Source of the DNA: Microbacterium sp. | Lineage (GTDB): Bacteria > Actinomycetota > Actinomycetes > Actinomycetales > Microbacteriaceae | DNA length: 64,000 nt | Assembly: GCF_036823965.1 (NCBI RefSeq) | Contig: NZ_DAITBE010000012.1 | Span: 18,522-82,521 of the forward strand | Direction: 5' to 3' | Part shown: positions 1 to 64,000 of the stretch, in pieces | How the letters are laid out: every line of letters begins with the position of its first letter | Position numbering within the stretch: the first letter of the stretch is position 1 | Made by a program: the position numbers and the translations under genes | The notes under the pieces: model-generated | What the model saw: the letters and a program-made list of their open reading frames with translations, nothing else | Database searches by the model: none | Told to the model about the DNA's origin: nothing

Positions 1-346
1 CCAGCCCCGTGGTCGAGCGGCTCTCCACGATCCGCTCGGCGAGCCGGTCATGGTCGGCGTCGCTCCAGTGGTCCCTGCCCGCGTGCAACGTGACATGCAG
101 CGGGGTGCATCCACTCCGTGAGACGTCGTGGAGCTGCCGCTCGATCTCGGCGATATGGGTCGCCGGGTCGGGATGCGCGCTGCCGACGAGGAGCGACAGC
201 GCAGCACCGGTGCTCGCGACGACACCACCCAGTCGACGCTGCAGCTCCGGATCGCGGGGCCACCAGACCTCCACCCCGTCGTACCCCTGCTCGACGGCGC
301 GGGCGACGAGGTCGCCGACTGGAGCAGCGGCGACCCAGTCCGTCAT
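1..346 (-). CDS. sugar phosphate isomerase/epimerase-like (xylose-isomerase-like TIM barrel) protein, N-terminal part; gene runs off the left edge of the window
   Basis: Hand translation of the minus strand from ATG (complement of 344-346) gives MTDWVAAAPVGDLVARAVEQGYDGVEVWWPRDPELQRRLGG...HVTLHAGRDHWSDADHDRLAERIVESR. It stays open to position 1 and has high GC3. It is absent from the ORF track because no stop lies in the window. Family call rests on resemblance only. Confidence 0.45.
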   Translation of the reverse strand, partial: MTDWVAAAPVGDLVARAVEQGYDGVEVWWPRDPELQRRLGGVVASTGAALSLLVGSAHPDPATHIAEIERQLHDVSRSGCTPLHVTLHAGRDHWSDADHDRLAERIVESRSTTGL

Positions 347-369
347 GAGCACCAGCGGTGCATCGGTCC

Positions 370-1203
370 TCACAGCCTGTCATCCGTCAGCGTGGGCATC
401 CGGCGCTGCTCGCGACGGAACAGGCTCGGCGAGCTTCCCCGACGTTGCGTGAACTGCCGCGAGAAGTACGACGGGTCGTCGAAGCCGACCTGCTGCGCGA
501 TCACGCTCACCTCGAGATCGGTCTCGACGAGCAAGGACTGGGCTCGCGCGAGCCGGGACTCGATCAGCAGCTGCAGCGGCGTCAGGCCGGTGGCGGCCAA
601 CGTGGCGGAGCGCAGCTGGGGAACGCCCATCCCCAGCTCGTGCGCGCGGGTCTCCATCGACACCTGCCGGGTCGCACCGCGGGTGAACGCGTCGATGAGG
701 TCAGGGGCCGCATCGCGCATGGTCGAGGTCGCGAGCGCGACGATCCAGGCGTAACTCACCGCCGCCGCCCTGAGCGAGCCGATCGAGCCGCTGTCGGCCA
801 GATCCTCCCGGAGATGCGCGAACGTCGTCGTCAGCGTCTCGGGCGTCCGATCGAGCGGAACCACTGGGACCGTGCGCCGCCACGCGCCGAGCTCGTCGAG
901 CGCGCGGGTCGCGACGCCGGAGAACAGGATCCAGTGCTCAGTCCACCCCGACCGATGCGGCCCGTACCCGTGCGCCACACCGGGGAACAGCCACAGCAGC
1001 GCGGGCGCCTCGACCCTGATGTCCCCCGTCAGCGGACTCGAGTACCAGCCGGTGCCCTCGCTGATCACGACGACGGCGTGGGAGCGCAGCTGTCGCCCGC
1101 GGAATCCTTCGTGGGTGCCGCCGTACTCGCCGGCTCCCACGCAGGCGATCGTGACGTCCGTGAGCGCGCGGGCCGGGTTCGCGTAGATCGCCCAGTTCTC
1201 CAT
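370..1203 (-). CDS. AraC/XylS family transcriptional regulator
   Basis: Track ORF 370..1311, trimmed to Met37 (MENWAIYANP). C-terminal double HTH: GVPQLRSATLAATGLTPLQLLIESRLARAQSLLVETDLEVSVIAQQVGFDDPSYFSRQF. N-terminal cupin-like domain. Divergent from 1298..2146. Start could instead be 1311. Confidence 0.85.
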   Translation of the reverse strand: MENWAIYANPARALTDVTIACVGAGEYGGTHEGFRGRQLRSHAVVVISEGTGWYSSPLTGDIRVEAPALLWLFPGVAHGYGPHRSGWTEHWILFSGVATRALDELGAWRRTVPVVPLDRTPETLTTTFAHLREDLADSGSIGSLRAAAVSYAWIVALATSTMRDAAPDLIDAFTRGATRQVSMETRAHELGMGVPQLRSATLAATGLTPLQLLIESRLARAQSLLVETDLEVSVIAQQVGFDDPSYFSRQFTQRRGSSPSLFRREQRRMPTLTDDRL

Positions 1204-1297
1204 GATCGTCCAAGTGTGGCTCGCAGGCCCCGAAAATACAAGCGAGAAGGAGGGAAGTCCATAGACGGATCGTCCTACCCGCATCGACAATGGATGC

Positions 1298-2146
1298 ATG
1301 ATCACGTCCAACGGCTATGTGCTCGACGAACGTCCTGAGCGGCTCGGCCGACTCGAGGCGGTTCCATTGGCGCTGCGGGACGACAAGGATGCGCTGTGGG
1401 AGCGCCTCCGCAGCGACGGGTACCTCTACCTCAGCGATCACCTCGACGCTGAGCTCGTCCGCGACTTCCGGGCCTACTACTTCGGAAAGCTCGCACCCAC
1501 CGGGCTCGTGCAGCCGGACAGCGCCCGCGAGGGGATCGACTCGAGCGAAGACGTCGACCTCGCTCTGACCCGCCGCGTGCTCTTCGACGACGTCGTCCCG
1601 GGCGACCGCTATGCGGCCCTGACCTCACACCCTGCGATCCGCGGATGGTTCCGGTGGTTCCTGGGCGACGACGTGCATCTCCACAAGCGTCGCATCATCC
1701 GCCACACCCGCCCCGGCGAGACGGGCATCGGCACCGCCACCCAGGCGCACTACGACCTCGTCTATCTTCGTGAGGGCACCGACCGCGTGCTGTCCATGTG
1801 GATCCCGCTCGGCGACTGCTCGGTGGAGAACGGCGGTCTCGCCTACCTGGAGGGGAGCCACCACCGGGTCCTGGCGCAGGAGCGCGCTGGAACGCTGAGG
1901 ATGCCGGCCGCCTCGATCACGGCCGACCTGCCTGGGCTGGCGGAGGAGTACGACGCCCGCTGGCTGATCAACGACTACCGGGCAGGCGACGTGATGGTGC
2001 ACTCGGCGCACATCGTGCACGCCTCGACCGACAACGTCGATCCGGAGCGCCGGATCCGTCTGTCGACCGACATCCGCTATCAACGTGTCTCCGACCCCAT
2101 CGACTGGCGCTGGCAGGAGCACTGGTTCGACGGCGACGGCCTCTGA
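1298..2146 (+). CDS. phytanoyl-CoA dioxygenase (PhyH) family Fe(II)/2-oxoglutarate oxygenase
   Basis: 282 aa. HxD (QAHYDLVY) plus a distal His (GDVMVHSAHIVHAS) fit the facial-triad layout. WIPLGD and GGLAYLEGSHH segments are typical of PhyH-family proteins. Confidence 0.75.
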   Translation: MITSNGYVLDERPERLGRLEAVPLALRDDKDALWERLRSDGYLYLSDHLDAELVRDFRAYYFGKLAPTGLVQPDSAREGIDSSEDVDLALTRRVLFDDVVPGDRYAALTSHPAIRGWFRWFLGDDVHLHKRRIIRHTRPGETGIGTATQAHYDLVYLREGTDRVLSMWIPLGDCSVENGGLAYLEGSHHRVLAQERAGTLRMPAASITADLPGLAEEYDARWLINDYRAGDVMVHSAHIVHASTDNVDPERRIRLSTDIRYQRVSDPIDWRWQEHWFDGDGL

Positions 2147-2177
2147 ACCGGCGACTCGACCACGCGACCCTGTCGGC

Positions 2178-3344
2178 TCAGGGCGCTGGCTGTGAGGCCG
2201 AGATGAGCTGCGCCGGGCTCCACCGAACGCCGAGCACTGCGGTCAGCGCCGCCTGCGCAGCGCCTGCCGCCTCGGTCGCACGCGTGTCGGCGTAGCGCAC
2301 CGGCACGGTCGCCGTGCCGCTGGCCTGGTAGTCGGTCTCGTGCTGCAGCAGCTCGAGGAAACGATCGCCGAGCACCGTCGCCGGCCCTCCGATGACGACC
2401 TCGCCGGGATCGAGCAGTGCACTGATGAGCTTGATCGCCCTGGCGAGAGCGCGCGCCCCCGCGGCGAGATCGTGCTCGTCCGCGGCAGCGGCGAGGGCGA
2501 CGACCGTCTCCGGCTCCATCCCGTCGGCGAAGTCCTCACCGAGCAGCGCGGAGAGCGATGCCGCAGACTCCAGGCAGCCCCGACGACCGCACCGGCACGC
2601 CCGTGCGGTGTCGCCGAACTCGACCTGCACGTGGCCGATCTCACCGGCACGGTCTCTCGGTCCAGGCGCGAGCTCGCCGTCGAGGGTGATCGCCGCGCCC
2701 ACGCCGCCGCCGAGGTGGATGAAGAGCCGGTAGCCAGACGGAGACTCGTCCATGCCGGCTTCCGCGATCGCTTCGGCGTCGACGTCGTTGACCAGCACGA
2801 CCGGCGCCCCGAGCAGCGGTTCGAGGCGCTCTGCCAGCGGCACATCGTGCCATTCGAGCTGCACGCTCTCGAGCACCGAGCGCCCGTCGGTCGTCCCGGG
2901 GAGCTGCACACCGGCTGCCAGCACACGGTCGCCGTACTCCGCGGCGACGGCGACGACAGCGGCGTCGAGCGACGCGTCGCGCGTCGCGGCGGTGTAGGTG
3001 ATGCGGCGCGTGTCGATCTCCGAGCCGTCGAGCGCGAACAGGGCGACGCGGGCGCTCGTGGGCTGGATCACGAGTCCGAGCAGCAGATGGTGGCCGGCGT
3101 CGACGCTCAGGGTCGTCGCGCGCTTGCCGCCGGTGCTCGCGGCCTGTTCGCCGTCGACGACGAGCCGGCTCGCGATGAGTTCGGCGACCAGCGACGATGC
3201 GGTGGCTGCGGTGAGTCCCGTCGCGCGCGCGATGCCTGCCCTGGTCTGCGCTCCCGAGCTGCGGAGCACCAGCTGCAGCGCTCGGCGGAGGTTGGCACGA
3301 CGAACGGAGGCCTGCGTGTCGCGAGCGTCATCGCTGTTCGGCAT
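2178..3344 (-). CDS. ROK family transcriptional regulator
   Basis: N-terminal wHTH (GAQTRAGIARATGLTAATASSLVAELI). ROK fold with Zn motif GHVQVEF...CRCGRRGCLES. ATG at 3344 is preceded by GGAGGA; GTG at 3362 is the alternative start. Confidence 0.85.
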   Translation of the reverse strand: MPNSDDARDTQASVRRANLRRALQLVLRSSGAQTRAGIARATGLTAATASSLVAELIASRLVVDGEQAASTGGKRATTLSVDAGHHLLLGLVIQPTSARVALFALDGSEIDTRRITYTAATRDASLDAAVVAVAAEYGDRVLAAGVQLPGTTDGRSVLESVQLEWHDVPLAERLEPLLGAPVVLVNDVDAEAIAEAGMDESPSGYRLFIHLGGGVGAAITLDGELAPGPRDRAGEIGHVQVEFGDTARACRCGRRGCLESAASLSALLGEDFADGMEPETVVALAAAADEHDLAAGARALARAIKLISALLDPGEVVIGGPATVLGDRFLELLQHETDYQASGTATVPVRYADTRATEAAGAAQAALTAVLGVRWSPAQLISASQPAP

Positions 3345-3425
3345 CGGCTCCCGTTCCTCCACACGTCGGGCGACGTGATCGACCCATCCCGCGCGGAGGC
3401 AGACGCTCGCGCGAAGTTCCTTTAT

Positions 3426-3455
3426 TCACTAAACTTAGTGACCAGATCCGGATCT
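3426..3455. promoter_or_regulatory. two adjacent palindromes in the AT-richer divergent ROK/ROK intergenic region (operator candidates)
   Basis: TCACTAA-AC-TTAGTGA (3426-3441) and the perfect 12-bp palindrome AGATCCGGATCT (3444-3455). They lie in the local GC dip between the two divergently transcribed ROK regulator genes. Confidence 0.4.
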
Positions 3456-3549
3456 CGTCACCGTATCGCCGCCTGCGAAGGAGCACCGTGCCCTCCACTT
3501 CGATCTTAGGACGCCCGGTCACGACGGCTCGGGCCGTCCGACCCGGCCG

Positions 3550-4662
3550 ATGACCCGGCATCCGCTCATGCCTTCCATTCTCTCGACCGACGCATCGCCC
3601 GTCTCCCAGCGCGCCCCGCTGACGAACACCCACGCGCGCAGCATCCGCGACCGCAACCGTGGGCTCGTGCTGCGCACCCTGATGCAGCGCTCCGGCGTCA
3701 GCCGCGCCGACCTGGCTCGGGTCACCGGTCTCGCCCGGCCGACCATCTCCGAGGTCGTGAAGAGCCTCATCGATGAGGGTGTCATCCGCGAGTCCGGGCA
3801 GAGCCAGGACGCGCGCCCCGGCAAGCCTGCGGTGATGCTCGAGTTCGACCAGCGCGCCGTGCAGGTGATCGCGCTCGACCTGAGTGCACCCGACCAGGTG
3901 GTCGGCGCCCTCGCCACACCCGACGGCGCCCTCGCGCATCGGCGCGTGCGCCCGACCGACGGGGACGCCGTGCAGGCGGCGGGCGCGATCGTCGCCGAGC
4001 TCGCGCTGCTGGCATCCAGCCCTCCGCTCGGAGTCGGCGTCGGGATGCCGAGCGGCTCACCGGCACTCCTCGGCCTCCACGCCCTGCTCGCCCAGACCGT
4101 TGACGCGCCCGTGCACCTGTTCGACGATGCGGATCTCGCAGCGGATGCCGAACTGCAGTTCGGCGGCCTCGACAGCGACTTCCTCCTCGTGCGGCTCGGC
4201 ACACGCATCGGCACCGCCATCCGCGCCTTCGATGACGACGGCGCTCCGGTCGAGCGCTCGACCGGCGCACGAGAGCTCGCTCACGTGATCGCCGGCGGAG
4301 ACCCGGGTGACGCCTGCCCGTGCGGGCGCATCGGTTGCGTGCACGCGTGGGGATCGGTCCCCGCAGTGTCTCGGCGACTCGACGAGGCGACCGCAGCCGA
4401 CCGCGGCAGGGTGCTCACTGCGGCAGGGACCCGCCTCGGCACCTCGCTGTCGGTGATCGCCGCGGCGGTCGACCTGCCGACGATCGTGCTGAGCGGACCG
4501 CCGACGGTCGTGGGCGACGAGCTGATCGCCGCTGCTGCGGCTGCCGTGCAGGCCGCATCGCACCCGTCGCGCGGTCCGGAGGTGCGCGGCAGCACCCTCG
4601 ACGACGCCGTGCTGCGCGGAGCCGCGGCACGAGTGGTCTCGCACGCGTTCAGCGCCCGCTGA
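3550..4662 (+). CDS. ROK family transcriptional regulator (paralogue of 2178..3344)
   Basis: wHTH GVSRADLARVTGLARPTISEVVKSLI. ROK Zn motif CPCGRIGCVH. 370 aa. Start could also be Met7. Confidence 0.8.
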   Translation: MTRHPLMPSILSTDASPVSQRAPLTNTHARSIRDRNRGLVLRTLMQRSGVSRADLARVTGLARPTISEVVKSLIDEGVIRESGQSQDARPGKPAVMLEFDQRAVQVIALDLSAPDQVVGALATPDGALAHRRVRPTDGDAVQAAGAIVAELALLASSPPLGVGVGMPSGSPALLGLHALLAQTVDAPVHLFDDADLAADAELQFGGLDSDFLLVRLGTRIGTAIRAFDDDGAPVERSTGARELAHVIAGGDPGDACPCGRIGCVHAWGSVPAVSRRLDEATAADRGRVLTAAGTRLGTSLSVIAAAVDLPTIVLSGPPTVVGDELIAAAAAAVQAASHPSRGPEVRGSTLDDAVLRGAAARVVSHAFSAR

Positions 4663-4759
4663 GCGGGCAGGTCGGGTGGGTTCGCGCCCCCGCCGCCGCG
4701 GAGAGTGCGAGACTCGAGGTGGCGTCCGAACGGATGCCGAGGCAGACCGGGAGGACATC

Positions 4760-5353
4760 ATGAAGGCACTCGTCATCGGAGCGACCGGCAGCATCGGCGG
4801 CGTGGTCGCCGACGCGCTCGCAGCACGCGGGCACGACGTCATCCGCGCCTCACGCAGCGGCGATGAGGCCGTCGACGTGAACGACGCGGCATCCATCGCC
4901 GCCCTGTTCGGTCGAGTCGGCACGGTCGACGCGGTCGTGGTCGCCGTCGGCTCCGTCCCCTTCAAACCGCTCGCCGAGCTCACGCGCGACGATTACGTCG
5001 CCGCGTTCAGCGGCAAGACGCTCGCACAGATCGAGGTCGTCCGGCAGGCGCTGCCGCACCTCGCCGACGGCGGATCGATCACCCTGACCAGCGGCGTACT
5101 GGCCCGCGAGCCCATCGCCACCGGTGCAGCCGCTGCCATGGCGAACGGCGCGCTCGAGTCGTTCGCGATCACCGCTGCTGCCGAGGCGCCGCGCGGCATC
5201 CGCGTCAACGCGATCTCACCCGACGTGCTGGCGAACTCGCCCGGCTATCACGCCTCGTTCCCCGGGCACCGCCCGGTCACCGACGAGGAAGTGGCCACCG
5301 CCTATGTGCGCTCGGTGGAGGGCGTCATCACCGGACGCATCCTCGCGGTCTGA
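4760..5353 (+). CDS. short-chain dehydrogenase/reductase-like NAD(P)-binding protein (about 197 aa)
   Basis: Track ORF 4676..5353 trimmed to Met29 (MKALVIGATGSIGG, Rossmann GxxGxxG). GGGAGGA lies just upstream. No classical YxxxK was seen by eye. Confidence 0.7.
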   Translation: MKALVIGATGSIGGVVADALAARGHDVIRASRSGDEAVDVNDAASIAALFGRVGTVDAVVVAVGSVPFKPLAELTRDDYVAAFSGKTLAQIEVVRQALPHLADGGSITLTSGVLAREPIATGAAAAMANGALESFAITAAAEAPRGIRVNAISPDVLANSPGYHASFPGHRPVTDEEVATAYVRSVEGVITGRILAV

Positions 5354-5365
5354 CCGCGGCGGCGC

Positions 5366-5665
5366 TCAGCGCCCCTCGGCCGCTTCGGTGTGGTGACGGA
5401 TGACCTCTGCCACCACGAAGTTGAACCACTTCTCGGCGAACTCCGGATCGAGGTGGGCCTCCTCGGCGAGCGCACGCAGGCGGGAGACCTGCTGCTCCTC
5501 GCGACCGGGATCGGATGCCGGCATCTCATGCTCGGCCTTGAGCTGCCCGACCTGCTGCGTGGCACGGAAGCGCTCGGCGAGCATGAAGATCAGCGCGGCG
5601 TCGATGTTGTCGATGCTGGCGCGAAGTCGAAGAAGTTCGGCCCGAGGGTCGTCAGCGGCAGTCAT
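5366..5665 (-). CDS. chorismate mutase (AroQ class)
   Basis: 99 aa. LRASIDNIDAALIFMLAERFRATQQVGQLK...EEQQVSRLRALAEEAHLDPEFAEKWFNFVV is a typical small helical AroQ chorismate mutase. Confidence 0.85.
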   Translation of the reverse strand: MTAADDPRAELLRLRASIDNIDAALIFMLAERFRATQQVGQLKAEHEMPASDPGREEQQVSRLRALAEEAHLDPEFAEKWFNFVVAEVIRHHTEAAEGR

Positions 5666-5726
5666 GCCACCACTCTAGAGCCGCGAGCGCTCCTGGCACG
5701 GCGATCGTCCCCGCTATCGTGAGCAC

Positions 5727-6971
5727 ATGAGCAACGACGAGTCGCCGGCATCCCCGCCCGTTGAGCACGCCGACGACCGCCGGGTCGCCACGGCACCCGA
5801 ACAGGGCGACTCGGACCCCGCCGCCGAGGCATCCGCTGCTGAGGCACCCGTTGCTGAGGCATCCGCGACCCAGGGCACCCGGCCGCGCTCGGTCATCGAG
5901 CCGATGGCGCCGAGCCGCTCGTTCTGGACGCGCATCGACAAGCCCTTCGTCTTCGGGTTCCTCGTGACACTCGGCGGTCTCGCGGCGATCCTGCTGGGCC
6001 TCGCGCTCTCGAACCTGTCGACCGTCCTCATCTACATCGCACTCGCCCTCTTCGCCGCGCTCGGCCTCGATCCCTCCGTGCGGTTCCTGGAACGCCGCGG
6101 CCTGTCGCGGGCGATCTCGGTGGTCGTCGTGATCCTCAGCCTGATCGTCGTGGTCGCGCTCATCCTGTGGACGGTGCTGCCGATCGTGATCGAGCAGATC
6201 GCGAGCTTCGTGCGATCCGTCCCCGGGATGATCGCGGACTTCACCCGCACCGACATCTACGCGACGCTCGAGGCGCAGTTCGGCGACCAGTTCGAGTCGC
6301 TGGTGGCCGACGTGCAGAAGTTCCTCACCGATCCAGGCAACATCGCAGCGATCGGCGGCGGAGCGCTGCAGGTCGGCGCCTCGATCGCCACCGCGATCTC
6401 CGGCGTGATCGTGGTACTCGTGCTCACACTGTACTTCGTCGCGACGCTCCCCAGCATGACGCACGCCCTGCTGCGCCTCGCGCCGGCCCGTGACCGCGCA
6501 CGCGCCGCCGACATCACCGACCAGATCACCGACTCGGTCGGCGGCTATGTGATGGGCATGGTCGTGCTGGCGTTCTTCAACGCGGTGCTCGCCTTCGCGC
6601 TCTACTTCTTCCTCGGACTGCCGTTCCCGCCGCTGATGGCCACGGTCGCGTTCTGCATCACGCTGATCCCGCTCGTCGGCTCGGTGATCTTCTGGGTCAT
6701 CGGCACCGGTCTCGCGTTGTTCACCGACCCGATCGGCGCGCTGATCTTCGGGATCGTGTACCTGATCTACATGCAGGTCGAGGCGTACGTGATCACGCCG
6801 CGCGTGATGAACCGTGCGATCTCGATCCCCGGATCGCTCGTGGTCATCGGCGCCCTCGCGGGTGGCACGCTGCTCGGACTCCTCGGCGCGCTCGTGGCGG
6901 TGCCGGTCGCGGCATCCATCCTCATCATCATCAAGCAGGTCCTGGTGCCGCGGCAGGACGCCAGGGTCTAG
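5727..6971 (+). CDS. AI-2E family (PerM/YhhT-like) transporter
   Basis: 414 aa polytopic membrane protein. The segment ITDSVGGYVMGMVVLAFFNAVLAFALYFFLGLPFPPLMATVAFCITLIPLVGSVIFWVIG...MQVEAYVITPRVM is characteristic. It has a low-complexity N-terminal tail. Confidence 0.85.
   Translation: MSNDESPASPPVEHADDRRVATAPEQGDSDPAAEASAAEAPVAEASATQGTRPRSVIEPMAPSRSFWTRIDKPFVFGFLVTLGGLAAILLGLALSNLSTVLIYIALALFAALGLDPSVRFLERRGLSRAISVVVVILSLIVVVALILWTVLPIVIEQIASFVRSVPGMIADFTRTDIYATLEAQFGDQFESLVADVQKFLTDPGNIAAIGGGALQVGASIATAISGVIVVLVLTLYFVATLPSMTHALLRLAPARDRARAADITDQITDSVGGYVMGMVVLAFFNAVLAFALYFFLGLPFPPLMATVAFCITLIPLVGSVIFWVIGTGLALFTDPIGALIFGIVYLIYMQVEAYVITPRVMNRAISIPGSLVVIGALAGGTLLGLLGALVAVPVAASILIIIKQVLVPRQDARV
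5826..5870 (+). repeat. 3 x 15-bp in-frame tandem repeat in the N-terminal tail of the AI-2E transporter
   Basis: GAGGCATCCGCTGCT / GAGGCACCCGTTGCT / GAGGCATCCGCGACC encode EASAA-EAPVA-EASAT. The GTTGCTGAG core resembles the GTTGCTGAGCCTGTCGAAG repeat seen elsewhere in the window. Confidence 0.8.
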
Positions 6972-7173
6972 CCGGCGCTTCGGCGGCTCCCCTCTCGGAC
7001 CCGCTGACGCTCCTTCCGCTCGCCGCCGGGCGACAGCTGCACGAGAGTCCGACACGTGCAGGACCATCTGGCCGAATCCATCATGCATCCGTCGCTCTCT
7101 CGTGCATCCGACGCGGGTGCCGGGATCGGATGCCGCACGGCGGCTCGGGCGCCGCACAGCTGCCGAACGCGAA

Positions 7174-7203
7174 AGTGCCCGGACCCATACGGGTCCGGGC
7201 ACT
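7174..7203. terminator. perfect 13-bp-stem hairpin between convergent genes (likely terminator of the osmoprotectant ABC operon)
   Basis: AGTGCCCGGACCC-ATAC-GGGTCCGGGCACT. On the minus strand it is followed by TTTCGCGTT. It lies 32 nt after the substrate-binding-protein stop (7235). Confidence 0.6.
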
Positions 7204-7234
7204 TCACTGAGAGCGACTCAGCCGAAGACGCGAC

Positions 7235-8158
7235 TCAGCCGAGGTCGTTGTCGGCCAGCCACTGCTTGGCGATGTCGGCCGAGGACTTCTGGTCGACGGT
7301 GCTGAGCACGTTGAGCGAGACGAGCTCCTCCGCCGTCAGCTTGGCGCTGATGGCGTTGAGCACGTCGGAGACCTCATCGGCGATGTCGCTCGAGACGATC
7401 GGCACCACGTTCGACGAGATGATCAGGTTCTTCGGGTCTTCCAGCGCGACGATGTCCTCGGTCTCGAAGGCCGGGTCGGCGGTGTAGATGTCGGCGACCT
7501 GGATCTCACCGGCGAGCAGCGACTCGAGCGTGGTCGGGCCGGTGGCCGAGAACGCCAGGTCGACGCCGTAGACCTCCTTGGCGGCAGCCGGGTTGTACGG
7601 ACGCTGCTCGAACTCCGGCGGTGCGCCGATCGTGACCGTCGAGGTCACGTTCTTGAGGTCTTCGATCGTCTTGAGGTTGTTCTCCTCGGCGAAGCTCTTG
7701 AGCACCGTGTAGGTGTCCTGGTCGGATGCCTCGGCGTAGTCGAGGGCAGTCAGGCCATCGGGCAGCGCCTCGGTGAGGGCGGTGTAGACGTCGTCCGGCG
7801 AGGTGACGTCGATCTCGTCATCCGAGAGGTACTCCAGCAGGCTGCCGGTGTACTCGGGGAAGACGTTGATCTCGCCGGACTCGACCTCGGGCATGTACGC
7901 GTCGCGCTGACCGATGTTGAGCTTCTTCTCGACCGTGAACCCTGCGCCCTCGAGCGCCTGGGCGTAGATCTCGGCGATGATCTCGTTGGAGTAGTACCCC
8001 TGCGAGCCGACGACGATCGTGTCGGAGCTGCCCGACCCGGATCCGGTATCGCTCGACGGCTCGTCGAGCGGGTTGCCGCCGCAGGCGGACAGGGCGAGTG
8101 TCGCCGCGGCCACCAGGCCGACGGCGAGGACGGAGCGCTTGCCTCGTGCTGTGAACAT
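7235..8158 (-). CDS. glycine betaine/osmoprotectant ABC transporter substrate-binding lipoprotein (OpuAC/OsmF-like)
   Basis: Track ORF 7235..8437 trimmed to Met94 (MFTARGKRSVLAVGLVAAATLALSAC|GG, lipobox). The remainder resembles ProX/OpuC-type binding proteins. Confidence 0.85.
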   Translation of the reverse strand: MFTARGKRSVLAVGLVAAATLALSACGGNPLDEPSSDTGSGSGSSDTIVVGSQGYYSNEIIAEIYAQALEGAGFTVEKKLNIGQRDAYMPEVESGEINVFPEYTGSLLEYLSDDEIDVTSPDDVYTALTEALPDGLTALDYAEASDQDTYTVLKSFAEENNLKTIEDLKNVTSTVTIGAPPEFEQRPYNPAAAKEVYGVDLAFSATGPTTLESLLAGEIQVADIYTADPAFETEDIVALEDPKNLIISSNVVPIVSSDIADEVSDVLNAISAKLTAEELVSLNVLSTVDQKSSADIAKQWLADNDLG

Positions 8159-8216
8159 GGACTTCTCTCTTCTCTGGGACTTCTTGCTGGTGCTGTGCGT
8201 GCTGGGACGGAACGGA

Positions 8217-8951
8217 TCAGGCGGTGGATGCCGCCGGCGCCGGTGCTGGCGTGAGCGGACGGGTGCGGCGGCGGGCCGGACGACCCGTGCGGAGCCCGCG
8301 TGGGACGGCGGCATGCTGCGCGGCGGCGAGCAGCAGGTCGACGAGCAGCGCGAGCACGGCGACGATGAGCGCGCCGCCGAGCACCTGGTCGAAGCGACGC
8401 AGCGGGATGCCCTGGATGATCGGCCAGCCGAGTCCACCGAGGTTGACGTAGGCGGCGATCGTGACGGTCGCGATGACCTGCAGCAGTGCGGAGCGGATAC
8501 CGCCGACCAGCAGCGGGAGACCGAGGCGCACCTCGACCTTCCAGAAGATCTGCCATTCGGTCATGCCCATGGCCCGCGCCGCATCGATGACGCGACGGTC
8601 GATCGCTTCGAGGCCCGTGTACGCGCCGGCGAGGAGCGAGGGGATCGCGAGCAGCACGAACGTGGTGATCGCGGCCTCGGGGACGCGCAGCACCCCGAGC
8701 ACGAGCACCAGCAGCACCATGAGACCGAAGGCGGGGATGGCGCGCGCCGCGCCGGAGATGGCGACCGCGATCTCGCGCCCACGACCGGTGTGACCGATCA
8801 GCCAGCCCAGCGGCAGGGCGATGATCGCGGCGATCAGCACCGAGATCGCGGTCAGGGCGAGATGCTCGGCGAGGAGCTTGGGCAGGGCGTAGTTCCCCGT
8901 CCACTGCTCGGGGGCGAGCATCCAGGCGATGGCGTCGGCGAAGAGATTCAT
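8217..8951 (-). CDS. ABC transporter permease (osmoprotectant uptake)
   Basis: Track ORF trimmed to Met21 (MNLFADAIAW). EAA-type loop IDAARAMGMTEWQIFWKVEVRLGLP. ATGA overlap with the upstream permease gene. Confidence 0.85.
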   Translation of the reverse strand: MNLFADAIAWMLAPEQWTGNYALPKLLAEHLALTAISVLIAAIIALPLGWLIGHTGRGREIAVAISGAARAIPAFGLMVLLVLVLGVLRVPEAAITTFVLLAIPSLLAGAYTGLEAIDRRVIDAARAMGMTEWQIFWKVEVRLGLPLLVGGIRSALLQVIATVTIAAYVNLGGLGWPIIQGIPLRRFDQVLGGALIVAVLALLVDLLLAAAQHAAVPRGLRTGRPARRRTRPLTPAPAPAASTA

Positions 8952-9628
8952 GCGGCTGCCCTCACAGGAACGGCGCGGCCCGCGGAGACACGCTTCGCTG
9001 CGGTCGTCCACGGCATCAGCGCTCGCCCGATCAGCAGCAGGATCAGGTCGATCACCAGCGCGATGATCACGACCGCGACGACGCCGGCGAGCACCTCGGC
9101 GATGATGCGGCGCTCGAGTCCGTTCGTGAACAGGTAGCCGAGGTTCGTGACGCCGATCAGGATGCCGACGGTCGCCAGTGAGATCGTGCTGACCGCGGCG
9201 ACCCGGAGTCCGGCGAGGATCACGGGGCCGGCGAGCGGGAACTCGACGGCCCAGAAGCGGCGGAACGGCGCGAAGCCGGTGGCGGTGGCCGCCTGACGGA
9301 CTCCGTCGTCGACCGAGTCGAGCCCGTCCGCGACCGCCCGCACCAGGATCGCCACCGCGTAGATCGTCAGTGCGATCACGAGGTTCGTCTCACTGATCGC
9401 GGAGTAGCCCAGCGTGGCCGGCAGCAGGATCAGCAGGGCGAGCGATGGGATCGTGTAGAGCAGCCCGGTGAGCACGATGATCGGACCGCGCACGAGTCGG
9501 TAGCGCCAGGCCACCCAGCCGAGCGGCAGCGACAGCACGAACCCGAGCACGATCGGCACGATGCTCTGACGCAGGTGCACCAGCGTCAGCTCGAAGATCA
9601 GCCCGAGGTTGTCGGTGACCCAGTTCAC
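8948..9628 (-). CDS. ABC transporter permease (osmoprotectant uptake)
   Basis: 226 aa. EAA-type loop RQAATATGFAPFRRFWAVEFPLAGP. Overlaps both neighbouring genes by 4 nt. Confidence 0.85.
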   Translation of the reverse strand: MNWVTDNLGLIFELTLVHLRQSIVPIVLGFVLSLPLGWVAWRYRLVRGPIIVLTGLLYTIPSLALLILLPATLGYSAISETNLVIALTIYAVAILVRAVADGLDSVDDGVRQAATATGFAPFRRFWAVEFPLAGPVILAGLRVAAVSTISLATVGILIGVTNLGYLFTNGLERRIIAEVLAGVVAVVIIALVIDLILLLIGRALMPWTTAAKRVSAGRAVPVRAAA

Positions 9629-10485
9629 GCCGGTCCGTCCTGCCCGGCGGTCGTGGCTGCATCCGTCACGGGTTCTGCGATGATCGCGCCCTGCGTGCGC
9701 CCCTCGGAGTCGACGACCACGGTGCCGTGCGGCGTCTCCTTCAGGCGCAGCGCGCGGCGGCCGCGGTCCGCGCCGATGAACGCTGCCACGAAGTCATCCG
9801 CGGGGTTCTCGATGATCTCGCTCGGGCTGCCGACCTGCACGACCCGCGCACCCTTGTCGAGGATGACGACCTGGTCGCCGAGCAGGAACGCCTCGTCGAT
9901 GTCGTGCGTGACGAACACGACCGTCTTGTCGAGCTCGTGCTGCAGTCGCAGCGTCTCCTGCTGCAGGTCGGCGCGGACGATCGGGTCGACGGCGCCGAAG
10001 GGCTCGTCCATGAGCAGGATGTTCGGGTCGGCGGCGAGGCCGCGCGCGACACCGACGCGCTGCTGCTGGCCACCGGAGAGCTGGCTCGGGTAGCGATCGG
10101 CGAGCGCCTGGTCGAGGCCGACCGTGTCGAGCAGGGTGCGGGCCCGCTTGTGGGCCTCAGGCTTCTTCACGCCCGTGAGGCGGAGCACGGTGGCGACGTT
10201 GTCGATGACCGAGAAGTGCGGCATCAGGCCGGAGTTCTGCATCACGTAGCCGATGCGCCGACGCAACTGCACCGGGTCGCCGACCAGGACGTTCTCGCCG
10301 TCGATCTCGATGTCCCCCGAGGTCGGCTCGACCATGCGGTTGATCATGCGCAGCAATGTGGTCTTGCCGCAGCCGGAGGAGCCGACGAAGACCGTGGTCT
10401 TGCGTGACGGGAGCACCAGGCTGAAGTCGTCGACGGCGACGGTCCCGTCGGGGAACTGCTTGGTGACGTTGCGGAATTCGATCAT
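9625..10485 (-). CDS. ABC transporter ATP-binding protein (YehX/OpuCA-like, without tandem CBS domains)
   Basis: Walker A GSSGCGKTT, signature LSGGQQQRVGVARGL, Walker B ILLMDEPFGAVD. GGAGA lies upstream of the ATG. Confidence 0.9.
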   Translation of the reverse strand: MIEFRNVTKQFPDGTVAVDDFSLVLPSRKTTVFVGSSGCGKTTLLRMINRMVEPTSGDIEIDGENVLVGDPVQLRRRIGYVMQNSGLMPHFSVIDNVATVLRLTGVKKPEAHKRARTLLDTVGLDQALADRYPSQLSGGQQQRVGVARGLAADPNILLMDEPFGAVDPIVRADLQQETLRLQHELDKTVVFVTHDIDEAFLLGDQVVILDKGARVVQVGSPSEIIENPADDFVAAFIGADRGRRALRLKETPHGTVVVDSEGRTQGAIIAEPVTDAATTAGQDGPA

Positions 10486-10549
10486 GGCTGGTCTCCGGTC
10501 GGTCGGTCGACGAGTCGTGCGTCAGCGCCGCGACTGCGGCAGACGGAGG

Positions 10550-10852
10550 TCACTGCGCGATCTCGACACTCGGGTCGAAGGCGACGTAGCCGGAGAAGTC
10601 CGTGCCGACGCGGTCGAACGCGGAGGGATAGGGGGTCGGATACGACCAGGCGAGATCCTTGTGGAGCGTGTCGTCGACCTGGATCGAGAAGTACTGGGCA
10701 TCGCCCTTCCAGGGGCATCGGTAGGCGGTGGGGCTCTCGACGAGCGCGCCCGGGGTGATCGATGCGGGCGGGAAATACCAGTTCCCCTCGATCTTCACGA
10801 GATCGCCCTCTGCTGCATCGGCGATGACGGTTCCTGCGAGTACAGCCTTCAT
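10550..10852 (-). CDS. DUF427 domain protein
   Basis: Track ORF trimmed to Met42 (MKAVLAGTVIADA) with GAGGAGG upstream. NWYFPP and YRCPWKGDAQYF are typical of DUF427. Confidence 0.7.
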   Translation of the reverse strand: MKAVLAGTVIADAAEGDLVKIEGNWYFPPASITPGALVESPTAYRCPWKGDAQYFSIQVDDTLHKDLAWSYPTPYPSAFDRVGTDFSGYVAFDPSVEIAQ

Positions 10853-11059
10853 GGTCCTGCCTCCTCGGATTCGGGTATGAGCGTATAAGAGGTCGACGAC
10901 ATTCACGTCGGGGTTGCGCGACGTGCCGTCAATGTGAGAAACAATCCGTTCGATCATCCGAGCGCGCAGGAGCATCCTGCACGTCCACCAGCTGTTCGGG
11001 GCGGATGCCGGATCGGATGCCGCGTCGCAGCATCCGATCCCGCGACCGCCCGTGCCGGA

Positions 11060-12499
11060 TCATGCCGAGTTCCGTCCGTAGCCCTCCAGCAGTCGCAGCC
11101 AGACCTCGCTCACCGTCGGATACGAGGGCACCGCGTGCCAGAGCCGCGCGATCGGGACCTCGCCGACGACCGCGATGGTCGCGGCGTGCACGAGCTCGGC
11201 GACTTCCGGTCCGACGAAGGTCGCGCCGAGCACGATGTCGCGCTCGGTGTCGACGACCAGGCGGGCCTGCCCCGCGTAGCCGTCCTCGTACAGGCTCGAG
11301 CCGGCGATCGCGCCGAGGTCGTAGTCGACGACCTCGATCGTGCGGCCCGCCTCGCGCGCCGCGCTCTCGGTGAGCCCGACCGATGCGACCTCCGGGATCG
11401 AGAACGTCACCTGCGGCACGGCGGCGTGATCCGCCGTCGCGACGTGACGACCCCAGGGGGCGTCATCCACGTCGTCGCCGTTCGCCCGGGCGACGATCAC
11501 ATCGCCGACCGCGCGCGCCTGGTACTTGCCCTGATGCGTGAGGAGCACCCGTCCGTTCACGTCGCCGACCGCGTACAGCCACTCGGAACCGGAGACGCGG
11601 AGCGTGTCATCCGTCTCGATCCACGTACCAGGCGTGAGCCCGACGCGCTCGAGCCCGATGTCGCCGCTCCGCGGGGACCGCCCGGTGGCGGCCAGCACCT
11701 CGGCCGCGACGATCGTCGACCCGTCGGCGAGGGTGACCGTGACGCCGTCCGTGCCACGGTGCACCGAGGTGGTGCCGGTGCCGGTGTGCACCTCGACGCC
11801 GAGCTCGCGCAGGCCGGCGGTGACGAGCTCGCCGGCGAAGGGCTCCATCGAGCCGAGCAGGGAACCGCGGGCGATCAGCGTGACCGTCGATCCGAGGGCC
11901 GCGTACGCCGTCGCCATCTCGACCGCGACGACTCCGCCGCCGATGATCGCGAGCGAGTCCGGGAGCTCTTCCGCGCTGGTGGCCTCGCGGCTCGTCCACG
12001 GCGAGGACTCGCGCAGTCCGTCGATCGGCGGGATCACGGCATCCGACCCCGTGCTGATCGCGACCGCGTGCCTGGCGCGCAGCACGCGCGTGCCGCCATC
12101 GGCGTCGGTGACCGTGACCTCGCGCTCACCGGTCAGTCGGCCATGCCCGCGGGCGAGGTCGATGCCGGCGGAGTCGAGCCACTTCACCTGACCGTCATCC
12201 GACCAGTTGCTCGTGAAGGAGTCGCGACGCTCGAACACGGCCCGCACGTCGAGCGTGCCGGTCACCGCCTCCTTCGAACCGGCGACGTGCTGCGCCGCCC
12301 GCAACGCCTGCGCCGAACGCAGCAGCGCCTTCGACGGCATGCACGCCCAGTACGAGCACTCCCCGCCGACGAGCTCGCTCTCGACGATGATGGCGGTCAA
12401 CCCGCCCTGCACCGCGCGATCGGCGACGTTCTCTCCGACGGGACCTGCGCCCACGACGATCAGGTCGTACTCGTTCGTCTTCTCAGCAGTCATGTCCAT
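11060..12499 (-). CDS. class I pyridine nucleotide-disulfide oxidoreductase (dihydrolipoyl dehydrogenase / mycothione reductase family)
   Basis: Track ORF 11060..12889 trimmed to Met131 (MDMTAEKTNEYDLIVVGAGPVG). Redox-active CxxxxC (GGECSYWACMPSK). C-terminal HAVPSYPTVSE motif. Confidence 0.85.
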   Translation of the reverse strand: MDMTAEKTNEYDLIVVGAGPVGENVADRAVQGGLTAIIVESELVGGECSYWACMPSKALLRSAQALRAAQHVAGSKEAVTGTLDVRAVFERRDSFTSNWSDDGQVKWLDSAGIDLARGHGRLTGEREVTVTDADGGTRVLRARHAVAISTGSDAVIPPIDGLRESSPWTSREATSAEELPDSLAIIGGGVVAVEMATAYAALGSTVTLIARGSLLGSMEPFAGELVTAGLRELGVEVHTGTGTTSVHRGTDGVTVTLADGSTIVAAEVLAATGRSPRSGDIGLERVGLTPGTWIETDDTLRVSGSEWLYAVGDVNGRVLLTHQGKYQARAVGDVIVARANGDDVDDAPWGRHVATADHAAVPQVTFSIPEVASVGLTESAAREAGRTIEVVDYDLGAIAGSSLYEDGYAGQARLVVDTERDIVLGATFVGPEVAELVHAATIAVVGEVPIARLWHAVPSYPTVSEVWLRLLEGYGRNSA

Positions 12500-12546
12500 A
12501 GCCTCTCGTCGCCGGCCGCCATGTTCAAGAGCAACGCCGGATGACG

Positions 12547-12663
12547 GGCCGGATGTTCCCGGCGCGCCGGGGCGGATGTGTCGGTCGCGCGGCGGATGTC
12601 TCGGTCGCGGGGCGGATGTGTCGGTCGCGGGGCGGCCGACGTCTCGGTCGCGGGGCGGATGCC
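12547..12663. repeat. about 5.5 copies of a 20-bp tandem repeat (GGCGGATGTGTCGGTCGCGG)
   Basis: Units at 12571-12590, 12591-12610, 12611-12630 and 12631-12653 (23 bp variant), with a partial unit at 12654-12663 and a degenerate leading unit at 12547-12570. Units are contiguous with no spacers. The array lies 48 nt upstream of the oxidoreductase start. Confidence 0.85.
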
Positions 12664-12703
12664 AAGGGCAGCGGGGCCCGGTCCCGCCGTGACCTCGCCC
12701 GCG

Positions 12704-12891
12704 ACGTGCAGGAGCATCCGCGGGTCGCAGGAAGAATCGCCGCGAATCGCTCCTGCATCCGGCCATTCCTCCTGCACGTCGCAGGGAGATGTTCCGGATG
12801 CAGGGAGGATCCTCGGCATCCGTCCTGCAACCTGCACATCTCCCTGCATGGCGCACGGGATCCGGGCATCGTGTGCGGGATCCGGGCATCG
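12704..12891. repeat. cluster of nested inverted repeats plus a 20-bp direct duplication
   Basis: ACGTGCAGGAG (12704-12714) pairs with CTCCTGCACGT (12769-12779). GCAGGGAG (12781-12788) pairs with CTCCCTGC (12840-12847). CGGGATCCGGGCATCG occurs twice (12856-12871 and 12876-12891). Confidence 0.75.
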
Positions 12892-12919
12892 AGGGATGCC
12901 GGGACGGATGCGGGGGCGG

Positions 12920-14356
12920 CTACCCCGCCGCCGGGTCCCCGACCGTCGGCGCGCCCGTCTCGGCGACCGCGCTCTCCGCGGCTGCGCACTTCGGCGCGAG
13001 CCGGGGTGCCAGTCCGGCAGCTGCGAGGCCGATCACGGCGGCGAGCGTGAACACAGCGGTGAACGGATCGGCGACCGTCGCGAGGCTCGCGAACAGCACA
13101 CCGGTGATCGCGAGCGCCAGCGCGCTGCCGAACGAGTCGGCGACCGTCATGGCGGAGCTGTTGAAGCCCTGCGTCTCGGGCGTCGACATCGCCAGGGTCA
13201 GGGCGCTCGTGCGCGGGCTCATCAGACCCATGCCGACGCCGGCGACGATCCAGGCGGCGATGATCAGTGCGGCATCCGCCTGGAGTGCCGCAGTCGCGAG
13301 CGCCAGGCCGATCCCGATGAGCACGAGCACCGTGCCGATGCGCACCGCCGTGACGCTCGACAGCCGCGCGCCCATCCGGCCCTGCACGGTCGCAGCCACC
13401 GACCACGCGAGGGCGCCGCCCGTCAACGACAGCCCGGCGAGGGTGGGCGAGACGGCGTAGCGTTCGGTGAGCAGATACGGGATGTACACCTGCGCACCGA
13501 AGAACGCGGCGGCCGCGAGCCCGCGCACCAGGATGACGGCGGGCAGTCCACGACGGGCACGCAGGGTTCCGCGCGGCAGCAGCGGTCGCACCGCGACGAG
13601 CGCCACGACCACCGCGGCGACCGCGAGCACCGGGCCTGCACCCGGGATGTCGCCGAGCAGGTTGAGTCCGAGCACGGCGAGCGCGGCCAGCACGGACCAG
13701 CCGAGGCGTCCGAGCGCCCATGGCGTCGCGGCGTCGCCGTCGTCGTGCGCCAGGCCGCGCAGTGCCGGCACGACCATGAGCAGCGCCACGAGCACCAGCA
13801 CGACCACCCCGAGGAAGACCCAATGCCAACTCCACAGTTCGGTCACGGCACCGGCGACGGTCGGACCGATCAGCGACGGCACCACCCACGCGGCCGCGAA
13901 GCCGGCGAAGATCGCGGGATGCAACGACCGCGGATACACCCGGGCGACCACGACATAGAGCGCGACGGTCAGGGCGCCGCTGCCGAGGCCCTGTGCGAAC
14001 CGCCCGCCGACGAGCACCTCCATGGTCGGCGCGAAGCCGGCGACGAGGAGTCCGATGACGAAGATGCCGACCGAGGTGTAGAGCGGCTCGACCGGTCCTC
14101 GGCGGTCGGCCCAGTTGCCGGCGGCGACCATGCCGATCACGCCGGTCGCGAGCGGACCGGCGAAGGCCAGCGCGTACAGCCGCTCACCGTCGAGGTCGGC
14201 GCTCACGGCCGGCATCACGGTCGTCACGGCCAGGGACTCGAACGCCCCGAGGAACACGAGCGCACACGCGCCGATCGTGATCCAGAGGTACGCGCCGCTC
14301 AGGATGCCCGGCTCGTTCGCCGTCGTGGCGCGCATCTCGCCTGTTTCTGTGGTCAT
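12920..14356 (-). CDS. MFS transporter
   Basis: 478 aa with many TM helices. MFS loop motif WADRRGP and GRFAQGLGSG. Confidence 0.85.
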   Translation of the reverse strand: MTTETGEMRATTANEPGILSGAYLWITIGACALVFLGAFESLAVTTVMPAVSADLDGERLYALAFAGPLATGVIGMVAAGNWADRRGPVEPLYTSVGIFVIGLLVAGFAPTMEVLVGGRFAQGLGSGALTVALYVVVARVYPRSLHPAIFAGFAAAWVVPSLIGPTVAGAVTELWSWHWVFLGVVVLVLVALLMVVPALRGLAHDDGDAATPWALGRLGWSVLAALAVLGLNLLGDIPGAGPVLAVAAVVVALVAVRPLLPRGTLRARRGLPAVILVRGLAAAAFFGAQVYIPYLLTERYAVSPTLAGLSLTGGALAWSVAATVQGRMGARLSSVTAVRIGTVLVLIGIGLALATAALQADAALIIAAWIVAGVGMGLMSPRTSALTLAMSTPETQGFNSSAMTVADSFGSALALAITGVLFASLATVADPFTAVFTLAAVIGLAAAGLAPRLAPKCAAAESAVAETGAPTVGDPAAG

Positions 14357-14416
14357 GAGTTCGACCGTAGAACCTCAACAATGGTTGAGGTCAAGCCGGC
14401 CCTGCGGGCCCGCGGC

Positions 14417-15538
14417 TCAGCGCACGGGCAGAAAGTGCGTCGGCGTCGGCACCTGAGCCTGATGGCGGATGCCGAGGGGCGCCCCGGTGCGCTCGTCGAG
14501 GTCGAGCAGGCTGATCGTGTTCGAGCGCTGACCGGCGACCAGCAGCTTGCCCTCGTGCACGAGGTGGTGCCGCGGCCAGTCCACGCCGGAGTCGGCGAGG
14601 GCCGTCGGCTCGAGCGACTCGCCACCGCCGCGCACGCGGAGCGCTGCGATCGTGTTGCTGCCGCGCAGCGCGGTGTAGAGGAAGGCCCCGTCGCGCGTCC
14701 GGGCGAGCTCTGCGGGGAAGTCGACGCCGATCTCGGCGATCGGGCTCGCGAGCGCCACCGACACGACGTGCCAGGTGCCGTCGACGGCAGCCGCGAGCGT
14801 GAAGACCTCGCACGAGTACTCGGTCACGACGTGCAGGTGGCCGCTCGGATGCACGACCATATGCCGTGGCCCGGTGCCCTGCGGCAGCACGACCTCGTGA
14901 TCGAGGCGGAGTCCGTCGCCGGTCGGTCTCCAGATCCGCACGAGGTCGAACCCGAGGTCGGTCGTCGCGATGCGTCCGTCCGGGAGGAATGCAGCGGAGT
15001 GCGCGTGCGACGCACGGTCGGCGTCGTACGGATCGGATGCCGGTGCGCCGACGCCGGCGGGAAGCGGCGCGTCGGCAGCATCCGCCGACTCCGAACCGTC
15101 GTCCCCGAACAGCGCCGCCCGAAGCTCGGCCGCCTTGGCTGCACGGTCGCCGGCCGCAGGGACGAGTCCACCGGCGGCATCCAGTCCGATGCGCACGACG
15201 CGACCGTCGCCGTAGCAGCTGGCGATCAGCGAGTGCCCGTCGGGCGCGACCGCGAGGTGGCACACGGAGTCGCCCGCCGCGACCGGCTCGCCGAGCGGCG
15301 CCAGCGTCTGCTCGCCGGAGCGCGCGAACGCCTGCACTGCAGCATCCCCTTCGAGCGCAGCGTAGACGACGTCGAGTCGCGGATGCGCCGCCAGCCATGA
15401 GGGCGACGGCGTCCGGGTGACGGCCCCGCGATACGACAGGCTGTTCGCCTCACGTCCGGAGTCGCCGGCGAGCAGGCCGATGCCCTCGGCCTGCCCATCC
15501 ATGCCCTCGCCGTAGCCGCCGAGCCAGAACCGCGTCAT
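14417..15538 (-). CDS. lactonase, 7-bladed beta-propeller family (Pgl/YbhE-like)
   Basis: 373 aa with repeated blade-like segments (HPRLDVVYAA, GPRHMVVHPSGHLHVV, FLYTALRGSNTIA). Starts 10 nt downstream of the purA stop on the same strand. Confidence 0.7.
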   Translation of the reverse strand: MTRFWLGGYGEGMDGQAEGIGLLAGDSGREANSLSYRGAVTRTPSPSWLAAHPRLDVVYAALEGDAAVQAFARSGEQTLAPLGEPVAAGDSVCHLAVAPDGHSLIASCYGDGRVVRIGLDAAGGLVPAAGDRAAKAAELRAALFGDDGSESADAADAPLPAGVGAPASDPYDADRASHAHSAAFLPDGRIATTDLGFDLVRIWRPTGDGLRLDHEVVLPQGTGPRHMVVHPSGHLHVVTEYSCEVFTLAAAVDGTWHVVSVALASPIAEIGVDFPAELARTRDGAFLYTALRGSNTIAALRVRGGGESLEPTALADSGVDWPRHHLVHEGKLLVAGQRSNTISLLDLDERTGAPLGIRHQAQVPTPTHFLPVR

Positions 15539-15548
15539 GGCGGCGGAC

Positions 15549-16835
15549 TCAGTCGAGCAGGTCGTGGCGGACGATGACCTGGTCGCGCTCAGGGCCGACG
15601 CCGATCACCGAGATGCGGGTGTTGCTCATGCCCTCGAGCGCCAGCACGTAGTCCTGCGCGTTCTGCGGCAGGTCGTCGAAGGAGCGCGCGGTCGAGATGT
15701 CCTCGTTCCAGCCCGGGTAGTACTCCAGGATGGGCGTCGCGTGGTGGAAGTCGGTCTGGTTGACCGGCACCTCGTCGAAGCGCTCGCCGTCGACGTCGTA
15801 GGCCACGCAGACCGGGATGCGCTCGAGCCCCGTGAGGATGTCGAGCTTCGTCAGCACCAGGTCGGTGATGCCGTTGACCCGGGTCGCGTAGCGCGTGATG
15901 GGGGCGTCGTACCAGCCGACCCGGCGCGGACGGCCGGTCGTGGTGCCGAACTCGAAGCCGGCCGAGCGCAACCACTCGCCCTGCTCGTCGAACAGCTCGG
16001 TCGGGAACGGGCCGGAGCCGACACGGGTCGTGTACGCCTTGACGATGCCGACGATGCGGTCGAGCGCGCCGGGCCCGACGCCGGAGCCGGTGGATGCTCC
16101 GCCAGCCGTCGCCGACGACGAGGTCACGAACGGGTAGGTGCCGTGGTCGACGTCGAGCATGGTGGCCTGGCCGCCCTCGAACACGACGACCTCGCCGCGG
16201 TCGAGTGCCTGCGAGATGAGGTAGCCGGTGTCGGCGACCATCGGGCGCAGCCGCTCGGCGTAGGAGAGCAGGTCCTCCACGATCTCGTCGGCGGTGATGG
16301 CGCGACGGTTGAAGATCTTCACCAGCAGGTGGTTCTTCTGGTCGAGGGCGCCTTCGACCTTCTGGCGCAGGATGTTCTCGTCGAAGATGTCCTGCACGCG
16401 GATGCCGACGCGGTTGATCTTGTCGGCGTAGGCGGGTCCGATGCCGCGGCCGGTCGTGCCGATCATGCGCTTGCCGAGGAAGCGCTCGGTGACCTTGTCG
16501 AGCGTGCGGTGGTACGCCGTGATGATGTGCGCGTTGGCGCTGACGCGCAGCCGCGAGACGTCGATGCCACGGGCGGAGAGCGCCTCGAGCTCGAAGAAGA
16601 GCACCTCGAGGTCGATCACGACGCCGTTGCCGATCACCGGGTTCACGCCCGGGGAGAGGATGCCGGATGGCAGCAGGTGCAGCGCGTACTTCTCGTCGCC
16701 GACGACGACGGTGTGCCCGGCGTTGTTGCCGCCGTTGAACTTCACCACCCAGTCGGTGCGCTCACCGAGAAGATCGGTGGCCTTGCCTTTTCCTTCGTCG
16801 CCCCACTGCACGCCGACGATCACGATTCCTGGCAT
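15549..16835 (-). CDS. purA: adenylosuccinate synthase
   Basis: Track ORF trimmed to Met51 ([21 protein letters not shown]). [18 protein letters not shown] and the rest are colinear with PurA. 428 aa. Confidence 0.95.
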
Positions 16836-16939
16836 GGGTGTCCCCCCTGCTTTCGCCGGGTTTGCACCGGCCGATGAGCTGGCCCTCTTCGGGCGCTCCC
16901 ATCCTATCGGGAGGCCTGATTGCGCCCCTTCGGTCGAGC

Positions 16940-16996
16940 TCCGGTCGCAGTTGCTGCCGCCCCAGACCCGATGAGGCGGCAGCAAGTGCGACCGGA
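16940..16996. repeat. 57-bp palindromic intergenic element (family B)
   Basis: TCCGGTCGCAGTTGCTGCCGCC, then loop CCAGACCCGATGA, then GGCGGCAGCAAGTGCGACCGGA. This is a 22-bp stem with a single G-opposite-G mismatch. A second copy lies at 32261-32321 with a related loop (CCGGCGCGGATCA). Confidence 0.8.
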
Positions 16997-17097
16997 AGTC
17001 TGGCCGGATGGCTCGGCCGCCGACGTGACGGAAAAGCGACGGATGCTGTCACTCCGGACGATCGACCGATGTCGGAGGCCGATGCGAGGATCGGAGG

Positions 17098-18030
17098 ATG
17101 TCAGAAGCCGTATCCGGCGACCCGGGCGTCCGCACCCCCGCCGCCGCCTCGAGGACGCAGGGACCCCTCGTCCTGATCGCCGCCCTGGTGACGGTCGTGC
17201 TCTGGGCATCCGCGTTCATCGGCATCCGCGGCGCGGGTCCGCACTACGACCCCGGCGCCCTGGCGCTGCTGCGCATGGCGGTCGGCAGCGTGGTGCTCGC
17301 GATCATCGCGGTGCGCCACGGCATCCGGCTTCCCGAGCGTCGGCACTGGTGGCTCATCGCCGTGTGGGGCGTCGGCTGGTTCTGCGTCTACAACCTCGCC
17401 CTCAACGCCGCAGAGCGCACGCTCGACGCGGGCACGGCTGCGATGGTGGTGAACCTCGCCCCGCTCATGGTCGTGATCTTCAGCGGGCTGTTCCTGCGCG
17501 AGGGATTCCCCAAGCCGCTGGTGATCGGCGCACCGATCGCCTTCCTCGGCGTCGTGCTGATCGGCATGAATTCGTCCACGAGCGAAGGCCCCGACATCAC
17601 CGGCCTGCTGCTCGCCCTCCTCGCCGCTGTCATGTACGCCGGCTGCACCCTGCTGCAGAAGCGCCTGCTCAGCGCCGGGACGGATGCGACGACGCTCACG
17701 TTCCTCGGCGCGGTCGCCGGGACCGTCGCCCTGCTGCCGTGGACGGGCAGCCTCATCGGCGCGCTGCAGTCCGCGCCGCTGGACGCCACCCTGTGGGTCG
17801 TCTACCTCGGCATCTTCCCCACTGCGATCGCCTTCACCACCTGGGCGTACGTGCTGCAGCGGAGCACCGCCGGTCAGACCTCGGCGACCACGTACGTCGT
17901 TCCGGCGATCGCGATCCTGATGTCCTGGGCGATCCTCGGCGAGGTGCCGACGCCGCTGATGTTCCTCGGCGGCGCACTGTGTCTCCTCGGCGTGCTGGTC
18001 ACCCGACTGCGGTGGCGAGGCCGCGGCTGA
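17098..18030 (+). CDS. EamA/DMT family transporter
   Basis: 310 aa, about 10 TM helices, two EamA-like halves. Start uncertain. Confidence 0.8.
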   Translation: MSEAVSGDPGVRTPAAASRTQGPLVLIAALVTVVLWASAFIGIRGAGPHYDPGALALLRMAVGSVVLAIIAVRHGIRLPERRHWWLIAVWGVGWFCVYNLALNAAERTLDAGTAAMVVNLAPLMVVIFSGLFLREGFPKPLVIGAPIAFLGVVLIGMNSSTSEGPDITGLLLALLAAVMYAGCTLLQKRLLSAGTDATTLTFLGAVAGTVALLPWTGSLIGALQSAPLDATLWVVYLGIFPTAIAFTTWAYVLQRSTAGQTSATTYVVPAIAILMSWAILGEVPTPLMFLGGALCLLGVLVTRLRWRGRG

Positions 18031-18037
18031 CCCCGGC

Positions 18038-19465
18038 TCAGCGCTTGCGCGCGATCGGCCGTGAGAGGCCGATCGCGTTCAGCGCGTCCGCGGCCAGCTT
18101 GCGCTTGAGCTCGAGCGCCTCGCCGATCTCGGCCGCGAGCCGTGGACGCGTCTGGATCAGCTGATCGATGATCGCCAGCGGCACTGACAGGACGGTCAGG
18201 ATGTCGGATGCCACGGCGACCGTCTGCGTGCGCTCCCTGGTCAGCGCGGTGTGCCCGATCATGTCACCGTGCTCCGCGACGGCGAAGTCGACTCGACCAC
18301 CATCGGCCTCGATGCCGAGCGCGGCACGACCCGAGACCACGATCAGCACGCGGTCAGGCACGACGCCGGAGCCCAGCACGAGCTCACCGACGCCGTATCG
18401 CTCGAGCCTGGTGCCGGCGAGGATCGCCTCACGGTCCTCGTCGCGAAGGTGCAGCGTCGGGCCGACCTTCTCGATGGCCTCGGCCAGCCGAGCGGGCTCG
18501 GCGATCGGATCGGTCGCGTCGCCGTCGAGCGCGAACCCACGGCGTCGTGACGCGTACCAGAGCCACGACAGGTACAACGAGAGCGCACGCTGCGCCTCCC
18601 CCGGGGCGTTCACGGGAATCGTGACCTCGTAGGCGCCCTTGCCGATGTAATCCACCTCGGCGCGTTCCTCCTGCAGGCGCATCGGCAGCGCCTCGGCGAC
18701 CTCGGCCAGCAGCGCCATGACCTCGTGCGGCGGGTCGTCGGTCGTGAAGGCGACGGTCGTCGTGGCCGAGTAGGTGCCGCTCGGCGCACTCATGTTCGTG
18801 AACGATGCACCGGAGAGCGTGGAGTTCGGCACGATCTGGATGCTGTTGCCGGTCTGGATGTGCACGGCGCGCCAGTTCACCTCGACCACGCGCCCCTTCA
18901 CGCCACCGGTGTCGAGCCAGTCGCCGATCTTGAAGGGCTGTTCGAACAGCAGCAGCAGGCCTGAGATGACACCGCCGACCGCGTTCTGCAGTGCGAGGCC
19001 GATCACGATCGACCCGACGCCGAGCGCCGTGAAGAGCCCCCCGACATCGGCCTCCCACACCCAGGAGAACAGCAGCGCGAGGCCGAGAGCCACCAGCACG
19101 AGCCGGGCGATCTCGAGGAAGATCGACGGGATGCGCTTGCGCCAGGAGTCGGGCGCCGCATTCGCGAACAGCGCGACGTTGAACGACGAGAGCACCAGCA
19201 GGATCACGAGGAAGCCGAACACCGTCGCGACCACTCGGGTCCAGACCTGGTCTGCCGGTGACTGGATCGCGAATGCCAGCAGCGCGAACAGCGCGCCGGC
19301 GGGGATCACGCCGTTGCGCAGCAGCCGCAGCGGTCCGGCGATCGGGCTGTTGCGCCGCCGCAGCCCGTTGATCAGCTCGGTGAGGACGACGAGCAGCACC
19401 GGCACGCCGACGGCGATCGCGATGACCCACCAGCCCCACCCGTCACGGAAGGCCTCGTCGAGCAT
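18038..19465 (-). CDS. MscS-family mechanosensitive channel with C-terminal cyclic-nucleotide-binding-like domain (bCNG-type architecture)
   Basis: Track ORF trimmed to Met27 (MLDEAFRDGWGWW). MscS pore/beta-domain signature GSIVIGLALQNAVGGVISGLLLLFEQPFKIGDWL...GRVVEVNWRAVHI. C-terminal beta-roll GELVLGSGVVPDRVLIVVSGRAAL...GDMIGHTALTRERTQTVAVA. The start lies 1 nt after the stop of the upstream cyclase gene. Confidence 0.85.
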   Translation of the reverse strand: MLDEAFRDGWGWWVIAIAVGVPVLLVVLTELINGLRRRNSPIAGPLRLLRNGVIPAGALFALLAFAIQSPADQVWTRVVATVFGFLVILLVLSSFNVALFANAAPDSWRKRIPSIFLEIARLVLVALGLALLFSWVWEADVGGLFTALGVGSIVIGLALQNAVGGVISGLLLLFEQPFKIGDWLDTGGVKGRVVEVNWRAVHIQTGNSIQIVPNSTLSGASFTNMSAPSGTYSATTTVAFTTDDPPHEVMALLAEVAEALPMRLQEERAEVDYIGKGAYEVTIPVNAPGEAQRALSLYLSWLWYASRRRGFALDGDATDPIAEPARLAEAIEKVGPTLHLRDEDREAILAGTRLERYGVGELVLGSGVVPDRVLIVVSGRAALGIEADGGRVDFAVAEHGDMIGHTALTRERTQTVAVASDILTVLSVPLAIIDQLIQTRPRLAAEIGEALELKRKLAADALNAIGLSRPIARKR

Positions 19466-19466
19466 G

Positions 19467-21626
19467 TCAGGCCACCTTCCAGACCGTCTCGGCCTTGCCG
19501 TGGGTCTCGATCGTTCCCGCCTCGACGAAGGTGAAGATCTCACGCGAGCGGTCGTACACGGTCTGGCTCACGTAGATGCCGGGTTCTCCTGTGACCGAGC
19601 GCACCCGGTAGGCGAGGTTCACGGCGTCGCCCCAGAGGTCGTAGGCGAGACTCGTGCGTCCGACCAGGCCGCTCGTGACCGTGCCGGTGTCGACACCGGC
19701 ACGGAGGCCGATCGCCGAACCGTTCTGGGCGTTGAACCGCTCGATCACGCCGAGCAGGTTGCGGGCGAAGTCGACGCTGCGCCGCACGTTGTCGACCCGC
19801 GGCACGACCAGTCCGGACGACGCGAGGTAGCCGCCGCGGAGCGTGCGGACCTTCTCGACCCCGGCCTTCTCCGCCGCCTCGTCGAAGCCGCGCATCAGCG
19901 TGTTCAGATGGCCGATCTCCTGATCGCCGGAGAGTCCGCGGGCGTAGTCGTCGAAGCCGATCAGCTCGGCGAACACGACCGACACGTTCTCGTGCGCCTC
20001 GGAGATCGTCTCGTCGCCCTGCTTGTACTTCGTCGCGACGCTCTCGGGCATGAGCGTGAGCAGCAGCTTCTCGTTCTCGGCCTGCTGGTCCTCGATCAGC
20101 TCCTGCTTGATGCGCAGGCTCGACGCCATGTCGTTGAACGCGCTGCCGAGGTCGCCGAACTCATCGCGAGAGCCCTGCGGCACCTGCACGTCGAGATCGC
20201 CCTCGGCGACACGATGCACGGCGCCGACGAGTCGATGGATGGGCCTCGTGAAGACCTGCGCCAGCAGCAGCGACAGCAGCGAGACGCCGAGCAGGATGCC
20301 GAGCAGCGAGAGCAGCACGATCCTCGTGAACTCGCTCACCGGCGCGAAGGCCTCTGCGGAGTCGATGCGCGCGACGATCACCCAATCGAGACCGTCGATC
20401 TCCAGGGGTGCATAGGCGGTCACGCTGTCACCGCCGAGATAGTCCCGTCCGGTCGTGGTGCCGCTGCGGCCGGTCTGCGCCTCCGCGACGGCCCTGGTGT
20501 TGATCGGCTGGAGCAGCACGCTGCCGCCCACCTCGATGATCCGTTTGGCGACGCTCGGCGGCGTGCCGCCGTTGATCGCGAGCTGTTCGTAGTGCTCCGG
20601 GTCCTCGATGAGTCGTCGGGCGTTGCTGCGCATCAGGTCGTCTCGCCCGACCAGGTACACCTCGCCGGTGTCCCCGAGCCCCTGCGCCTTCCAACCCTCC
20701 GATCCCGTCGTGAGGTCGTTGATGGTCTCGATCGACACCTGGAACGCCATCACGCCGGTGATCCGGCTGCTGTTGCCGACCGGCGACAGCACCCACATGG
20801 TCGGAACGTTGAGCGACGGGATCCAGCGCTCGAAGTCGGTCAGGACGACCGTGCTGACCGAGTTCGTGGCGATCGCATCCACGTACGCCTTCGCCAGGGA
20901 TGTGTCGCGGTACGGTCCGGCGAGGAGATTGGTGCCGAGCTCGGCGCCCTTGTAGGCGGAGAACACGACGTCGCCGTCGAGATTCATCAGCAGCGCGTCC
21001 TCATAGCCCGCTTCGTTGACGAGGCGCGTGTAGTAGTCGCCGTAGCGCTCGCTGGCGATGGCGTAGGCACTGCCGTCACCGGGGTCGTTGTCGTTCAGGA
21101 GGGTGTCGTAGTCCTCGTCGAAGTCGGTGTTCTCGACCGTGAACTTCGTCTGCAGGTACTGTCCGGCCGGGGATTCCGGGATGAACGCACTGTCCCCGTA
21201 CTGGTCGCCGGTGCGGGTCTCGAGCTCCGGGATGAACGTGTCGGTGTAGTACGCCTCGAGCTGCGCTCGCTCCTCGGGCGTCACCTCCCGCTGCTGGAGC
21301 TCCTCGAAGCCCGCGTTCACCTCGGTGGACAGTGTCTGCGCGCTGAGGTTGCGCGAGTGCAACGAGGCATCCCGCTTGATGCCCTCGATCGCGTCCGTGA
21401 TCTCGGCGGCGCGCATCGAGCGGATCGTGATGAGCTGATCGACCGCCGCGTCGTGCAGCGACTGCCGACCGTTCATGAAGCCGATGGCTCCGACGATCAC
21501 CGACGACACCAGGCTCACCGCCAGGAGCATGATGAGGAGTTTCGACTGGATGCTCAACCCGGCGCGGACCCGCTTCGGTCGCCCTTCGCCAGCGCTCTTC
21601 GTGGTGCTCACACCGGTGTCGCTCAT
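19467..21626 (-). CDS. membrane sensor protein: TM, large extracytoplasmic Cache-like domain, TM, HAMP, class III nucleotidyl cyclase-like domain
   Basis: 719 aa. TM1 LLIMLLAVSLVSSVIVGAIGF. Extracytoplasmic region of about 380 aa with Cache-like strands (DGDVVFSAYKG, GVMAFQVSIETINDL, GEVYLVGRDDLMRSN, DWVIVARID). TM2, then HAMP (RPIHRLVGAVHRVAEGDLDVQVP...DEFGDLGSAFNDMASSL). Cyclase-homology domain HENVSVVFAELIGF...VRTLRGGYLASSGL...YDLWGDAVNLAYRV. Confidence 0.85.
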   Translation of the reverse strand: MSDTGVSTTKSAGEGRPKRVRAGLSIQSKLLIMLLAVSLVSSVIVGAIGFMNGRQSLHDAAVDQLITIRSMRAAEITDAIEGIKRDASLHSRNLSAQTLSTEVNAGFEELQQREVTPEERAQLEAYYTDTFIPELETRTGDQYGDSAFIPESPAGQYLQTKFTVENTDFDEDYDTLLNDNDPGDGSAYAIASERYGDYYTRLVNEAGYEDALLMNLDGDVVFSAYKGAELGTNLLAGPYRDTSLAKAYVDAIATNSVSTVVLTDFERWIPSLNVPTMWVLSPVGNSSRITGVMAFQVSIETINDLTTGSEGWKAQGLGDTGEVYLVGRDDLMRSNARRLIEDPEHYEQLAINGGTPPSVAKRIIEVGGSVLLQPINTRAVAEAQTGRSGTTTGRDYLGGDSVTAYAPLEIDGLDWVIVARIDSAEAFAPVSEFTRIVLLSLLGILLGVSLLSLLLAQVFTRPIHRLVGAVHRVAEGDLDVQVPQGSRDEFGDLGSAFNDMASSLRIKQELIEDQQAENEKLLLTLMPESVATKYKQGDETISEAHENVSVVFAELIGFDDYARGLSGDQEIGHLNTLMRGFDEAAEKAGVEKVRTLRGGYLASSGLVVPRVDNVRRSVDFARNLLGVIERFNAQNGSAIGLRAGVDTGTVTSGLVGRTSLAYDLWGDAVNLAYRVRSVTGEPGIYVSQTVYDRSREIFTFVEAGTIETHGKAETVWKVA

Positions 21627-21752
21627 CCGCCGCCCTCCGTCGCCACGCCTCGAAGAGGCGCCCCTGGTGAGGAGGCTACCGATATACCGGGCCGTCGATC
21701 CAGCGTTCTTCCGAGAATGTCATCGCAGCGACACGAACCGCGATGAATCGAC

Positions 21753-22421
21753 TCAGCCCGGAAGCAGCGCCATGATCTCCCGGTGCACATGCCGGAACCA
21801 CTGCTCGGCGGCATCCCCATCCCTCGACACCATGGCGGCCCGCATCTGCCGGTAGCACTCGCCGCGTGACTCCGCCGTGCCCAGCATGACGTCGGTGCCA
21901 CGCAGGTTCCTGGTGACCAGCAGGTCGGCCGCGTACATCCCTGAGACGAAGAGCGGATTGCCGGACTGCCTGGTGAGGAACCCGACGAACATGCGGGCAG
22001 AGAGCATGAGGTCGGCCGCGTGATCGACGTCGGATGCCGCGATCATGCGATCGAGCAACGAGACGGCCTCGAGCATCGCGTCGTCATCCATCCGTCGCAC
22101 TGCGAGTTGGATGGCGACTCCTGCTTGGATGCCGGTGTATTCGAGCGTGTGCGCGATCGTCTCCGCGCTGACCGCGGTGACCTTGGTGAAGCGGTTCGGC
22201 GACACCTCGACGAGCCCGAGCCAGGAGAGATGCTGCAGCGCCTCCCGCACCGGAGTGCGGGAGATGTCGAGCGCCTCGGCGATCTCCTTGTCGCTCACCC
22301 GCTCTCCGGGGGCGAGCCTCCCGGACACGATCGCATCACTGATCGTCTCGAACACACGGTCGCCGAGCACTGCGCCCTGGCCCAACGGACCCAGCCTCGC
22401 CCGCAGGTGCGAATCGACCAT
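21753..22421 (-). CDS. GntR family transcriptional regulator (FadR/FCD subfamily)
   Basis: wHTH GERVSDKEIAEALDISRTPVREALQHLSWLGLVEVSPNRFTKV followed by a helical FCD-like domain. Met15 is preferred because of the purine-rich GGAAGGCAGGA upstream; Met8 or Met1 are possible. Confidence 0.8.
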   Translation of the reverse strand: MVDSHLRARLGPLGQGAVLGDRVFETISDAIVSGRLAPGERVSDKEIAEALDISRTPVREALQHLSWLGLVEVSPNRFTKVTAVSAETIAHTLEYTGIQAGVAIQLAVRRMDDDAMLEAVSLLDRMIAASDVDHAADLMLSARMFVGFLTRQSGNPLFVSGMYAADLLVTRNLRGTDVMLGTAESRGECYRQMRAAMVSRDGDAAEQWFRHVHREIMALLPG

Positions 22422-22528
22422 GATTCCTGCCTTCCCCGTCATCCGTGCGCCCCCAGAGCGCACCCGAGCCGTCGATGAATCGGGTGATCACGACAGCATC
22501 GGGTATGAGCCATGTATAGCGATATGTT

Positions 22529-22546
22529 GCCGCTTTCGAAAGCGGC
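22529..22546. promoter_or_regulatory. perfect 18-bp palindrome in the GntR / Pr6Pr divergent intergenic region
   Basis: GCCGCTTTCGAAAGCGGC, in the lowest-GC part of the 189-bp gap. Confidence 0.35.
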
Positions 22547-22610
22547 ATCCGCATCCGAAAACCGCAATCGCATCCCGCGACCGCACCGCTACAGTGGCGA
22601 CGGAGGCGAA

Positions 22611-23306
22611 ATGAAGACCTGGTGGCCCTACGCCCGCATCGCGGCATCCATCCTCGCACTGGCGGCGATCATCGCCCAGCTGGCGAGATCGATGCAGAAC
22701 GCGCTCGAGTCGAGCACCGAGTGGGGCTCGCACGTGCCGACGGTCGCGGCGAACTTCCTCAGCTTCTTCACGATCGAGGCGAACCTCCTCGCAGCCATCG
22801 TGCTGGCAATCGGTGCGATCTGGGCGCTCCGGCACCGTGGGTCGGACACCCCGGAGCCGCGCTGGTTCGCGATCCTGCTGGTCTGCGTGAGCACCTACAT
22901 GATCGTCACCGGCATCGTCTACAACATCCTCCTCCGCGGGGTGGAGCTCCCGCAGGGCGCGACCGTGCCGTGGTCGAACGAGGTGCTGCACGTCGTCATC
23001 CCGCTGTTCCTGCTCGTCGATGTGCTGTTCGCGCCTCGGCGCAGGGCGCTCGGGTGGAACGCCATCTTCATCACCGCGATCTTCCCGATCGTGTGGGCCG
23101 TCTACACGCTCGTCCGCGCGAACCTCATCGTCGCGCCGGCCACCGGCGATCCCTGGTGGTACCCGTATCCCTTCCTCGACCCGCACCGCGTCCCCGGCGG
23201 GTATCTCGGCGTCTCCGGCTACATCATCGGCATCGCGATCGCGGTGATCGGCGTCGCGGCCGGCGTCGTCTGGATCGGCCGCCGCCGCGGCACCCGCGCC
23301 CCCTGA
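22611..23306 (+). CDS. Pr6Pr-family (FAR-17a/AIG1-like) integral membrane protein
   Basis: Track ORF trimmed to Met34 (MKTWWPYARIAASILALAAIIAQL) with GGAGG upstream. Six predicted TM helices. NFLSFFTIEANLL motif. Confidence 0.6.
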   Translation: MKTWWPYARIAASILALAAIIAQLARSMQNALESSTEWGSHVPTVAANFLSFFTIEANLLAAIVLAIGAIWALRHRGSDTPEPRWFAILLVCVSTYMIVTGIVYNILLRGVELPQGATVPWSNEVLHVVIPLFLLVDVLFAPRRRALGWNAIFITAIFPIVWAVYTLVRANLIVAPATGDPWWYPYPFLDPHRVPGGYLGVSGYIIGIAIAVIGVAAGVVWIGRRRGTRAP

Positions 23307-23430
23307 CGCATCCTCCACCCGATCCCGCAGACGGGGGCGGCGGCCGGGCCGACCTCGGAGCCGATGCGGTTACGCTGTTTCCGGGGGCTGGACGTGACGT
23401 GCGCCTCCGGAAGATCGAGGGAGCCACCAG

Positions 23431-24519
<1,089 letters not shown>

Positions 24520-24528
24520 CCCGTCGAT

Positions 24529-24558
24529 CCTTCGACCCTCCGACGAGCTCAGGGACCC
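24529..24558. repeat. family A repeat fragment abutting the DUF58 start codon
   Basis: CCTTCGACCCTCCGACGAGCTCAGGGACCC immediately precedes ATG 24559. It shares the CGAC..GCTCAGGGACCC core with the copies at 29957-30044, 32323-32346, 36166-36187 and 39791-39858. Confidence 0.7.
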
Positions 24559-25446
24559 ATGGCCAGTCTGATCGCGCAGGTGAAGAGCAAGCTCTTCATC
24601 CATTCGTCGCGCACCTCGATGCATGCGCTCGACGGCGCCTACGCATCGCTGCTGCACGGGCGCAGTCTCGACTTCGAGGACCTGCGCAAGTACGAGTACG
24701 GCGATCAGGTGCGCGACATCGACTGGCGGGCGACCGCGCGGCTCGGCACTCCCCTGGTCAAGCGGCACAGGGCGACCCGCATGCACACCATCCTCTTCGT
24801 GGTCGACACCGGCAGGTCGATGGCCGCGCTGGCCGCCGATGAGCAGTCGAAGAAGGACCTGACGATCCTCGCGACAGGTGCCCTCGGCGTGCTGACCCTG
24901 CGCCATGGTGACGACTTCACCGCCGTGTACGGAGACGCCGCGCGCGTGCGTCGTCTCGCTCCCGGGCGCAGCGAGGGTGCGCTCGAGCACGCCCTGCGCA
25001 CGATCGATCGGGCGATCGACGAGAGCTCGCACCCGAGCGACCGCGACGCCCTGCTCTCGTATGTGACCCGCACGATCTCGCGCCGCATGATCGTGGTGGT
25101 CGTCACCGACGAGGCGCCGATCACCGACGAGACCGAGCGGATGCTGCGCCGACTGCGCGTGCAGCACGACGTGCTCTGGCTCACGGTCCGCGATGCCGAG
25201 CCGGTGCTCGACCACACGACCGACCGCAGCCGCCGAGACGTGGACAGCCGCTGGGAGGTGCCGGACTTCGTGCAGGGCGACCTGGGCATCGTGCAGGAGC
25301 TGGCGGCGCAGACCGCGGCGGATGCCGCGCACCTCGCCGAGACGCTGCAGCGCATGGAGATCAGTCACGCCGTGCTCGACGGACAGGCGGATGCGGTGGC
25401 GCAGCTGCTGCACCTGCTGAACCGGAGGTCGAATGCCCGGTTCTGA
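24559..25446 (+). CDS. DUF58 domain protein (MoxR-associated, VWA-like)
   Basis: GRSLDFEDLRKYEYGDQVRDIDWRATARLGTPLVKRH is the DUF58 hallmark. Confidence 0.85.
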   Translation: MASLIAQVKSKLFIHSSRTSMHALDGAYASLLHGRSLDFEDLRKYEYGDQVRDIDWRATARLGTPLVKRHRATRMHTILFVVDTGRSMAALAADEQSKKDLTILATGALGVLTLRHGDDFTAVYGDAARVRRLAPGRSEGALEHALRTIDRAIDESSHPSDRDALLSYVTRTISRRMIVVVVTDEAPITDETERMLRRLRVQHDVLWLTVRDAEPVLDHTTDRSRRDVDSRWEVPDFVQGDLGIVQELAAQTAADAAHLAETLQRMEISHAVLDGQADAVAQLLHLLNRRSNARF

Positions 25447-25921
25447 CGAGCTGTACCCCCCTGCCCAGTACGGCTGGGGATGGATGCTGCTGGCCATCGG
25501 CGTCCTGATCCTGCTGATCACGGCGGCCTGGCTGGTGATCATGCTGACCCGCCCGCGGCGCAGCATGATCATCGCCGATGCCGGGCAGCGGCCGGTGCTC
25601 ACCACCGATGTGCTCTCGCAGCTGCGGACGGAGTACTTCGAGCGCATCCAGCAGATCGAGACGGACTACCGCGAACGACGGCTGTCGCCCCGCAACGCCA
25701 ACCTCGAGCTCAGCCGAGTCGTGCGCACCTTCGTCAACGAGTACAGCGGCCTCGAAGCCCCGGTGCTCACGCTCGAAGATCTCAAGGCCCGTGGCGTGCA
25801 CCCCGCGCTGCTGGATGCGATGGGCCGCCACTACTACCCGAGCATCTTCCGCCAGGGGCCTCCGGTCGACCCGATCGCCGGCGCCGAAGCGGCGCGGACG
25901 GTGGTGCGCACATGGCACTAG
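25433..25921 (+). CDS. small single-pass membrane protein (occupies the DUF4381-like position of Bat-type operons)
   Basis: 162 aa with GGAGG upstream. N-terminal TM WGWMLLAIGVLILLITAAWLVIML. Overlaps both neighbours. Confidence 0.6.
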   Translation: MPGSDELYPPAQYGWGWMLLAIGVLILLITAAWLVIMLTRPRRSMIIADAGQRPVLTTDVLSQLRTEYFERIQQIETDYRERRLSPRNANLELSRVVRTFVNEYSGLEAPVLTLEDLKARGVHPALLDAMGRHYYPSIFRQGPPVDPIAGAEAARTVVRTWH

Positions 25922-26898
25922 CGAACCTCTGGGTGCTCCTCGCCGCGATCGGGGTGGCCGTGATCGCGATCGCGCTCGGTCTCGTCCTCGGACTGCGCCG
26001 CGGTGGTCACGCCGACCCCGCGGACGCCGCCCGCATCGCTCGCGCCGAACGACTGCGAGCACTCCCCTCCTTCCGCGAGGCACTCGTCCGCCGCACCGTC
26101 GCCCTGACCGGCATCCTCGCGATCGGGGTGATCACCGTCATCGCCGCGGGCGTCGTGGCCGCGCGCCCGATGTCGTCGCAGACGATCCAGCCGGTGAACA
26201 CCAGCCGCGACATCATGCTGTGCCTCGACGTGTCCGGCTCGATGAGCGAGGTCGACGTCGAGGTGCTGAGCGTGTTCGAGGAGCTGCTCGAGGACTTCGA
26301 GGGGGAGCGCATCGGGCTGACGATCTTCAACAGCTCGCCGGTGCAGATCTTCCCGCTGACCGATGACTACGACTTCATCCGCGGACACCTCGAGACCATG
26401 ATGCAGAGCTTCGACTACGTCGACGAGATCCCGGAGCACTGGGTCGGCACGCTGAACGGCAATGGCGCATCGCTGATCGGCGACGGGCTCGCCGCGTGCA
26501 CGATGGGCTTCGACCGCCCGGACGACCAGCGCTCGCGCTCGGTGATCTTCGCCACCGACAACGAGATCAACGGCGCCTCGATCGTCACGCTCGAGGAGGC
26601 AGCCGCGTTCGCCGCCTCGAAGGACGTGCGGGTGTTCGCGTTGAACCCCGTGCAGGGCAAGGATGCCGATGTCAGCGCCGAGCTGACCGCTGCTGCTGAG
26701 GCGACCGGGGGTGCGGCCTTCGGACTCCGCGACACGACGACCGTCGCCGACATCGTCGACCAGGTGCAGGAGCAGGAGGCGACGGAACTGCGCGGCGAGG
26801 CGCAGATCGTGTGGACCGACACCCCGAACCTCTGGATCGTCGTGCTGATGGCCGGGCTGCTCGCGTTCATCGTGGTGCTGTGGAGGGTGAGACTGTGA
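25912..26898 (+). CDS. VWA domain membrane protein (BatA-like)
   Basis: Track ORF 25480..26898 trimmed to Met145 (MALANLWVLLAAIGVAVIAIAL). MIDAS-like DVSGSM in IMLCLDVSGSMSEVD. C-terminal TM. Confidence 0.8.
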   Translation: MALANLWVLLAAIGVAVIAIALGLVLGLRRGGHADPADAARIARAERLRALPSFREALVRRTVALTGILAIGVITVIAAGVVAARPMSSQTIQPVNTSRDIMLCLDVSGSMSEVDVEVLSVFEELLEDFEGERIGLTIFNSSPVQIFPLTDDYDFIRGHLETMMQSFDYVDEIPEHWVGTLNGNGASLIGDGLAACTMGFDRPDDQRSRSVIFATDNEINGASIVTLEEAAAFAASKDVRVFALNPVQGKDADVSAELTAAAEATGGAAFGLRDTTTVADIVDQVQEQEATELRGEAQIVWTDTPNLWIVVLMAGLLAFIVVLWRVRL

Positions 26899-27965
26899 TC
26901 GTCCAGCCCGTCCTGCATCCGCTGCTGCTCCTGCTGCTGTTCGCCCCCGTGATCGCGCTGGTCGTCTGGGTGATCGTGCGACCTTCGCCCCGGAACGCTG
27001 CAGCTGGGTCCCTGCGCTCGTCGAAGGGGGCGCACCGCGGGCTCCGCTCGCACCGCACGGTCTGGTCGCTGCGCCTCGTCATGGTGCTCGCCTGCCTGGT
27101 GATGCTGCTGCGCCCTGGCATCCCGGGAGGCGCGACGCAGACCCTCGCGACCGACACCGACATCCTGCTGGTCGTCGACACCACATCGAGCATCGTGGCC
27201 GAGGACTGGGCCGACGGCCAGCCGCGCCTCGACGGCGTGCGCGACGACGTGGCGGCGTTGATCACCGAATACCCCGGCGCCCGGTTCGCGCTGGTCACCT
27301 TCGACGCGGCCGCGCAGCTGCGGATGCCGCTGACCACCGACACGACCGCGCTGGTCGGGTCGCTCGGGGTGCTGCGCCCCGAGGTCACCAGCCGATCGCG
27401 AGGCAGCTCGATCGGCATCGCGGCGCCGCTGGTCGCCGAGACGCTGAAGGCCGCGGCCGAATCGTCGCCGGACCGCTCGCGCATGGTGTTCTACTTCGGC
27501 GACGGCGAGCAGACCGCGACCTCGACGCCGGAGCCCTTCAGCGCGAGCGCGAAGTACACGGATGCCGGCGCGGTGTTCGGCTACGGCACCGCCGAGGGCG
27601 GACCGATGCGGATCACGAGCGGCGGACTCGGCACCGACGACTCCGGCTACATCGAGTACCAGGGCACTGACGCACGCTCGACCATCGACGAGGCGAACCT
27701 CGAGGCGGTGGCAGAGCAGCTCGGCGTCGAGTACCAGCACCGCACGGCCGACACCCCGCCGACGCTGCCGGAGGCGCCCTCGACCACGACCAGCTACGCC
27801 GAATCCGGCGAGGTCGGCAATGTCACCGAGCTGTACTGGATCGCGGCCCTGCTGATCGTCGCGCTGCTCGGCTTCGAGCTGACGAGAGCGACCATGCTGA
27901 TCGCCCGGCTGCGCGGGCTTCGCGCGCCGCGCCCTTCGCCCCGGCCGGACGGAGGTGCACGATGA
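26895..27965 (+). CDS. VWA domain membrane protein (BatB-like)
   Basis: GTG start at 26895 overlaps the preceding stop (GTGA). N-terminal TM helices. VWA core ILLVVDTTSSIVAED with DxTxS in place of DxSxS. C-terminal TM. Confidence 0.7.
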   Translation: MIVQPVLHPLLLLLLFAPVIALVVWVIVRPSPRNAAAGSLRSSKGAHRGLRSHRTVWSLRLVMVLACLVMLLRPGIPGGATQTLATDTDILLVVDTTSSIVAEDWADGQPRLDGVRDDVAALITEYPGARFALVTFDAAAQLRMPLTTDTTALVGSLGVLRPEVTSRSRGSSIGIAAPLVAETLKAAAESSPDRSRMVFYFGDGEQTATSTPEPFSASAKYTDAGAVFGYGTAEGGPMRITSGGLGTDDSGYIEYQGTDARSTIDEANLEAVAEQLGVEYQHRTADTPPTLPEAPSTTTSYAESGEVGNVTELYWIAALLIVALLGFELTRATMLIARLRGLRAPRPSPRPDGGAR

Positions 27966-28708
27966 GCCACACCGAACCGAACCCCGCGGCCGCGCTGCTC
28001 GCGGCGAACCGTCGGCGCCGGAGCATCCGCCGCTGGATCGCGATCGGCACGCTGCCGCTCACACTCGCCGCCCTGCTGTTCGTCGGCAAGATCCTCAGCA
28101 TGTACGCCTTCGCCCACCAGGCGATCACCTCCTACGTCGTCGACGACTACGCGGGATCGGAGGCCTCGGCTCGCGGCCAGGAGTTCCTGAACTGGTTCGA
28201 GCCGTACAAGGCGCCGTTCAACGTCGGCACAGCGCTGGCCGGAGCCGAGCAGCTGCCGGAGGCCAGGGCCGAACTCGAAGAAGCCCTCGCACTCGCCACG
28301 GGACTCGAGGTGTGCGGCGTGCGCATCAACCTCGCCCTCGTGGTCGAGCGGCAGGGCGATGCCGCCAGAGCAGACGGCGACGGGCCCGGTGCCGCGACCC
28401 TCTACGGCGAGGCCCTCACGATCACGCTCGAGACCCCTGACGAGTGCCGCAGCGACGAGGCGCAGCAGCAGTCCTCCGACCCGCAGCGCGACATGGGGGA
28501 CACGCTCGACGACACGGAGCAGCGCCTCACCGAGAAGCAGCAGGATCAGCCGCCGCCGCCGGAGGAGCAGCCGCAGGAGCAGGAGCCGCAGCCGTCCGAG
28601 GACAAGCTGCAGGACCTGCAGGACAAGCTCGACCAGGGCACGCAGGAGCGGGACCAGCAGCAGGACGACGACGATCCTGGGAGCTCCGGGACGGACAAGC
28701 CATGGTGA
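27962..28708 (+). CDS. membrane-anchored TPR-like protein with acidic/Gln-rich tail (BatC-like position)
   Basis: ATGA overlap with the preceding gene. TM WIAIGTLPLTLAALLFVGKIL. Helical repeats (LPEARAELEEALALA..., ATLYGEALTI). Tail QQQSSDPQRD...PPPPEEQPQEQEPQPSEDKLQDLQDKLDQG. Confidence 0.55.
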   Translation: MSHTEPNPAAALLAANRRRRSIRRWIAIGTLPLTLAALLFVGKILSMYAFAHQAITSYVVDDYAGSEASARGQEFLNWFEPYKAPFNVGTALAGAEQLPEARAELEEALALATGLEVCGVRINLALVVERQGDAARADGDGPGAATLYGEALTITLETPDECRSDEAQQQSSDPQRDMGDTLDDTEQRLTEKQQDQPPPPEEQPQEQEPQPSEDKLQDLQDKLDQGTQERDQQQDDDDPGSSGTDKPW

Positions 28709-29808
28709 TGGACCACGAGAAGCAACGAGCGCGCTACGTCGCCGGCACCGAGGGTGCACCGCCTGTGCCGCCTCCCGGTGGGTACCGCGGCGCGCGTCGC
28801 GCGGATGCGCCGTCGTCGTGGGTGCCGCCGGTGCCCACGGTCGAGACCCTCGACGCCGAGGAGAAGCGATCTGCGAACGCGATCGGGTGGATCGCACTCG
28901 TCGGCAGCATCCTGTTCGTGGTGATCCTGTTCGGCACCCTGATCGCCGGAGCCACCGACGCGCTCTACGGCGTCACCATGCTCGCCCTGCAGCTGCTCGT
29001 GGTCGGCGTGATCGTCGCCGCCCTGATCTCCGCACGAGGACGCCGACTGGGCGCGGTCGCGCTGATCGTGACCATCCTGTTCAACGTCGCGACCGTCGGC
29101 GGCATGAGCGCGCTGCAGACCTCGGCATCCGGCAACTACGACGGAGCGAAGTCCGACGAGCAGAAGCACGCGGAGGCCTACCCCGGCATCAAGGGCACCA
29201 ACCCGCAGGATGTGCTCAGCCAGCAGTCGCTGGAAGCGGTGCGGGCGGATGCGGACAGTCTGTTCGCCGACATCCGGGAGCGGCTGACCGACGAGTTCGG
29301 CTACACCTGGGTGCAGGTGGGCGACGAGGATCTCCGTCCGGAGCGCAACGGCTACGGCGGCGAGTCGATGCTGTATGAGTACACGTCGGTCGGCTGGGCC
29401 ACGAACGAGCCGATCCAGGACTACGCCCGCAAGCTCGAGGTCATGCAGGTCATCGACGACGTCATCGCCGAGCACGGGCTCTTCAGCCTCTACAGCTTCA
29501 ACGAGCCGGCCGTGTCGGGCATCGATCCGACCATGATCGCGAAGCTCTACGGCAGCGACGATCCACGCACCCAGCACACCTGGGAGTACTACACCGAGAA
29601 CTACCCCGACCCGCTGCGGTTCTACGCGAACATCTACGATCTGTCGAACGATCCGAGCGGCGACTTCCGGGCGAACCGCGAGGCGCAGAGCGCACGCACC
29701 GGGGAACCGCTCGAGGGGCTGCAGCTGTCAGTGCTCGGCAGCGCCGTGCTGAGCGAGGCCGATCGCGCCGAGTTCGAGCAGAAGCTCCAGGACTACCCCG
29801 GGTTCTGA
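28702..29808 (+). CDS. hypothetical membrane protein, terminal gene of the MoxR/VWA operon
   Basis: Track ORF 28444..29808 trimmed to Met87 (ATGGTGATG overlaps the preceding stop). Pro-rich N-terminus, three TM helices, then an extracytoplasmic domain of about 230 aa with no motif I recognise. Confidence 0.6.
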   Translation: MVMDHEKQRARYVAGTEGAPPVPPPGGYRGARRADAPSSWVPPVPTVETLDAEEKRSANAIGWIALVGSILFVVILFGTLIAGATDALYGVTMLALQLLVVGVIVAALISARGRRLGAVALIVTILFNVATVGGMSALQTSASGNYDGAKSDEQKHAEAYPGIKGTNPQDVLSQQSLEAVRADADSLFADIRERLTDEFGYTWVQVGDEDLRPERNGYGGESMLYEYTSVGWATNEPIQDYARKLEVMQVIDDVIAEHGLFSLYSFNEPAVSGIDPTMIAKLYGSDDPRTQHTWEYYTENYPDPLRFYANIYDLSNDPSGDFRANREAQSARTGEPLEGLQLSVLGSAVLSEADRAEFEQKLQDYPGF

Positions 29809-29828
29809 CGCGTTCTTCGGGCAACTGG

Positions 29829-30050
29829 CCCCCTTCGGGTCGCTCGGCCTCCTCTTCGGGTCGCTGAGTCCCCCTTTGGGTCGCTGAGCCCCCTTGGGTC
29901 GCTGAGCCCCCCTCTTTGGGTCGCTGAGCTTGTCGAAGCGTCGGGCCCTTCGACAAGCTCAGGGACCCAGGGGGGCGGCTCAGGGACCCAGGGGGGCGAC
30001 TCAGGGACCCAGCGGAGGGCGACTCAGGGACCCAGGGGAGGCGACTCGGC
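29829..30050. repeat. composite palindrome built from tandem repeats (family A), filling the gap between two convergent operons
   Basis: Five left units containing GGGTCGCT(G/C)(A/G)G (29829-29929). Central perfect hairpin GAGCTTGTCGAAG, 9-nt loop, CTTCGACAAGCTC (29926-29960). Four to five right units CTCAGGGACCCAGGGGGGCGA (29957-30044). Confidence 0.9.
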
Positions 30051-30051
30051 G

Positions 30052-31059
30052 TCAGGGTGCGAGACGCAGCAGCATCCGTGCCACGACGAACCGCGCCTGA
30101 CCCCGCGAGGTGCGCGGGTCGTAGCCCAACTGCTCGATCAGGGCGGTCAGCCGCTCCTGCACACTGGAGTGATGCCGACCGAGACGCACGGCCGCGGCAC
30201 GGACGCTCTGCTCGTCGACCACCGCGTCGAGCAGCTCGCGACTGCGATCGTCGAGGGCGGCGAGCGCAGCGGCATCCGGATGCAGTGCTCGTGATTCCGC
30301 AGCCTCGGCGATGAGCAGCACGGCGCCGAGATCGTCGGCGCCGACCACCGGTTCCACGGCCGTCGTCAGCCGGACCGCGATGAGCGCTGCCGTCCAGGAA
30401 TCGGGGAGATGCGCGGCATCCTGCGCCGTCCCGACCCCCACCCGCAGATCGCCGGCGGCGGTCCAGACGTGCTCCTCATCGGTGTCGGCCGGGATGATCG
30501 TCGCGCGGGTCAGACCGTGCCTGGTCGCGACCACGGCGGATGGATGCTGCGGCAGTGGCGCCGGGTCAGGTGGCGAGGCGACGACCCGGAGCGCGCCGGC
30601 CGACAGCCGGAGCCGCTGGAGTGCGGCCGCCCGTTCCTCCGCACTCGTGAACGTGCTGATCGCGACCTCGACGGCGCTCTCCGCATCGCCGGCACGTCGC
30701 GCCCGCAGGATGCCGAGCGCGAGGGTCAGTCGCTCGAGGATCATCGCGTCGTTCGTATGCGGGTCGCCTTCGCGCTCGATCCAGGCGACCGCATCGGGTC
30801 CGCTCTCGCGCAGCATCCATCGCCCGCCCGGGTCGACGGGCTCGATCCGGACCCCGTCGGCCCTGACCCGGATGATCCGGCGCGAATCCCGCTGCCCGAC
30901 GGTCGCTCCGCTGAGCACAGCGGCCCCGCGGAGCATGCTCTCGACGCCGACCGAACGCGCGACCAGCGTGTCGAAGTAGGAGACGACCTTGAGCGTCTCG
31001 CTCGCGTCCGGATCGAGGGCGGTGAGCCGCCCCAGCAGATCTTGCATGTCGGGCTCCAT
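30052..31059 (-). CDS. PucR-like transcriptional regulator (C-terminal HTH)
   Basis: 335 aa. C-terminal VDEQSVRAAAVRLGRHHSSVQERLTALIEQLGYDPRTSRGQARFVVA matches the PucR C-terminal HTH pattern. Confidence 0.65.
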   Translation of the reverse strand: MEPDMQDLLGRLTALDPDASETLKVVSYFDTLVARSVGVESMLRGAAVLSGATVGQRDSRRIIRVRADGVRIEPVDPGGRWMLRESGPDAVAWIEREGDPHTNDAMILERLTLALGILRARRAGDAESAVEVAISTFTSAEERAAALQRLRLSAGALRVVASPPDPAPLPQHPSAVVATRHGLTRATIIPADTDEEHVWTAAGDLRVGVGTAQDAAHLPDSWTAALIAVRLTTAVEPVVGADDLGAVLLIAEAAESRALHPDAAALAALDDRSRELLDAVVDEQSVRAAAVRLGRHHSSVQERLTALIEQLGYDPRTSRGQARFVVARMLLRLAP

Positions 31060-31113
31060 CGCACGGGGATTCCACCCTACGGGGTCGGCCGGCGACCGCG
31101 AGGGTGGAGCGGA

Positions 31114-32085
31114 TCAGCCGAGCAGGCGGTTGACCCAGTCGTCGCGCGCCGCGACCATTGCCTGCGCGACCGCGGAGTGCGGGGCGAAGCCGTCGAAGCC
31201 GTGGAATCCGCCGGCCCACACGTGGAGTTCGGCCTGGACCCCGGCTTCCCAGAGCTTCGAGGCGTAGGCGACGTCCTCGTCACGGAACACCTCGGCGCTG
31301 CCGCAGTCGATGAACGCCGGCGGAAGGCCGGAGAGGTCGGTCGCCCGAGCCGGCGCGGCATAGATGGAGACCTCGTCGGTGCCGACCCGATCGCCGAGCA
31401 GCGCAGTCCAGCCGGTGACGTTGGAGCCGCGGTCCCACACGCCGATGCCGTCGACCTGCTTCGTGGACACGGTCTCGTCGCGGTCATCGAGCATCGGGTA
31501 GATGAGCAGCTGCCCGATCAGCGCCGGGCCCTTGCGGTCACGGGCGAGCAGGGCCGTGCCGGCCGCGAGACCGCCCCCTGCGCTGCCGCCGCCGATCAGG
31601 ATGCGGCTCGCCTCGATGCCGAGCTCCTGCGCGTGCTCGGCCGTCCAGACGAGGCCCGCGTAGCAGTCCTCGACGGGATACGGGTCGGGGAACTCCGGCG
31701 CCAGGCGGTACTCGACCGTGACGATGACGCCGTTGAACCGTTCAGCCCAGTCGAGGAAGCCCGCGACGCCGAGCCAGCGGTTGCCGAGGATCATGCCGCC
31801 GCCGTGCGTGTGGAAGAACCCCGGGCCCGTGCCGGTCCGGCCTGCCTTCGCGACCACCGAGACGACGATCTCGTCGCCGTCGTGGCCGGCGATCGTCACG
31901 TCCCGACGGGTGAAGCCGCGCTCGTCGAGCAGCGCGAAGACATCCTCCGTTCCTGTCACCGGCGATTGCCGCAGCAGTGGGATCATCTCGGGCGTGAGGG
32001 TCGACGGCATCTGGTCGCCGATGAGGGCGAGGGCTGCTTCCAGCTCCGGGTCGAACGGCGGGCAGGCCAGGGTCGTTTCAGCCAT
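31114..32085 (-). CDS. alpha/beta hydrolase, hormone-sensitive-lipase-like esterase
   Basis: Track ORF trimmed to Met24 (MAETTLACPP) with AAAGGAG upstream. HGGG oxyanion motif (FFHTHGGGMILG) and nucleophile elbow GGSAGG. Confidence 0.85.
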   Translation of the reverse strand: MAETTLACPPFDPELEAALALIGDQMPSTLTPEMIPLLRQSPVTGTEDVFALLDERGFTRRDVTIAGHDGDEIVVSVVAKAGRTGTGPGFFHTHGGGMILGNRWLGVAGFLDWAERFNGVIVTVEYRLAPEFPDPYPVEDCYAGLVWTAEHAQELGIEASRILIGGGSAGGGLAAGTALLARDRKGPALIGQLLIYPMLDDRDETVSTKQVDGIGVWDRGSNVTGWTALLGDRVGTDEVSIYAAPARATDLSGLPPAFIDCGSAEVFRDEDVAYASKLWEAGVQAELHVWAGGFHGFDGFAPHSAVAQAMVAARDDWVNRLLG

Positions 32086-32229
32086 CAGAACTCCTTTGTT
32101 CTCGTGTTCTCGCCGTCTGCGTGGCGGCGTCCCGCCAGCATCCTGCACGTCCAAGTCGAGCGTAACCCGCCGCCCGGTACCGCTTCGGCGCGGTTCATCC
32201 GCCGGTTGGCGGGCTCACGGTGTCCCCTC

Positions 32230-32346
32230 GTTCCGGTCGCAGTTCGTGCTCCCCCGCTCCGTTCCGGTCGCAGTTGATGTCGCCCCGGCGCGGATCAGGC
32301 GGCACGAAGTGCGACCGGAACACCTTCGACAGGCTCAGGGACCCAG
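32230..32346. repeat. family B half copy plus full palindromic copy, directly followed by a family A unit
   Basis: Half copy GTTCCGGTCGCAGTTCGTGCTCC (32230-32252). Full copy GTTCCGGTCGCAGTTGATGTCGCC, loop CCGGCGCGGATCA, GGCGGCACGAAGTGCGACCGGAAC (32261-32321). Then CCTTCGACAGGCTCAGGGACCCAG (32323-32346). Confidence 0.8.
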
Positions 32347-32385
32347 CCAACCCAACCGCCCAGCCGGCTCGGGGAAGCGACGAGC

Positions 32386-34699
<2,314 letters not shown>

Positions 34700-34727
34700 T
34701 CCTTCGGCAGCTCGGGAACCATCGAGC

Positions 34728-34761
34728 AGAAGGGGCGGATGCTGCGGCATCCGCCCCTTCT
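34728..34761 (+). terminator. perfect 15-bp-stem hairpin after argG
   Basis: AGAAGGGGCGGATGC-TGCG-GCATCCGCCCCTTCT, followed by GCGTT. It begins 29 nt after the argG stop. Confidence 0.65.
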
Positions 34762-34809
34762 GCGTTCCCGGGCGACGCGAGAGGATGCTGTGAGTCCTCC
34801 GAGTTATCT

Positions 34810-34825
34810 TGCACACTACTGTGCA
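34810..34825. promoter_or_regulatory. TetR operator candidate
   Basis: TGCACA-CTAC-TGTGCA in an AT-richer patch that ends 20 nt upstream of the TetR start codon. Confidence 0.4.
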
Positions 34826-34844
34826 TGATACGTACGATGGAGGC

Positions 34845-35474
34845 ATGACCTCCCGTGCACCCCGCCGTGACGCCGTCGAGAACCGGATCGGCATCCTGTC
34901 TGCGGCCCGCTCCGCGCTCGCGGTCGATCCGCACGCCTCGATCGACACGATCGCCCGCAGCGCCGGGCTCTCACGGCGAACCCTCTACGGGCACTTCGGC
35001 GACCGCGAGGCCCTGATCCGCGAGCTCATCGCGCACGGGGCGCAGCGCTTCAACGCGATCGCCGCATCGGTGACTGACCCCGATGCCCGGATCGCCCTCG
35101 CCCGCCTCGCCGCTCGGCTGTGGCAGGAGACCGCGCACGTGCAGGTCACCGCCGCCCTCGCGCTCGACGAATCGCACGTGGACCACACCGCTGAGGCGCT
35201 CGCTCCGCTGCGCCGCACCGTCGCCGATCTCACACGACGCGGGCAGGACGAGGGCGTCTTCCGCACCGACATCGCCGCGCCGACACTCGCCCGACTGATC
35301 GAGGAGATGGCGCGCGTCGTCGTGTCGCGCACCGACGCATCGCTGCCGGATGCCGCGAACGTCGCCGTCAGCGCTGTGCTCTCGGTCGCCGGACTCTCCT
35401 GGCGAGAGGCCGACGAACTGCTGCGGACGCATCCCGAGATCCTGTCCCCCGAGACCATGGAGGCGCACGCATGA
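34845..35474 (+). CDS. TetR/AcrR family transcriptional regulator
   Basis: Track ORF trimmed to Met13 (GGAGG upstream). HTH ILSAARSALAVDPHASIDTIARSAGLSRRTLYGHFGDREALI. Confidence 0.85.
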   Translation: MTSRAPRRDAVENRIGILSAARSALAVDPHASIDTIARSAGLSRRTLYGHFGDREALIRELIAHGAQRFNAIAASVTDPDARIALARLAARLWQETAHVQVTAALALDESHVDHTAEALAPLRRTVADLTRRGQDEGVFRTDIAAPTLARLIEEMARVVVSRTDASLPDAANVAVSAVLSVAGLSWREADELLRTHPEILSPETMEAHA

Positions 35475-36391
35475 GGATCACTCTGCATGAGGTGAGCAAG
35501 GGGCGCGGCGGGCAGGCCCTCCCCACGACGAGCCTCGAGTTCCACACCGGAGCCGTCCGGTTCGCGATCGCGGAGACCGAGCAGCGCCCGACCGTGCTCG
35601 GCCTGATCGCGAGTGGGCGGATGCGGCCGGAGACCGGCCGGGTGACCATCGACGGCGTCCCGAAGACCAAGGAGATCCGCCGACGCGTCGCGCTGGTCGA
35701 TGCGCCGGATGTCAGTGATCCGCACGCCGACATCACACTCGCCGGCGTCGTCGGCGAGGAGCTCATGTTCGCAGGCGTCGGCGCGACCCCGCTGCACGCG
35801 CGGCGCTGGCTCACGCAGCTCGGCTTCCACGAACTCGCCTCGGTTCCGATCGGTAACATCGACCCCGCCGCTCGAGTGCGCATCCTGTGCGAGCTGGCGG
35901 TGCTCCGCGAGGGCGTCGACGGCGTCGTGCTCGTCTCGCCCGACCGTCACGGCGGCAGTCCGGACGGGTGGTGGCGCATCGCAGGCGAGTTCGCCGACCG
36001 CGGCTACGCGATGCTCGTGATCGTCGGCGGCTCGGCTGCCGTTGCGCTGGAGCGGATGCAGGAGCTCGGCGCCATCAACGCCTCCGGCCCGATCGAGCCG
36101 CTCGTGCTGCCGGACGAGCCCGAGGCGGATGACGCCGGCGCAGACACCGATGACGACTCTCTCCGCCCTTCGACGGACTCAGGGACCGACGCTGACGAAT
36201 TCGCCCCCGCGACGGTCGAGGACACCCCCGACCCCTCGGATGCTGCGCCCGACCCCGGGGTTGCTGCGCCCGACCCCTCGGATGCGGCGCCCGACCCCTG
36301 GGTTGCTGAGCCTGTCGAAGCACCCGATACCGAAGCACCCGATACCGACCCGGCCGAGACCGACACCACCGAGAACGGAGCCACGCGATGA
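35471..36391 (+). CDS. ABC-ATPase-fold protein with degenerate nucleotide-binding motifs and a repeat-derived acidic tail
   Basis: Colinear with ABC NBDs: LEFHTGAVRFAIAETEQRPTVLGLIASGRMRPETGRVTIDG aligns to the xGexxxlxGpNGaGKSTlxxxxxGxxxPxxGxvxxxG pattern. The Walker A position reads AETEQRPTV, the signature position IDPAARVR, and the Walker B position VVLVSPDR. No GK[ST] occurs anywhere in the protein. ATGA overlaps on both sides. Confidence 0.7.
   Translation: MRITLHEVSKGRGGQALPTTSLEFHTGAVRFAIAETEQRPTVLGLIASGRMRPETGRVTIDGVPKTKEIRRRVALVDAPDVSDPHADITLAGVVGEELMFAGVGATPLHARRWLTQLGFHELASVPIGNIDPAARVRILCELAVLREGVDGVVLVSPDRHGGSPDGWWRIAGEFADRGYAMLVIVGGSAAVALERMQELGAINASGPIEPLVLPDEPEADDAGADTDDDSLRPSTDSGTDADEFAPATVEDTPDPSDAAPDPGVAAPDPSDAAPDPWVAEPVEAPDTEAPDTDPAETDTTENGATR
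36166..36349 (+). repeat. repeat-derived segment inside the coding tail of 35471..36391
   Basis: Family A unit CCCTTCGACGGACTCAGGGACC (36166-36187). Four 21-bp units CCCGACCCC(T/G)(C/G)GG(A/T)TGC(T/G)G(C/A)G (36227-36310) encode PDPSDAA/PDPGVAA/PDPSDAA/PDPWVAE. GTTGCTGAGCCTGTCGAAGCACCC (36302-36325). 2 x GAAGCACCCGATACC. Confidence 0.85.
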
Positions 36392-38265
36392 AGGTTCCCT
36401 CCATGATCGCCGCCGAGCTGCGGCGACTCACCGCGAGCAGGATGGGCGTGATCGCGCTCATCGCACTCGTGTGCGTGCCGATCCTCTACGGCGGCCTCTA
36501 CCTGTGGGCGAATCAGGACCCGTACGCGAAGTTCCCCGACGTCCCGGTGGCGCTCGTCGTGGCCGACGAGGGCGCCCCGACGCCGACGACCGGCAACGAG
36601 GCTCCGACCGGCGAGACCGTGAACTACGGCGAGGATGTCGCCGAGAACCTCATCGAGGGCAACGCCTTCGACTGGCAGCGGATGACGGCAGACGAGGCAT
36701 CCGACGCGCTCCGCGATGGCACCGTCGACTTCACCGTGACGGTCCCGACCGACTTCTCGGCTGCGCTCACCTCGGCGGCGGGCGATGCCCCGCACCAAGC
36801 CCGCATCGAGCTCGAGACCAACGACGCGAACAACTACCTCGCATCGTCGATGGGCACGCAGGCCGTCGAGAAGATCCGCAGTTCGGTGGCCGAGATGGTC
36901 GGCAGCGAGGCGGCCGAACGACTGCTCACCGGATTGAGCGATGTGCGCGACAACCTGGTGACGGCCGTGGACGGCGTGACGCAGCTGACGGACGGCGCGA
37001 ACACCGCGGCATCCGGCAGCACCACGCTCGCCGACGGCACGGCGCAGCTCGCCGACGGCACAGCGCAGCTCGCGACCGGCGCACAGACCCTCGCAAGCGG
37101 AGCGCAGACGCTCGCGGGCGGCGCGCAGCAGGTCAGCGACGGCAACCGTCAGCTCGCCGACGTCGCCGACCGTGCCGGCGATGCGGTCCAGCAGGCTGCG
37201 AACGCCCTGCCCCAGGTGCGCACCGACATCGCGAATGCGCTGACCGAGCAGGGCCTCACCCCCGAGGAGGTCGACCAGGTCCTCGCGAAGCTCGACCCCC
37301 TCGGTGCCCGCCTGCAGGAGGGCAACGCACAGGTGCAGGGTGCCGTCGGCAAGGTCGACCAGCTCGCCGCCGGCGCGGCATCCCTCGCCTCGGGCGCCAC
37401 CGAACTCGCATCGGGCGCCGGCACGCTCGCATCCGGCGCCGGCACCGTCGCGACCGGAGCCGCCTCCGCGAACGCGGGTGCGGCGCAGTTGCGGGACGGA
37501 CTGCAGACCCTGGCATCGGGCACGGCCGAGCTGCGCGACGGACTCTCGAGCGGCGTCGATGCCATCCCGGCATCCACTCCCGAGCTGCGAACCCTGCAGG
37601 CCGACACGATCGCCGACCCGGTGCAGGTGTCGAGCGACAAGGTCGCCTCCGCGGAGGACTATGGCGCAGGCCTCGCCCCGTTCTTCGCCGCACTGTCGGC
37701 GTGGATCGGCATCTACGCGCTGTTCCTGATCGTGAAGCCGATCTCGCGGCGGGCGATCACCGCTCTGCACTCCCCCGTGCGCATCACGCTCGCGGGCTGG
37801 ATGACGCCTGCCATGCTCGGCGCCGTGCAGATGGTCGGCCTGATGGGCATCCTCGCCCTCACACTCGGCTTCACGTTCAACCATCCGCTCGGCACGCTCG
37901 GGGTGATGGTGTTCGCTTCGGCCACGTTCGCGGCGATCATCCTGGCGCTGAACGTCTGGCTCGGGTCGGTCGGGCAGTTCCTCGGCCTCGTGCTCATGGT
38001 GCTGCAGCTCGTCACCGCCGGCGGCACGTTCCCCTGGCAGACTCTTCCTGCACCGCTGGCCGCGCTGCATCACGTGCTGCCGCTCGGTTATGTCGTCGAC
38101 GCGATGCGCCAGCTCATGTACGGCGGCAGCATGGGTCGCGCGGGCTGGGATCTCGCGGTGCTCGGGATGTGGCTCGTCGGCGCGCTGCTGTTCGCGATGC
38201 TCGGGGTCACCCGCATGACGCATCGACGCACACTGCGCGACCTGCAGCCGAGCCTGATCGGGTGA
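36388..38265 (+). CDS. YhgE/Pip domain membrane protein (ABC-2-type permease-like)
   Basis: 625 aa. N-terminal TM plus ABC-2-like start (VIALIALVCVPILYGGLYLWANQDPY). Long Ala/Gly/Gln-rich repeat region (TLADGTAQLADGTAQLATGAQTLASGAQTLAGGAQQV...). C-terminal bundle of 5 TM helices. Confidence 0.8.
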   Translation: MKVPSMIAAELRRLTASRMGVIALIALVCVPILYGGLYLWANQDPYAKFPDVPVALVVADEGAPTPTTGNEAPTGETVNYGEDVAENLIEGNAFDWQRMTADEASDALRDGTVDFTVTVPTDFSAALTSAAGDAPHQARIELETNDANNYLASSMGTQAVEKIRSSVAEMVGSEAAERLLTGLSDVRDNLVTAVDGVTQLTDGANTAASGSTTLADGTAQLADGTAQLATGAQTLASGAQTLAGGAQQVSDGNRQLADVADRAGDAVQQAANALPQVRTDIANALTEQGLTPEEVDQVLAKLDPLGARLQEGNAQVQGAVGKVDQLAAGAASLASGATELASGAGTLASGAGTVATGAASANAGAAQLRDGLQTLASGTAELRDGLSSGVDAIPASTPELRTLQADTIADPVQVSSDKVASAEDYGAGLAPFFAALSAWIGIYALFLIVKPISRRAITALHSPVRITLAGWMTPAMLGAVQMVGLMGILALTLGFTFNHPLGTLGVMVFASATFAAIILALNVWLGSVGQFLGLVLMVLQLVTAGGTFPWQTLPAPLAALHHVLPLGYVVDAMRQLMYGGSMGRAGWDLAVLGMWLVGALLFAMLGVTRMTHRRTLRDLQPSLIG

Positions 38266-38326
38266 TCCGCTCCGCGCGCGGCGGCACTGCGGGTCCCCGC
38301 GCGCGGACGTGTGTGGATAGGATGCG

Positions 38327-38377
38327 AGAGCGCGTCCCCGACACGCGCTCTGGGGCTCGGTGGGACTGAGTCCCACC
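38327..38377 (+). other. two perfect short hairpins in the YhgE / acylase gap
   Basis: AGAGCGCGT-CCCCGAC-ACGCGCTCT (38327-38351) and GGTGGGACT-G-AGTCCCACC (38359-38377). No U-tract follows, so the function is unclear (terminator, processing site or leader). Confidence 0.5.
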
Positions 38378-38390
38378 TGGCTACCCGAAA

Positions 38391-41114
38391 GTGTTCTCGA
38401 CGATGATGACCGATTCGCAGACGACTGCCGTCCCCTCACGCCCCTCGCTCGGCGTCCGCATCGGACGCATCGCGTTCCTCGTGGTGGCCGGCATCGTCGT
38501 GGTCGCGGTCGCCGCGGCGTTCTTCGTCACCTGGACGATCCAGCGCTCGTTCCCGCAGACGTCCGGCTCGCTCGAACTCGACGGCCTCTCCGCCGAGGTC
38601 ACGGTGCAGCGCGATTCGCAGGGCATTCCGACCATCACGGCTGACACCACGGGCGACCTGTTCTTCGCCGAAGGCTTCGTGCACGCGCAGGACCGGTTCT
38701 TCGAGATGGACTTCCGACGCCACGTCACGGCAGGACGCGTCGCCGAGATGTTCGGTGAATCGCAGGCGGGAACGGATGCCTTCCTCCGCACGCTCGGCTG
38801 GCGCACGGTCGCCGAGGCCGAAGTCGACGCGATGGACGAGACGACCCTCGGCTACTACGAGGCATACGCCGACGGGGTGAACGCGTATCTCGCATCGCGC
38901 TCCGGAGCGGAGCTCTCATTGGAATATGCCGTGATCGGCATGCAGAATCCGGACTATCGACCCGAACCCTGGGAGCCGGCGGATTCGGTCGCCTGGCTCA
39001 AGGCCATGGCCTGGGACCTCCGCGGCAACATCGAGGACGAGACCGAGCGCGCTCTGCTCGCCGCCGAACTCGACGGCGGCGACGGTGCGACTGCCACCCC
39101 GGAGACGCAGGCCCTCCTGGAGAAGCTCTATCCCGCGTATCCCTTCGACGAGAATCCCGTGATCGTGCCGAAGATCACGGCCGTGCAGGAGGGCGGCACC
39201 GACGCGGACGCCGCGTCGGCCACGCTGCCGGACGACACCGGCATCCAGGAGGCGAGCACCACGATCGAGTGGGAGGAGACCTCCAGCGTGATCGAGGCGG
39301 CGAGCATCCTGGTCGGCGACGTGGGTGAGGGGATCGGATCGAACTCGTGGGTCGTCTCCGGCTCGCTCACCGAATCGGGGATGCCGCTGCTGGCCAACGA
39401 TCCGCACCTCGGCGCCTCGCTGCCGTCGGTCTGGTACCAGGTGCAGCTCAAGTGCTCGACGGTCGATGACGAGTGCCCCTTCGATGTCGGCGGGTTCTCG
39501 TTCTCAGGGCTCCCAGGGGTCGTCATCGGCCACAACCAGAGCATCGCCTGGGGCTTCACCAACCTCACCACCGACGTGACCGACCTGTACGTCGAGCGGA
39601 TCGAAGGCGACCAGTACTGGCGTGACGGCGCGCTCGTGCCGCTGGAGGAACGCACCGAGACCATCAAGGTCGCGGGTGGTGACGACATCGAGCTGACCAT
39701 CCGGTCGACCGGCCACGGACCGATCATCTCCGGACTGACCGACGCCTCCTCCGCGATCGCGGAGGACCCGCTTCCGGGACTGACGGCGGACCCTTCGACG
39801 GGCTCAGGGGCCCAGGAGGGGACTTCAGGGACCCAGGAGGGGACTTCAGGGACCCAGGTGGTGCCGCCCGGGAGCGGCGCAGATGCCGAGTACGCGGTGA
39901 GCCTTCGGTGGACCGCCCTCGACCCCGGCACCGCCGCGACCGCCATCTTCGCGCTCTCGACCGCGCAGGACTTCGAGGGCTTCCGTGCTGCGGCATCTCT
40001 CTTCGATGTCCCGGCGCAGAACCTCATCTACGCCGACACCTCCGGCAACATCGGCTACCAGACCCCTGGTCGACTGCCGATCCGCGGAGCTGGTGACGGA
40101 TGGATGCCGCAGCCCGGTTGGGACAGCAGCTACGACTGGACCGGGTTCATCCCCTTCGAGGAGCTGCCGGTGTCGTACAACCCGAGCTCGGGCTACATCG
40201 TGACGGCGAACAACGCGATCGTCGCTGACGACTACGCGTACTTCCTCTCGCGCGACTGGGACTACGGCTACCGTGCGGCACGCATCGTGCACCTGATCGA
40301 GCGCAGGGCGGCAGTCGCACCGCTCACCGCCGAGGACATGCGCGAGATCCAGATGGACAGCGAGATGTGGATCGGCAAGCGGCTGGCCACCGCACTCGGC
40401 GACATCGAGGTGTCCGGTGCCGGGCCGAAGGCCGCCGTCGACCTGCTGCAGACCTGGGATGCGCAGAACGCGGCGTCGTCCGCCGGCGCCGCCTATGCGA
40501 ACGTGCTGTGGTCGAACCTCGTGCAGAACGTCTTCGCCGACCGCGAGCAGCCGCTGCCGAGCGACGGGCAGGGACGACTGTTCACGGTCGTCTCGACCAT
40601 GCTCGACGACCCCGCCGATCCGCTCTGGACCAACGAGAAGCTCGGCGTCGCCGGCATGCCCGAGATGCTCGCACGGTCGGCGGAGGATGCCTACGACGAG
40701 CTGTCCGCCAGACAGGGCACCGACGTCGACCGGTGGAACTGGGGCGACCTGCACGCGATCACGCTCACGAGCGACACGCTCGGCTCATCCGGCATCGCAC
40801 CGATCGAGGCACTGTTCAACCGCGGCCCGTACCCGGTGAGCGGCGGGGCCTCGGTCGTGAACGCGACGGGTTGGGAGATCGGATCCGACTACTCGACGAC
40901 GACGGTCCCGTCGATGCGCATGGTCGTCGATCTCGCCGACCTGGACGCCTCATCGTGGAACCATCTGACCGGCGCATCGGGGCATGCGTTCCACGCGAAC
41001 TACGTGGATCAGACTGCGGACTGGGCAGCCGGCGTGCAGCGGCCGTGGGCCTTCTCGCCGAAGCAGGTGGATGCCGCGACCGTCGACACGCTGGTGCTGA
41101 CGCCGGCGGGCTGA
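38391..41114 (+). CDS. penicillin acylase family Ntn-hydrolase (penicillin/AHL acylase-like), membrane-anchored or secreted
   Basis: 907 aa with an N-terminal signal-anchor (IAFLVVAGIVVVAVAAAFFV). Alpha-subunit motifs (GIPTITADTTGDLFFAEGFVHAQDRFFEMD). Predicted beta-subunit N-terminal nucleophile in GS-NSWVVSG...PLLANDPHL. GTG start; ATG at 38403 is the alternative. Confidence 0.85.
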   Translation: MFSTMMTDSQTTAVPSRPSLGVRIGRIAFLVVAGIVVVAVAAAFFVTWTIQRSFPQTSGSLELDGLSAEVTVQRDSQGIPTITADTTGDLFFAEGFVHAQDRFFEMDFRRHVTAGRVAEMFGESQAGTDAFLRTLGWRTVAEAEVDAMDETTLGYYEAYADGVNAYLASRSGAELSLEYAVIGMQNPDYRPEPWEPADSVAWLKAMAWDLRGNIEDETERALLAAELDGGDGATATPETQALLEKLYPAYPFDENPVIVPKITAVQEGGTDADAASATLPDDTGIQEASTTIEWEETSSVIEAASILVGDVGEGIGSNSWVVSGSLTESGMPLLANDPHLGASLPSVWYQVQLKCSTVDDECPFDVGGFSFSGLPGVVIGHNQSIAWGFTNLTTDVTDLYVERIEGDQYWRDGALVPLEERTETIKVAGGDDIELTIRSTGHGPIISGLTDASSAIAEDPLPGLTADPSTGSGAQEGTSGTQEGTSGTQVVPPGSGADAEYAVSLRWTALDPGTAATAIFALSTAQDFEGFRAAASLFDVPAQNLIYADTSGNIGYQTPGRLPIRGAGDGWMPQPGWDSSYDWTGFIPFEELPVSYNPSSGYIVTANNAIVADDYAYFLSRDWDYGYRAARIVHLIERRAAVAPLTAEDMREIQMDSEMWIGKRLATALGDIEVSGAGPKAAVDLLQTWDAQNAASSAGAAYANVLWSNLVQNVFADREQPLPSDGQGRLFTVVSTMLDDPADPLWTNEKLGVAGMPEMLARSAEDAYDELSARQGTDVDRWNWGDLHAITLTSDTLGSSGIAPIEALFNRGPYPVSGGASVVNATGWEIGSDYSTTTVPSMRMVVDLADLDASSWNHLTGASGHAFHANYVDQTADWAAGVQRPWAFSPKQVDAATVDTLVLTPAG
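39791..39858 (+). repeat. family A repeat arm embedded in frame within the acylase gene
   Basis: CCCTTCGACGGGCTCAGGGGCCCAGGAGGGGACTTCAGGGACCCAGGAGGGGACTTCAGGGACCCAGG. This has the same unit structure as the right arm of the 29957-30044 element. It is translated as PSTGSGAQEGTSGTQEGTSGTQ. Confidence 0.85.
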
Positions 41115-41118
41115 GGCC

Positions 41119-41180
41119 GGGCCCCTGAGCCTGGGCCCCTGAGCCTGTCGAAGGGAGACGGGCGAAGGGTCCGCTCAGCC
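41119..41180. repeat. family A repeat copies (reverse orientation) after the acylase stop
   Basis: GGGCCCCTGAGCCTGGGCCCCTGAGCCTGTCGAAGGG (41119-41155), followed by GCGAAGGGTCCGCTCAGCC. Confidence 0.75.
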
Positions 41181-41200
41181 GGGTCGGCTAGCGTTGATGG

Positions 41201-41962
41201 GTGCCATCCAGTTACCTCGCCCCGAAGGGCACCCCAGTCACGCTCCTCGAGTTCGAGCACGCCGGAGCGACGCTGATCGCTGAATCCTTCGGCGAGGGTG
41301 CGCACACGTTCCTGCTGCTGCACGGCATCGGCATGGGCCGCAGCGTCTATCTCGATGTGGTGCAGCGCCTCCGCGGCCGCGTGATCGCCCTCGATCTCCC
41401 TGGGTTCGGCGAGGCACCGGAGCCCACGCGCAACCTGACGATGGAGCGGCACGCCGACCTCGTCGCAGCGTACCTGCGTCACGTCGGCGCCGACCCCGTC
41501 GTGGTGATCGGACACTCGATGGGCAGCCAGATCGGGGCAGAGCTGGCTGCGCGGCATCCGTCCCTCGTCGAAGGCGTGATCCTCGCGGGCCCGACGGTCA
41601 ACAAGGCCGCCCGCAACATCGCCGCGCAGGCCAGCTATCTGCTGACCGACCTGGTCGGCGAGCGCCCGCTCGTGATCTGGCGCGGGGCACGGGAGTACCT
41701 GCGTGGCGGACCGCACCTGATCCGCAAGATGCGCGCCACCATCGTGCATCAGCCGGAGAAGGCCTTCGCGCGCATCGACTGCCCCGTGCTGGTGCTGCGC
41801 GGGGAAGACGACCCGCTCGCGCCGATGAGCTGGTGCCAGGAGATCATCGACGAGATCCCCGGCGCGCAGCTGGAAGTGATTCCCGACCACGGTCACGGCA
41901 CGCTGATCAGCGACTCCCAGCCGGCCGCACGCCTCATCCAGGCCTTCGCCGACGCGCTCTGA
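41201..41962 (+). CDS. alpha/beta hydrolase fold protein
   Basis: 253 aa with a GTG start. HGIGMG oxyanion region, nucleophile elbow GHSMGS, and C-terminal DHGHG with the catalytic His. Confidence 0.8.
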   Translation: MPSSYLAPKGTPVTLLEFEHAGATLIAESFGEGAHTFLLLHGIGMGRSVYLDVVQRLRGRVIALDLPGFGEAPEPTRNLTMERHADLVAAYLRHVGADPVVVIGHSMGSQIGAELAARHPSLVEGVILAGPTVNKAARNIAAQASYLLTDLVGERPLVIWRGAREYLRGGPHLIRKMRATIVHQPEKAFARIDCPVLVLRGEDDPLAPMSWCQEIIDEIPGAQLEVIPDHGHGTLISDSQPAARLIQAFADAL

Positions 41963-41979
41963 CGCGGCAGCACCCGACG

Positions 41980-42156
41980 TCAGGGGTAGCGGCGGAACAT
42001 GACGAAGTCCCTGTCGGACTCGTCGAGCGCTTTCGTCAGCGCCGGGTCGACCGCGAAACCGTCAGGGTCTGGCTTCCTCGCCGGGCGGGGACGCCGCATC
42101 AGCACCCCGAACCACACGGCGGTGATCGCCACGAAGATCACGAAGAACGTCTCCAT
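41980..42156 (-). CDS. small single-TM hypothetical protein just downstream of mrpG
   Basis: Track ORF 41980..42183 trimmed to Met10 (METFFVIFVAITAVWFGVLM...). High GC3. Starts 41 nt after the mrpG stop on the same strand. No clear SD sequence. Confidence 0.45.
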   Translation of the reverse strand: METFFVIFVAITAVWFGVLMRRPRPARKPDPDGFAVDPALTKALDESDRDFVMFRRYP

Positions 42157-42197
42157 GCTGGCACGGTAGCCTGCCGCGGACACGCTGTCCAGAGCAG

Positions 42198-42587
42198 TCA
42201 GCCGGCAGCGGGCGGGGTCTGCTTCGAGTCCGCGAGCTCGTCGACCACGAGCGTGTGCTGATCGGTGGTGCCGTTGCGATACGCCTGGCGGCCGACCATG
42301 TGCGCCGACAGCGGCGCGGTCGCGAACTGCATCAGCACGACCGGCGTCACCAGGGCGAGGCCCAGGAGGATGCCGCCGACGCTGCGCTGCGACAGCGCGA
42401 CCGCGAGGCAGATCAGCACCAGGCCGAGCACCTGCGGCTTCGTCGCCGCGTGCAGCCGCGACGGCACGTCACGGAAGTGCAGCAGTCCGACCGCAGCAGA
42501 GAGGCAGAGGATCGCACCGAGCAGGATCAGCACGAGCACGGCCACGTCGATGACGGAGTCGGGGATCATCAGACCGAAGACGTTCAT
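42198..42587 (-). CDS. mrpG: Na+/H+ antiporter Mrp subunit G
   Basis: Track ORF trimmed to Met115 (MNVFGLMIPDSVIDVAVLVLILLGAILCLSAAVGLLHFRDVPSRLHAATK). ATGA overlap with mrpF. Confidence 0.85.
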   Translation of the reverse strand: MNVFGLMIPDSVIDVAVLVLILLGAILCLSAAVGLLHFRDVPSRLHAATKPQVLGLVLICLAVALSQRSVGGILLGLALVTPVVLMQFATAPLSAHMVGRQAYRNGTTDQHTLVVDELADSKQTPPAAG

Positions 42588-42853
42588 GGTGCCGTGTTGT
42601 CCCTTCTCGCGACGAAACGGGCGACCGCGATCGAGCCGAAGACGCCGATCGCGGCGATGATCAGCATCACCGGGATGCTGCGGGTGTGGCCGTTGATCGC
42701 CATCTCGGCACCGAGCACGCACATCACCTCGGTGAGCAGCACGTCGGAGGCGACCGCTCGGTCGAGGATCGACGGGCCGCGCACGACACGGATCAGCGTG
42801 AGGATCGCTGCGATACCGAACACGATCATGATCAGGAGCAGCAGCACGTTCAT
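42584..42853 (-). CDS. mrpF: Na+/H+ antiporter Mrp subunit F
   Basis: 89 aa: MNVLLLLIMIVFGIAAILTLIRVVRGPSILDRAVASDVL. Confidence 0.85.
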   Translation of the reverse strand: MNVLLLLIMIVFGIAAILTLIRVVRGPSILDRAVASDVLLTEVMCVLGAEMAINGHTRSIPVMLIIAAIGVFGSIAVARFVARRDNTAP

Positions 42854-43434
42854 CGGACACCGCCCTTCTTGCCGACGGCGCGTTCATCGGCCCTGAGTGC
42901 ACGGTACTGCGCAGGGTCTCCGAGCGCACGCACGATCCGGCGCTCCCAGAGCAGCACGCCGTCTCGCTGCTTCTCGACGTCTGCCCGGTTGCGCACGCCG
43001 ATCACGTGCAGGTAGAGGATGCGGCGGTCGCGGTCGGCCTCGACGATGAGCGATCCGGGGATCAGCGAGGAGGTGACGGCGACGTGCGTCATGACCAGAT
43101 CGTCGGCGTAGCGCAGTGGAACCGCGATGATCGCGGCCCCCGGCTGTCGGCGGAAGTCGAACACCTGCACCGTGACCGAGAGCGCACCCCGCACCACCGC
43201 GAACAGGAACTGGACCACGAACAGGAAGCCGTACCAGAGGTTGATCCGGCCGGAGAGTGCGATCGTCGGCAGCCGGAAGACCCTCGTGACGAAGATCGCG
43301 ACGACGAGTCCGGTGAGAAACGACAGCACGGTGAACTGCGCCCACAGCAGCATCCAGAGCACCACGAGCCACGCGAGGAACGGCAGCTGCGCGCCGATGT
43401 CGCGCCACAGGTGACCCTTGTTGCGCGGACTCAT
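42850..43434 (-). CDS. mrpE: Na+/H+ antiporter Mrp subunit E
   Basis: 194 aa. It has an MnhE-like layout and overlaps both neighbours by 4 nt. Confidence 0.85.
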   Translation of the reverse strand: MSPRNKGHLWRDIGAQLPFLAWLVVLWMLLWAQFTVLSFLTGLVVAIFVTRVFRLPTIALSGRINLWYGFLFVVQFLFAVVRGALSVTVQVFDFRRQPGAAIIAVPLRYADDLVMTHVAVTSSLIPGSLIVEADRDRRILYLHVIGVRNRADVEKQRDGVLLWERRIVRALGDPAQYRALRADERAVGKKGGVR

Positions 43435-44984
43435 CCGTCCACCTCATCCTGCAGCTGCACCAGGCTGACCGGCTCGAGGAGCGTCGCACCGATCCGATCG
43501 CACAGGGCATAGAGGGGTCCGGCGAAGACCGTGAGCGCGACGGTCACGCCGACCATGCCGGCGGTCGAGACGGTCATGATCTTCGGGATGCGGCGGCGCT
43601 CCTGCTGCTCATCCGCGGCCGGCGCGTTGCCGAGGTAGGAGATGCGTCCCTCGGTCTCGGTCGAGTCCTCCTCCTCGCGCCAGAAGGCGAGGTTCCAGGC
43701 GCGCATCAGCGCGTAGAGCGTGAGCAGCGAGGTGACGATGCCACCGATGATCAGCACGATCATGAGCGGGGTGCCGACGGACGCCGCCGCCTCGAAGAGC
43801 GCGAACTTGCCGATGAACCCGGAGAACGGCGGAAGTCCGCCCAGGTTGATGGCCGGCACGAAGTAGAGCACGGCGATCACCGGTGCGACCTTCAGCAGCC
43901 CCTTCACCCTGAGGATCGAGGTGCTGCCGGCTCGACGTTCCACGAGTCCCACCGCAAGGAACAGCGTCGTCTGCACGACGATGTGGTGGACGATGTAGTA
44001 CACCGTCGCGCCGATCGCGGCCGGCGTCGCGATCGCCAGGCCGAAGATCATGTACCCGACGTGACTCACGAGGGTGAACGACAGGATTCGTTTGAGCTCC
44101 GCCTGCGCGACGGCACCCAGTACTCCCACGATCATGGTCGCGAGCGCCACGATCAGCAGCAGCGTGTCGATGCTGTTGTCGGCGAACAGCTGCGTCTCGG
44201 TGCGGATCAGCGCGTACACGCCGACCTTGGTCAGCAGACCGGCGAAGACCGCAGTGACCGGGGCGGGAGCGGTCGGGTAGGAGTCGGGCAGCCAGAACGA
44301 GACCGGGAAGATCGCGGCCTTGATGCCGAAGGCGATCACGAGCATCAGGTGCAGCACCAGCTGCGTCTCCTGCGGGAGCTCGGTCATCCGCTCGGCGATC
44401 TGCGCCATGTTCACGGTGCCGAGCGCGCCGTAGATCATGGCGATCGCTGCGAGGAACAGGATCGACGACACCAGCGACACGACGATGTACACCGCGCCGG
44501 TGCGGATGCGGGATTCGGTGCTGCCGAGCGTGATGAGCACGTACGACGCCACGAGCAGGATCTCGAAGCCGACGTAGAGGTTGAACAGATCGCCCGCGAT
44601 GAACGCGTTGAAGATACCGGCGGCGAGGATCAGGTACGAGGGGTTGAAGATCGAGATCGGGGTCTCGTCAGTGCCGTCGGCGACACCCTGACCGATCGAG
44701 AACAGGAGCACCGCGAGCAGCACGATGCTCGAGATCAGCACCAGCAGGGCCGCGAGCCGGTCGACGTAGAGCACGATGCCGAAGGGCACCGGCCAGCCTC
44801 CGACCGAGACAGCGATGGGCGCTCCGGCATCCACCGCCACGAGCAGCACGGCTGCGATCACCGAGACCGCGGCGAGCGTCAGGACCGTGACGAGCACCTG
44901 CAGTCGTGCGTTGCGACCGAAGATCAGGGTGATCGCGGCGCCGAGCAGCGGCAGGCCGACGAGCAGGGGAACGAGCACGCTCAC
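43431..44984 (-). CDS. mrpD: Na+/H+ antiporter Mrp subunit D (NuoM/N-like)
   Basis: 517 aa proton-pumping-subunit fold (FNLYVGFEILLVASYVLI, WLPDSYPTAPAPVTAVFAGLLTKVGVY). Confidence 0.9.
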   Translation of the reverse strand: MSVLVPLLVGLPLLGAAITLIFGRNARLQVLVTVLTLAAVSVIAAVLLVAVDAGAPIAVSVGGWPVPFGIVLYVDRLAALLVLISSIVLLAVLLFSIGQGVADGTDETPISIFNPSYLILAAGIFNAFIAGDLFNLYVGFEILLVASYVLITLGSTESRIRTGAVYIVVSLVSSILFLAAIAMIYGALGTVNMAQIAERMTELPQETQLVLHLMLVIAFGIKAAIFPVSFWLPDSYPTAPAPVTAVFAGLLTKVGVYALIRTETQLFADNSIDTLLLIVALATMIVGVLGAVAQAELKRILSFTLVSHVGYMIFGLAIATPAAIGATVYYIVHHIVVQTTLFLAVGLVERRAGSTSILRVKGLLKVAPVIAVLYFVPAINLGGLPPFSGFIGKFALFEAAASVGTPLMIVLIIGGIVTSLLTLYALMRAWNLAFWREEEDSTETEGRISYLGNAPAADEQQERRRIPKIMTVSTAGMVGVTVALTVFAGPLYALCDRIGATLLEPVSLVQLQDEVDG

Positions 44985-45553
44985 GAGCGATCCTCCCCGT
45001 CGTCGGCCGGCTTGCGCTGCGGGTGCGGCTCGTCATCACCCGTGTACGGGCGCGACGGCAGGTCGGTGGGGGCGTCGTCCTGGATGGCGGAGTGGTCTCG
45101 CATGTGGAGCACCGTGATCGGGGCGGTCTGCACGCCCACGAAGTCGGTGGTGGCCTCGTCGTCTTCCGTGTCTGCCTCGTCGTCCATGAGGTCTTCGTCT
45201 GCATCGGTGCGCTCGCGGAGCGCGATGTCGGCCTCGTCGTCCTCGACCGTGTCGGCCTGACCCAGCTGCCAGGACCGGTAGATGAGCGCGAGCAGGAAAG
45301 CGGAGACGGCGAAGGTGATCACGATCGCGGTGAGGGTGAGCGCCTGAGGCAGCGGGTCGCTCACATCTCCGTCTGCGTCGTAGAACGGGGCCCGTCCCGG
45401 CACGCCCATCACGATCAGCAGCAGCAGGTTGGTGGCGTTGCCGAGCAGTAGGAAGCCGATGAGGACGCGGGTGAGACTGCGTTCGAGCATCGCGTAGACG
45501 CCGCAGGCGAAGAGCACCGCCATGATGACGATCAGGGTCAGCGAGACATCCAT
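44981..45553 (-). CDS. mrpC: Na+/H+ antiporter Mrp subunit C (NuoK-like) with a roughly 90-aa acidic C-terminal extension
   Basis: The N-terminal 100 aa are NuoK-like. The tail reads DTVEDDEADIALRERTDADEDLMDDEADTEDDEATTDF... Confidence 0.85.
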   Translation of the reverse strand: MDVSLTLIVIMAVLFACGVYAMLERSLTRVLIGFLLLGNATNLLLLIVMGVPGRAPFYDADGDVSDPLPQALTLTAIVITFAVSAFLLALIYRSWQLGQADTVEDDEADIALRERTDADEDLMDDEADTEDDEATTDFVGVQTAPITVLHMRDHSAIQDDAPTDLPSRPYTGDDEPHPQRKPADDGEDRS

Positions 45554-48498
45554 CAGCTGCTCACCACCCGCTCGCGCATCTCCTGCGCCTGGCGGTCGAC
45601 CTCAGCACCGAGGCTGCGCAGCACATCGAGCACGAGCCCGATCACCACGAGGTACACGCCGATGTCGAAGATGGTCGAGGTCACGAACTCCATGTGCCCG
45701 ATGCCGGGGATCTCCCACTCCCAGAACGAGCTGGTGAGCGGCGCGAGGCCGAAGAACAGCGGGATGATCGCCGTACCGACCGCGAGGATCAGCCCTGCGC
45801 CGAGCAGGCGACCGGCGTCCGTCGGCGCGGCAGCGCCGAGCTCCCATCTGCCGCCGGCGATGTAGCGCATGACCAGCGCCATGCCTGCGACGAGACCGCC
45901 GGCGAAGCCACCGCCCGGGAGGTTGTGGCCGGCGAAGAGCAGGAAGATCGACACCACGATGATGGTGTGGAAGAGGATGCGGACGATCACCTCGAGCAGG
46001 ATCGACCGGTTCTCCGGCTTCATCTTCTGACCGCCCACGAGCCAGGCACGAGGGCTGCTCTCGTTCTCTGCGGTCTGGAAGCGGATGCCGTCGGTCGTCT
46101 CGACCAGCGGCCGGCTGCGCGCCGCCTTGCGGGTGGCCCGCGGGAGCACCTTGGTCGCGGCGAGCAGGTCGGCCCGATGGGTGACGAACACGAGGGATGC
46201 CACGCCGGTCGCCGCGAGGACGAGCACGGAGAGCTCGCCCATGGTGTCCCAGCCACGCAGGTCGACCAGGGCGACGTTCACGACGTTCTTGCCGTGGCCG
46301 AGTTCGTAGGCGAGCTTCGGGAAGGCCGCGGAGATCGGGTCCGCGACGCGCGACTGCGTCGCGACGACCGCGATCAGGGCCATCGTGAGTCCGACGCCGA
46401 TGCCGAGCAGGGCGCGCGGGATGCGGCCGACCGACGCATTGTGCTCGCCCATCCGGGCGGGAAGCCTGCGCAGCACCAGCGCGAAGGTGACCATCGTCAC
46501 CGTCTCGACGAGGATCTGCGTGAGTGCGAGATCCGGGGCGCCGCTGGTCGCGAACAGCGCGACCATGCCGAGGCCTGTCACCGAGACGAGCACCACGCCC
46601 GTGTACCGCTTCTGCGCACGGACCGCGAAGATGCCGGCGGCTGCCATGATCGGCGCGACGACGATCTGCGCAGGGGTGTGCCAGGCGGAGAGGTTGAATC
46701 GGTCGATGTCGCTCGCGACGAGGGCCGTGACCTCGGCCGCGACGAACACCACGAAGATGGTGCCGACGTAGACGGGAAGCGAACCGCGCTGCGTCAGGGT
46801 CGTGCTGAGCACCGACAGCCGGTCGACGCCGCGCATGACGAGGTAGTAGGCGTCTGCGGCTGTGAAGCGCAGCAGCCGCGGCTTGCGGTCCCAGCCGGTG
46901 CGGCGGGTCAGCAGGAACAGACCGACGCCGAGCAGGATCGACAGGATCGAGATGCCGAGCGCAGGCTCGAAGCCGTGCCAGAGCGCCAGGTGTCCCGGCC
47001 CCTCGGTCGCATCGCCGGTCGCGGGGTCGAGACCGGGGGTCGCCGTGAGCGCGTAGCCCTGCAGCGCGATGTCGAGTGCGGGGGCGCCGATGCCAGCGGC
47101 GAGCGTGACGCCGGCGAGGATGATCGGCGCTGACAGGAATCCGACGGGCGGGTCGGGCCAGGCCGTCGTCGGCAGCTGCTGCCCCTGCGCGTCGCGCTTG
47201 GTCCAGAACGCTCCCCAGAGGAAGCGCACCCCGTATGCCGCGGTGAGCATGGATCCGAGTCCGACGCCGATGATGGCCACGAGTCCCCAGGCGGAGCCGC
47301 CGAGCGCGTCGTCGAGCAGAGCGGTGAGGGTCGACTCCTTCGCGACGAATCCGATGGTCGGAGCGATGCCGGCCATCGAGGCCACCGAGATGAACGCGGC
47401 GGTCGCCATGACCGGGGCCTGCCGCCCGACGCCGGAGAGCTCGGTGATGTCACGGGTGGAGAGCTGGCGGTCGATCACGCCGACGATGAGGAACAGCGCC
47501 GACTTGAAGAGGGCATGCCCGATCACGAGCGCGAGGCCGGCGAGGGCCGATGCCTGGGTGCCGTAGCCGACCACGAGGGCGAAGAATCCGAGCTGGCTGA
47601 CGGTGCCGAAGGCGAGGATGCGCTTGAGGTCGGTCTCGCGGAGGGCCTGAATCCCGCCGAGCAGCATCGTGATGATGCCGAGCGTGATCACGATCGGCCG
47701 CCAGGGAGCGCTGAACGCGAAGATCGGCGCGAAGCGCGCGATCAGGTAGATACCGGCCTTGACCATCGCCGCTGCGTGCAGGTAGGCGCTCACGGGGGTC
47801 GGCGCCGCCATCGCACCGGGGAGCCAGAAGTGGAACGGGAAGAGGGCCGACTTGCTGATGGCGCCGATGAGGAGCATCACGATCGCAGCGTCGATCACGG
47901 GGCCGGTGGGGGCGAGCTCCAGGATCTCGCGGATGCTGGACGTGCCGGCATCCACGACCAGCAGCACCACGCCGACGAACATCACGAGCCCGCCGAGGGT
48001 CGTGACCAGCAGCGCCTGCAACGCGGCACGTCGGCTGGCGGCACGGCGTCGGTAATGACCGATCAGGAGGTACGAGAGGATGCTCGTCACCTCCCAGAAC
48101 ATGACGAGCATCACCAGGTCGTCGGTGAGCACGAGACCGTACATGGCACCGGCGAATCCGAGCAGGACGCCCGCGAACTGGCCGATCCCTGCCGAGTCGT
48201 CGTGGAAATACCAGCGGCAGTACAGGAGCACGAGCGCCCCGACGCCGGTCACGATCAGGGTGAGCACCCAGCCGAGCACGTCCATGTGCATGGAGAGGTT
48301 GAGCCCGAGCTGGGGGATCCACGACAGCGAGACGAACGGCGGATCGCCGTCGAGCACCTGCGGTGTCATGACGAGCGCATGCACGAATGCGGCGGCCGGA
48401 ACGAGAGCCGCGAATGCGAAGGCCTGCGCCCCGAGCCAGCGGACCAGCACGGGCATCAGCAGCGACCCGAGGAGGAACACGGCGAGGAGCGTCAGCAT
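45553..48498 (-). CDS. mrpA: Na+/H+ antiporter Mrp fused subunit A/B (group-2 Mrp)
   Basis: 981 aa. A NuoL-like N-terminal part is followed by MrpB-like C-terminal TM helices. GAGGAG lies upstream. Six-gene A(B)CDEFG order. Confidence 0.9.
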   Translation of the reverse strand: MLTLLAVFLLGSLLMPVLVRWLGAQAFAFAALVPAAAFVHALVMTPQVLDGDPPFVSLSWIPQLGLNLSMHMDVLGWVLTLIVTGVGALVLLYCRWYFHDDSAGIGQFAGVLLGFAGAMYGLVLTDDLVMLVMFWEVTSILSYLLIGHYRRRAASRRAALQALLVTTLGGLVMFVGVVLLVVDAGTSSIREILELAPTGPVIDAAIVMLLIGAISKSALFPFHFWLPGAMAAPTPVSAYLHAAAMVKAGIYLIARFAPIFAFSAPWRPIVITLGIITMLLGGIQALRETDLKRILAFGTVSQLGFFALVVGYGTQASALAGLALVIGHALFKSALFLIVGVIDRQLSTRDITELSGVGRQAPVMATAAFISVASMAGIAPTIGFVAKESTLTALLDDALGGSAWGLVAIIGVGLGSMLTAAYGVRFLWGAFWTKRDAQGQQLPTTAWPDPPVGFLSAPIILAGVTLAAGIGAPALDIALQGYALTATPGLDPATGDATEGPGHLALWHGFEPALGISILSILLGVGLFLLTRRTGWDRKPRLLRFTAADAYYLVMRGVDRLSVLSTTLTQRGSLPVYVGTIFVVFVAAEVTALVASDIDRFNLSAWHTPAQIVVAPIMAAAGIFAVRAQKRYTGVVLVSVTGLGMVALFATSGAPDLALTQILVETVTMVTFALVLRRLPARMGEHNASVGRIPRALLGIGVGLTMALIAVVATQSRVADPISAAFPKLAYELGHGKNVVNVALVDLRGWDTMGELSVLVLAATGVASLVFVTHRADLLAATKVLPRATRKAARSRPLVETTDGIRFQTAENESSPRAWLVGGQKMKPENRSILLEVIVRILFHTIIVVSIFLLFAGHNLPGGGFAGGLVAGMALVMRYIAGGRWELGAAAPTDAGRLLGAGLILAVGTAIIPLFFGLAPLTSSFWEWEIPGIGHMEFVTSTIFDIGVYLVVIGLVLDVLRSLGAEVDRQAQEMRERVVSS

Positions 48499-48731
48499 AT
48501 ACGCGGCTCCTCGAAGCTCGTCGGCCGGTGGGCTCAGGCGGGCGGATGTGATTCCAGTTTACCGGGCGATCGGGGTCTTCGGGTCCACGGTCCTGTGTTC
48601 GGGAGCGCTCAATGGTCCTTTTTCGACCCGAATCACAGCATTCTGCCCAATGGAGACTGCCCGGAACGCACATTCAGTCTCGTTCGCAGGCAACGCGTGC
48701 GGCGACGGGTCGTCGTGGGAGAGTAGCGATC

Positions 48732-50231
48732 ATGCAGCGGGCGTGGGTGCGAGAGACGGCGGGGTGGCTCGGCGCCCTCGCGACCGCGCTGATCGTGAGC
48801 GGCCAGGTCGCCTCCTCCGCTCGTGCCGACCTGGTGTTCCGCGACGGAGACTCGCTCATCGTGGCGATGTTCGCCCGCGCGATCCTCGACGGCACCGCGT
48901 CGGATTGGGCCATGTCGAGCGTGCTCTTCCTGCCGGAGTCGACCGTGTTCGCCGGGCTCGATGCGCTGCTGCCGTTCGACGTGAACGGTGTGCTCGCGGC
49001 GAGCTCGGTGCTCAATCTGCTCGCGCTCTACGGCGCGATCCGCGTGGCGGCAGGGCGCGCTGGTGACGGCATGGCACCCGTCGCGTGGTCGATCATCGCG
49101 CTCGGCGTGTTCGGACTGCTCGCCGTCACCGACGTCTCAGGATCGCGCGATTCGCTGGACCTCGCATCGCTGCAGCTGACCACGACCTACTACTCCGCGA
49201 CCGTGGTCGCGGTCGTGCTCTCCGTCGGCCTGGTGCGCCGACACCTCGAGAGCACCAGACGCGGACTCGCACTGCGCATCGCGCTCGGAGCGGTGGCCGC
49301 GATCGCGACGCTGTCGAACCCGCTCTTCGCGGCGTGGGCGGCCGCGCCGCTCACGGTCATCCTCGTCGCCCTGAGCATCCGCCGCGGCGGCCGCACTCGG
49401 ATGCTCTCCGTGCTCACGATCCTGCTCGGCGGGGTCGCCATCGGCTTCCTCGCCCGTATTCCATTCTCGGCATGGATCGCCAACACGGGAGCCGGCTACG
49501 TCCAGCCGGAGCTCTGGATGCAATCCATCGGCTACTACGCCCACCTGCTCGGCGAGCGCCTGGCCTCCCCACTCGGTGCGATCGGGGGCGTGCTCACCCT
49601 CGCGCTGCTCGCACTCGCCGTCCTGCGGTCGATCCGCGCCACGCACACGGGAGAGCTCGTGATCGCCCTGGCCGCATGGGTCATGCCGGTGCTGGTGGCG
49701 ATCGGGGCGATCGCGCTCGGGACACACGCCGCTCGCTACCTGCAGCCGGTCGCCTTCGCGCCGGTGCTCGCGCTCGTCGCGTGCCCACGGCTGTTCACGA
49801 TGCCACGCCGCGTCGCCCGCCAGACCATCGGCGCGGTCGCTGTGCTCCTGCTCGTCGGGTCGGCGCTCAGCATCCCGCGGCTGATCTCGGCCGCCGAGGC
49901 CCCGGATGCAGATCTCAGCTGCGCGAGGGATTGGGTGAACGCCTCCGGCCGCACCGGAGCCGGGCAGTTCTGGACCGTTCGCCTGCCCAAGCTGCACCTC
50001 GACGATCCGGCACGACTGGTGCAGGTCGACCACATGCTGAACGGATATGCCTGGCTGGTCGACCGCCGAGATCTCGATGCCGGCGCGGTGTCGTTCCTCA
50101 TCGAGGACGCGCAGACCGTGCAGTGGCAGCTCCCGGAAGCTGCCGTCCCCGAGCAGATCGTCGACTGCGGACGCTATCGGATCCTCGACTTCGGCGCCAC
50201 GACGCTCCCCCTCGGTCCCGCCCACAGCTGA
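48732..50231 (+). CDS. polytopic membrane protein, possibly a GT-C-type glycosyltransferase
   Basis: Track ORF trimmed to Met41. About 11 TM helices followed by a soluble C-terminal domain of about 130 aa. An early-loop acidic motif (FRDGDS) is reminiscent of GT-C enzymes. Function is an inference only. Confidence 0.5.
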   Translation: MQRAWVRETAGWLGALATALIVSGQVASSARADLVFRDGDSLIVAMFARAILDGTASDWAMSSVLFLPESTVFAGLDALLPFDVNGVLAASSVLNLLALYGAIRVAAGRAGDGMAPVAWSIIALGVFGLLAVTDVSGSRDSLDLASLQLTTTYYSATVVAVVLSVGLVRRHLESTRRGLALRIALGAVAAIATLSNPLFAAWAAAPLTVILVALSIRRGGRTRMLSVLTILLGGVAIGFLARIPFSAWIANTGAGYVQPELWMQSIGYYAHLLGERLASPLGAIGGVLTLALLALAVLRSIRATHTGELVIALAAWVMPVLVAIGAIALGTHAARYLQPVAFAPVLALVACPRLFTMPRRVARQTIGAVAVLLLVGSALSIPRLISAAEAPDADLSCARDWVNASGRTGAGQFWTVRLPKLHLDDPARLVQVDHMLNGYAWLVDRRDLDAGAVSFLIEDAQTVQWQLPEAAVPEQIVDCGRYRILDFGATTLPLGPAHS

Positions 50232-50258
50232 CCGACCGTCACGGGTGCCGGAGCGAAC

Positions 50259-51323
50259 TCAGCGCGTGGGCGGCGGAGCCGTGGTGGTGCCGGCGCGGAA
50301 GCGGCACGTGAAGTGCTGCGTCTCGCCGGGGAGCCCGTTCAGCATCCGAGCGACCTGCTCGCCTGCCGCACGCCCCTTGTCGACCGCCGGCTGCACACTG
50401 GTGGTCAGGAGGAGGCCGCCGAGACCGTCGACCTCGATCCCGTCGAACCCGGCGACGGAGACGTCTTCCGGCACGCGGAGTCCCAGCTCTTCCGCGGCGC
50501 GGATCACGCCCACCGCGAGCAGGTCGCTCTGCGCGATCACGGCGGTCGGGCGGTTGTCCGGGTCGGCGAGCAGCGCGCGACCGACGATGATCCCCTCGTC
50601 GATGAGGCTGCCGGAAGCCGAGATCGCCGGGGCGTCCGGGAAGACGCTGCGCAGTCCTTCGAGCCGGTCGATCGTCACATCGGTGGTCGCGGTCGCGAGG
50701 CGCTCCTCGGTGACCAGCCCGCGCACACGGTCCGCGTCGAGCGAGAGCGTGACGAACGCGACGTCCGTGTGTCCGAGGTCCTTCACATGCTGTGCGACCG
50801 CGGCGGACGCGGCGGCATTGTCGAGCGTGATCCGCGGGATGTCGCCACCCGCATCGCCCTCGATCACGACGACCGGAAGGCCGCGGCCGCGGACGATCTC
50901 GAGCGAGGCCCTGGTGCGCCCGGAGCATCCGATCAGCACGAAGGCGTCGACCGGCGCGCTGGCCAGCGCAGAGCCGTCCTCGCCCGGTTCGTCGCGCATG
51001 AGCAGGATGCCGGCGCTGAGCTCGGCCAGCCCGTCGGTGAGGCCGTCCATCATCGCGGTGGTCACCGGATCGAGGAACGCGGCGCGCAGATGCCCTTCGA
51101 GCACGACGGCGACGATCCCGCTGCGACCTCGGCGCAGCGAGGCAGCTCGGGGGTCCGGGCCGGTGTAGCCGAGATCGGCGGCCGCCGTCAGCACCCGTTC
51201 CCGCGTGGCCTCCGCGACCTTGGCCTTGCCGCTGAACACCACGGATGCGGTCGAGGTGGCCACTCCCGCCTGGCGCGCGACGTCTGCGATGGTCGCTCGA
51301 CGCGGCGTCTCGTGACTGGTCAT
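50259..51323 (-). CDS. LacI family transcriptional regulator
   Basis: Track ORF trimmed to Met166. HTH ATIADVARQAGVATSTASVVFSG followed by a periplasmic-binding-protein-like core. Confidence 0.85.
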   Translation of the reverse strand: MTSHETPRRATIADVARQAGVATSTASVVFSGKAKVAEATRERVLTAAADLGYTGPDPRAASLRRGRSGIVAVVLEGHLRAAFLDPVTTAMMDGLTDGLAELSAGILLMRDEPGEDGSALASAPVDAFVLIGCSGRTRASLEIVRGRGLPVVVIEGDAGGDIPRITLDNAAASAAVAQHVKDLGHTDVAFVTLSLDADRVRGLVTEERLATATTDVTIDRLEGLRSVFPDAPAISASGSLIDEGIIVGRALLADPDNRPTAVIAQSDLLAVGVIRAAEELGLRVPEDVSVAGFDGIEVDGLGGLLLTTSVQPAVDKGRAAGEQVARMLNGLPGETQHFTCRFRAGTTTAPPPTR

Positions 51324-51356
51324 CCTTCGAGGATAGCCGTCTTCCGTTCCCACGAG

Positions 51357-51370
51357 TCGAATCGATTCGA
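51357..51370. promoter_or_regulatory. perfect 14-bp palindrome, LacI-type operator candidate
   Basis: TCGAATCGATTCGA lies within the 60-bp divergent gap between the LacI gene (start 51323) and the MFS gene (start 51384). Confidence 0.5.
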
Positions 51371-51383
51371 TAGGCTGTGCGAC

Positions 51384-52619
51384 ATGGAATCCGTCCTCAC
51401 CCGTTCCCAGTTCGTCCGCTGGCGTGCCGCGATCTTCGCGATCTTCTTCGCCAGTGGACTGTCGATCGCCACCTGGGCGTCTCGCGTGCCGAGCATCAAG
51501 GCGGATCTCGATCTCGACAATGCGCAGGTGGGATTGATCCTCCTCGGCATGGGTGTCGCGTCGATCGTCGGCATCTCGACGAGCCCGGCCGTCGTCGCCC
51601 GCACTGGCGCACGCCGAGGGATGCTCGTCACGATGCTGCTCTTCGCCGTCGGCATCACGCTCGTCGGCCTGGGCGCCACGCTGTTCGCCTCGGTGCCGGT
51701 GGTGCTCATCGGTATGGTGCTGTTCGGATTCGGCAACGGCAGCCTCGACGTCATGATGAACGTCGAGGCGACGGCGATCGAGCAGCAGATGGGAAAGACC
51801 GTGCTGCCGGTGTTCCATGCGTTCTTCAGCTTAGGCACCGTGATCGGCGCCGGCATCGGCGCTCTCGCCGCGCACCTCACCACGACCGTGGCAGTCCACG
51901 CATCGATCATGGGCGCGCTGATCGCCGTCGTCGCGATCGTCTGCTTCTTCCAGGTGCCGTCGCGCGAAGCCGCGCTCGACCCGACGCCTGGCGAGCAGCA
52001 GTCCTGGGGGGACCGCATGCACGTGGCGCTCGAGGCCTGGCGCGAGCCGCGCACCTACCTGATCGGCGTGGTCATGCTCGGCATGGCGTTCGCAGAGGGC
52101 GGCGCGAACGACTGGATCGCGCTCGGCACGGAGCAGGGTCATGGCTTCGCCTCCGGCACCGGGGCCGTCGCGCTCGCGGTGTTCTCGGTCGGCATGACCG
52201 TGGTCCGCATCTTCGGCGGTCCGCTCGTCGACCGATTCGGCCGGGTCGCGGTGCTGCGCATCCTCGCGGTGGCAGCGGCATCCGGCATCCTGCTGTTCAT
52301 CCTCGGCCCGAACCTGCCGCTCGTGCTCGTGGGTGCTGCGCTCTGGGGCATCGGCGCCTCGCTCGGGTTCCCGCTCGGCATGTCGGCCGCAGCGGACGAC
52401 CCGGCGAAAGCAGCCGCGCGCGTCAGCGCCGCTGCGACGATCGGCTATGTCGCCTTCCTCGGCGGTCCGCCAGTGCTCGGCTTCATCAGCGAGCACATCG
52501 GCCTGCTGAACACGCTGTTCATCCTGGTGGCGCTCGTCGTGGCATCCGGCCTGTTCTCGGGCGCTGCCCGCCCGCTCCGCGAGGACGAGAAGACCGCAGC
52601 GCCGACGAAGAGCGCGTGA
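51384..52619 (+). CDS. MFS transporter
   Basis: In-frame ATG inside track ORF 50313..52619 (MESVLTRSQFVRWRAAIFAIFFASGL). 12 TM helices. Confidence 0.85.
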   Translation: MESVLTRSQFVRWRAAIFAIFFASGLSIATWASRVPSIKADLDLDNAQVGLILLGMGVASIVGISTSPAVVARTGARRGMLVTMLLFAVGITLVGLGATLFASVPVVLIGMVLFGFGNGSLDVMMNVEATAIEQQMGKTVLPVFHAFFSLGTVIGAGIGALAAHLTTTVAVHASIMGALIAVVAIVCFFQVPSREAALDPTPGEQQSWGDRMHVALEAWREPRTYLIGVVMLGMAFAEGGANDWIALGTEQGHGFASGTGAVALAVFSVGMTVVRIFGGPLVDRFGRVAVLRILAVAAASGILLFILGPNLPLVLVGAALWGIGASLGFPLGMSAAADDPAKAAARVSAAATIGYVAFLGGPPVLGFISEHIGLLNTLFILVALVVASGLFSGAARPLREDEKTAAPTKSA

Positions 52620-52666
52620 TGATCGAACGAGACGGCCGCACCATCGGATGCCGTTAGGCTCGACGG

Positions 52667-53362
52667 GTGCGTCTCGTCATCGCCCGCTGCTCCGTGGACT
52701 ACACGGGCCGGCTCAATGCCCATCTTCCGCTTGCCACGCGTCTGCTCGTGCACAAGGGAGACGGGAGTCTGCTCGTGCACTCCGATGGCGGCAGCTACAA
52801 GCCCCTCAACTGGATGAGCCCGCCGTGCACGCTGTCCAGCGAGGAGCCGGGCGAGGAGGAGTCGAGCGCCGGCGTCGTGGAGGTCTGGCGCGTCACGCAC
52901 AAGAAGACCGGCGATGCGCTGCGCGTGCAGATCTACGAGATCCTCCACGACACCTCGCACGAGCTGGGCATCGACCCCGGCCTGCAGAAGGACGGCGTCG
53001 AGGCAGACCTGCAGCGGCTCCTCGCCGAGCAGGTGGACCGTATCTCCGAGGGCGCGACACTGGTGCGCCGCGAGTACCCCACCGCGATCGGGCCGGTCGA
53101 CCTGCTGGTGAGGGATGCCGACGGCGCTGCGATCGCAGTCGAGATCAAGCGCCGCGGCGACATCGACGGCGTGGAGCAGCTCACCCGCTATCTCGAGCTG
53201 CTCGGTCGCGACCCGCACCTCTCCCCCGTGCAGGGTGTCTTCGCCGCGCAGGAGATCAAGCCGCAGGCTCGCGTGCTCGCCGAGGACCGCGGCATCCGCT
53301 GCCTCGTGCTCGACTACGACGACATGAAGGGCATCGAGTCGGGCATCCCCCGGCTGTTCTGA
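52667..53362 (+). CDS. nucS: endonuclease NucS (EndoMS), mismatch-specific endonuclease
   Basis: [21 protein letters not shown]...[23 protein letters not shown] (RecB-like nuclease core D..E.K). C-terminal clamp-binding-like tail GIPRLF. GTG start. Confidence 0.9.
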
Positions 53363-53388
53363 GCACCGGCGATCGCCGGCTGCTCGTC

Positions 53389-53787
53389 TCAGCGCACCGG
53401 GATCAGGTGCCGCGGCGGGCCTTCCAGTCGCGCGACAGCGACCTTGACCTCGGTCACCTCATGCTCGACCGCGATCACGCGATCGTCGACACGGTCGAAT
53501 CGCGCGTCGAGCTTGGCTTCGAGGGCATCGAACCGTGCATCGCGCGTGGCGTCCTGAGCCGTTGCGCGCGTCTCGAACTTCACGTCCAGCTGCACGATAC
53601 GCGTGTCCATCTGTTCGAATCGCGCGTCCACCTGCGCGAATCGCGCGTCCACCTGTACGAATCGCGCGTCCACCTGTGCGAATCGCGCGTCCATCCGATT
53701 GAGGAACCAGCCGAAGCATCCGAACATCGCGATGACGATCGTCACGACGCCCCCGATCATCGTGATCACTTCCATCGACACGAACAT
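53389..53787 (-). CDS. membrane-anchored coiled-coil protein built from DARF heptad repeats
   Basis: 132 aa with N-terminal TM VITMIGGVVTIVIAMFGCFGWFL. Then MDARFAQ-VDARFVQ-VDARFAQ-VDARFEQ-MDTRIVQ-LDVKFET...RDARFDALEAKLDARFDRVDDRV. High GC3. Exact start uncertain (53787, 53775 or 53760). Confidence 0.65.
   Translation of the reverse strand: MFVSMEVITMIGGVVTIVIAMFGCFGWFLNRMDARFAQVDARFVQVDARFAQVDARFEQMDTRIVQLDVKFETRATAQDATRDARFDALEAKLDARFDRVDDRVIAVEHEVTEVKVAVARLEGPPRHLIPVR
53596..53700 (-). repeat. 5 x 21-bp in-frame tandem repeat inside 53389..53787
   Basis: Plus-strand units are GATACGCGTGTCCATCTGTTC, GAATCGCGCGTCCACCTGCGC, GAATCGCGCGTCCACCTGTAC, GAATCGCGCGTCCACCTGTGC and GAATCGCGCGTCCATCCGATT. 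The three central units differ only at 2-3 positions. Confidence 0.9.
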
Positions 53788-53942
53788 CCCTCCATTCTGA
53801 TCCGGTCGACCGAGCCTGTCATGCCCCGGGAAGGGGGGTCTTCATGCCCGCACGGATGGTGGAGCGTGCCGCTCGCTGCACACCTGTGCAGGAACAGTCG
53901 TGCAGGCGGAGTCGACCATCCGCAGCCCATAGGCTGGAAGGC

Positions 53943-54608
53943 ATGGCCTCTTCTCCGTACTCCTGTGTTCTCTGGGACGTCGACGGCACCATCGTCGATG
54001 CGTCGGTCGGCATCCTCCGCCGCCTGAACATCGCTCTCACGCACTTCGGTCACCCCGCGCCGACGCGAGAGGAGCTGGTGCACTGGATCGGCCCGCCGAT
54101 GTTCCAGTCCTTCCAGGACCAGGCAGGGATGACCCCGGAGCAGTCCGCCGAGGCTGTCTCGTTCTACCGCACCCTCGGCAAGGCCGACGGGTACACGACT
54201 GATGTGCGCACGTACCCGGGAGTTACGGAACTCATCCATGACCTGCACGCGGCAGGCGTGCCGCAGGCCACCGCGAGCTCGAAGCCCGAGAACCAGGTCG
54301 ACGCCCTGATCGACCACTTCGAACTGCGCTCCGCGTTCCTCACCACAGTCGGTGCGACGCCGGACGAGTCGACCCTCGCATCGAAGACCGACATCGTCGC
54401 CGAGGCGCTGCGCCGCCTGACCGAGCTCGGTGCCGACGTCTCGCGTCCGGTGCTCATCGGAGACCGCCACCACGACGTCGAAGGCGGCAATGCGAACGGC
54501 GTGCCGGTCATCTTCGTCGACTGGGGCTTCAGCGAGCCCAGCGAAGGCGACGAGGCGGCGTTCCGCGCGGCGACCGTGGACGATCTGCGCGCGCTGCTGC
54601 TCGCCTGA
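53943..54608 (+). CDS. HAD family hydrolase (phosphoglycolate phosphatase-like)
   Basis: Track ORF trimmed to Met34. Motif I VLWDVDGTIVD, motif II ASSKP, motif III/IV GDRHHDVEGGNANG. Confidence 0.8.
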   Translation: MASSPYSCVLWDVDGTIVDASVGILRRLNIALTHFGHPAPTREELVHWIGPPMFQSFQDQAGMTPEQSAEAVSFYRTLGKADGYTTDVRTYPGVTELIHDLHAAGVPQATASSKPENQVDALIDHFELRSAFLTTVGATPDESTLASKTDIVAEALRRLTELGADVSRPVLIGDRHHDVEGGNANGVPVIFVDWGFSEPSEGDEAAFRAATVDDLRALLLA

Positions 54609-54644
54609 TCCGGCCAGACGCTGCACGACAGACCAGCCCGAATG

Positions 54645-54701
54645 CACAGAACTCCCCACCGGAACCACGCTTTCGCGCGAATCCCGTCGGGGAGTTCTGT
54701 G
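54645..54701. terminator. 13-bp-stem, large-loop hairpin between the convergent HAD and cspA genes
   Basis: CACAGAACTCCCC, 31-nt loop, GGGGAGTTCTGTG. The loop is unusually large for an intrinsic terminator. Confidence 0.35.
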
Positions 54702-54712
54702 AAATCGCCGCC

Positions 54713-54919
54713 TCAGAGGGGGCGGATGTTCTCAGCCTGCAGGCCCTTGGGGCCCTGCGCCACGTCGAACTCGACTCGCTGGTTCTCTTCGAGAGACCGG
54801 TAGCCGGATGACTCGATGGCGGAGTAGTGCGCGAAAACGTCAGCGCCGCCGTCGTCGGGGGAGATGAAGCCGAAGCCCTTCTCCGAGTTGAACCACTTGA
54901 CCGTGCCCTGGGTGCTCAT
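54713..54919 (-). CDS. cspA: cold-shock protein (CspA family)
   Basis: Track ORF trimmed to Met40: [68 protein letters not shown] (RNP1 KGFGFI, RNP2 VFAHY). Confidence 0.95.
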
Positions 54920-55186
54920 GTACTGCCTGTTCTGCTGGTGAAGAAGCCGACGCAGGTATGCCCCGACAACGCTAACGCTAGTGGAGGAGGCCCCGAGGGG
55001 AACACCCTCTTCGAGAAGGTAACCCAAATGTTGCATGAGCGGAATCTGGCCGTCATCCCGCGGGCACGCCGACGACTGCGTCGACCTGTCCCAGAAAATG
55101 GTGTGGCCCCCACCGCGGGGGGAGCGATGAGGGCCGAAGACGACCGGAGGGTGCGTCAGATTCCAGCATAACCCCTCTTTTCAATC

Positions 55187-55210
55187 TTTGTCCCCCAAAT
55201 GGGGGACAAA
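55187..55210. other. perfect 10-bp hairpin in a low-GC gene-free region
   Basis: TTTGTCCCCC-AAAT-GGGGGACAAA. The flanks are T-rich 5' and A-rich 3' on the plus strand, which is the reverse of terminator geometry on either strand. Confidence 0.6.
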
Positions 55211-55474
55211 ACGAAAGAAAGATGCGAGGATGGTCGACAGCGGCCCCCTCGAATAGTCCATTGGGGACTGAACTACTCGAGAGGGCCCAATCGCATGCAC
55301 GGATCGTCTTGCCTCTGGGGAAGGCTTCCCGTCTTCTGGGGATGACGGAGACGATCAATTCCCCTTGTGCACGCACCTTCACCATAGGGGAGTAAGCACG
55401 ATCACGCTATGGAATCTTGTTCCAGACAGCGGACCGTGGAAGGTGGGGAACTGATCCGCGAGGATCGCAGGTTT

Positions 55475-55529
55475 CGGGAGGAGGCAGGACGAACAGCACG
55501 GAGGCACCTCCGTCGTCCTGTCTCCCTCG
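55475..55529 (+). promoter_or_regulatory. imperfect long hairpin with SD/anti-SD-like sequences in the leader of the shikimate-dehydrogenase-family gene
   Basis: GGGAG..CAGGACGA (55476-55492) pairs with TCGTCCTG.CTCCC (55513-55526). It encloses the mini-hairpin GGAGG-CA-CCTCC (55500-55511). It ends about 32 nt before GTG 55561. Confidence 0.35.
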
Positions 55530-55560
55530 AATCCGCGAGGCCCGCCGGTACCCTGAAGCA

Positions 55561-56382
55561 GTGACCACCCTGAACAAGGACATGACGCTGTGCATCTCGC
55601 TCTCGGCGAGACCGAGTAACAACGGCACCCGCTTCCACAACTTCCTCTACGAGGCGCTCGATCTCAACTGGATCTACAAGGCGTTCGCCCCCACCGACCT
55701 CGGTCAGGCCATCGCCGGCGTGCGCGGTCTCGGAATCCGCGGCTGCGCGATCTCGATGCCCTACAAGGAGGAAGTGATCGCACTCGTCGATCGCATGGAC
55801 GACTCGGCGACCGCGATCGACTCGGTGAACACGATCGTCAACGACGGTGGCGTGCTCACGGCGTACAACACGGACTACTCGGCGATCGCGCAGCTGATCG
55901 AGCGGAACGCGCTGGATCCGTCGTCGACGGTCCTGCTCCGCGGATCGGGCGGCATGGCCAAGGCGACCGCTGCCGCCTTCCGCGATGCCGGGTTCGCGCA
56001 GGTCACCGTGGTGGCGCGCAATGAAGAGGCAGGACGCGGCCTGGCCGATCTGTACGGTTTCGCCTGGGCCGCGGACGCCGAGGGACGTACCGCGGACATC
56101 CTGGTCAACGTGACGCCGATCGGCATGGCCGGCGGCGCCGAGGAGCACTCGCTGTCGTTCGACGAGCCGGCGGTCGCCGCGGCGTCCGTCGTGTTCGACG
56201 TGGTCGCACTGCCCGCTGAGACGCCGCTGGTGCGAGCAGGCAGGGCAGCCGGCAAGACGGTCATCACCGGAGCGGAGGTCGCGACGCTGCAGGCGCTCGA
56301 GCAGTTCGTGCTCTACACCGGCATCCGCCCCTCGGCCGACCAGGTTCGCGCGGCCGAGGAGCACATGCGGGCAGGCGCCTGA
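55561..56382 (+). CDS. shikimate dehydrogenase family protein (AroE paralogue-like)
   Basis: LCISLSARPSNNGTRFHNFLYEAL..., GCAISMPYKEEV (catalytic Lys region), NTIVNDGGVLTAYNTDY, and Rossmann GSGGMAKATAAA. Start is GTG 55561 or ATG 55582. Confidence 0.8.
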   Translation: MTTLNKDMTLCISLSARPSNNGTRFHNFLYEALDLNWIYKAFAPTDLGQAIAGVRGLGIRGCAISMPYKEEVIALVDRMDDSATAIDSVNTIVNDGGVLTAYNTDYSAIAQLIERNALDPSSTVLLRGSGGMAKATAAAFRDAGFAQVTVVARNEEAGRGLADLYGFAWAADAEGRTADILVNVTPIGMAGGAEEHSLSFDEPAVAAASVVFDVVALPAETPLVRAGRAAGKTVITGAEVATLQALEQFVLYTGIRPSADQVRAAEEHMRAGA

Positions 56383-56448
56383 ACTCCGCTATCTCGGGGC
56401 GAGCCACCCCTTTTCGCGCGACCGGCCGCCTTTGGGACGTCCAAAAGG

Positions 56449-56527
56449 GGCCGGGTCGGTGACAAAGGGCCGGGTCGGTGGGGGCTTGGCCGGGTCGGTG
56501 GGGGCTTGGCTGGGGCGGTGGGCTGCG
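56449..56527. repeat. 4 x ~20-bp G-rich tandem repeat between convergent genes; contains a canonical G-quadruplex motif
   Basis: GGCCGGGTCGGTGACAAAG / GGCCGGGTCGGTGGGGGCTT (x2, identical) / GGCTGGGGCGGTGGGCTGCG. Positions 56480-56522 read G5-N7-G3-N5-G5-N7-G4-N4-G3. Confidence 0.85.
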
Positions 56528-56554
56528 CGAGCGTGCGGGTCGGGAAGGATCGGG

Positions 56555-57745
56555 TCAGGCCGCGACGGCGGCAAGGGTTTCGGTGTCCGCGGCGGGGCGT
56601 GGACGGTGGGCGGCTGCGGCGGCGATCGCCATGACAACGAGAGCGGATGCCGTCAGCGCGGCGCCGATCCAGATCGGCGAGGTGTACCCGAGTCCTGCCG
56701 AGATGCCGACGCCGCCGGCCCAGGCGCCGAGGGCGTTGCCGACGTTGAACGCACCGATGTTCGCGCCGGATGCCAGGGTGGGTGCTCCACCGGCGTAGCG
56801 CATGATGCGGCTCTGCAGGCCCGGCACGGTACCGAAGCCGAAACCGCCCATCAGCACGAGGATCGCCATGGTCGCCGGCTGCGACCACGCGAGCAGGCCG
56901 AACAGCACCAGCACCGCGGCGAGCGCGGCGATGAAGACGAGCAGCGTGCGGTCGATCGAACGGTCCGCGAGGCGTCCACCGATCGCGTTGCCCGCGACGA
57001 GTCCGAGACCGAACAGCACGAGCAGCCACGGCACAGCCGAGCTGGCGAAGCCGCCGACATCCGTCAGCGTGTAGGCGATGTAGGTGAAGGCGCCGAACAT
57101 GCCGCCGTAGGCGAGGATCGTGACGGTCAGCGACAGCCAGACCTGCCCTGAGCGGAAGGCGGCGAGTTCGTGTCGAAGACTCACAGCCGGACCCGTCGAC
57201 TTCGGCGCACGCACGAGCAGCGCGATGCCGAGGAGCGCGACGATGCCGATCACCGAGATCACCCAGAACGTCGATCGCCACCCGAACTGCTGACCGAGGA
57301 ACGTGCCGAACGGCACGCCGAAGACGTTCGCTGCGGTGAGTCCGGTGAACATGATGGCGATCGCGCGCGCCTTCTTCTCCGGCGCGACGAGATCGGCGGC
57401 GACGACGGAGCCGATGCCGAAGAACGCGCCGTGCGAGAGCGCTGCGACGATGCGACCGGCCATCGCGACCGCGTAGTCGGGCGAGAGCGCCGTGAGCACG
57501 TTGCCGGCGATGAACAGCACCAGGAGTCCGAGCAGCACCGGCTTGCGGGGCAGTCGCGTGGTCGCTGCGGTGAGTCCGAGCGCGCCGACCACGACACTGA
57601 GCGCATAGCCGGAGATGAGCCATCCTGCGGTCGCCTCGGTGACTGCGAAGTCGCTCGCCACCTCGGGCAGCAGCCCCATGATGACGAACTCCGTGAGTCC
57701 GATGCCGAACGCGCCGATGGCGAGTGCGATGAGTCCGAGTGGCAT
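56555..57745 (-). CDS. MFS transporter (AraJ/drug-efflux-like, 12 TM)
   Basis: Track ORF 56555..57841 trimmed to Met33 (MPLGLIALAIGAFGIGLTEFVIMGLLPEVA). Divergent from the MarR gene. Confidence 0.85.
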   Translation of the reverse strand: MPLGLIALAIGAFGIGLTEFVIMGLLPEVASDFAVTEATAGWLISGYALSVVVGALGLTAATTRLPRKPVLLGLLVLFIAGNVLTALSPDYAVAMAGRIVAALSHGAFFGIGSVVAADLVAPEKKARAIAIMFTGLTAANVFGVPFGTFLGQQFGWRSTFWVISVIGIVALLGIALLVRAPKSTGPAVSLRHELAAFRSGQVWLSLTVTILAYGGMFGAFTYIAYTLTDVGGFASSAVPWLLVLFGLGLVAGNAIGGRLADRSIDRTLLVFIAALAAVLVLFGLLAWSQPATMAILVLMGGFGFGTVPGLQSRIMRYAGGAPTLASGANIGAFNVGNALGAWAGGVGISAGLGYTSPIWIGAALTASALVVMAIAAAAAHRPRPAADTETLAAVAA

Positions 57746-57772
57746 GAGTGCGCTCCGAGATCCTCTGCTAAA

Positions 57773-57845
57773 GTAGTTGCAGACGCGGGATGTTGCGTCC
57801 GAGACATAATGATTGCACACGCAACTAATCTGCGCAAGCAACTAC
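57773..57845. promoter_or_regulatory. MarR operator candidates in the MFS / MarR divergent region
   Basis: GTAGTTGC (57773-57780) is the inverted partner of GCAACTAC (57838-57845). A third GCAACTA lies at 57821-57827. TTGC-ACAC-GCAA (57813-57824). This is a local GC dip. Confidence 0.4.
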
Positions 57846-57860
57846 CTGTGGAGGTCACCG

Positions 57861-58310
57861 ATGGGCATCTCAGACGACGCGGTCGAGGTCCGAGCACGCG
57901 GATGGCGCACCCTCGCCGCGCTGCACGGGATCATCGAGGCCGAACTCGAGCGCGCGCTCGGAGCATCAGCCGATCTCTCGGTCGTCGAGTACACCGTGCT
58001 CGACGCGCTGAGCCGTCAGGACGGATGGCACATGCGGATGCAGCAGCTCGCCCGCGCCACAGCCCTCAGCCCCAGCGCGACCACCCGCCTCGTCACCCGG
58101 CTCGAGGACCGGGGTCTGCTGACCCGCATCCTGTGCCTCGACGACCGTCGCGGCATCTACACGGAGCTCACTCCGGCAGGGCGCGCACTCTACGAGCAGG
58201 CGCATCCGATCCACGACGAGACCCTCGAGCGCACGCTCGGCGAAGCCGGTGAACAGCCGGAGCTCGCACCGGTCGTGCACGCGCTGCAGGGGAGCAGCAT
58301 CAGCGCCTGA
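57861..58310 (+). CDS. MarR family transcriptional regulator
   Basis: Track ORF trimmed to Met17 (GGAGG upstream). wHTH MRMQQLARATALSPSATTRLVTRLEDRGLLTRILCLDDRRGIYTELT. Confidence 0.85.
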   Translation: MGISDDAVEVRARGWRTLAALHGIIEAELERALGASADLSVVEYTVLDALSRQDGWHMRMQQLARATALSPSATTRLVTRLEDRGLLTRILCLDDRRGIYTELTPAGRALYEQAHPIHDETLERTLGEAGEQPELAPVVHALQGSSISA

Positions 58311-58316
58311 CCGCGT

Positions 58317-59165
58317 TCACGCCGGCAGCGCCGACCCCTCCGCGACCGGCGTCAGCACGCGTCCACGGATGAGGAAGAGCGCGACGATCCCGAACAGGAT
58401 CACCGCGATGTTCCCGGTCGCGGCGATCGCGAGCCAGATGTTCTCCGCAGCACCCTCGACGGCGGTGTCGATGCCGCCGGTCGACAGGAAGAGCGTCGGG
58501 TCCGTGAGCCCGTGCATCACGATCGCCCAGACGATGCTCCCGGTCACCCGCATCACCAGATACATGCAGATGCCGAAGAAGAACGTGTAGACCAGCAGCA
58601 CGAGGATCGTGATGCTGAAGCCGACGCCGATCGCGTTCACGAGGTGCATCAGAGCGAACAGCGCCGAGGAGATCACGGCCACGACGAGCTCCTTGTGCCC
58701 GGCCTTGCGCAGCAGCGCGACGCCCGCACCGCGGGTCACCAGTTCCTCGGCGATGCCGATGAAGAGGCCGGTGATGAGCGTGACCACGACGACTCCAGGA
58801 GGGAACGAGCCGTAGTCGATGCCGATGAATCGGAAGATGATCGGGTACGCGACGACAGCCACGGCGAGCCACATCCACGGGCGACCGCCGATCGGCTGCC
58901 GCGAGAAGACCGGGGTGATCCAGCCGATGGCGGCGAGGAAGACGAGGATCACGAGTGCGCCTGCGCCGATCGGGATCAGCAGCTCGATGATCACGTTCGT
59001 GGCGCTCGCGAACGGGCCGCCGTCGATGATCATGTGGCCGAGCGTCACGCCGACGAGCTGACCGACACCGAGATACACGAGGAGGTACGCAGCCGTGACG
59101 AGGAGGGCGCGCCACCACCCGCCGCGATTCCAGAAGCCGTCCCTGTCCTGCCAGAAGTCCGCCAT
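58317..59165 (-). CDS. CPBP family intramembrane glutamic endopeptidase (CAAX protease-like)
   Basis: Track ORF trimmed to Met44. Motifs EELVTRG (EExxxR), FALMH (FxxxH) and HGLTD. Confidence 0.8.
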   Translation of the reverse strand: MADFWQDRDGFWNRGGWWRALLVTAAYLLVYLGVGQLVGVTLGHMIIDGGPFASATNVIIELLIPIGAGALVILVFLAAIGWITPVFSRQPIGGRPWMWLAVAVVAYPIIFRFIGIDYGSFPPGVVVVTLITGLFIGIAEELVTRGAGVALLRKAGHKELVVAVISSALFALMHLVNAIGVGFSITILVLLVYTFFFGICMYLVMRVTGSIVWAIVMHGLTDPTLFLSTGGIDTAVEGAAENIWLAIAATGNIAVILFGIVALFLIRGRVLTPVAEGSALPA

Positions 59166-59290
59166 GCTCCACCCTCTCTCCGAGTCACCCCTCCGGCGGC
59201 TCATGTTCATCATGGCGGGGCACGCGCATCGGCGCCATCCGCCGAACCGGCGCTCCGGAAGACTGCTGCCGGGGCACCGGCCCGTTCGGC

Positions 59291-60325
59291 TCAATCGCGT
59301 GCGACGACGACCTTGCCGATCGTCTGCGACGTCTCGACGAGCTCATGCGCGCGACGCAGCGTCGCGGCATCCAGCGGTCCGAGGCTGGTCGTGAGCGTGG
59401 ATCGGAGCACACCGTCATCGAGCAGCTGCGCGACGCGCGTCAGGAGCTCGTGCTGGAAGGCGTCCTCCGGCTCGTGGATCGGCCGGGTGAACATGAGCTC
59501 CCAGTGCCACGTGACGCTCTTCCCCTTGAGCGCGTCGATACTGCCACCGCTCTCGTCGATCGAGACCACCTCGCCGCGGGGACGGATGACCTTCGCGATC
59601 GCGTCGACGTTGCCCGGTGTGAAGGACGTGAACACATAGTCGACGCCGTCTGGCGCGATTCGAGCAACCTCGCGGGCGAAGTCGCGGCCCACGACGTGAT
59701 CGGCTCCCATGTCGGTGACCCACGCGACCGAGTCGGGACGGGATGCCACGGCGATCACCGTCAACCGGGTCAATGCCTTCGCGAGCTGGATGATCAGGGA
59801 GCCGACGCCACCGGCAGCGCCGATCACGAGCAGCACTCCCTCGCTGTCCGCACCGAGGCGGAGCCGGTCGAACAGGGCCTCCCACGCGGTGATCGCGGTC
59901 AGGGGCATGGCAGCAGCCTCCGCCACCGAGACGCTCCCCGGCGCTCGACCGACGATGTTCTCGTTCACGAGATGGAACTGCGCGTTCGTGCCTGAGCGAT
60001 CGATCTGCCCGGCGTAGAACACACGGTCGCCGACGGCGAAGCGGCGCGCACCCTCGCCGGTGGCGACGACCGTGCCGACAGCGTCGTAGCCGAGCACCCG
60101 TGGTGTTCCGGATGCGGCGCGGCGGCCGCGCACCTTCACATCGACGGGGTTGACGGAGACGGCGTCGATCTGGACCAGGATGTCGTGCCCCGCTGGCGTC
60201 GGCGTCGGCAGCTCGATGTCGGTCAGCGAGCCGATCTGCGAGAGCGGTCCGCCGGGAGCGGCGATGGCGGTCATGGTCTCGGGGAGTGCGGCACCCTGCA
60301 CGGGCGATGCGATTCGTTCGGTCAT
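59291..60325 (-). CDS. zinc-binding alcohol dehydrogenase family / quinone oxidoreductase-like (MDR) protein
   Basis: 344 aa. GroES-like N-terminus (GHDILVQIDAVSVNPVDVKVR) and Rossmann VIGAAGGVGSLIIQLAK. Confidence 0.85.
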   Translation of the reverse strand: MTERIASPVQGAALPETMTAIAAPGGPLSQIGSLTDIELPTPTPAGHDILVQIDAVSVNPVDVKVRGRRAASGTPRVLGYDAVGTVVATGEGARRFAVGDRVFYAGQIDRSGTNAQFHLVNENIVGRAPGSVSVAEAAAMPLTAITAWEALFDRLRLGADSEGVLLVIGAAGGVGSLIIQLAKALTRLTVIAVASRPDSVAWVTDMGADHVVGRDFAREVARIAPDGVDYVFTSFTPGNVDAIAKVIRPRGEVVSIDESGGSIDALKGKSVTWHWELMFTRPIHEPEDAFQHELLTRVAQLLDDGVLRSTLTTSLGPLDAATLRRAHELVETSQTIGKVVVARD

Positions 60326-60395
60326 GAAGAGACCATACCCAGACCGCCCCAGTTACCCGCAAGGGGTATTGGTTCCCTTCGGATACCATTGCAGG

Positions 60396-60761
60396 ATGTC
60401 GACTCCAGCCGCCTGCCCCTCCGGCACCCCGCACGACGTCTACGACGCGCAATGCCCCTGTCGAGGCGTGCTCGATCTGCTTGCCGACAAGTGGAGCGCG
60501 CTCGTGATCGGCGCCCTCGACGTCGGACCTCTGCGCTTCGGCGAGCTCAAGACCCGGCTGAACGGCGTCAGCCCGAAGGTGCTCACCGCCACCCTGCGCC
60601 GGCTCGAGGACCGCGGTCTGCTGAACCGTGCGGTGTTCGCCGAGGTGCCGGTCCGCGTCGAGTACTCGCTGACCCCGCTCGGCGCCGATGCAGGTCGGCC
60701 GCTGCGCGAGTTGCGCGACTGGGTCGAGTCGAACATCGAACGGTTCCCCGCGAGCGCCTGA
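60396..60761 (+). CDS. HxlR family transcriptional regulator
   Basis: Track ORF trimmed to Met83. CPCRGVLDLLADKWSALVIGALDVGPLRFGELKTRLNGVSPKVLTATLRRLEDRGLLNR. Divergent from the MDR oxidoreductase gene. Confidence 0.85.
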   Translation: MSTPAACPSGTPHDVYDAQCPCRGVLDLLADKWSALVIGALDVGPLRFGELKTRLNGVSPKVLTATLRRLEDRGLLNRAVFAEVPVRVEYSLTPLGADAGRPLRELRDWVESNIERFPASA

Positions 60762-60852
60762 CCGCAGACCGCGCGCTGTCAACCCACTGGGCGGGAGCGC
60801 GTCCGACGACGATCGTGGATGCTCCGAGAGCACGACCGATGCGGAGGACGCG

Positions 60853-62037
60853 ATGAAGGCATTGACCTGGCAGGGCACACGGAAGGTGACGGTCGAGGAG
60901 GTCCCGGAGCCGAGGATCCAGCAGCCGAGCGATGCGATCATCCGCGTCACCTCGTCCGCGATCTGCGGGTCGGATCTGCATCTCTATGAGCTGCTCGGAC
61001 CGTTCATCGATCGTGGCGACATCCTCGGCCACGAGCCCATGGGCGTCGTCGTGGATGTCGGTTCCGATGTCACGCGCCTGAAAGTGGGCGACCGTGTCGT
61101 GATCCCCTTCAACATCTCCTGCGGCGAGTGCTTCATGTGCCGCCGAGGTCTCCAGTCGCAGTGCGAGACGACGCAGGTACGGGAGTACGGCAGCGGCGCC
61201 GCACTGTTCGGCTACACGAAGCTCTACGGCCAGGTTCCCGGTGGGCAGGCCGAGTTCCTGCGGGTGCCGCTGGCCGACTACAACCACATTCCCGTGGCAT
61301 CCGACCTGCCGGACGAGCGGTACCTCTTCCTCAGCGACATCCTGCCCACCGCGTGGCAGGGCGTCGAGTACGCCCAGGTGCCGGAGGGCGGCACTCTCGC
61401 CGTGATGGGCCTCGGCCCGGTCGGTCAGTTCGTCTCGCGGATCGGCAGGCATCGCGGGTACCGGGTGCTGGCCGTCGATCCGGTGCCGGAGCGTCGCGCC
61501 ATGGCGGAACGACACGGAATCGAGACCTTCGACCTCACCGACACGGTCGTCGAGGAGTTGCGCGATCTGACCGAGGGGCGTGGTGCGGACTCGGTGGTGG
61601 ATGCCGTCGGCCTCGAGGCGCACGGCAACGCCGGCGTCGAGTTCATCCAGAAGGCGGTCGGGCTGCTGCCGGATGCCGCGGCGCGGAAGCTGCTCGACAC
61701 GGCAGGCATCGACCGGCTCGCTGCCGTCTACGCCTCGATCGACGTCGTGCGCCGAGGCGGCACGGTCTCACTCAGTGGGGTGTACGCCGGTGACGCCGAC
61801 ATCCTGCCGATGAAGACCATGTTCGACAAGCAGCTCTCACTGCGCATGGGGCAGTGCAACGTGAAGCACTGGATCGACACGCTGCTGCCGCTCGTCGAGG
61901 ACGTCGCCGACCCGCTCGGCGTGATGGACCTCACGACCCACCATGCGCCGCTCGACGATGCGCCCGAGCTGTACCGGACGTTCCAGCAGAAGACCGACGG
62001 CTGCATCAAGGTCGTCCTGCATCCGTCGACCGTCTGA
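60853..62037 (+). CDS. zinc-dependent alcohol/formaldehyde dehydrogenase-like (MDR) enzyme
   Basis: Track ORF trimmed to Met56. Catalytic Zn ligands CGSDLH...GHEPMG. Structural Zn cluster CGECFMCRRGLQSQC. Rossmann MGLGPVG. Confidence 0.85.
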   Translation: MKALTWQGTRKVTVEEVPEPRIQQPSDAIIRVTSSAICGSDLHLYELLGPFIDRGDILGHEPMGVVVDVGSDVTRLKVGDRVVIPFNISCGECFMCRRGLQSQCETTQVREYGSGAALFGYTKLYGQVPGGQAEFLRVPLADYNHIPVASDLPDERYLFLSDILPTAWQGVEYAQVPEGGTLAVMGLGPVGQFVSRIGRHRGYRVLAVDPVPERRAMAERHGIETFDLTDTVVEELRDLTEGRGADSVVDAVGLEAHGNAGVEFIQKAVGLLPDAAARKLLDTAGIDRLAAVYASIDVVRRGGTVSLSGVYAGDADILPMKTMFDKQLSLRMGQCNVKHWIDTLLPLVEDVADPLGVMDLTTHHAPLDDAPELYRTFQQKTDGCIKVVLHPSTV

Positions 62038-62056
62038 GCTGCCGACGACGCGCGGC

Positions 62057-62116
62057 GGTGCGGGGTCAGAAACGCCCCTCCCGGAACATGTTCCGGAGCG
62101 CTTCTGGCCCCGCACC
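62057..62116. terminator. 60-bp imperfect palindrome between convergent genes (bidirectional terminator candidate)
   Basis: GGTGCGGGGTCAGAAACGC...CCGGAACATGTTCCGG...GCTTCTGGCCCCGCACC, centred on the perfect 12-bp palindrome GGAACATGTTCC. Confidence 0.55.
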
Positions 62117-62126
62117 GCTCGGTGCG

Positions 62127-62423
62127 TCAGTCTCGGTTCCGGCGCGAGCGGCGGGTGCCGATGCCAGGAGTGTCGTTGTGCGCCGACTCGTCTGGGACGG
62201 ATGCTTCGGAGGAGGGGTCGACGCGCACCGTGGCACCGCCGCCCGAGTCCGCTCCGCCGCCGCCGGCCGGTGTGTCGCCGACGAAGAGCAGTTCGCCGTC
62301 ACCCTCGCCCTCGCGCGCTTCGAGATGCTCGCGGATCCTGGCAGCCGCGTCAGAGTCCGCCGGCGTCGCGACGTTCGCCGGGCCGGACTCGTGCTCGTCG
62401 TCGCCATTCGCAGCTCCGCTCAC
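62127..62423 (-). CDS. hypothetical acidic, low-complexity small protein
   Basis: 98 aa. GTG start overlaps the upstream stop (GTGA). High GC3. Asp/Glu/Gly-rich with a basic C-terminus (RRSRRNRD). No motif recognised. Confidence 0.45.
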   Translation of the reverse strand: MSGAANGDDEHESGPANVATPADSDAAARIREHLEAREGEGDGELLFVGDTPAGGGGADSGGGATVRVDPSSEASVPDESAHNDTPGIGTRRSRRNRD

Positions 62424-62728
62424 TCGGCCGCGCCCCTGAGGTCGGTCGGCTCGTCCGAGCCGGTCGTGTCCGGCTCATCCCCCGGCGCGAGGTCGCCCTC
62501 GCCGTCCCTTCCGAGTTCCGCGTCGAGCGGCTCGTCGCCCTGGGTCTCGGGCTGTTCGCCGCCCGTGGGAAAGGTGCCGCGGATCGGGTCGTCCATGACG
62601 CCAGGGGTCTCGGCCGCCTCGCGCGCCTCGACAGTCTCCTCCTCTTCTGGGAGCAGTGGCTCCTCCGGCACCTCGGGCAGATCGGGCAGCGGCGCCTGGC
62701 TGTTCGCGAATGCATCGGGATTCGACAT
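62420..62728 (-). CDS. hypothetical highly acidic, Pro/Glu-rich small protein
   Basis: Track ORF trimmed to Met5 (GGAGGA 6 nt upstream). MSNPDAFANSQAPLPDLPEVPEEPLLPEEEETVEAREAAETPG... High GC3. Confidence 0.5.
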   Translation of the reverse strand: MSNPDAFANSQAPLPDLPEVPEEPLLPEEEETVEAREAAETPGVMDDPIRGTFPTGGEQPETQGDEPLDAELGRDGEGDLAPGDEPDTTGSDEPTDLRGAAE

Positions 62729-62829
62729 GGTGTCCTCCACTCATCGGAAATCTGGAGTCCAGCATCATCCGGATGCCGCTGGAGCACACGGCCGTTGACA
62801 GCAGAGGGCGGCGCGAGTAGCCGCGTCCC

Positions 62830-64000
62830 TCAGGCCTGGAACACGGTGCGCCCGCCGATCACCGTCCGCACGACGCGGGCGGTGAGCAGCACGCCGGGGT
62901 CGGCGTCGAACGGATCCGCGTCGAGCACGGCGAAGTCGGCCGCAGAGCCGGGTGCGATCCGTCCGAGCCACGAGCCGTCGCCGATGGAGGCGGCGGCATC
63001 CGCGGTCGCGTGCGTGATCGCGCGCTCCAGCGGCAGCGCGAACTGCGGATGCACGGCCGGTACCGCCGGGTCGAGCGCGGAGGCTCTGGTCGTGGCCACG
63101 TACATGTTCGCGAGCGCCTCGAGCGGTGCCGTCGGAGCATCCGTCGAGAAGGCGAGCAGCGCGCCGGCATCCTCGTACTCCGGCCACGCGAACGCCCGCT
63201 GCGTGCGCTCGTCACCGCCGAGCTGCGCCGCCCAGTTCGCGAAGATCGCAGGGTCCGCATGCACGGGCTGCATCGACGCCGTCACACCGAGTCGCGCCAT
63301 CCGCTCGGCGGTGCCCGGGGCGGCGTACTCCAGGTGCTCGATCCGGTGCCGTCGAGGCAGGTCGCCGTTGACCGCGATCGCGTGCTCGATCGCATCGAGC
63401 GCGAGGCTGCTCGCCGAGTCGCCGATCGCGTGCATCGCGATCTGCAGCCCAGCAGCGTCGGCGGCCGCGACCACCGGCAGCAGCCGCTCGGCCGGCCAGA
63501 TCGGTTCGGCGTTCGAGCCGTTCGCGTAGGGGGCGCCCATCGCGGCGGTGCAGGCGTCGATCGTGCCGTCGAGCACGAGCTTGATGCCGATGACCCGCAC
63601 CCCGTCGGTCTGCGCACCCGCACGGGCAGCGGCGACCTCGACCTGCGCGAGGTTGTCCGCATCGTCGCCGGTGTTGGCCACGAACCAGTGCGCGGCGATC
63701 CGCAACGGCAGCGCATCGCGGCGTGCCGCGCGCTCGAGCGCCGCGAGTCCCAGCTCGTCGAAGGCCATGTCCACAGCCCCCGTGACGCCGGCGGCGAGGT
63801 ACGATGCCACCACCCGCTCGACGCCCTCGTCACGCTGCGCGTCGGTCGCCGTCGCATCGCGGTGCGCCCAGGCGAACTGCTGCGCGGCGGTCTCGGTGAG
63901 CAGTCCGGTGGGCTCGCCGTCGGCATCCCGCTCGATGCGACCGCCGATCGGGTCCGGGGTCTCGCGAGTGATGCCGAGCTCGCTGAGGGCTGCGGTGTTG
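62830..64000 (-). CDS. amidohydrolase family (Amidohydro_3/YtcJ-like metal-dependent hydrolase), C-terminal part; the 5' end lies beyond the window
   Basis: The track ORF 62830..63813 frame stays open upstream to the window edge (...GITRETPDPIGGRIERDADGEPTGLLTETAAQQF...). Motifs VIGIKLVLDGT, IAMHAIGD, HRIEHLEY and FSTDAP. Confidence 0.8.
   Translation of the reverse strand, partial: NTAALSELGITRETPDPIGGRIERDADGEPTGLLTETAAQQFAWAHRDATATDAQRDEGVERVVASYLAAGVTGAVDMAFDELGLAALERAARRDALPLRIAAHWFVANTGDDADNLAQVEVAAARAGAQTDGVRVIGIKLVLDGTIDACTAAMGAPYANGSNAEPIWPAERLLPVVAAADAAGLQIAMHAIGDSASSLALDAIEHAIAVNGDLPRRHRIEHLEYAAPGTAERMARLGVTASMQPVHADPAIFANWAAQLGGDERTQRAFAWPEYEDAGALLAFSTDAPTAPLEALANMYVATTRASALDPAVPAVHPQFALPLERAITHATADAAASIGDGSWLGRIAPGSAADFAVLDADPFDADPGVLLTARVVRTVIGGRTVFQA

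What the first reader, a model, noticed from the sequence alone, without database searches (positions are those of the whole stretch)
18038..21626. Cache-HAMP cyclase-like sensor lacking both canonical metal-binding aspartates, translationally coupled to a cNMP-domain MscS channel
The sensor gene stop (19467-19469) and the channel start (19465) are 1 nt apart, so the two genes form a single unit. A GntR regulator gene sits 126 bp upstream on the same strand. The channel has the MscS core plus a C-terminal cyclic-nucleotide-binding-like beta-roll, which is the architecture described as bCNG. That makes a cyclase-to-channel second-messenger circuit the obvious reading. My by-eye alignment of the cyclase domain to the class III consensus (F-[AST]-D-[IL]-x-G-F and K-x-[IL]-G-D-x-[YF]-[ML]) complicates this. 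Glu554 (FAELIGF, codon 19965-19967) and Gly598 (RTLRGGYL, codon 19833-19835) fall at the two Mg/Mn-binding Asp positions. Arg594 falls at the purine-specifying Lys. The partner-side residues Asp663, Asn670 and Arg674 (YDLWGDAVNLAYR) are retained. This pattern resembles the catalytically incomplete C2 half of mammalian cyclases. A homodimer would therefore be predicted to be weak or inactive. It may need a C1-like partner encoded elsewhere, or it may act as a pseudo-enzyme receptor that talks to the channel directly. The channel phosphate-binding cassette keeps the Arg (RTQTV) but reads GD instead of GE.
Basis: partly seen in the sequence, partly recalled or inferred. Interest (0 to 1): 0.7.

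Follow-up and report, generated by a model that had tools for sequence, protein, structure and literature searches.

The report
Dead-cyclase sensor paired with MscS channel
A membrane sensor whose cyclase-like domain has lost the residues needed to make cyclic nucleotides is always encoded directly upstream of a pressure-valve-type ion channel whose own cyclic-nucleotide pocket is also atypical, in every relative examined across Actinobacteria, which suggests the two signal to each other by a route other than the textbook second messenger.

Summary
Window 19467-21626(-) encodes a 719-aa dCache-HAMP-cyclase-homology (CHD) sensor. Its TGA stop lies 1 nt before the ATG of a 475-aa MscS channel with a C-terminal CNB fold (18038-19465). 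Ungapped HMM alignment to solved cyclases puts Glu554 and Gly598 at the two metal-binding Asp positions and Arg594 at the substrate Lys position.

This is a clade feature. In 83 of 83 related loci (39-83% identity), the channel gene follows the sensor within 31 nt or less. The loci come from Microbacteriaceae, Mycobacterium and an Acidimicrobiia MAG. None of 84 sensors has the canonical catalytic set. No second cyclase lies within 5 kb.

In metagenomes, 45 fully canonical cyclase domains have no channel neighbour. All 9 channel-linked sensors are degenerate, each in a different way.

The canonical Glu is His405, the canonical Arg is Thr413, and the co-evolving loop Gly is Pro370.

My best reading (about 0.45) is a non-catalytic, remodelled pseudo-cyclase receptor that couples directly to its cognate channel. 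The rivals are an unorthodox cyclase or a C2-like subunit with a distant partner. GntR is not part of the module. I rate it a new variant of a known kind.

The parts
19467..21626 (-). Sensor gene, 719 aa. Layout: TM1 (about residues 29-51), periplasmic dCache, TM2 (about 436-459), HAMP, signalling helix, cyclase-homology domain.
   Evidence: ORF list; Pfam; identical public gene call; 100% match to the NCBI entry 'adenylate/guanylate cyclase domain-containing protein [Microbacterium sp.]'.
20370..21047 (-). dCache_1 match (residues 194-419) within the periplasmic region of about residues 52-435. The ligand is unknown.
   Evidence: Pfam PF02743, 47.1 bits against a cutoff of 45. No sequence relatives among solved structures.
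20112..20267 (-). HAMP domain (residues 454-505).
   Evidence: Pfam PF00672, 60.1 bits. It is the most conserved segment among orthologues (0.96 mean column identity).
20004..20111 (-). Helical linker / cyclase-transducer-type helix (residues 506-541, '...ENEKLLLTLMPESVATKYKQG').
   Evidence: Aligns with the helix preceding AC9/AC5 catalytic domains. AF2 predicts helices at model residues 2-33. The best Foldseek hit is the M. intracellulare Cya soluble domain (TM 0.82).
19488..20003 (-). Cyclase-homology domain (residues 542-713) with a remodelled active site.
- E554: codon 19965-19967
- D559: 19950-19952
- R594: 19845-19847
- R597: 19836-19838
- G598: 19833-19835
- D663: 19638-19640
- N670: 19617-19619
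- R674: 19605-19607
   Evidence: Pfam 110.7 bits; residue mapping by phmmer to AC9 C1/C2; conservation; fold.
19463..19478 (-). Gene junction. An AAGGTGG SD-like motif (19478-19472) lies inside the last sensor codons, followed by TGA (19469-19467), 1 nt, then the channel ATG (19465-19463).
   Evidence: Sequence. Across 83 related loci the stop/start spacing is -8 to +31 nt: 38 are ATGA/GTGA overlaps, 10 are TGATG/TAATG-type 1-nt overlaps and 11 have a 1-nt gap.
18038..19465 (-). Channel gene, 475 aa. About five TM helices, an MscS pore helix and beta domain, an alpha-beta domain, and a C-terminal CNB-fold domain.
   Evidence: Pfam. Best solved relatives are YnaI and MscS. Identical public gene call.
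18788..19111 (-). MscS core (residues 119-226): the pore-lining helix 'GSIVIGLALQNAVGGVISG' plus the beta domain.
   Evidence: Pfam MS_channel_1st/2nd; alignment to YnaI; most conserved part of the channel (0.89-0.92).
18041..18505 (-). CNB-fold domain and C-terminal helix (residues 321-475). The non-canonical phosphate-binding cassette spans residues 400-419 (18209-18268).
- H405: 18251-18253
- R410: 18236-18238
- R412: 18230-18232
- T413: 18227-18229
- P370: 18356-18358
   Evidence: Pfam 32.2 bits. AF2 pLDDT is 88.9. Foldseek hits the MloK1 CNBD at TM 0.75/0.83, plus CRP, PKG and SthK. Register comes from profile alignment. Conservation.
21627..21752 (-). 126-nt upstream intergenic region. 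It contains GGAGGG (21638-21633), 6 nt before the ATG, and a conserved near-palindrome CCGGTATATCGGTAG (21690-21676).
   Evidence: Sequence. The motif CGGTATATCG is conserved upstream of the sensor in five other Microbacterium loci, including ones without GntR. No Rfam family was found, and the fold is no more stable than shuffles (z -0.66).
21753..22463 (-). GntR/FCD regulator gene (public call 21753-22421). It is a neighbour, not a conserved member of the module.
   Evidence: Pfam GntR and FCD. A homologue is present upstream in only about 7 of 83 related loci.

Best explanation
The two genes form one ancient, co-inherited signalling unit.

The sensor is a dimeric transmembrane receptor: an extracytoplasmic dCache ligand-binding domain, then HAMP, a signalling helix and a cyclase-homology domain (CHD). 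Its CHD keeps the class IIIa fold. The two-metal catalytic centre, however, has been remodelled: Glu554 replaces Asp, Gly598 replaces Asp, Arg594 replaces Lys, a new base sits at 597 and a new acid at 559. It is therefore very probably not a working adenylate or guanylate cyclase.

The channel is a heptameric MscS-type pore with a CNB-fold domain. That domain lacks the canonical cyclic-phosphate Arg, the ribose Glu and the co-evolving loop Gly.

I propose the following route. Ligand binding at dCache is passed through HAMP and the helix to the CHD dimer. The CHD dimer then acts as a conformational output, or as a nucleotide-sensing pseudo-enzyme, on the CNB-homology domains of its cognate, co-translated channel and biases gating. 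No canonical cAMP or cGMP made by this protein would be involved.

Shown: the architecture, strict pairing, non-canonical sites in both partners, purifying selection on both, and the link between channel pairing and catalytic degeneracy.

Inferred: physical contact, the direction of signalling, and the effect on gating.
For: 1. Catalytic residues. Ungapped alignment to AC9 C1 and C2 places E554 and G598 at the metal Asps and R594 at the Lys. These residues are fixed in 118-121 of 121 close orthologues.

2. Clade level. In 84 channel-linked sensors, metal-2 is N41/G21/Q10/E5/S3/K2/A1/H1 and never an unambiguous Asp. The Lys position is R81/H3. The transition-state Arg is lost in 30 and the Asn is changed in 32.

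3. Pairing. 83/83 loci from 39 to 83% identity carry the channel gene immediately downstream on the same strand, mostly with overlapping stop and start codons. The flanking genes differ between loci.

4. Specificity.
- In metagenomes, 45 CHDs with the full D-K-G-D-D-N-R set and at least 1.5 kb of downstream sequence have no channel.
- Twelve of those 45 belong to dCache-HAMP-type sensors: ten matched along nearly the whole sensor and two are N-terminally truncated by the contig end.
- All 9 channel-linked sensors are degenerate in different ways: DKGSDNH, EKGTDNA, DKGDDLL, EKGGDTR x3, EKGDDMA, EKGADSK and EKGGDTK.
- An NJ tree separates the canonical sensors from all channel-linked ones.

5. 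The CHD is not decaying. Mean column identity is 0.89, against 0.80 for dCache. The pocket is remodelled and conserved: position 559 is acidic in 82/84 and position 597 is basic in 79/84. The two features co-occur among family representatives.

6. The receptor side is also non-canonical. The PBC Glu is H/Q/L, the Arg position is T/V, and the loop Gly is Pro in 77/80. Published CNBs on MS channels have GEIALLTGGPRTATVRA, and the Arg co-evolves with that Gly (PMC2246266).

7. Paralogous pairs coexist in one genome, and the sensor and channel clusters co-segregate. Within-cluster identity is 0.59-0.72 and between-cluster identity is 0.41-0.45 for both proteins. This favours cognate specificity over a shared diffusible pool.

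8. No second CHD lies within +-5 kb in any of the 83 loci or anywhere in the window.
Against: - No biochemical data exist.
- Glu can ligate metals, and Asp/Glu559 could supply a second carboxylate, so an unorthodox active site is not excluded.
- In this particular orthogroup D663, N670 (mostly) and R674 are retained. These residues are needed only for substrate binding or catalysis.
- The CNB cassette keeps an invariant Arg410 and a strictly conserved G-x-T-A-L-T-R-E motif. That motif could bind a phosphate ligand.
- No sensor-channel fusion protein was found. The long relatives are globin fusions, and the Leifsonia 'fusion' is a 1-nt frameshift.
- Physical interaction was not modelled.
- Co-divergence of the two proteins (r = 0.74) is expected from shared ancestry alone.
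Confidence: 0.45

Rival explanations
1. An unorthodox but real cyclase. The CHD homodimer would still make a cyclic nucleotide, possibly an unusual one, using Glu554 plus Asp559 (or one metal plus Arg597) in place of the two Asps. The product would act locally on the channel's atypical CNB pocket through Arg410.
For: - D663, R674 and mostly N670 are kept in this orthogroup.
- The acidic residues at 554 (80/84) and 559 (82/84) are conserved.
- The CNB motif G-x-T-A-L-T-R-E with invariant R410 is strictly conserved.
- The CNB fold is intact.
- Adjacent, translationally coupled genes are the classic layout for a producer-receptor pair.
Against: - Every solved class III cyclase whose catalytic residues were examined here carries both metal-binding Asps (PMC4174876). 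That all characterised active class III cyclases do so rests on my own knowledge of the family.
- C2 homodimers lacking the Asps are inactive (PMC4174876).
- Position 598 varies freely (N/G/Q/E/S/K/A/H), and R674 and N670 are lost in many clade members. This does not fit conserved chemistry.
- The broader channel-linked group has no conserved Arg anywhere in the cassette.
Confidence: 0.22
2. A C2-like regulatory subunit. The sensor would supply the substrate and transition-state side (D663, N670, R674) to a heterodimer with a C1-like cyclase encoded elsewhere. One active site and one pseudo-site would result, as in mammalian ACs, sGC or chytrid NeoR/RGC.
For: - The best solved match is the C2 domain of AC9 (77.7 bits against 67.8 for C1).
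- The metal side is degenerate and the partner side is retained in this orthogroup.
- Heterodimers with one degenerate cyclase domain have precedent (PMC3591389 and PMC12264004, listed).
Against: - The Lys is Arg in 81/84 sensors. R674 is Gln or another residue in 30/84, including most mycobacterial members.
- No second CHD lies within +-5 kb in 83 loci or anywhere in the 64-kb window.
- Each sensor has its own TM, HAMP and helix, which favours parallel homodimers.
- This model does not explain why pairing with the channel, rather than with a cyclase, is the universal feature.
Confidence: 0.12
3. A receptor for the global nucleotide pool. The remodelled CHD pocket and/or the CNB domain would bind ATP or cAMP made by other cyclases. 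The pair would then integrate an extracellular cue with the cell's energy or cAMP state, without direct CHD-CNB contact.
For: - The pocket residues R594, D663 and D/E554 are conserved.
- Degenerate enzyme domains that become receptors for their former substrate or product are well known. The degenerate GGDEF/EAL receptors are an example (my own knowledge).
Against: - Several paralogous pairs per genome, with co-segregating sensor and channel lineages, argue for pair-specific coupling.
- The canonical cNMP contacts are missing in the CNB domain.
Confidence: 0.1
4. Co-transcribed but functionally independent. The channel would be an ordinary osmotic safety valve, and the sensor would signal to something else.
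For: - bCNG-type channels are poorly understood and did not protect E. coli from downshock (PMC13591265).
- There is no direct evidence of interaction.
Against: - 83/83 adjacency, with overlapping stop and start codons, persists from Microbacteriaceae to Mycobacterium and Acidimicrobiia despite changing flanks.
- The association with catalytic degeneracy is perfect in this sample.
Confidence: 0.05

Closest known systems
bCNG channels (bacterial cyclic nucleotide-gated MscS homologues; Caldwell et al. 2010, Malcolm et al. 2012, as cited in PMC13591265) and the 'Channel_Bact' CNB family of Kannan et al. 2007 (PMC2246266)
   Same: Both have an MscS pore helix and beta domain followed by a C-terminal CNB-fold domain.
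   Different: - The published family consensus cassette is canonical: GEIALLTGGPRTATVRA.
- Here the Glu is His (Gln or Leu in relatives), the Arg position is Thr or Val, the cassette is one residue shorter, and the beta2-beta3 Gly is Pro.
- This channel has about five TM helices, like YnaI.
- It is always preceded by a degenerate cyclase-like sensor.
- The review describes bCNG as occurring in Gram-negative bacteria, mostly cyanobacteria. These channels are actinobacterial.
M. tuberculosis Rv2435c / Rv2434c
   Same: - Rv2435c is described as a dCache-containing adenylate cyclase (PMC4822843) of the 'mammalian type' alongside Rv1625c (PMC3961136).
- Rv2434c, the next gene on the same strand, is described as a membrane protein with possible cyclic-nucleotide binding (PMC11205783).
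- 33 environmental Mycobacterium/Mycolicibacterium loci carry the same pair.
   Different: - Orthology to the M. tuberculosis genes was not tested. Their sequences were not retrievable, and M. tuberculosis was not in the top 120.
- That the Rv2434c/Rv2435c adjacency was noted in the 2000-2004 genome surveys is my recollection only.
- I found no paper in the held library describing the catalytic degeneracy as a clade feature tied to the channel.
Mammalian adenylyl cyclase C2 domain, sGC beta1 and other degenerate class III halves
   Same: - The class IIIa fold is shared. The best sequence hit is AC9 C2, and AC C2 chains and sGC beta are among the top Foldseek hits.
- The metal-binding Asps are missing while YD..N..R is kept.
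- C2 and sGC beta homodimers are inactive (PMC4174876; PMC3591389).
   Different: - Those domains work with a C1 or alpha partner in the same protein or complex. Here no partner is encoded nearby.
- The Lys is Arg, and many clade members also lack the Asn and Arg.
- The conserved partner is a channel, not a cyclase.
Rv1625c/Cya and M. intracellulare Cya (homodimeric class IIIa cyclases)
   Same: They are the closest solved bacterial relatives (E about 1e-33; Foldseek TM 0.82). They share the helical transducer segment before the CHD.
   Different: Rv1625c has all six catalytic residues: Asp256, Asp300, Lys296, Asp365, Asn372 and Arg376 (PMC4174876). The window protein has E, G, R, D, N, R at the corresponding motif positions. 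It carries a dCache-HAMP front end instead of a 6-TM anchor.
CNB-homology domains that do not bind cyclic nucleotides (CooA, CprK and NtcA-type regulators; KCNH channel CNBHD)
   Same: The CNB fold is retained, with a non-canonical cassette lacking the phosphate Arg (PMC2246266). NtcA is among the Foldseek hits.
   Different: Those bind haem, chlorophenols or 2-oxoglutarate, or an intrinsic peptide (the KCNH case is from my own knowledge). The ligand here is unknown, if one exists, and an alternative invariant Arg410 is present.

Membership tests
Class III nucleotidyl cyclase (catalytically competent) | Cyclase-homology domain fold | tested here: met
   Pfam PF00211, 110.7 bits against a cutoff of 21.9. 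The AF2 model matches Cya, Rv1625c, AC and sGC at TM 0.7-0.82.
Class III nucleotidyl cyclase (catalytically competent) | Two metal-binding aspartates (Asp256/Asp300 in Rv1625c; FADIVGF and GD in AC9 C1) | tested here: not met
   Glu554 and Gly598 occupy these positions in an ungapped alignment. The same holds in 118-121 of 121 orthologues. No unambiguous Asp at the second site in 84 clade members.
Class III nucleotidyl cyclase (catalytically competent) | Substrate-specifying pair (Lys + Asp for ATP; Glu + Cys for GTP) | tested here: not met
   Arg594 replaces the Lys (R81/H3 of 84). Asp663 is present (79/84).
Class III nucleotidyl cyclase (catalytically competent) | Transition-state Asn and Arg | tested here: met
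   N670 and R674 are present in the window protein. They are variable in the clade: N 52/84 and R 54/84.
Class III nucleotidyl cyclase (catalytically competent) | Measured cyclase activity | not testable with these tools
   Requires an enzyme assay.
bCNG / CNB-bearing MscS channels | MscS pore helix and beta domain | tested here: met
   PF00924 at 69 bits and PF21088. Matches YnaI and MscS at E 1e-16 to 1e-10.
bCNG / CNB-bearing MscS channels | C-terminal cyclic-nucleotide-binding fold | tested here: met
   PF00027 at 32.2 bits against a cutoff of 27.5. AF2 pLDDT is 88.9. Foldseek hits the MloK1 CNBD at TM 0.75/0.83.
bCNG / CNB-bearing MscS channels | Canonical phosphate-binding cassette (FGE...PR[ST]A; family consensus GEIALLTGGPRTATVRA) | tested here: not met
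   Profile alignment gives Glu->His405, Arg->Thr413 and loop Gly->Pro370. Across the clade, position 405 is Q/L/S/H and position 413 is V/T/A/S. The consensus comes from PMC2246266.
bCNG / CNB-bearing MscS channels | Gating or growth phenotype dependent on cAMP/cGMP | not testable with these tools
   Requires electrophysiology or binding assays.
dCache_1-HAMP transmembrane receptors | Periplasmic double-Cache domain between two TM helices, followed by HAMP | tested here: met
   PF02743 at 47.1 bits (cutoff 45) and PF00672 at 60.1 bits. Hydrophobic segments at about residues 29-51 and 436-459 are visible in the sequence.
C2-like subunit of a heterodimeric cyclase | A C1-like partner with both metal Asps, encoded in the same protein, operon or genome | tested here: inconclusive
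   No second CHD in the 64-kb window or within +-5 kb in 83 related loci. The rest of the genome could not be scanned.
Pycsar anti-phage system (cyclase + CNB effector) | PycC-type cyclase and a PycTM/PycTIR effector | tested here: not met
   PADLOC gives only an 18.6-bit generic PycC match and nothing for the channel. The pair is vertically conserved across actinobacterial families.
GntR-regulated three-gene unit | GntR regulator conserved next to the pair | tested here: not met
   A GntR homologue is upstream in about 7 of 83 loci. It is absent in Arthrobacter sp. HY1533 and in most other loci.

The most novel reading that the evidence does not exclude
The cyclase-homology domain and the CNB-homology domain would be a former enzyme-receptor pair that has been converted into a direct protein-protein signalling interface. 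An extracellular chemoreceptor (dCache-HAMP-pseudo-cyclase) would gate a dedicated MscS-type pore with no cyclic nucleotide involved. In effect this would be a two-protein ligand-gated channel. It would be conserved across Actinobacteria, including mycobacteria, and often present as several insulated paralogous pairs per genome.
Probability: 0.33. Interest if true: 0.8.

Novelty: new variant of a known kind. Interest (0 to 1): 0.64.

Why it matters
Class III cyclases and CNB domains are textbook second-messenger parts, and annotation pipelines label both proteins accordingly.

If a whole, widespread clade has abandoned the canonical chemistry on both the producer and the receiver side while keeping the two genes welded together, three things follow:
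- Counts of 'adenylate cyclases' in actinobacterial genomes, including mycobacteria, would be inflated by pseudo-enzymes. GTDB species representatives alone gave at least 594 relatives.
- MscS-type channels could be gated by a chemoreceptor, which would give a concrete physiological role to the poorly understood bCNG-like channels.
- It would provide a natural example of an enzyme-receptor pair turned into a direct interface.

The question is directly testable with a few purified domains and spheroplast patch-clamp.

Tried and rejected
1. A second, C1-like cyclase nearby. tblastn with the CHD found nothing else in the 64-kb window and nothing within +-5 kb in 83 loci.

2. GntR as part of the unit. 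Rejected: it is conserved upstream in only about 7 of 83 loci.

3. A natural sensor-channel fusion as proof of physical coupling.
- The 1234-aa ORF in Leifsonia aquatica (L021) comes from a 1-nt frameshift near the CHD C-terminus. The normal C-terminus and the GTG...TGA overlap are still readable in the other frame. It is probably an assembly error.
- Long family representatives (838-874 aa) are dCache-HAMP-CHD-globin fusions, not channel fusions.

4. An anti-phage Pycsar-like system. Rejected.

5. A riboswitch or other RNA element, sigma-70 promoter or intrinsic terminator around the genes. None was found. The leader fold is no more stable than shuffles.

6. A direct test of orthology to M. 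tuberculosis Rv2435c/Rv2434c. The third homologue search, seeded with a mycobacterial profile, returned only environmental mycobacteria. The full texts of the 2000 and 2004 surveys and the 2011 review were not available.

7. A ligand hint for the dCache domain. There are no sequence relatives among solved structures and no specific NCBIfam family.

8. The first alignment for the genome scan was too diverse to yield a search pattern. A narrower one worked.

Full report
**What is there**

On the minus strand of the window, a 719-aa ORF (19467-21626) is followed by a 475-aa ORF (18038-19465).

- Pfam assigns the first ORF dCache_1 (residues 194-419), HAMP (454-505) and Guanylate_cyc (542-713, 110.7 bits).
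- Pfam assigns the second ORF the MscS TM and beta domains plus cNMP_binding (356-439, 32.2 bits against a cutoff of 27.5).
- The sensor's TGA (19469-19467) is separated by one base from the channel's ATG (19465). An AAGGTGG Shine-Dalgarno-like motif lies in the last sensor codons.
- A GntR/FCD gene ends 126 nt upstream of the sensor.
- A convergent EamA transporter gene ends 7 nt from the channel's stop.
- The protein is 100% identical to a Microbacterium sp. entry. The public gene calls on the identical 1.2-Mb contig give the same two genes.

**The catalytic residues**

phmmer against all PDB sequences gives the best hits to mammalian AC9, AC5 and AC8 and to the mycobacterial Cya/Rv1625c proteins.

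- The alignment to AC9 C1 is ungapped for about 145 residues. 'vvfaELigf' falls on 'ilfaDIvgf', and 'ekvRtlRGgylassg' falls on 'ekisTlGDcyycvag'. Glu554 and Gly598 therefore sit at the two metal-binding Asps, and Arg597 replaces the Gly before the second one.
- Against C2, 'ekiKtiGatymaasg' puts Arg594 on the substrate Lys. 'yDiwgdtvNiasR' matches Asp663, Asn670 and Arg674.
- The roles of these six residues in Rv1625c (Asp256, Asp300, Lys296, Asp365, Asn372, Arg376), and the inactivity of C2 homodimers lacking the metal ligands, are stated in PMC4174876.
- An AF2 model of residues 503-719 (pLDDT 77) matches M. intracellulare Cya (TM 0.82), Rv1625c, sGC beta and AC C2 and C1. The fold, including the preceding signalling helix, is intact.
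- Among the 120 closest homologues (70-100% identity) E554, R594, D663 and R674 are invariant. G598 is present in 118/121 and N670 in 102/121, with Ser in 19. The CHD is more conserved than the dCache domain (0.89 against 0.80).

**It is a clade, not a quirk**

A HMMER scan of 1.84 billion cluster representatives found 3198 relatives below 1e-30.

- Of the 142 best full-length representatives, only 17 have both metal Asps and only 11 have the full canonical D-K-G-D-D-N-R set.
- A scan of one genome per GTDB species with a family alignment confirmed at least 594 relatives. It returned the best 80 loci (39-83% identity):
  - 19 Microbacterium
  - 2 Leucobacter
  - 8 other Microbacteriaceae
  - 1 Promicromonospora
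  - 33 Mycobacterium/Mycolicibacterium
  - 16 unclassified actinobacterial MAGs
  - 1 Acidimicrobiia MAG
- Adding three loci from Leucobacter luti and Arthrobacter sp. HY1533, all 83 have a homologue of the channel immediately downstream on the same strand, covering the CNB region.
- Stop/start spacing is -4 (ATGA/GTGA) in 38, -1 in 10, -8 in 6 and +1 in 11, and never more than 31 nt.
- Flanking genes differ between genera. A GntR homologue is upstream in only about 7 loci.
- No locus has a second cyclase domain within 5 kb, and the 64-kb window has none either.

**Catalytic positions across the 84 channel-linked sensors**

| Position | Canonical | Observed |
|---|---|---|
| metal-1 (554) | Asp | D50 / E30 / Q3 / T1 |
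| Lys position (594) | Lys | R81 / H3 |
| Gly before metal-2 (597) | Gly | R53 / H25 / other 6 |
| metal-2 (598) | Asp | N41 / G21 / Q10 / E5 / S3 / K2 / A1 / H1 |
| D663 | Asp | D79 |
| Asn670 | Asn | N52 / S19 / D12 / Q1 |
| Arg674 | Arg | R54 / Q24 / other 6 |

Three sequences have a one-residue insertion that could place an Asp at metal-2. Those three have Gln at metal-1 and Ala at D663. No member has the canonical set.

The pocket is remodelled rather than eroded. The Thr of the canonical G-F-T phosphate loop is Asp or Glu in 82/84, and position 597 is basic in 79/84. Among family representatives, a basic 597 occurs almost only together with an acidic 559 (17/31/1/96, Fisher 1e-8; not corrected for phylogeny).

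**The control: canonical relatives**

I scanned metagenome contigs with an alignment of canonical (Lys-type) dCache-HAMP-cyclases.

- Of the cyclase domains recovered, 45 carry the full canonical set and have at least 1.5 kb of downstream sequence. None has an MscS/CNB homologue anywhere in its locus.
- Twelve of those 45 belong to dCache-HAMP-type sensors. Ten matched along nearly the whole sensor, and two are N-terminally truncated by the contig end.
- Nine loci do have the channel directly downstream. All nine sensors are degenerate, each differently: DKGSDNH, EKGTDNA, DKGDDLL (both metal Asps kept, Asn and Arg lost), EKGGDTR x3, EKGDDMA, EKGADSK and EKGGDTK.
- A neighbour-joining tree puts all canonical sensors in one group, with all channel-linked sensors on the other side of the split. 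There is no bootstrap, so this is indicative only.

In this sample, channel linkage and loss of canonical catalytic residues go together without exception, and the losses are mosaic. That is the pattern expected if catalysis stopped being selected once the sensor became tied to the channel.

**The channel's 'cyclic nucleotide' domain**

- An AF2 model of residues 321-475 (pLDDT 88.9) has the short cassette helix at residues 405-409. It matches the MloK1 CNBD (TM 0.75/0.83), CRP/GlxR, PKG, SthK and HCN. The fold is genuine.
- A profile of 25 family CNB regions, aligned to PKG and CAP structures, gives this register: canonical F-G-E = I-G404-H405, canonical Pro = R412, canonical Arg = T413, and the beta2-beta3 loop Gly = P370.
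- Across 80 actinobacterial channels, position 405 is Q42/L18/S8/H4, position 412 is P38/R17 and position 413 is V34/T20/A8/S7. P370 is Pro in 77. A different Arg (R410) is conserved in 77.
- The nine more distant channel-linked channels have no conserved Arg in the cassette at all.
- Kannan et al. (PMC2246266) list CNBs attached to mechanosensitive channels with a canonical cassette, GEIALLTGGPRTATVRA. They also show that the phosphate Arg co-evolves with the beta2-beta3 Gly, and that families lacking them bind other ligands such as haem or chlorophenols.

This channel is therefore bCNG-like in architecture but fails the canonical cassette test. The receiver side of the presumed circuit is as atypical as the producer side.

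**Cognate pairs**

- Sensor-sensor and channel-channel identities across 78 pairs correlate (r = 0.74; Mantel 0/999). This is expected from co-inheritance.
- More telling, distinct paralogous lineages of the pair coexist. Examples are L026 and L027 in one Mycobacterium MAG, and two lineages within Microbacterium.
- The channel lineages track the sensor lineages. Within-lineage identity is 0.59-0.72 and between-lineage identity is 0.41-0.45 for both proteins.
- Several insulated pairs in one cell are easier to reconcile with pair-specific coupling than with a shared diffusible messenger.

**How it most likely works**

Shown:
- a dCache-HAMP-helix-CHD receptor with a fold-intact but non-canonical active site
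- an MscS-type channel with a fold-intact but non-canonical CNB domain
- universal, translationally coupled adjacency
- purifying selection on both
- degeneracy tied to linkage

Inferred:
- The CHD dimer no longer performs two-metal catalysis.
- It acts as the conformational output of the receptor, or as a nucleotide-sensing pseudo-enzyme, on the CNB-homology domains of its own channel. An extracellular chemical cue would thereby bias gating of the pore.

I give this about 0.45.

The main rival (about 0.22) is an unorthodox cyclase using Glu554, Asp559 and Arg597, whose product is read through Arg410. The retention of D663, N670 and R674 in this orthogroup, and the strictly conserved G-x-T-A-L-T-R-E cassette, keep that alive.

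The C2-like-subunit idea (about 0.12) is weakened by three points: Arg replaces Lys everywhere, Arg674 and Asn670 are lost in many members, and no nearby partner exists. It cannot be excluded without whole-genome surveys.

**Relation to what is known**

- The architecture of each protein is known: class IIIa CHD receptors and bCNG-type channels.
- The M. tuberculosis genes Rv2435c and Rv2434c very probably belong to this family. Rv2435c is a dCache cyclase of 'mammalian type' (PMC4822843, PMC3961136). Rv2434c is a membrane protein with possible cNMP binding (PMC11205783). I could not retrieve their sequences to test this. That their adjacency was noted in early genome surveys is my recollection only.
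- In the held literature I found no description of the following:
  - the clade-wide, mosaic loss of catalytic residues
  - its perfect association with the channel
  - the matching non-canonical cassette in the channel

I therefore rate this a new variant of a known kind.

**Other checks**

- No Rfam family, sigma-70-like promoter or intrinsic terminator was found in 17.0-23.5 kb.
- The 126-nt leader is not unusually structured. It contains a near-palindrome, CCGGTATATCGGTAG (21690-21676), conserved upstream of the sensor in five other Microbacterium loci, including loci without GntR. This suggests the pair has its own promoter or operator.
- PADLOC gives only a generic 18.6-bit PycC match.
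- NCBIfam has no specific family for either protein.

Noticed in passing
Representatives P0300, P0311, P0321, P0337, P0349, P0359: Relatives of the sensor carry a C-terminal globin domain after the cyclase-homology domain (dCache-HAMP-CHD-globin, 838-874 aa). All six have heavily degenerate catalytic positions, e.g. HNSTSYS and RSGESNR. This is another case where a dead CHD sits between a sensor and a further module.
   Followed up: partly
Representative set P0241-P0390: Among 142 full-length family representatives (50% clusters), only 11 have the full canonical catalytic set and only 17 have both metal Asps. Pseudo-cyclases seem to dominate this dCache-HAMP-CHD neighbourhood. The sample may be biased by the degenerate query.
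   Followed up: partly
L021:4812-8516 (Leifsonia aquatica DSM 20146): The sensor and channel read as one 1234-aa ORF. A 1-nt frameshift near the CHD C-terminus causes this. The normal C-terminus and the GTG...TGA overlap are visible in the other frame. It is probably an assembly error rather than a real fusion.
   Followed up: yes
L086:4947-9187, L087:103-7064, L163:5046-9476 (metagenome contigs): Fully canonical dCache-HAMP-cyclase genes occur in tandem: two full-length copies in L086 and in L087, and three cyclase domains in L163. None has a channel. The canonical branch expands by tandem duplication.
   Followed up: no
window 21676-21690 (minus strand): The near-palindromic motif CCGGTATATCGGTAG lies about 50 nt upstream of the sensor ATG. 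Its core CGGTATATCG is conserved in five other Microbacterium loci, including loci with no GntR upstream. It could be a -10 region or an operator.
   Followed up: partly
window 21646-21660 (minus strand): A small GC-rich hairpin, cgcctc-ttc-gaggcg, lies about 20 nt upstream of the sensor start. It is not conserved in the alignment, and the leader as a whole is no more stable than shuffles.
   Followed up: partly
L026 and L027 (same Mycobacterium MAG, JACPVR01); L051 vs the window-type pair in Microbacterium rhizomatis: Two diverged copies of the sensor-channel pair (about 45% identity for both proteins) coexist in one genome. The channel lineage tracks the sensor lineage.
   Followed up: partly
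window 22512-23306 (+), 23431-24519 (+), 24559-25446 (+): Divergent from the GntR gene lie a Pr6Pr-family membrane protein gene, then a MoxR-type AAA ATPase gene, then a DUF58 gene. The last two form a typical MoxR-DUF58 pair.
   Followed up: no
window 15549-16985 (-), 14417-15538 (-): purA (adenylosuccinate synthase, 618 bits) and a lactonase-like beta-propeller gene lie beyond the convergent EamA transporter gene (17098-18030 +). They are ordinary housekeeping context.
   Followed up: no
Sensor residue 670 (window 19617-19619) in orthologues: The transition-state Asn is Ser in 19 of 121 close orthologues and in Leucobacter, while every other listed position stays fixed. This hints that even within the closest group this residue is not under catalytic constraint.
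   Followed up: partly
window 22223-22330 (+): A sub-threshold Rfam match to Streptomyces sRNA Scr5676 (24.3 bits against a gathering threshold of 56, E 0.16) lies inside the GntR coding region on the opposite strand. It is most likely chance.
   Followed up: no

Follow-up and report, generated by a model that had tools for sequence, protein, structure and literature searches.

A palindrome between convergent genes of Microbacterium consists of two hairpin heads of a dispersed repeat family

The prevailing view of REP-type repeats is that they coevolve with transposases specific to a lineage, each repeat having its own sequence. Among REPs, monomers are known to occur head to head and tail to tail, in pairs of mixed class, and in clusters (PMC3733652). 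Surveys have described GTAG-tagged and CGTC-tagged families and acknowledged untagged ones (PMC3733652, PMC6006769). Here, we analyzed a palindrome in Microbacterium that is organized in a similar way. Its motif was absent from both REP surveys, including the REP table of the Y1/HUH survey (PMC3733652, PMC6006769).

Structure of the palindrome and its unit

The window, that is, the whole 64-kb stretch of DNA that was analyzed, has a GC content of about 69% and belongs to a Microbacterium close to M. oxydans. A composite element lies at positions 29829-30047, in the spacer that separates two convergent genes. The left gene (28444-29808, plus strand) encodes a 454-aa product with no Pfam match and stops 20 nt before the element; its ortholog adjoins the empty site in other species. 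The right gene (30052-31059, minus strand), convergent with the left one, encodes a PucR-type helix-turn-helix regulator. Tandem Repeats Finder reported a left array at 29828-29929 (period of 20, 5.1 copies, 82% matches) and a right array at 29958-30047 (period of 21, 4.1 copies, 91% matches). In the assembled sequence, the repeat finder detected five left and four right copies as well as inverted arms at 29908-29938 and 29948-29978, which were 84% complementary and 9 nt apart, and direct reading of the sequence gave a perfect 13-bp inverted core, GAGCTTGTCGAAG / CTTCGACAAGCTC, with a 9-nt spacer. For either strand of the 236-nt element, a single long, imperfect hairpin was predicted (-180.5 kcal/mol with z = -10 for one and -158.8 kcal/mol with z = -9.3 for the other), which was very stable as RNA. 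When the 63-nt center was folded as DNA, values of -25.8 and -25.3 kcal/mol were obtained, with z at about -7.5. The repeat arrays, the inverted core, and the fold of the whole element thus agree with the initial annotation, in which the space between the convergent stops was described as a single composite palindrome.

A consensus scan gave zero terminator-like sites with a T-run in 29600-30300, where the GC-rich hairpin itself is present, and no consensus promoter at the palindrome locus. The canonical G-quadruplex pattern (four G-runs of at least 3, loops of at most 7 nt) was found only in the right arm, on the plus strand. The G-runs of the minus strand are about 14 nt apart, outside the canonical loop limit. 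The quadruplex potential that had been proposed for both strands thus agrees with the usual pattern on the plus strand only.

All left units carry GGGTCGCTGAG and all right units carry CTCAGGGACCC, the complement of which is GGGTCCCTGAG; the one G/G clash per unit noted earlier was thus found throughout. With at most one mismatch, CTCAGGGACCC matched the window 19 times versus 1.8 expected. CTTCGACNNGCTCAG matched it nine times versus 0.28 expected and, unlike the 20-21-nt unit, was common to all window loci. The unit of the family is a 26-nt head, 5'-GG(T)-NNN-TTCGACARGCTCA-N'N'N'-A-CC(G/C)-3'. The repeated 20-21-nt units, which had been taken for the family unit, are half-units that comprise only the 3' half of the head; what defines the family is a hairpin head built on TTCGACARGCTCA, and the base that mismatches occupies a stem position covarying with its partner within each head.

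In the palindrome, a CGC/GCG-class head and a CCC/GGG-class head meet head to head, and each is followed by 3' tails of its own class. On the minus strand, the head CGC-TTCGACAAGCTCA-GCG-ACCC lies at 29916-29945 (covariance model R1, 29.2 bits, E = 2.7e-6). Its tail array at 29829-29915, read on the minus strand, has about 4-5 units of (G)CTCA-GCG-ACCC plus a purine-rich spacer, which are the GGGTCGCTGAG units of the plus strand. On the plus strand, the head GGGCCC-TTCGACAAGCTCA-GGG-A-CCC lies at 29941-29970 (R1, 31.6 bits, E = 5.4e-7) and folds as predicted, with a bulged A; its tail array at 29971-30047 consists of three full 21-23-nt units AGGGGGGCGR-CTCA-GGG-ACCC and one partial unit. The two inverted 13-nt cores form the perfect central 13-bp hairpin with its 9-nt loop at 29926-29960, as seen in the sequence, by the repeat finder, and in the DNA fold. 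Because the arms belong to different stem classes, each of which is copied into its own tails, one G-G (or C-C) mismatch arises per unit: the recurrent G-G mismatch falls on the central pair of the stem triplet, which is flipped between the classes and repeated in each tail. The two distinct arm types that had been proposed instead of random decay can thus be named as the CGC/GCG-class and CCC/GGG-class heads.

Within the head, covariation of NNN with N'N'N' defines a 3-bp stem, for which at least 13 triplet types were seen. The stem A is bulged unless opposed by T, the 3' ACC is conserved beyond what pairing alone demands, and the stem-closing pair nearly always has a pyrimidine on the 5' side and a purine on the 3' side. 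A second genome scan, in which only TTCGACAGGCTCA and the A at position +4 were fixed and the stem was left free, gave at least 142 instances, and among the matches listed, all three triplet pairs were Watson-Crick in 101 of 142, compared with 1.6% by chance. Copies that had not been selected by the query, in loci of the first genome scan (described below), had flanks that differed yet were always complementary, e.g., CCC/GGG, CGC/GCG, TGC/GCA, GGC/GCC, CCT/AGG, and GCGT/ACG. In an alignment of 136 sequences, 71.7% of the cells were paired versus 54.8% after shuffling, and the covariation score was 0.414 versus 0.158. None of 500 shuffles reached either the pairing or the covariation value, and shifting the partner column abolished the signal. 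The fetched loci contained 511 heads versus 9 in the reversed-sequence controls. Against a folded hairpin, single heads folded weakly under standard parameters (-2.5 to -4.4 kcal/mol), no better than shuffles. The logo revealed no extended conservation past -6 to +7 and no GTAG/GT[AG]G or CGTC foot tag, the flanks of the 132 low-GC copies being limited to a 5' GG(T) and a 3' ACC. Wobble pairs gave no significant indication of strand choice (4 G-T versus 10 A-C mismatches).

At many Microbacterium loci, a complete head is followed on its 3' side by tandem tails that share its class. The tail unit is GCTCA-N'N'N'-ACCC plus a spacer of 6-10 nt whose sequence varies by locus, and the period is 18-24 nt. 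To our knowledge, such arrays of 3' half-units are not a described feature of REPs. Among inverted neighbors, mixed-class pairs outnumbered same-class pairs by 53 to 2 at high-GC loci (30 of the mixed pairs being GGG + GCG) and by 23 to 10 at low-GC loci. Mixed-class inverted pairing is thus a rule of the family, and the distinction between the two arms, observed initially at a single locus, is kept in nearly all inverted pairs at high-GC loci. Adjacent heads in the fetched loci were arranged tail to tail in 64 cases, head to head in 37, and in tandem in 95. In a Bellilinea locus (L052, first ~600 nt, reverse strand) and a viral contig (L118, 3221-3306 and 4019-4125), it is complete heads that are repeated in tandem, the periods being 21 and 23 nt; in the viral contig, an inverted head of the same class follows each array.

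Dispersal in the window, among strains, and across bacteria

The covariance model found 7-9 heads in the window. It recovered every other locus of the initial annotation and an extra degenerate copy. The dispersed family that had been postulated has at least seven loci in the window, one of them weak, and hundreds in other genomes, and the match counts in the window were above chance. The weak one, a degenerate head on the plus strand at 24523-24560 (12.2 bits, E = 0.34), lies directly upstream of an ATG at 24559. The extra copy at 27004-27033 (minus strand, 17.7 bits, E = 0.007) has GCGCA replacing GCTCA. A single CCC/GGG-class head with an imperfect 5' stem lies on the plus strand at 32317-32346 (32.4 bits), between two minus-strand genes. 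Within the 3' end of ORF 35471-36391 are a plus-strand head with the loop variant GGACTCA (36161-36190, 20.6 bits) and, at 36227-36327 on the minus strand, a TGC/GCA head (36298-36327; 39.8 bits, the top match in the window) with a 21-nt tail array (36227-36297). A head (39786-39815) with two 21-nt tail units, together at 39786-39858 on the plus strand, lies in frame inside the penicillin amidase gene 38391-41114 (Pfam E = 4e-224). Directly past the stop codon of this gene, at 41111-41160 on the minus strand, is a head (41131-41160, 27.4 bits) with two 14-nt tail units. The genes near the window copies were ordinary (MoxR ATPase, DUF58, VWA, argininosuccinate synthase, TetR, ABC-2 transporter, amidase, and hydrolases).

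Several further features of the window were observed. The confident heads are confined to about 17 kb (24500-41200), with none in 1-24 kb or 42-64 kb. In the last ~230 nt of ORF 35471-36391, the plus-strand head and the minus-strand head with its 21-nt tails encode a low-complexity Pro/Asp/Ala C-terminal tail; the stop of this ORF overlaps the ATG of the next gene. At 12550-12661, a 20-22-nt unit (GGCGGATGTSTCGGTCGCG) is repeated about 4-5 times in tandem; this array is unlike the head family in sequence and may represent another short-repeat family. Two other tandem arrays, at 53583-53695 (21 nt x 4.5, CGCGCGTCCACCTGTGCGAAT) and 56468-56522 (20 nt x 2.8, GGCCGGGTCGGTGGGGGCTT), lie in or near a stretch of lower GC content (54-56 kb, 64% GC), and the first of them may encode heptad repeats on the minus strand. 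Several 21-nt arrays at 37014-37462, inside the gene for an ABC-2 family membrane protein (36388-38265), encode 7-residue LADGTAQ-like repeats.

Comparison with M. oxydans BEL4b indicated gain and loss of heads. The product of the regulator gene 30052-31059 is 95% identical to its BEL4b counterpart, and the surrounding DNA is 91-95% identical. The orthologous convergent spacer is empty (13-70 bp) in 10 other Microbacterium species, while that of BEL4b holds the same GGG/GCG head-to-head pair four times in tandem, at a spacing of about 84 nt and with different tails. At the site of the single head at 32317-32346, BEL4b has no head and an unrelated 15-nt array (GCCGGATGCCGGGAC) instead. Near window position ~27962, BEL4b has two GCG heads upstream of an ATG where the window has none, and at the 27004-27033 site it has an intact head with about five tails versus the degenerate head of the window. 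The amidase gene contains a head and two tails in the window, a head and one tail in BEL4b, and neither in 78 other fetched loci, nearly all from Microbacterium; the insertion site is a hypervariable loop. Polymorphism in unit number, suggested initially as a check, was seen in the tails, and the presence of heads also differed between close relatives. No direct repeat above the control level flanked 193 singletons, that is, no target-site duplication was detected.

For the first genome scan, CTTCGACNNGCTCAGGGACCC was used as the query, and the matches reported are those listed, a lower bound. Among these, most were from Microbacterium, and others were from Treponema, Bacteroidales, Saprospiraceae, and Cecembia at 38-55% GC as well as from Bellilinea, Binatia, and Acidobacteria. 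Overall, heads were found in Actinomycetota, Chloroflexota, Bacteroidota, Treponema, Cyanobacteria, and other groups, at 32-72% GC, and recurred in hundreds of independent assemblies, including those of isolates. One 30-nt CCC/GGG-class head sequence, the only variant tested, had no match at an E-value of ≤10 in 5,426 E. coli genomes, and the 91-nt center had no BLAST match in plasmid and phage collections. Exact heads were rare among viral contigs (14 loci). Translated fragments of the core and of related ones (e.g., ...FDKLR... and ...SLSKG...) are presumably common in spurious hypothetical proteins of many phyla.

The 13-nt center, orientation, and the search for a partner

The 13-nt center, nominally a loop, was nearly invariant and had two internal pairs of its own. 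Core variants with two changes occurred 16 times versus 0 in the reversed-sequence control, and 12 of the 16 were one of two compensatory swaps, namely C6G/G9C (7 times, 4 loci) and T1C/A13G (5 times, 3 loci). Therefore, T1 pairs with A13 and C6 with G9. Core position A5 was free to vary between A and G. A covariance-model alignment of 150 hits was uninformative on the loop because its top hits had invariant loops. On the complementary strand, the center reads T-G-A-G-C-(Y-T)-G-T-C-G-A-A, which would allow two G-A oppositions, each within 5'-YGAR-3', alongside a T:A pair, a G:C pair, and a bulged T, with a loop of two bases closed by a C:G pair. Tandem G-A pairs of the sheared type set in 5'-YGAR-3', like two-base loops of the C(TT)G type, are known from DNA hairpins, and loops of only two bases are disfavored in RNA. 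Thus, the candidate sheared G-A pairs and the two-base loop point to a folded single-stranded DNA hairpin rather than RNA. In an Acidobacteria locus (L060) and a Binatia locus (L054), related hairpins were seen with a core spacer of 3 nt, not 2 nt (TTCGAC-TTC-GCTCA), or with other stems (GTTCGTT/AACGAAC), which suggests a wider superfamily.

Heads were located mostly in intergenic spacers near gene ends and rarely between divergent genes. In co-directional spacers, there was no overall orientation bias with respect to transcription, the sense/antisense counts being 28/42 at low-GC loci and 37/45 at high-GC loci. GGG/GCG inverted pairs between co-directional genes had a polarity, the GGG head being sense in 13 of 14 at about a dozen high-GC loci (e.g., L019, L036, L038, L058, L065, and L101) and the GCG heads antisense by 13 to 2. 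In Bacteroidales, the ACG-class head was sense by 6 to 1. The GGG/GCG polarity could reflect an RNA-level role. Some Treponema inverted pairs precede T-runs in a terminator-like manner, and, together with the polarity, this leaves an RNA or strand-specific role open.

No recurrent gene was found beside the heads; all-against-all clustering of ORFs returned nothing beyond widespread housekeeping families (e.g., ABC transporters, short-chain dehydrogenases, and response regulators). A phmmer search with E. coli RayT detected no homolog among the 12,679 ORFs of the fetched loci and the window, a search of low power at ~8 kb per copy. In agreement with the initial annotation, there was no transposase among the window genes examined, nor was any Y1/HUH-type enzyme found in the sampled DNA. 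The window had no Rfam hit at the gathering score. At E ≤10, the element gave only generic hairpin matches, mostly to microRNA precursor models, with weak ones to psaA and NEAT1_1, and at E ≤1, eight loci of other phyla gave no match on the motif. Searches of the literature with the motif as DNA or RNA strings, as a degenerate consensus, and as encoded peptides returned nothing relevant, and a keyword search returned general REP papers only. The statement that no formal description was known thus holds for the searchable literature, Rfam, and the REP table of PMC6006769. The possibility that the heads mimic rRNA or tRNA was rejected, since the best match to the E. coli rrn operon covered 8-9 of the 11 core positions, which is chance level. 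A by-eye likeness to the tmRNA 5' region, the tRNA T-loop, the tRNA 3' ACC end, and the hammerhead core was dropped because the register did not match the covarying pairs.

Interpretation and comparison with known systems

The lack of an overall orientation bias, of a detected target duplication, and of a linked gene in the sampled DNA, together with the ordinary genes near the window copies and the two-base loop, favors an element that acts as DNA and is mobilized in trans. We thus consider it probable that the palindrome represents two monomers of a small dispersed REP/BIME-like DNA hairpin repeat, a separate untagged family mobilized in trans by a putative enzyme. The heads would reach new sites as single-stranded hairpins via a structure-specific DNA enzyme encoded elsewhere in the genome, for which a Y1/HUH-type transposase may serve as the model. 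The tails would grow and shrink by local slippage or abortive copying. Between the convergent genes, the ~220-nt hairpin probably qualifies as a candidate passive two-way transcription barrier or mRNA 3'-end hairpin. By analogy, the absence of target-site duplication, the head-to-head and tail-to-tail pairs, the mixed-class pairs, and the clusters are consistent with Y1-type biology.

Several results count against this reading: neither a mobilizing enzyme nor a recurrent neighboring gene was found in the sampled DNA, the motif is missing from the REP table of the Y1/HUH survey, the heads have no GTAG or CGTC tag, and single heads fold weakly. A near-invariant loop across phyla is unusual for REPs and could instead mean a universal host factor. 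Tentatively, the head may define an undescribed, bacteria-wide superfamily of structured DNA hairpins, the 13-nt center, with its putative sheared G-A pairs and 2-nt loop, and with the bulged base and ACC tail, being the recognition site of one widespread DNA-processing enzyme or host factor. On that view, the pairing of two stem classes and the arrays of 3' tails would reflect how this factor copies or cuts the hairpin.

Other explanations need to be weighed against a mobile DNA repeat. The heads might be RNA elements for termination, for protection of mRNA 3' ends, or for a conserved RNA-binding protein that contacts the loop, with the palindrome serving as a two-way terminator. The covarying stem, the placement of heads near gene ends and rarely between divergent genes, the T-runs after Treponema inverted pairs, the stability of the long hairpin as RNA, and the polarity of 13 in 14 GGG/GCG pairs relative to gene direction would all fit. 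However, a protein site in an RNA loop would work in one orientation only, and no overall orientation bias was found. The covarying C6:G9 pair leaves a 2-nt loop, of a kind disfavored in RNA, some copies lie in frame inside genes, the palindrome locus has no T-run or terminator-like site, and Rfam gave no match. Thus, an RNA element appears unlikely.

Heads maintained by the host as structural DNA sites for a universal housekeeping protein (e.g., a topoisomerase or a nucleoid or replication factor), and spread by recombination and local duplication instead of a dedicated transposase, would account for a loop and ACC tail that are near-invariant from 32% to 72% GC in many phyla, for the lack of a partner gene nearby, and for the lack of a detected target duplication. 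E. coli REPs, for their part, bind gyrase, Pol I, and IHF. Such sites are nonetheless hard to reconcile with the patchy distribution, which extends to no match in the 5,426 E. coli genomes for the one CCC/GGG-class variant, or with the empty site in ten related Microbacterium species; copies in coding regions and rapid gain and loss at the strain level look selfish rather than functional. We therefore regard this explanation as quite improbable. It is true that the tail arrays are locus-specific in spacer and period (18-24 nt) and that short-read assemblers can miscount tandem units, as would be expected if replication slippage at this one site, or an artifact of assembly, had produced the structure with no family behind it. 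Such an origin is extremely improbable, given heads at 7-9 window sites and in hundreds of independent assemblies and the same head pair at the orthologous site of another strain.

The mobile DNA hairpin repeat favored above has several implications. The same 13-nt core with covarying flanks occurs from Treponema and Bacteroidales at 32% GC to Actinomycetota at 72% GC, which implies a strongly conserved recognition partner or mechanism, as yet unnamed. The family changes genomes rapidly, as spacers differ between strains at 91-95% nucleotide identity and arrays expand and contract, and it could provide markers for typing Microbacterium strains. Copies add peptide segments to proteins, as in the loop of the penicillin amidase and in a C-terminal tail. 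In addition, the repeats yield spurious ORFs and can break short-read assemblies. The head definition is a precise search model and leads to the question of which protein binds the hairpin.

Among the systems compared, Rickettsia palindromic elements (RPEs) are likewise in-frame palindromic repeats that add peptide, as seen here in the amidase loop and the C-terminal tail of ORF 35471-36391. RPEs are 100-150 bp long, confined to one lineage, and unrelated in sequence to the heads, which are 26 nt long and widespread. MITEs such as Correia, ERIC, and Nezha are also nonautonomous, dispersed, intergenic, and often palindromic, but they have IS-derived terminal inverted repeats and target-site duplications, neither of which was seen for the heads. 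Intrinsic (Rho-independent) terminators share the GC-rich hairpin past stop codons, and the element lies between convergent genes; unlike them, it lacks a T-run, has a core conserved across phyla, and is multicopy in both orientations. The subterminal hairpins of IS200/IS605 and other Y1/HUH elements resemble the heads in being small imperfect DNA hairpins with an extrahelical base and no target duplication. Hairpins of this kind are recognized as single strands, which provides a model for head movement. In contrast to them, the heads have no linked transposase gene in the sampled DNA and, in the logo, no conserved cleavage tetranucleotide beside the hairpin.

The closest likeness in organization is to REPs, BIMEs, and REPINs. 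Both groups are short hairpin repeats with many intergenic copies and some copies inside genes, both occur as singletons, inverted pairs (often of two monomer types), and clusters, and both have stems with a bulged base and no target duplication. The head family differs in lacking a GTAG/GT[AG]G or CGTC foot tag. REPs combine a conserved stem with a short or variable loop, whereas here the 13-nt center is near-invariant and the stem triplet is free. Moreover, REPs coevolve with lineage-specific transposases, while the loop of the heads is nearly the same across phyla. The element is therefore filed as REP/BIME-like in organization but outside the tagged REP families, and it may belong to a new superfamily if one conserved partner explains the invariant core.
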